Below are positions 1 through 5,001 of a stretch of 5,001 nucleotides of DNA, one piece after another (position 1 is the stretch's first letter; each line of letters opens with the position of its first letter). The stretch is from the IMG/VR virus record IMGVR_UViG_3300045988_000140, positions 1 through 5,001 of that record; one strand, 5' to 3'. The position numbers and the translations under genes were made by a program. Source of the stretch: a virus. The notes beneath the pieces were generated by a model. That model was not told the origin of the DNA and did no database searches. It saw only the letters and a list, made by a program, of their open reading frames with translations.

Positions 1-55
1 GATGCTGAGTAGAACGATTAACAGAAGACATGTACTTATCCAATAGCTATAGATA
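1..55. repeat. Terminal redundancy from circular wrap: 1..55 is identical to 4947..5001, giving a 4946-nt unit genome
   Basis: Direct base-by-base comparison: gatgctgagtagaacgattaacagaagacatgtacttatccaatagctatagata occurs at both ends. Bases 1..31 duplicate the first codons of VP1 on the - strand (ATG at 31..29 corresponds to 4977..4975). Confidence 0.95.
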
Positions 56-102
56 ACAAAAAAGGCGGCTAAGTCCGAAAGCCCTCTCGACCTAACCGCC
101 TT
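55..102 (-). terminator. Rho-independent-terminator-like hairpin with U-tract, about 26 nt upstream of the VP1 start
   Basis: Coding strand reads AAGGCGGUUAGGUC-GAGAGGGCUUUCG-GACUUAGCCGCCUU followed by UUUUGUU. Bases 62..68 pair perfectly with 96..102 (aaggcgg/ccgcctt). As RNA the stem extends to 14 bp with two G.U pairs (69..75 with 89..95). The A-run 58..63 on + gives 6 U on the coding strand. Confidence 0.5.
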
Positions 103-150
103 ACGGCTCTAAAACCAAGACTTAAAAAGCTTTATCACCGTAGGGCAAAG

Positions 151-178
151 CATATACCACAAGTCAAAGAGAAAGCAA
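151..178 (-). promoter_or_regulatory. Weak candidate sigma70-type promoter with an extended -10
   Basis: Coding strand reads TTGCTT (178..173), a 16-nt spacer ending in TGG, then TATATG (156..151), i.e. TGnTATATG. Judged by eye only and the host is unknown. It sits upstream of the 55..102 hairpin and VP1. Confidence 0.2.
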
Positions 179-190
179 ACATTCGAGCAG

Positions 191-277
191 TGCGTTGGGT
201 ACCCGCACGTGCATCGGGGTGTCACCGGAACCAGTTACATCAAGTAAGTAACTGGTTCCGGTGTGTACCCGTACGCA
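191..277. other. Compound stem-loop: perfect 16-bp inverted repeat with a 9-nt loop, flanked by 11-nt direct repeats; candidate origin or ssDNA structural element
   Basis: Arm 223..238 caccggaaccagttac is the exact reverse complement of 248..263 gtaactggttccggtg, with loop 239..247. Outer pairings are 197..202 gggtac with 265..270 gtaccc, and 191..195 tgcgt with 273..277 acgca. Direct repeat gtacccgcacg (199..209) matches gtacccgtacg (265..275) at 10 of 11 positions. Confidence 0.8.
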
Positions 278-293
278 AATCGTTGAGATATCT

Positions 294-331
294 AAAAAAA
301 GAACCATCTTACCAAGGTGGGTAAAATGGTT
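294..331 (-). terminator. Rho-independent-terminator-like hairpin with a U7 tract downstream of VP3
   Basis: Coding strand reads AACCAUUUUACC-CACCUU-GGUAAGAUGGUU, then C, then UUUUUUU. Bases 302..313 pair with 320..331 (11 bp with one mismatch at 308/325). The A7 run at 294..300 on + gives U7 on the coding strand. The position after the last gene of the coding block is appropriate for a terminator. Confidence 0.55.
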
Positions 332-334
332 TTG

Positions 335-356
335 GAGGGATGATAAATCATCCCTC
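335..356. other. Stem-loop immediately downstream of the VP3 stop
   Basis: gagggatgat (335..344) is the exact reverse complement of atcatccctc (347..356), which is effectively a 9-bp stem with a 4-nt loop. No U-tract follows on the coding strand. Confidence 0.6.
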
Positions 357-373
357 ATAGAGGTTATTAGTAA

Positions 374-823
374 TTACCCGTTGTTGTCAGAAGCAGACGG
401 TTTAACCTCGGTCGACGGAGCGGGCTGAGGTTCTTTAGAAGACTCAGGAGACTTAACTTCTTCAGAAGCGACAAAGCCAAGATCTTCAAGCTTACTCCTC
501 TGTTCAGGATCATTGAGCGCCTGAAGGAACTCAGATGGAGAATTATTGAAAGAGGCACGAATGCGGGACGGAAGGCTTTCAAAGTATTCAGTTGCACGAG
601 CAATAGCATTCTGAGCAGTCTGAAAATCTGTGACGTCAGAAAAGTCACCAAACTGAATTGGACGCTTCGGCGTAAAAGGATCAGTCAAAAAACCGGTCTC
701 AGCATACTTCTGAAGAATATTGTCGATCATGGTCTCATCTTTAAAGTGCTGTTGAGTCATCGACGGTTCAGTAAAGACAATGCCTTCGGCAGTAGCGTTT
801 GTGTGATTAATTTTGAACTTCAT
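374..823 (-). CDS. VP3: Internal scaffolding protein VP3 (149 aa from ATG 823)
   Basis: The ORF track gives 374..859. The 859 start is TTG with no correctly spaced SD. ATG at 823 has GGAG (832..829) 5 nt upstream. The sequence SMTQQHFKDE...IDNILQKY..TG....P.QFGDF..V.DF..A.N...A...F..LP..IR..F.N.P.EFL matches my recollection of gokushovirus VP3 scaffold proteins. The acidic/Ser/Pro-rich C-terminal tail fits that family. Stop is TAA at 374..376. Confidence 0.85.
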   Translation of the reverse strand: MKFKINHTNATAEGIVFTEPSMTQQHFKDETMIDNILQKYAETGFLTDPFTPKRPIQFGDFSDVTDFQTAQNAIARATEYFESLPSRIRASFNNSPSEFLQALNDPEQRSKLEDLGFVASEEVKSPESSKEPQPAPSTEVKPSASDNNG

Positions 824-835
824 ATAAGCTCCATA

Positions 836-864
836 CAAAAAAGTCCTCGCACTGCGCAAGGACT
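836..864 (-). terminator. Terminator- or attenuator-like hairpin with T-run between VP5 and VP3
   Basis: Coding strand reads AGUCCUUGCG-CAG-UGCGAGGACU (864..842). That gives 8 Watson-Crick pairs and 2 G.U pairs around a 3-nt loop, followed by UUUUUG (841..836). It lies directly upstream of the VP3 SD. Confidence 0.4.
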
Positions 865-885
865 GATTAGAAGAATCTCCGTATT

Positions 886-931
886 GCGGCCGCGTCTGTA
901 CTTAGACTTCGGCCTTAGCAGGCGCGGCCGC
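886..931. repeat. Two GCGGCCGC octamers (886..893 and 924..931) bracketing the VP5 stop codon
   Basis: Read directly from the sequence. gcggccgcg (886..894) is the reverse complement of cgcggccgc (923..931), giving a potential 9-bp all-G/C stem with a 28-nt loop that contains the VP5 TAA (902..904). Confidence 0.7.
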
Positions 932-1192
932 TTTGGAGTCCTCAATCGTAGAAACAAAAGCAGTCGCGGCAGCAATCTGTGTCGGGGCAGAGGCTACAAG
1001 CTCTCCAGTCTCATCAGAGTACTGACCAATCTCATAAAGAAAGAAATCGTCGGGATGCTGACCAACGGTAGTGCGACTATCACGAACGAGATCAGAAAAA
1101 GACCGAGATGCATCAGCTGCAGAACGGCTGAAGAACGGCGTATTAAAAACCTGAAGTTTAGAGTCGAAAACGGAAAAAACCTTAAGGATCAT
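902..1192 (-). CDS. VP5: VP5-like small non-structural protein (96 aa)
   Basis: The N-terminus MILKVFSVFDSKLQVFNTPFF.RS...A.RSF.D matches my recollection of gokushovirus or chlamydiaphage VP5/ORF5 proteins. The ATG overlaps the VP4 stop as ATGA (1189..1192), which suggests translational coupling. Its position between VP4 and VP3 is canonical. Confidence 0.8.
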   Translation of the reverse strand: MILKVFSVFDSKLQVFNTPFFSRSAADASRSFSDLVRDSRTTVGQHPDDFFLYEIGQYSDETGELVASAPTQIAAATAFVSTIEDSKAAAPAKAEV

Positions 1193-2106
1193 GATTGATT
1201 CTCTTCCATAACGCGTCTGAGTTTAGCGGCTTTCAGTTCTTGGACGCGTTCACGAACTGAGAGACGTTGCGGCGAAGCTTCGCCAGTATCTTCAAAATCG
1301 CGACCTCGCTTTTCGCGAAGACGCTTAATCTCTTCATAACGAACAATATCAGAACGCTCCAACAACTTATCAAAATAAGCTGGAGGATTCATCATAATCT
1401 TCTCGCTAAGAATAAGTCGATCATTAGTATAAATATCAGTCATGTACTTTTCACAAAAGTCATGACCAATGCCAGGTTTCAAAGAGCAATGACAAAATTC
1501 AGCAACCTTACCATCGTAATGCTCAAGCTTCAAAGGACCTGTAATTTTCTTCGTAACATAACGAGCGACATAAGCGGCAGTCTCAAAGTTGACTGAACCA
1601 ATCGAACTAAAACCATACGGCCAAAGTTTCTCAAGCGTACGGCTACGATATAAGTTATTGCCTCGACGAATCGACCAGAGCTGTTTATCTACAAAAGTAA
1701 CGCCAAAAATTATGGCGTGATAGTGAGGACGACCAAGCTTATCGCCATACTCACCACACATGAAAAAGCGAAGCTGTTGACCAAAACGGCTCATGAAGTA
1801 TTTACGCATGCGCTTCATGAACAGCTGAAAATGCTCGTAATGAAGTGAGCCATCTTCAGGCAAGTGAGCATCGTCATAAGTCAACGTAAGAAACATGTTG
1901 TTCTTATGTGACTTAGCTTCAACAACACATCGAGCGGCCCATTCACGAGACTTAGAAAGACGACAACCAATGCATTGACCGCAAGGAATCTTAAACTCAG
2001 AAAACGGAATAGCCTTCGAAGGATCAAAGGTTACAGCGTTGCGAGTACCGTCTTTAGTCTTAGATCCGGCGAGTCGATAAGCCGTTATCGGGTGAAAGCA
2101 AGGCAT
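1189..2106 (-). CDS. VP4: Replication initiation protein VP4 (HUH rolling-circle endonuclease, 305 aa)
   Basis: Motif 1 is FLTLTY (aa 72-77). The HUH motif PHYHAIIF has HYH at aa 128-130, and nt 1725..1717 read CAC TAT CAC. The catalytic Tyr motif is AAYVARYVTKK (aa 177-187). A Cys cluster PCGQCIGC lies near the N-terminus. The stop overlaps the VP5 start. Confidence 0.93.
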   Translation of the reverse strand: MPCFHPITAYRLAGSKTKDGTRNAVTFDPSKAIPFSEFKIPCGQCIGCRLSKSREWAARCVVEAKSHKNNMFLTLTYDDAHLPEDGSLHYEHFQLFMKRMRKYFMSRFGQQLRFFMCGEYGDKLGRPHYHAIIFGVTFVDKQLWSIRRGNNLYRSRTLEKLWPYGFSSIGSVNFETAAYVARYVTKKITGPLKLEHYDGKVAEFCHCSLKPGIGHDFCEKYMTDIYTNDRLILSEKIMMNPPAYFDKLLERSDIVRYEEIKRLREKRGRDFEDTGEASPQRLSVRERVQELKAAKLRRVMEENQS

Positions 2107-2315
2107 TTTTCAAGACACGTAATATGAAGCTCACGAAGAATCGTCTCACGAGAAGAGCGAAAACGAACCTGAAATGAACAAAGAGCGACCCAAGGGCGAT
2201 CGCGATAAAGCGTCCAGGTCACCAACTTGCGACGACCAACATAGCTTTCTTCGCCAGGGATAAGCCAGCAGACGCCAAAGTCTTTAAGAGTCAAACGAAA
2301 AGCCGCAGTAGCCAT
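2085..2315 (-). CDS. Hypothetical protein, 76 aa, overlapping the VP4 start by 22 nt in another frame
   Basis: ATG start at 2315. By hand count 38 of 76 codons end in T with strong CGT/CTT/GCT usage, resembling the neighbouring genes. The ORF fills otherwise unassigned space between the J-like gene and VP4. I recognise no motif. The only SD-like sequence is a weak GGAA 8 nt upstream. Confidence 0.5.
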   Translation of the reverse strand: MATAAFRLTLKDFGVCWLIPGEESYVGRRKLVTWTLYRDRPWVALCSFQVRFRSSRETILRELHITCLEKCLAFTR

Positions 2316-2390
2316 AGCGCAGTTCCAAATGAAATTGAGATGTTCAAAATGATAACTATGACAACCGCGGCAGGTAACCAGGGTTAACGC

Positions 2391-2513
2391 TTAAATGCGG
2401 AAACCGCCGCGCATAGGCGTAGCACGAGTATTCAAAGTCTTCGTACGTGATGCACCTTTACGGAAAATACGCTTAGATACCTTACGAGAAAGCTTATGAC
2501 GACGACGAGACAT
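2391..2513 (-). CDS. Small basic DNA-binding/packaging protein (40 aa), analogous to phiX174 J and chlamydiaphage ORF8
   Basis: Hand translation gives MSRRRHKLSRKVSKRIFRKGASRTKTLNTRATPMRGGFRI*. Fifteen of 40 residues are K/R and there is no D/E. The C-terminal PMRGGFR(I/L) and internal RLF/RIF-RKGA pattern match my recollection of gokushovirus ORF8-type proteins. GAGG (2522..2519) lies 5 nt upstream of the ATG. It is too short for the supplied ORF track. Confidence 0.8.
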   Translation of the reverse strand: MSRRRHKLSRKVSKRIFRKGASRTKTLNTRATPMRGGFRI

Positions 2514-2520
2514 ATAAACC

Positions 2521-2619
2521 TCACTTTTTAAAAAGTTTCTTAACAGCCTTAAAGGCCTCCCAAATAGCTGAACCAGAGTTCAGCAAAACATTAACGAACT
2601 TTAAGATCGTATCTATCAT
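2521..2619 (-). CDS. Candidate micro-ORF, 32 aa, cationic amphipathic peptide
   Basis: Hand translation gives MIDTILKFVNVLLNSGSAIWEAFKAVKKLFKK*. The ATG overlaps the VP2 stop as ATGA (2616..2619). Its TGA (2523..2521) lies inside the GTGAGG SD of the J-like gene, so the ORF fills the VP2-J gap exactly. It has no SD of its own and I recognise no homolog. Confidence 0.4.
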   Translation of the reverse strand: MIDTILKFVNVLLNSGSAIWEAFKAVKKLFKK

Positions 2620-3239
2620 TTCGCAAGATGAGCGGCACCAACAGCGGAATTTGTAAGCGGCGCAGTCGAATTAAAAGGATTAATCAAATTCATCCACTGT
2701 CCAAACTTCCAAGCGCTAGAGTGCTCTTTCATATAATCAAAAGCTAACTTCTGCTTCTCAGAAGCAATAGCAGAATTCTGAGTCATGAATTTCGCTTGCT
2801 TCAAATTCTCTTCTTGAATCTTATTAGCAATCTCTTGACCTTTCGTTTGAGACCACATCAAATTTGAAGAAGAATCAGCAGCAACAGACTGAGCGCGTTT
2901 CAAACCAGCATCTGCTTGAAGAGCCGAATTCTGAACGTAAGTCTGTTTTTCCAAAGCATCTTTCAAATTCTTCTCAGAGTGCTGAGTTGACGTTTCAGCA
3001 CCAGACTTGAAAGCGCCAGCTAAATCAGGAGCGACGATCGGAGGCGCGTTGCCAGGAGTGCCAGAACCGCCAGTGGCAGACAGAATAGGATTAAGGCCAG
3101 CTTTACGCATATCAGCAACTTCCCACTGATGCCTATTCTGCATCGCTTCTTTCTGATGCTTCCAACCAAAATAAGCTGATAAGGCGGAACTACCTAAATT
3201 AGCGACTCCGCCAATTGCTTCTGCCCAAGGGAATCCCAT
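2616..3239 (-). CDS. VP2: Minor capsid / DNA pilot protein VP2 (207 aa)
   Basis: The N-terminal Gly/Ala/Ser-rich segment followed by Q.RH.WEVADMRKAGLNPIL matches my recollection of the conserved motif of microvirus pilot (H/VP2) proteins. The remainder is rich in Q/A/K/E, and by eye looks suited to a coiled coil. AGGA lies 7 nt upstream of the ATG. The position directly after VP1 is canonical. Confidence 0.85.
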   Translation of the reverse strand: MGFPWAEAIGGVANLGSSALSAYFGWKHQKEAMQNRHQWEVADMRKAGLNPILSATGGSGTPGNAPPIVAPDLAGAFKSGAETSTQHSEKNLKDALEKQTYVQNSALQADAGLKRAQSVAADSSSNLMWSQTKGQEIANKIQEENLKQAKFMTQNSAIASEKQKLAFDYMKEHSSAWKFGQWMNLINPFNSTAPLTNSAVGAAHLAK

Positions 3240-3240
3240 A

Positions 3241-3303
3241 TCACTGTCCTAAAGCAAAGATAACAACAGTGCCAACAACGGCAAGCCAAATAACTAAAGC
3301 CAT
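3241..3303 (-). CDS. Candidate micro-ORF, 20 aa, single hydrophobic (transmembrane-like) helix
   Basis: Hand translation gives MALVIWLAVVGTVVIFALGQ*. A consensus SD AAGGAG overlaps the VP1 stop (TAAGGAGTTGTTATG, 5-nt spacing). This SD is too far upstream (over 60 nt) to serve VP2. The TGA stop lies 1 nt before the VP2 ATG (TGAtATG). Confidence 0.5.
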   Translation of the reverse strand: MALVIWLAVVGTVVIFALGQ

Positions 3304-3312
3304 AACAACTCC

Positions 3313-4977
3313 TTAGAAGTGATCAACCAAGCCAGGCACTGAATACACAGGTATCGGACGAGCACACTTCAAACGAATATACGAGTCAAACAAAAACTGT
3401 GGCTCATCCTGAACGGCGATTACACGCTCGACTGGCGGATTATCTTCAATGAATTGCGACGAAAGCGTTGGCAAAGAGCTGAACTTCTGCGATAAATGCC
3501 AGCTGTCAAGCGGCTGCGGATCGGTCGACCGGAACTTGCCAGTGATCTGGCCAGGGTAATAGCGATACTCTGCATAACGCTCTTGATAGCCAAAGACCTT
3601 ATCGTCATCAGCAGTGCCTTGAGCATAGATCTCCTTATTGAGAACAGCTTGTTCGCCAAGATGCGCCAACACAGGCCAATAGAAGTCAAAACGACCTTGA
3701 CGAGACCACATGCGGTTCAAACCTTGCTGGTAAGTCAGGTCAGCGCGGACATTCACAAAACCAAAAACATAGCCATGCTCAACAAAGGACTTAGAGAATC
3801 CATGGAAGGAATCTGAACAAACACCATATGCCGCAAGATTACCCTGAGGAGTCGTTTCATTCGTAGCTGAAGTCTGCTGGACAGGATTGATCGAAATGCG
3901 AGCAGATGAACCACCAAGGTACTCAGGACGTTGGAGACGCGCATCAGGCGAGATTACGCCAAAGTGCGAACGCAAGATCTCTGTGTAGCGCGTACCACCG
4001 CGAGCATCACGTTCATAGAGCTTTTGAATCTGGAAAGCTTGGCGAAGATCGTTGATCGAAATCGGAGTAGCACTAGACAAATCAGCGAACATATTGTCAT
4101 GTAAAACTAGACCACGACCAGCATAAAAAGAAATTCTACCTGGATCCGAAGGGTTATCTGCAGTAAGTGTCACAGGAAAGGATTTAATAACATTACTCCA
4201 AGGCTGATCCTTCGCACCTAAAGTGACAGGATCAGTGTAATTAACAGGATAAGCTCTAGACCAATTGGAAACAGAATAAATACCGTTATCAACATGATAC
4301 GAACCGAACTGAGCTGCCAAAGTGATATCGCCATAAACATTCGCACGGCCACCAAGCGAAATCTCCACGCCAGGTCCCTTTTGCGGCCACGGCAAACATG
4401 ACGTGAAATAGTCATGACGCTTGCCACGACGAACTAAGCTGTAGTCAGACAAATTGTCAGGACCATCGTCGGTTGGAACCTTCAAAGATTCTTGAAGATT
4501 CTCATCTCTAAACCATTCATTAAAAATAAGGTTATAAGCGCGGAAGGGAAGCGCATTAACCTTAAGCGCTTCATTCACATTGGTCGGAAGACCGAAATAG
4601 TCCCACAAGGTCTGATTCTGAACATTCGTGCCGGAAACCGTAGGAATCAAAAAGTCTGTAGAGTCAGTCGGATTTTTCTGCTCACCATTGAACTTCTGCC
4701 AGTTGTCCCAAACAAGACGATTGGGAACAAAAAAGAAAAAAGTCTCCAGATAAAGATTGTCCATAAAAGGAACAATCGGCGTAGCCAAACGAGCAAACAA
4801 AGTAGCAGTCAGCTTAAAGCTATCACCGGGAAGAACTTCGTCGACGTAAAAAGGTACAAGAAAACCGGAGTCAAAAGTTGTCTTATATCCATGAGAACGG
4901 TCAAAGACCGATCGAGGAATCTGAGTCGAAGGAATCTGAGAGAACAGATGCTGAGTAGAACGATTAACAGAAGACAT
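3313..4977 (-). CDS. VP1: Major capsid protein VP1 (554 aa from ATG 4977)
   Basis: The N-terminus ...FSQIPSTQIPRSVFDRSHGYKTTFDSGFLVPFYVDEVLPGDSF matches my recollection of Gokushovirinae VP1. So do the internal CLPWPQKG and INDLRQAFQIQKLYERDARGGTRYTEILRSHFGV motifs and the C-terminal PIPVYSVPGLVDHF*. The track start at 4989 is TTG. ATG at 4977 (MSSVNRST...) is preferred. Confidence 0.95.
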   Translation of the reverse strand: MSSVNRSTQHLFSQIPSTQIPRSVFDRSHGYKTTFDSGFLVPFYVDEVLPGDSFKLTATLFARLATPIVPFMDNLYLETFFFFVPNRLVWDNWQKFNGEQKNPTDSTDFLIPTVSGTNVQNQTLWDYFGLPTNVNEALKVNALPFRAYNLIFNEWFRDENLQESLKVPTDDGPDNLSDYSLVRRGKRHDYFTSCLPWPQKGPGVEISLGGRANVYGDITLAAQFGSYHVDNGIYSVSNWSRAYPVNYTDPVTLGAKDQPWSNVIKSFPVTLTADNPSDPGRISFYAGRGLVLHDNMFADLSSATPISINDLRQAFQIQKLYERDARGGTRYTEILRSHFGVISPDARLQRPEYLGGSSARISINPVQQTSATNETTPQGNLAAYGVCSDSFHGFSKSFVEHGYVFGFVNVRADLTYQQGLNRMWSRQGRFDFYWPVLAHLGEQAVLNKEIYAQGTADDDKVFGYQERYAEYRYYPGQITGKFRSTDPQPLDSWHLSQKFSSLPTLSSQFIEDNPPVERVIAVQDEPQFLFDSYIRLKCARPIPVYSVPGLVDHF

Positions 4978-5001
4978 GTACTTATCCAATAGCTATAGAT
5001 A

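Follow-up and report, generated by a model that had tools for sequence, protein, structure and literature searches.

We found that a hairpin in the main non-coding gap of a gokushovirus genome is, judged by sequence comparison, one copy of an element of ~49 nt that occurs once per genome in most gokushoviruses, which are among the most abundant ssDNA phages in gut, marine and soil viromes. We consider it likely that this hairpin serves the phage as its viral-strand (rolling-circle) origin nicked by VP4, for which there is no biochemical or genetic proof. The element consists of a covarying Watson–Crick stem, a loop reading (T)ACTTG(A/T)TGTAA and a TGACACC box at a fixed distance of +18 or +19 from CTTG. 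An earlier note on this DNA had proposed a nick motif displayed in a hairpin loop as a candidate VP4 origin. That proposal is now supported by the conservation of the element, by its colinearity with the phiX174 origin, by the Rep motif of VP4 and by the A/T bias of the genomes; we also observed covariation of the stem, a fixed geometry, one copy per genome and a coupling between the orientation of the element and the A/T bias. The literature that we searched did not yield a description of a gokushovirus origin, and an earlier mention for SpV4, Chp1, Chp2 or phiMH2K is not excluded.

The window, that is, the whole stretch of 5,001 nt that was analyzed, represents a gokushovirus genome that is circular, complete and 4,946 nt long, and in which the VP1, VP2, VP4, VP5 and VP3 genes all lie on the - strand. 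The perfect 16-bp hairpin with ACTTGAT in its loop, as first noticed from the letters, was confirmed: its 16-nt arms at 223-238 (CACCGGAACCAGTTAC) and 248-263 (GTAACTGGTTCCGGTG) are 100% complementary and separated by a 9-nt loop. The chance expectation for such perfect repeats in 5 kb is, by arithmetic, ~2e-5. On the viral, coding (-) strand, the 5′ arm CACCGGAACCAGTTAC occupies 248..263 and the 3′ arm GTAACTGGTTCCGGTG occupies 223..238, the first nine bases of the latter (GTAACTGGT) being part of the conserved sequence. The loop (239..247, - strand) reads TTACTTGAT, with ACTTGAT at 245..239, and contains the core common to the phiX174 nick. When folded as ssDNA, the 55-nt element gave -20.9 kcal/mol (z = -7.95 vs shuffles), and positions 150..300, whose folding had been suggested as a check, gave z of about -6 on either strand. 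The ACTTGAT 7-mer alone, with 1 match in the window vs 0.95 expected, is not significant, just as the earlier note had cautioned that such a match could be coincidence. The significance of ACTTGAT comes from its conservation and not from a single 7-mer match.

A covariance model, R1, which was built from 101 distinct elements, placed the complete conserved origin-like element, comprising the stem, the loop and the 3′ TGACACC box, at 216..264 on the - strand, with 61.6 bits (E = 7e-17) on this strand and 15.9 bits on the + strand; this was the sole strong R1 match in the window. The TGACACC box (218..224, - strand), located 18 nt 3′ of the predicted nick, is the conserved partner of the loop and had escaped the first reading of the sequence. 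The 11-nt direct repeats said to bracket the hairpin are present, GTACCCGCACG at 199..209 and GTACCCGTACG at 265..275 on the + strand, and are identical at 10/11 positions. Nine close relatives retain CGGGTAC, the core of these repeats; nothing comparable was found in the other clades examined, and the role of the repeats is undetermined. The outer segments at 191..202 and 265..277, previously described as complementary, show some pairing (GGGTAC/GTACCC and TGCGT/ACGCA, with a bulge), but it is imperfect and no compensatory change was seen in close relatives. We therefore rejected both the repeats and the outer segments as parts of the conserved element, since they are kept only inside the window's clade and without compensatory change; the idea of iteron-like repeats, on the analogy of CRESS-DNA viruses, is left unsupported. 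An Rfam scan of bases 1-500 returned only a sub-threshold mir-582 match (23 bits vs a gathering score of 84), which we take as chance on a hairpin, and no tRNA or tmRNA was found.

The element is widespread. Intergenic bases 218-263 alone matched ~28 otherwise unrelated Microviridae records, and the 15-mer TACTTGATGTAACTG was present in more than 120 IMG/VR contigs, ~100 of which are of microvirus size. Among 80 loci sampled by their VP1, R1 matched 59 at E < 1e-3, and a search for a hairpin plus CTTG[AT]T recovered 6 further loci, all of which except one (L182) have the TGAC box; at least 6 of the remaining loci, without the element, are partial contigs. We found the element in phiMH2K, SpV4, Chp2 and the E. 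coli enterogokushovirus prophages, and did not find it in Chp1 or in ~10% of apparently complete genomes. Chp1 has CTTGAT inside ORF4 and no intergenic element. Together with the covariance model, the 49-nt element is of practical use in annotation, as it marks genome completeness, a natural zero coordinate and the packaged strand, and it could serve gokushovirus-based ssDNA production or phagemid tools. The presence of the same element in a culturable E. coli gokushovirus system (PMC7062461) makes the claim directly testable.

We examined the stem across the 101 elements. Paired cells amounted to 75%, vs 30-36% in slid controls, and the covariation score was 0.311, vs 0.05-0.09 when slid; 0/500 shuffles reached either the score or the paired-cell value. 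Each of the stem columns (7-12 with 37-42 of alignment A2) showed 10-47 double changes. The core pairs are almost purely Watson–Crick, with few G.T, a pattern more in keeping with folded DNA than with folded RNA, and counts of G.T vs A.C mismatches, a test for the folding strand, revealed no asymmetry. In the loop, CTTG.T is invariant in A2. In the 3′ arm, conservation of GTAA and CTG reaches at least 90%, including in elements whose opposite arm is unable to pair with GTAAC; the rare CTG variants (ATG, TTG and TAG) are compensated in the 5′ arm. The ACTTGAT heptamer as such is not invariant: any of the four bases (A/T/C/G) occurs before C, and T can replace the A that follows G. In the box, T41 and G42 of A2 show no variation, and conservation is at least 90% at A43, C44 and C46. 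The G of GAC lies at +18 or +19 in all full-length elements, notwithstanding stem lengths of 9-19 bp and differing stem sequences. Since R1 penalizes indels, this constant spacing is partly circular; the divergent variants found by hand provide an independent check, and most of them also have GAC at +18/+19 (L168, L172, L185, L195, L196, Chp2, as GAT, and SpV4). Exceptions are phiMH2K, which has TCAC there, and L182, which lacks the box. Compensatory stem changes around a near-invariant loop, a pattern that had been proposed as a check, thus hold across the Gokushovirinae, but conservation of the flanking repeats does not extend beyond the clade.

In the window, the element occupies the gap directly after the VP3 scaffold gene (374..859, - strand; Pfam Chlamy_scaf, 114 bits), and it was located after VP3 in 136 of the 144 genomes mapped. 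Its position between genes and often upstream of VP4, as well as the TTGACA in some copies, would suit a transcriptional element, be it a terminator, an RNA stability hairpin, or a promoter or operator in which xTGACA resembles a -35 box. We regard such a role as very unlikely. The hairpin has no T-run, its 3′ arm being followed by ACACCCCG / ACACCCCGATG, and the terminator scan omitted it while listing a separate hairpin that precedes the element. This intrinsic-terminator-like hairpin with a T7 run (294..331, - strand) closely follows VP3 and, read along the viral strand, lies upstream of the element; the hit itself (331-302) has a 12-bp stem and a 6-nt loop, followed by CTTTTTTT, and relatives have a different GC-rich hairpin in its place, again followed by a T-run. 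In addition, G.T pairs are nearly absent from the element, its arms covary instead of keeping a protein-binding palindrome, and it works in either orientation relative to the genes, with strand composition following the element. The -35 promoter reading of xTGACA in particular was rejected on account of the variable first base (G/C/T in the box) and of orientation.

The presumed enzyme on the element is VP4 (1189..2106, - strand), an HUH rolling-circle replication initiator by Pfam and BLASTP. This protein of 305 amino acids matches Pfam PF23343 REP_ORF2-G2P with 89 bits and PF05840 Phage_GPA weakly, and Pfam detected no helicase domain in it. BLASTP aligned it with phiX174 protein A at E = 8e-8 over the HUH region (GRPHYHAIIF vs GRLHFHAVHF), and its two tyrosines, spaced YxxxY, are those of Y179VARY183VTKK, vs Y343VAKY347VNKK in phiX174. 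Action of VP4 on the element is inferred, there being no cleavage or joining data.

For phiX174, NC_001422 annotates rep_origin at 4306, which is the A that follows CTTG and lies within gene A, with the nick at 4305/4306 (arrows hereafter). The record reads CCCCCAACTTGATATTAATAACACTATAGACCAC, and the phiX174 nick sequence given in the earlier note was therefore right. The ACTTGAT of the window accounts for 7/10 bases of CAACTTG↓ATA. The two systems share the CTTG↓AT core at the mapped nick, GAC at +18-20, gap-free colinearity over ~30 nt, a homologous initiator with HUH and YVA(K/R)YVxKK motifs, and a site on the T-rich strand. Outside ACTTGAT the match is modest, with a count of 7/15 further conserved positions, and although both systems have a second segment at a fixed distance 3′ of the nick, true homology of the two segments is suggestive only. 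The gokushovirus element differs in lying in non-coding DNA after VP3 and not within the Rep gene, and in showing the nick core in a loop, on top of a covarying stem of 8-19 bp; the AT-rich spacer of phiX174 is replaced by the 3′ stem arm, and about half of the 30 positions differ. Thus, the statement that this is not the phiX174 arrangement stands for the location and the hairpin, whereas at the level of linear sequence its resemblance to the phiX174 origin exceeds what had been assumed. The in-gene location without a hairpin is a feature of the Bullavirinae arrangement, not of the mechanism.

If the element is the origin, its use can be envisaged as follows. Extrusion of the inverted repeat as a cruciform is inferred for the supercoiled double-stranded replicative form, and in displaced ssDNA the repeat would fold as a hairpin; either form would leave the loop (T)ACTTG↓ATGTAA single-stranded. 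VP4, as an HUH endonuclease with the two-tyrosine motif YVARY, would recognize both this loop and the TGACACC box, which sits at the 3′ foot of the stem, cut G↓A in CTTG↓AT and remain on the 5′ end, leaving a 3′-OH that would prime the host polymerase. After one round, the second tyrosine would cut the regenerated site and seal the displaced circle, which would be the packaged strand. In the window, the predicted nick lies between G (241) and A (240); both this exact position and the assignment of VP4 as the enzyme are inferences, the position being drawn by analogy.

A stable hairpin in non-coding DNA, on what is presumably the packaged strand, might alternatively be a complementary-strand origin recognized by the host priming machinery, like the phiX174 n′ site, G4 oriC or a plasmid sso. 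The conserved CTG resembles the start triplet of the E. coli primase, and hairpins of other small microviruses have tentatively been read in this way (PMC9865509). We find this quite unlikely for the gokushovirus element. The loop sequence is kept across phages of Bdellovibrio, Spiroplasma, Chlamydia and E. coli and in a Veillonella-binned contig, that is, across hosts with differing priming systems; the conserved core equals a Rep nick site, and the element is only ~49 nt. Moreover, a priming site cannot choose the displaced strand, yet inversion of the element accompanies a genome-wide A/T flip in several lineages.

This compositional evidence is the strongest for the element being the origin. 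In 145 genomes with the motif on the coding strand, the median A/T skew at fourfold sites was -0.55, T being far above A, whereas it was +0.66 in 10 genomes in which the motif is inverted (Mann–Whitney p = 2.4e-6). The bias flips with the element in 9 of the ~10 inverted genomes. When seven inverted genomes were each compared with their five nearest same-orientation neighbours, the skew differed by +1.15 to +1.40, against a neighbour-difference null with an sd of 0.25 and a maximum of 0.77. The inverted cases are spread over several separate lineages. The inverted segment is only ~50 nt, without inversion of the flanking genes; in 8/10 its start falls between -6 and +14 nt relative to the VP3 stop, and in at least 4/10 it is followed by a coding-strand terminator-like hairpin. 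No second copy of the element was found in the inverted genomes. A weak match in L042 was dismissed as a second copy, as it comprises only a CTGACACCAA box without a hairpin. Overall, 128 of the 155 genomes have a T-rich motif strand at fourfold sites, an indirect indication that the site lies on the strand that is displaced and packaged, and the packaged, nicked strand of phiX174, taken as calibration, has the same T excess (A/T skew -0.78). Since the A/T bias flips with the inverted element, the motif strand is the T-rich strand, as in the packaged strand of phiX174. Strong exceptions are L066, which is inverted with a T-rich coding strand, and L064, which has the same orientation and is A-rich; some same-orientation clades also have a mildly A-rich coding strand. 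G/C skew at fourfold sites does not follow orientation (p = 0.25), so the bias is not simple cytosine deamination. Contig ends, a possible sign of a physical nick, fell within 150 nt of the element in 9 cases vs 6.0 expected, which is not significant.

A 50-nt flip that reverses a genome-wide strand bias is the prediction for a nick site or a strand-choice determinant. Packaging in the Microviridae is coupled to replication, and a strand-specific ssDNA signal for packaging or for docking of VP4/VP5 would also couple orientation to strand bias, with the true origin elsewhere, for instance inside VP4 as in phiX174; the absence of an intergenic element from Chp1, with its CTTGAT in ORF4, would agree with this. 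We give it little credence. A signal of this kind would be useless on a strand that is never displaced, and a separate origin would therefore have to invert as well, yet the inverted genomes have no second element and uninverted flanking genes; besides, both the core CTTG↓AT and the box at +18 correspond to the nick and binding layout of phiX174. Returning to the origin, we lean slightly towards the stronger proposal that the ~50-nt element alone decides which gokushovirus strand is displaced and packaged, and that it has flipped several times in evolution. If so, lineages with an inverted element, such as Apis mellifera associated microvirus 13 and 14 and the IMG/VR contigs of L023, L076, L095, L042, L083, L100 and L186, would package the strand antisense to all genes. 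The family is described as positive-sense, and these members of it would be negative-sense; the A-rich, T-poor composition of their coding strands (T 14-21%) would be the resulting drift. The coupling of orientation and composition thus predicts antisense-packaging microviruses, which would revise a textbook property of the family, and strand polarity matters for strand-specific virome library methods.

Origins of other replicons provide further comparisons. CRESS-DNA viruses (geminiviruses, circoviruses and nanoviruses) likewise have an intergenic hairpin with a nick motif in its loop and an HUH Rep, and the gokushovirus element probably works like their origins in presenting the loop from a cruciform or hairpin. 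The loop motifs are unrelated, TACTTGATGTAA vs the CRESS-type nonanucleotide NANTATTAC, and no sequence resembling the latter is present in (T)ACTTG(A/T)TGTAA. Conserved iterons were not found across clades; the two 11-nt repeats that flank the hairpin of the window are kept in their own clade without equivalent in others and are not shown to be iterons. CRESS Rep has one catalytic tyrosine and an SF3 helicase, whereas VP4 has two tyrosines and, by Pfam, no helicase domain. Double-strand origins of the pC194/pUB110 family share a CTTGAT(A) core, at which pC194 is nicked. The pC194 origin contains CTTGATA (PMC7072734). These are plasmid replicons with Rep_1-family initiators, other flanks and no TGACACC box. 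In the pT181 origin (IR-II cruciform, RepC), supercoiled DNA extrudes an inverted repeat whose loop holds the nick site, and the nick predicted for gokushoviruses is likewise in an inverted-repeat loop; RepC is not an HUH protein, however, and the sequences are unrelated. pT181 has separate bind and nick sites (PMC5714925). In reekeekee- and roodoodoo-microviruses, clades other than the gokushovirus one, hairpins were described that lie between genes near Rep and combine a conserved loop with compensatory changes in the stem; the authors leaned to a role in negative-strand priming and reported no phiX-like nick motif (PMC9865509). The gokushovirus element links the linear, in-gene origin of phiX174 with the hairpin-loop origins of other HUH replicons and suggests how either architecture could give rise to the other.

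A recombination substrate, either a folded single strand or a dif-like XerCD site for lysogeny as in CTX phage, is in our view extremely unlikely, as the element is present in lytic isolates and we see no resemblance between it and the E. coli dif consensus. Some gokushoviruses do integrate at dif, with 28-bp dif motifs on the borders of the integrated prophages (PMC7062461). Nevertheless, an E. coli prophage in its integrated state carries the element intact and internally (VP3-VP1), at distances of ~1.6 kb and 2.6 kb from its outermost phage genes, and the element is thus not the attachment site. The orphan copy that adjoins an integrase island in an alphaproteobacterial MAG also speaks for recombination. 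A scan of bacterial genomes (596 Gb) with the 15-mer returned 120 loci; 117 of these lacked both the TGAC box and VP genes, as is expected for a 15-mer in 596 Gb, and among the returned loci the real element was present only in L260 and L268.

Bases 1–55 of the window recur at 4947–5001; the window thus spans a whole circular genome (4,946 nt) and wraps round it, so that the VP1 start is seen at both ends. The closest relatives are human-associated gokushoviruses (86–91% identity). Every recognisable gene lies on the − strand: VP1 (3313–4989; Pfam Phage_F), VP2 (2616–3239; no Pfam match), the replication protein VP4 (1189–2106; Pfam REP_ORF2-G2P), VP5 (902–1192; Pfam Phage_ORF5) and VP3 (374–859; Pfam Chlamy_scaf). 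Following the VP3 stop (374) in viral-strand order are a small hairpin (356–335), a terminator-like hairpin and its T7 run (331–294, − strand), a conserved element (264–216, − strand), about 110 nt of clade-conserved sequence 3′ of it, a second hairpin and then a T-run (102–56, − strand), and the VP1 start. The terminator-like hairpins with T-runs, at 294–331 and 56–102, flank the element on both sides and may thereby leave it out of the main transcripts. Relatives carry a different GC-rich hairpin at the 294–331 spot, which looks like structure kept without sequence.

The earlier note had put forward a hairpin in this region as a candidate replication origin and VP4 substrate. The hairpin is present as it was described, a perfect 16-bp inverted repeat (arms 223–238 and 248–263) with a 9-nt loop, bracketed by 11-nt direct repeats at 199–209 and 265–275 that are identical at 10 of 11 positions. 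Because the genes are on the − strand, the coding-strand loop is TTACTTGAT. The 55-nt element is stable as single-stranded DNA, with a folding energy of −20.9 kcal/mol (z = −7.95). The phiX174 origin sequence given in the note was also right: the record reads CAACTTG, followed across the nick by ATATTAATAACACTATAGACCAC, and the origin is annotated at 4306, inside gene A. The heptamer match to phiX174 is not significant alone, with 1 found versus 0.95 expected in the window. The idea that the 11-nt repeats are iterons fared less well, since their core, CGGGTAC, is kept in nine close relatives, yet the entire intergenic region is conserved there, and the flanks are unrelated in other clades. The outer complementary segments showed no compensatory change. 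We regard the repeats and the outer segments as peculiarities of the clade whose role is unknown, rather than as iterons.

The hairpin itself is widespread. When the 380-nt intergenic region was compared by sensitive BLAST with 50,697 phage records, six close relatives matched over the full length, while about 28 otherwise unrelated Microviridae matched only at bases 218–263, mostly in unannotated DNA. The 15-mer TACTTGATGTAACTG occurs in at least 120 IMG/VR contigs; among those listed, about 100 are 4–6 kb long and encode VP1 and VP4. To lessen ascertainment bias, we sampled 80 loci by VP1 similarity alone, and a covariance model made from 101 distinct elements matched 59 of them at E < 1e-3. 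Searching separately for hairpins of any kind whose loop contains CTTG[AT]T added L168, L172, L182, L185, L195 and L196 (L-numbers denote loci gathered for comparison), and at least six leftover VP1-sampled loci are partial contigs, such as that of the close relative L128, which does not include the stretch in question. Cultured isolates with the element are phiMH2K (25.9 bits), SpV4 and Chp2, and in the fold of each, CTTG(A/T)T falls in the loop. Chp1 (L322, NC_001741) has no convincing copy, and none that is intergenic; its sole coding-strand CTTGAT lies inside ORF4, the Rep gene (~3220–3260), which recalls the phiX174 arrangement. The element is single-copy per genome and, of 144 genomes mapped, 136 have it directly after VP3 (VP3–VP4 gap, 97; VP3–VP1 gap, 39).

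Its consensus opens with a variable 5′ arm that has CAGT(T) at its end; 3–6 variable bases, TACTTGATGTAA, CTG with the sequence complementary to that arm, and (G/C/T)TGACACC follow in turn. Invariant or at least 90% conserved are CTTG.T, parts of GTAA and CTG, and the TG of the box. The stem covaries: 75% of cells are paired, as against 30–36% when the partners are slid, covariation scores 0.311 versus 0.05–0.09, each individual stem pair shows 10–47 double changes, and none of 500 shuffles reached the observed values. Even the rare CTG variants (ATG, TTG, TAG) are compensated on the opposite arm. The inner GTTAC/GTAAC pairing of the 16-bp stem in the window is not general among elements, and we read GTAAC as sequence because it is conserved with or without the ability to pair. 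Core stem pairs are almost exclusively Watson–Crick, with very few G·T pairs, a pattern more in keeping with a hairpin or cruciform of DNA than with RNA structure. All full-length elements place the G of their TGAC box 18 or 19 nt past CTTG, a spacing partly enforced by the model. As an independent check, we used hand-found variants, with unrelated sequences and stems of 9 to 19 bp; most kept the spacing (L168, L172, L185, L195, L196, Chp2 (GAT) and SpV4), the exceptions being phiMH2K, with TCAC at the box position, and L182, without a box.

Aligned ungapped at the nick, phiX174 and the element have in common ACTTGAT, three more loop positions and GAC at +18 to +20. phiX174 thereby agrees at 14 of 22 conserved gokushovirus positions; beyond the heptamer, the agreement of 7 of 15 positions is suggestive and not decisive. 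VP4 aligns with phiX174 protein A across the HUH region (E = 8e-8), and its catalytic motif, Y179-VAR-Y183-VTKK, is nearly identical to Y343-VAK-Y347-VNKK of phiX174. Whereas the phiX174 origin lies inside gene A, the gokushovirus element sits in the gap after VP3, with its predicted nick core in a hairpin loop. Plasmid pC194 is nicked after CTTG. Its origin also has CTTGATA (PMC7072734).

About 7% of genomes carry the entire element, together with its box, on the strand opposite to the genes. These ten inverted genomes (L003 (MH992184, element 2999–3047), L023, L042, L076, L083, L095, L100, L123, L186 and L066) fall in several separate lineages. The inverted segment is just ~50 nt, starts −6 to +14 nt from the VP3 stop in 8 of 10, and is followed by a coding-strand terminator-like hairpin in at least 4 of 10. 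No second, forward copy of the element was found in them. A packaging signal distinct from the nick site would need another inverted element besides this one, which these genomes do not show.

For 179 distinct genomes we computed A/T skew from the fourfold-degenerate third positions in VP1 and VP4 together. The median was −0.55, with T far above A, in same-orientation genomes (n = 145; window coding strand, A 22.5%, T 32.7%) and +0.66 in inverted genomes (n = 10; coding strand in nine, A 27–43%, T 14–21%; Mann–Whitney p = 2.4e-6); the top five values all belong to inverted genomes. The strongly A-rich, T-poor coding strands of those nine are the opposite of what ordinary microviruses show. Seven inverted genomes differed from their five nearest same-orientation neighbours by +1.15 to +1.40, while the same contrast among 132 same-orientation genomes had an sd of 0.25 and a maximum of 0.77. 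The skew follows element orientation, and thus in 128 of 155 genomes the strand with the motif is the T-rich one, irrespective of gene direction. The packaged, nick-bearing strand of phiX174 is likewise T-rich (T 31.3%, A 24.0%, skew −0.78). Two genomes with single elements break the rule: L066 (inverted, 510–559) has a T-rich coding strand (skew −0.65), and L064 (same strand, 2080–2127) an A-rich one (skew +0.69); both are possibly recent flips. Several same-orientation clades are mildly A-rich, and G/C skew does not flip with element orientation.

An element of ~50 nt whose inversion is accompanied by a genome-wide reversal of bias behaves as the determinant of the strand that is displaced and packaged, a role that falls to the nick site in a rolling-circle origin. 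A complementary-strand origin, the reading proposed for hairpins of other small microviruses (PMC9865509), leaves this flip unexplained, as a priming site cannot set the displaced strand; nor does it explain the Rep-type nick motif or the conservation across very different hosts. A terminator is excluded, with no T-run after the element and a separate terminator upstream, and neither a terminator nor a promoter could set the displaced or packaged strand. We consider it probable, with good confidence, that the element is the gokushovirus viral-strand origin, which supports and sharpens the VP4-type origin first proposed; most likely it joins a phiX174-like nick and binding sequence, both inferred, to hairpin-loop presentation. 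The nick would fall between window positions 241 and 240 (− strand), a placement we hold less firmly than the function because it rests solely on analogy with phiX174. The orientation–composition coupling predicts gokushoviruses that package the antisense strand, and suggests that the inverted-element phages do so.

We found no description of the element or of a mapped gokushovirus origin in the full-text literature searched, including the gokushovirus resurrection paper, the Roux 2012 and Labonte 2013 surveys and the phiCA82 paper; early mention in the original SpV4, Chp2 and phiMH2K papers is not excluded.

A canonical copy (68 bits) occurs within gokushovirus prophages in 7 of 5,426 complete E. 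coli genomes. In strain C5 (L323, NZ_CP010122) the prophage (4376–8662) adjoins hipBA and fim genes; annotation of the prophage genes goes no further than a rolling-circle replication protein, a major capsid protein and hypotheticals. An attachment site is excluded for the E. coli prophage, which holds the intact element well within its bounds, between VP3 and VP1. In many IMG/VR loci (e.g. L036, L040, L052 and L032) a short GC-rich hairpin, its loop often GAATAG or GAATGA, is frequently found directly upstream of the element, possibly as the terminator of VP3 or as another conserved structure. One bacterial chromosome, an Alphaproteobacteria MAG, has an orphan canonical element (49.6 bits) at 704–752 (− strand) of L268, from a 424-kb contig (JAWKVV010000002.1), with no microvirus genes in the 8 kb around it, though just ~700 nt is covered on one side. 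ORFs ~1 kb away presumably encode, judged by eye, an AlpA-type regulator and a tyrosine integrase, and the locus could represent what is left of a prophage, or else a satellite-like island borrowing a gokushovirus origin.

Follow-up and report, generated by a model that had tools for sequence, protein, structure and literature searches.

The short open reading frame that lies between the VP1 and VP2 genes of this gokushovirus is, on the pattern of its substitutions among related genomes, a genuine protein-coding gene under purifying selection on the peptide that it encodes. Our best overall explanation, held with slightly better than even confidence, is that this micro-ORF is a real accessory gene for a late, strongly expressed, single-span membrane micropeptide, with a part in lysis or permeabilisation of the host as the leading guess at its function.

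The window, by which we mean the whole 5,001-nucleotide stretch that was analysed, holds a gokushovirus genome, circular and 4946 nt long, plus 55 nt of terminal redundancy, with all genes on the minus strand. These include VP1, the major capsid protein (3313–4989; Pfam Phage_F, E = 6e-193); VP2, the DNA pilot protein (2616–3239; assigned from phrog_20617, pilot-protein PHROGs and the GenBank annotation of relatives); VP4, the Rep protein (1189–2106); VP5 (902–1192); and the scaffold protein VP3 (374–859). The micro-ORF (3241–3303, minus strand) overlaps none of the other genes. On the coding strand the junction reads ...CAC TTC TAA GGAG TTGTT ATG GCT ... CAG TGA T ATG GGA..., in which the VP1 stop codon TAA (3313–3315; the protein ends ...DHF) contributes its last two bases as the first two of a Shine–Dalgarno (SD) sequence, AAGGAG (3309–3314). 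This is placed 5 nt (TTGTT) upstream of the micro-ORF ATG (3303–3301), which is followed by 19 sense codons and a TGA stop codon (3243–3241) and gives the product MALVIWLAVVGTVVIFALGQ, a predicted single transmembrane (TM) helix. One spacer nucleotide, T (3240), then precedes the VP2 ATG (3239–3237), the two together occupying 3237–3240.

The initial annotation had described a 20-residue, fully hydrophobic and uncharged peptide, encoded between VP1 and VP2 and ending 1 nt before the VP2 ATG, and had called its SD, with 5-nt spacing, the best in the genome; the coordinates and the composition given here agree with that description. AAGGAG occurs twice on the coding strand, the second copy being within VP1 at 3636, and at no other gene start in the window genome is there as good an SD: VP8 has GAGGT, VP3 has GGAG and VP2 has AGGA, with none or a weak one at VP1, VP4 and a 32-aa ORF downstream of VP2. 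A TM ORF placed as tightly as this was obtained in 0.2% of random gaps of the genome's composition and in 3% of shuffles of the actual T-rich gap; the arrangement of SD, TM ORF and VP2 exceeds chance.

Genomes of the clade were collected by a VP1-based search of IMG/VR, by a search for the VP1 end plus SD, and by a search for a pattern in the body of the ORF. The micro-ORF is intact in the 57 distinct related genomes obtained, 53 of them from searches that placed no constraint on the ORF body, and in each of these 53 it is 19–20 codons long. The single exception to its conservation is a clean deletion of the whole ORF in strain L021. Among IMG/VR genomes with a VP1 identity of at least 82%, 15 of 16 have it intact, as do all six of the nearest GenBank records, which are human gut or vaginal gokushoviruses 86–91% identical to the window; in these six the ORF has 20 codons and uses three different stop codons, and nothing is annotated in their VP1–VP2 gap of 73–74 nt. 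Within the clade, whose members are common, abundant, human-associated gokushoviruses, the ORF ends in TGA (30 genomes), TAA (23) or TAG (2) with its length held constant, and the SD varies (AAGGAT, AAGAGG, GAGGAGG and TGGAG) but stays purine-rich throughout. The alignment of related junctions that the initial annotation had proposed as a check on the ORF therefore came out in its favour: SD, start, frame, length, hydrophobicity and juxtaposition to VP2 are all kept in the 57 genomes, together with a codon-position signature.

That signature was obtained by parsimony on a tree built from flanking sequence, which placed 38, 8 and 85 changes at codon positions 1, 2 and 3 of the micro-ORF; the corresponding figures for the last 99 codons of VP1 were 165, 50 and 845. 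Nei–Gojobori dN/dS was 0.22 in the ORF frame, versus 0.89 and 3.3 in the other two frames, and 0.19 for codons 2–15, which lie outside the zone of the VP2 ribosome-binding site. All 45 of the inferred amino acid changes were conservative. It is this codon-position pattern, the low dN/dS confined to one frame, and the conservation of start, frame, length and stop that lead us to treat the micro-ORF as a gene. By comparison, two other readings are vanishingly improbable and are refuted: that the frame is open by chance, and that it is incidental to an RNA or DNA element, for example a structured spacer or a terminator. At 33% T the coding strand is rich in that base, which does favour spurious hydrophobic ORFs, but an accidental frame does not produce codon-phased substitutions or such a contrast in dN/dS between frames. 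Similarly, a weak terminator-like hairpin of 5 bp is present (3283–3270), but it has no T-run and its stem is made up of third codon positions that vary without restriction; folding of the region is poorer than that of its shuffles (MFE z = +1.56, with 192 of 200 shuffles folding at least as well), and RNA structure or a terminator was rejected as the explanation.

The gene is new, being annotated in no database or record. Its exact peptide was absent from a collection of ~15 billion predicted proteins, in which the neighbouring 32-aa product is present from > 500 contigs and a 40-aa product from > 1000. No Pfam, NCBIfam or PHROG family matched the peptide; the top match, phrog_13940, had an E value of 0.15 and is of unknown function.

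The peptide contains no D, E, K, R or H, has a GRAVY score of 2.28 and gives a Wimley–White octanol sum of −8.7 kcal/mol over 19 residues; equal hydrophobicity was found in only 1.4% of stop-free 20-residue windows on the coding strand. At 2.1 kDa and with neither K nor R, the product would escape proteomics based on trypsin. Across the relatives there was no change at W6, L7, A8, V10 or F16–L18, and T12 and G19 were nearly invariant, the former being S in one genome and the latter changed in one genome. Position 11 accepts only G, S, A or C. The replacements that do occur are exchanges among V, I, L, F and A, the substitution of G11 by S, A or C, and free variation of the C-terminal residue. 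Specific helix–helix packing, as opposed to greasy filler, is suggested by the residues that do not vary and by the restriction of position 11 to small residues, and the pattern would suit a packing partner that is the peptide itself, or a membrane segment of the host or of VP2.

Outside the clade, most gokushoviruses have no ORF in the VP1–VP2 slot, including the sister lineages on the VP1 tree, and the VP1–VP2 gap is at most 20 nt in 100 of 215 distinct junctions. Some ~30 gokushoviruses without the ORF have this VP1 end and AAGGAG too, and in them, as in L021, VP2 starts 5–8 nt beyond the SD. As the AAGGAG of these relatives serves VP2 directly, the micro-ORF is a clade-specific insertion that took over the SD of VP2, and by comparison of the junctions the event is an insertion of 63–64 nt between the VP2 SD and the VP2 start in the ancestor of one clade. 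The claim of the initial annotation that this SD cannot serve any other gene consequently stands for the window genome and fails for the ORF-less relatives, where the motif serves VP2. As to the source of the inserted sequence, duplication of the N-terminal hydrophobic segment of VP2 was not supported (best ungapped identity of 8/20 against 98 distinct VP2 N-termini, P = 0.05 versus shuffles), nor was origin from the 5' end of the genome's own VP2 gene, for which nucleotide local alignment was no better than with codon shuffles (P = 0.73). No sequence like the micro-ORF was found elsewhere in the window genome.

The distance from the micro-ORF stop codon to the VP2 ATG is 1–5 nt in 57 of 57 genomes, the intervening sequence being T in 33, TT in 12, TC in 10, TGAT in 1 and TTATT in 1, and this arrangement is suited to termination–reinitiation coupling. 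The gap of 1, 2, 4 or 5 nt also led us to reject the idea that frameshift or readthrough extends VP2 at its N-terminus, as a varying gap length means a varying frame relation to VP2 and excludes fusion by recoding. Codons 16–19 of the micro-ORF (TTT GCT TTA GGA, 3247–3258) include an AGGA 7 nt before the VP2 ATG. With a start 1–5 nt beyond a stop codon and an AGGA inside these codons, VP2 is probably translated by re-initiation or from this weak site in the 3' end of the micro-ORF, and codons 16–19 probably have a dual use, as the C-terminus of the peptide and as a weak ribosome-binding site for VP2. Codons 16–18 are near-invariant at their third positions, with TTT changed to TTC in 2 of 55 genomes and GCT and TTA constant.

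This raises a quite improbable alternative in which the micro-ORF is purely a regulatory upstream ORF, whose strong SD captures ribosomes and passes a reduced, fixed fraction of them to VP2, with VP2 taken to be needed in about 5-fold fewer copies than VP1, and whose peptide is inert. The constant 1–5 nt distance between stop and start is what such a device would have, as is the takeover of the VP2 SD, and some constraint at the nucleotide level is indicated by the near-invariant codons 16–18 and by a synonymous diversity (pS) of 0.19 in the micro-ORF versus 0.48 in the adjacent VP1. The lower synonymous diversity could reflect nucleotide constraint around two start sites, or alternatively a younger age and spread by recombination. 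However, an inert spacer should show a dN/dS near 1 and not the value obtained in the ORF frame; the replacements are exclusively conservative, with W6, L7, A8 and V10 invariant although they lie outside the VP2 ribosome-binding zone; and an independent family of 26-aa ORFs in the same slot has the same selection pattern. A role in coupling can coexist with a function of the peptide but cannot explain everything.

The one strain of ~58 without the ORF is informative. In L021 (IMG/VR) the junction reads TAAGGAGTTGATT-ATG(VP2), with the micro-ORF removed exactly, and the strain is nested within the ORF-bearing clade on the VP1 tree and keeps its seven other genes intact (VP1, VP2, the 32-aa ORF, VP8, VP4, VP5 and VP3). 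L277, a metagenome contig from ENA, has 100% identity to L021 and 94.6% to the window outside VP1; the presence of the deletion in two assemblies shows that it is not an assembly slip. No further independent deletion strain was found in the metagenome collection. A natural deletion in an otherwise intact genome argues that the peptide is dispensable or can be complemented, and, together with the absence of the ORF from most gokushoviruses, it rules out a general gokushovirus lysis gene. An essential role in lysis within the clade is weakened by the same comparison, and any contribution to lysis would be accessory to the clade and not the universal or sole lysis device of gokushoviruses.

Small TM ORFs were also found around VP2 in other gokushoviruses. 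The 26-aa family (MNDLQISTIAIVSLCIIVVLRTFGLI) occupies the same VP1–VP2 slot in a different clade, with ~59% VP1 identity and one contig binned with Phascolarctobacterium; it starts with TTG or ATG 5 nt after GGAGGTG, its stop overlaps or abuts the VP2 start, and its dN/dS is 0.115 in frame versus 0.53 in the +1 frame. In environmental gokushoviruses there is a third family, of 55–60 aa (MD(S)IKW...ECK) and with a single hydrophobic stretch, whose end coincides exactly with the start of VP2, and single hydrophobic ORFs of 41 and 46 aa were found in the slot of others. In some further clades a small TM ORF lies immediately 3' of VP2. None of the slot ORFs of other clades matched a known family. 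By strict criteria about 10 of 70 VP1 clusters have a small TM ORF flanking VP2, so that such ORFs are recurrent and non-homologous but are present in a minority of clusters. The recurrence is reminiscent of single-stranded (ss) RNA phages, in which sgl lysis genes have arisen de novo repeatedly (PMC7693330).

The position of these ORFs also bears on a different and, in our view, unlikely function, in which the peptide acts in superinfection exclusion or as a pilot-associated membrane factor and lysis is done by something else. The helix would then sit in the inner membrane and block incoming gokushovirus DNA, or would, in the course of assembly or entry, bind the VP2 N-terminus, which is hydrophobic. 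The tight coupling of the micro-ORF to VP2 in every case would fit such a function, as would the finding that the small TM ORFs of other clades flank VP2 specifically, whether before or after it; tolerance of natural loss is expected of an accessory, competitive trait, and the conserved small residue at position 11 (G/S/A/C) suggests helix–helix binding. Further, carriage of gokushovirus EC6098 gives superinfection immunity by a mechanism that is unknown (PMC7062461). EC6098-type genomes, however, have no ORF in the slot (L175 has a 40-nt gap), and the immunity of EC6098 therefore does not need one. There was also no sign that the clade is temperate: neither an integrated copy nor a close relative was found among 185,579 species genomes, in which the best matches were in a Veillonella-binned contig of 7 kb (69% VP1 identity) and in a contig of 91 kb from an uncultured bacterium (65%). 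Against a pilot-associated role, the peptide has no detectable similarity to the VP2 N-terminus.

We return to lysis, for which gokushoviruses have no known gene or mechanism (PMC7062461; PMC3394797), in agreement with the statement of the initial annotation that no dedicated lysis gene has been established for them. A search of the literature, mostly outside subscription journals, found no described small membrane or lysis protein of gokushoviruses, which is not proof of absence, and no muralytic enzyme, lysin or peptidase domain, or E-like protein was recognisable in the ORFs scanned. Taken alone, the proposal that the peptide is a membrane-acting effector that contributes to host permeabilisation or to the timing of lysis is a tentative one, to which we give clearly less than an even chance. 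It was arrived at because there is no known gokushovirus lysis gene and no muralytic enzyme, because the evolution of these ORFs is Sgl-like, and because there is a precedent for depolarisation in IbsC. Under this proposal ribosomes would load at the strong AAGGAG or re-initiate after VP1, the uncharged 20-residue helix would be made late and in amounts comparable to those of the structural proteins, and VP2 would then be translated by re-initiation 1–5 nt downstream or from the weak AGGA. A chain of 20 residues is released before it leaves the ribosomal tunnel, and so its entry into the membrane must be post-translational, as it is for IbsC (19 aa) and other micro-peptides. We accordingly rejected the idea that the nascent peptide directs the VP1–VP2 mRNA to the membrane co-translationally (SRP), as the chain never emerges before release. 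The peptide would sit in the cytoplasmic membrane as one transmembrane helix, where its late accumulation might compromise membrane integrity or a membrane-embedded step of envelope synthesis and in this way affect the timing or efficiency of host lysis, as single-gene-lysis, holin-like or type-I-toxin-like peptides do.

Some features do not sit easily with this proposal. The SD is very strong, whereas phiX174 E is kept at a deliberately low level of expression, and such an SD would be a hazard if the peptide were a potent toxin. There are no charged flanks to fix the topology of the helix, and 20 residues are the bare minimum that will span the bilayer. In addition, most TMD-bearing ORFs in a screen of ssRNA phages were without phenotype (PMC7693330).

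Like the micro-ORF product, the Sgl proteins of ssRNA phages (e.g. LysM, 37 aa, which blocks MurJ) are tiny, have one TM helix and are preceded by an SD, and the genomes that carry either of them have no muralytic enzyme. Sgl proteins are non-homologous between clades and have arisen repeatedly at different positions (PMC7693330), as have the small TM ORFs around gokushovirus VP2. The features by which Sgl genes are recognised are found here as an SD with 5-nt spacing, a hydrophobic TM-like peptide and a genome without a muralytic enzyme. The micro-ORF differs, however, in that it comes from a ssDNA phage and is not overprinted on another gene; its product has 20 residues and no extramembrane segment, is predicted to be strongly expressed and appears to be naturally dispensable in one strain. 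The Sgl screen applied a cut-off of 25 codons, above the length of the micro-ORF, and only one functional gene was shorter (PMC7693330). Within the family of the gokushoviruses themselves, phiX174 E (Bullavirinae), an inhibitor of MraY, is likewise a membrane protein of a microvirus and acts through a transmembrane helix at its N-terminus; its lysis mechanism is the only one that has been solved in the family (PMC3394797). Unlike the micro-ORF product it is a protein of 91 aa, encoded out of frame in gene D and weakly expressed, and it needs its C-terminal domain and host SlyD. Gokushoviruses lack E (PMC7062461), and the micro-ORF has no homology to it by Pfam, NCBIfam or PHROG match and no overprinting.

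In size and composition the peptide is nearly identical to the type I toxins IbsA–E (18–19 aa) and ShoB (26 aa), which are uncharged and form one helix. They insert post-translationally into the inner membrane, and cells that overexpress them are depolarised and die. With IbsC, uncharged and of 19 aa, depolarisation of Escherichia coli occurs within minutes, and 15 residues suffice (PMC8309996). These toxins are chromosomal and silenced by antisense RNA, whereas the micro-ORF is in a late phage operon, has a strong SD and shows no sign of an antitoxin. A consensus scan found no promoter-like site on the opposite strand beside the micro-ORF, the nearest plus-strand matches being at 2847–2875 and 4574–4601. 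The peptide matched no family profile, and the likeness is one of possible mode of action and not of membership. It also brings in modulation of host physiology without lysis, for example inhibition of ATP synthase or of a transporter in favour of phage replication. Inhibition of F1Fo ATP synthase has been reported for the 19-aa IbsA (bioRxiv 10.1101/2025.05.26.656083), regulation of larger membrane proteins is the role of many bacterial micro-TM proteins (PMC12648545), and the conserved face of the helix would fit such a role. This is, like superinfection exclusion or an association with VP2, a serious rival to a part in lysis; we nonetheless consider it quite improbable, as nothing specific supports it and a late structural operon with very high expected expression ill suits a subtle regulator.

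Two further kinds of small phage membrane protein are comparable with the proposed effector. The pVII (33 aa) and pIX (32 aa) proteins of filamentous phage are very small, hydrophobic ssDNA-phage proteins without signal peptides; their genes are closely packed with coupled translation, and the proteins insert into the inner membrane. They are, though, virion components of a non-lytic phage that extrudes through the membrane, and nothing places the 20-aa peptide in the gokushovirus capsid. Holins and pinholins are, as the micro-ORF product would be, late-expressed small membrane proteins that work by mass action in the cytoplasmic membrane; they usually have at least 60 aa, with 1–4 TMDs, a charged and usually basic C-terminal cytoplasmic tail and a partner endolysin gene, whereas the micro-ORF peptide has no charged residue and its genome no endolysin.

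The micro-ORF is not the only small gene of the window genome that could act on membranes. The 32-aa ORF, which overlaps the VP2 stop, encodes a cationic amphipathic product (MIDTILKFVNVLLNSGSAIWEAFKAVKKLFKK) with a net charge of +4; its dN/dS is 0.10, it is unannotated in the six GenBank relatives and retained in the deletion strain, and homologues of ~30 aa are present between VP2 and VP8 in sister clades. As a candidate for lysis this peptide is no weaker than the 20-mer; it is a matter of speculation that the two, which flank VP2, could act together. A basic, VP8/J-like protein of 40 aa (phrog_10695) is also unannotated in the six GenBank relatives. Embedded hydrophobic ORFs in the same genome are further lysis candidates.

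A bolder version of the lysis proposal, which we regard as rather doubtful, is that gokushoviruses, in the manner of ssRNA phages, repeatedly invent tiny single-helix 'protein antibiotics' beside VP2 for lysis. If this were true, the 20-residue peptide would be the smallest phage lysis effector known; its helix would probably act as a wedge in some conserved membrane enzyme that takes part in envelope synthesis, or else as a mass-action depolariser, with the conserved cationic amphipathic peptide on the other side of VP2 as a possible partner. It would then provide a first handle on the missing gokushovirus lysis mechanism, as well as a lead for antibacterials that could be made by chemical synthesis.

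In the human gut, gokushoviruses count among the commonest ssDNA phages. Within them, the micro-ORF is a new and unannotated micro-gene family, of a kind that the sequence suggests to be tiny phage-encoded transmembrane effectors. That a selected gene of 20 codons is invisible to gene callers means that even 'fully annotated' genomes of 5 kb hide genes. The peptide is short enough for chemical synthesis and plasmid expression, which makes the ideas of lysis, permeabilisation and exclusion directly testable. The junction also provides a clear evolutionary mechanism, in which a new gene takes over the ribosome-binding site of an older one, which is relegated to re-initiation, and the recurrence of micro-TM genes at VP2 suggests a general, overlooked class of accessory genes in microviruses.

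The micro-ORF, the gene of 20 hydrophobic residues between VP1 and VP2 (window 3241..3303, minus strand), has been removed exactly in a natural strain, leaving the VP2 ATG directly after the Shine-Dalgarno sequence (related contigs L021, 1974..2010, from IMG/VR, and L277, 248..283, from an ENA metagenome). This strain is present in two public assemblies that are 100% identical to each other, and all of its remaining genes are intact. Where the micro-ORF is retained, its synonymous diversity is low (pS 0.19), less than half the 0.48 of the adjacent 3' end of VP1 (3316..3612, minus strand). This low value could reflect constraint at the nucleotide level near two start sites, or it could mark a younger insert that has spread by recombination. 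In two relatives (L119 and L106) the micro-ORF is followed directly by short tandem duplications in which the opening 70-120 nt of VP2 are repeated. These may be assembly artefacts or genuine instability of the junction; VP2 of L106 starts with GTG.

Other small transmembrane ORFs were found around VP2. A different gokushovirus clade carries in the same VP1-VP2 slot an unrelated micro-ORF of 26 aa with a single transmembrane segment, MNDLQISTIAIVSLCIIVVLRTFGLI (L198, about 3090..3200, equivalent to L064 4615..4717; also L199-L210 and L182), which starts with TTG or ATG after GGAGGTG and has a dN/dS of 0.115. An ATG-initiated frame of 23 aa (MTYKSQLL...) at this site, taken from a mechanical ORF list, proved to be the wrong frame. 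A family of 55-60 aa, with the pattern MD(S)IKW..ALP..GG(I/L)V(V/L)WL..G...W...C......V.EC., occupies a VP1-VP2 gap of about 175-390 nt in L085, L276, L086, L174 and L078 and ends exactly at the VP2 start; its coding frame was chosen by eye alone from divergent members, and the locus has another hydrophobic frame that is open as well. Elsewhere, small transmembrane ORFs of 21-80 aa lie just 3' of VP2 and start within a few nucleotides of its stop (L132, L137, L135/L155 and four single-member clusters; for example MFSWLCFGICVLLVCLFVWTVKRFTK and MGTLTIWHWLTVIGIFSLGAYLVWRCIKWLCMKMTGGRF); clades with such an ORF after VP2 have none before it.

The first 40 nt or more of the window (within 1..55) are repeated at 4947 (4947..5001), and the window is therefore a circular genome of 4946 nt with terminal redundancy. 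VP1 was called as a TTG-initiated ORF of 558 aa, and its true start is probably the ATG at 4977. Two strong terminator-like hairpins with T-runs (842..864 and 302..331, minus strand) lie either side of VP3: the first precedes the ATG of this gene (823) by a short distance, and the second follows its stop. On the coding strand, terminator-like sites are about twofold commoner than in shuffled sequences.

Hydrophobic ORFs are also overprinted on three other genes of the minus strand: one of 24 aa on VP4 (1710..1784, TTG start), open in all 57 clade genomes; one of 30 aa on VP8 (2432..2524, GTG start), open in 56 of 56; and one of 39 aa on VP5 (994..1113, ATG start), open in 44 of 54. These are possible embedded E-like candidates, and their openness may be a mere by-product of constraint on the host gene. 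VP8 itself is a highly basic ORF of 40 aa, MSRRRHKLSRKVSKRIFRKGASRTKTLNTRATPMRGGFRI (2391..2513, minus strand; phrog_10695), with its own Shine-Dalgarno sequence GAGGT, and is a J-like DNA-binding protein. It is left without annotation in the six close GenBank records, four of which place the label 'DNA binding protein' on the VP5 homologue instead.

Between VP2 and VP8 lies an ORF of 32 aa, MIDTILKFVNVLLNSGSAIWEAFKAVKKLFKK (2521..2619, minus strand), which begins with an ATG that shares bases with the stop codon of VP2 (ATGA). This ORF is conserved clade-wide, with a dN/dS that is 0.10 in its own frame but 1.0 and 2.0 in the other two, and sister clades (L163, L150, L132, L137 and L027) have in this position ORFs of about 30 aa that share a ..FKAV.. 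motif. It lacks an annotation in all six GenBank relatives; elsewhere, more than 500 contigs label it 'hypothetical protein'. Its product is cationic (charge +4) and amphipathic (muH 0.48), and is a candidate rival or partner of the micro-ORF peptide for a membrane-active or lytic role.
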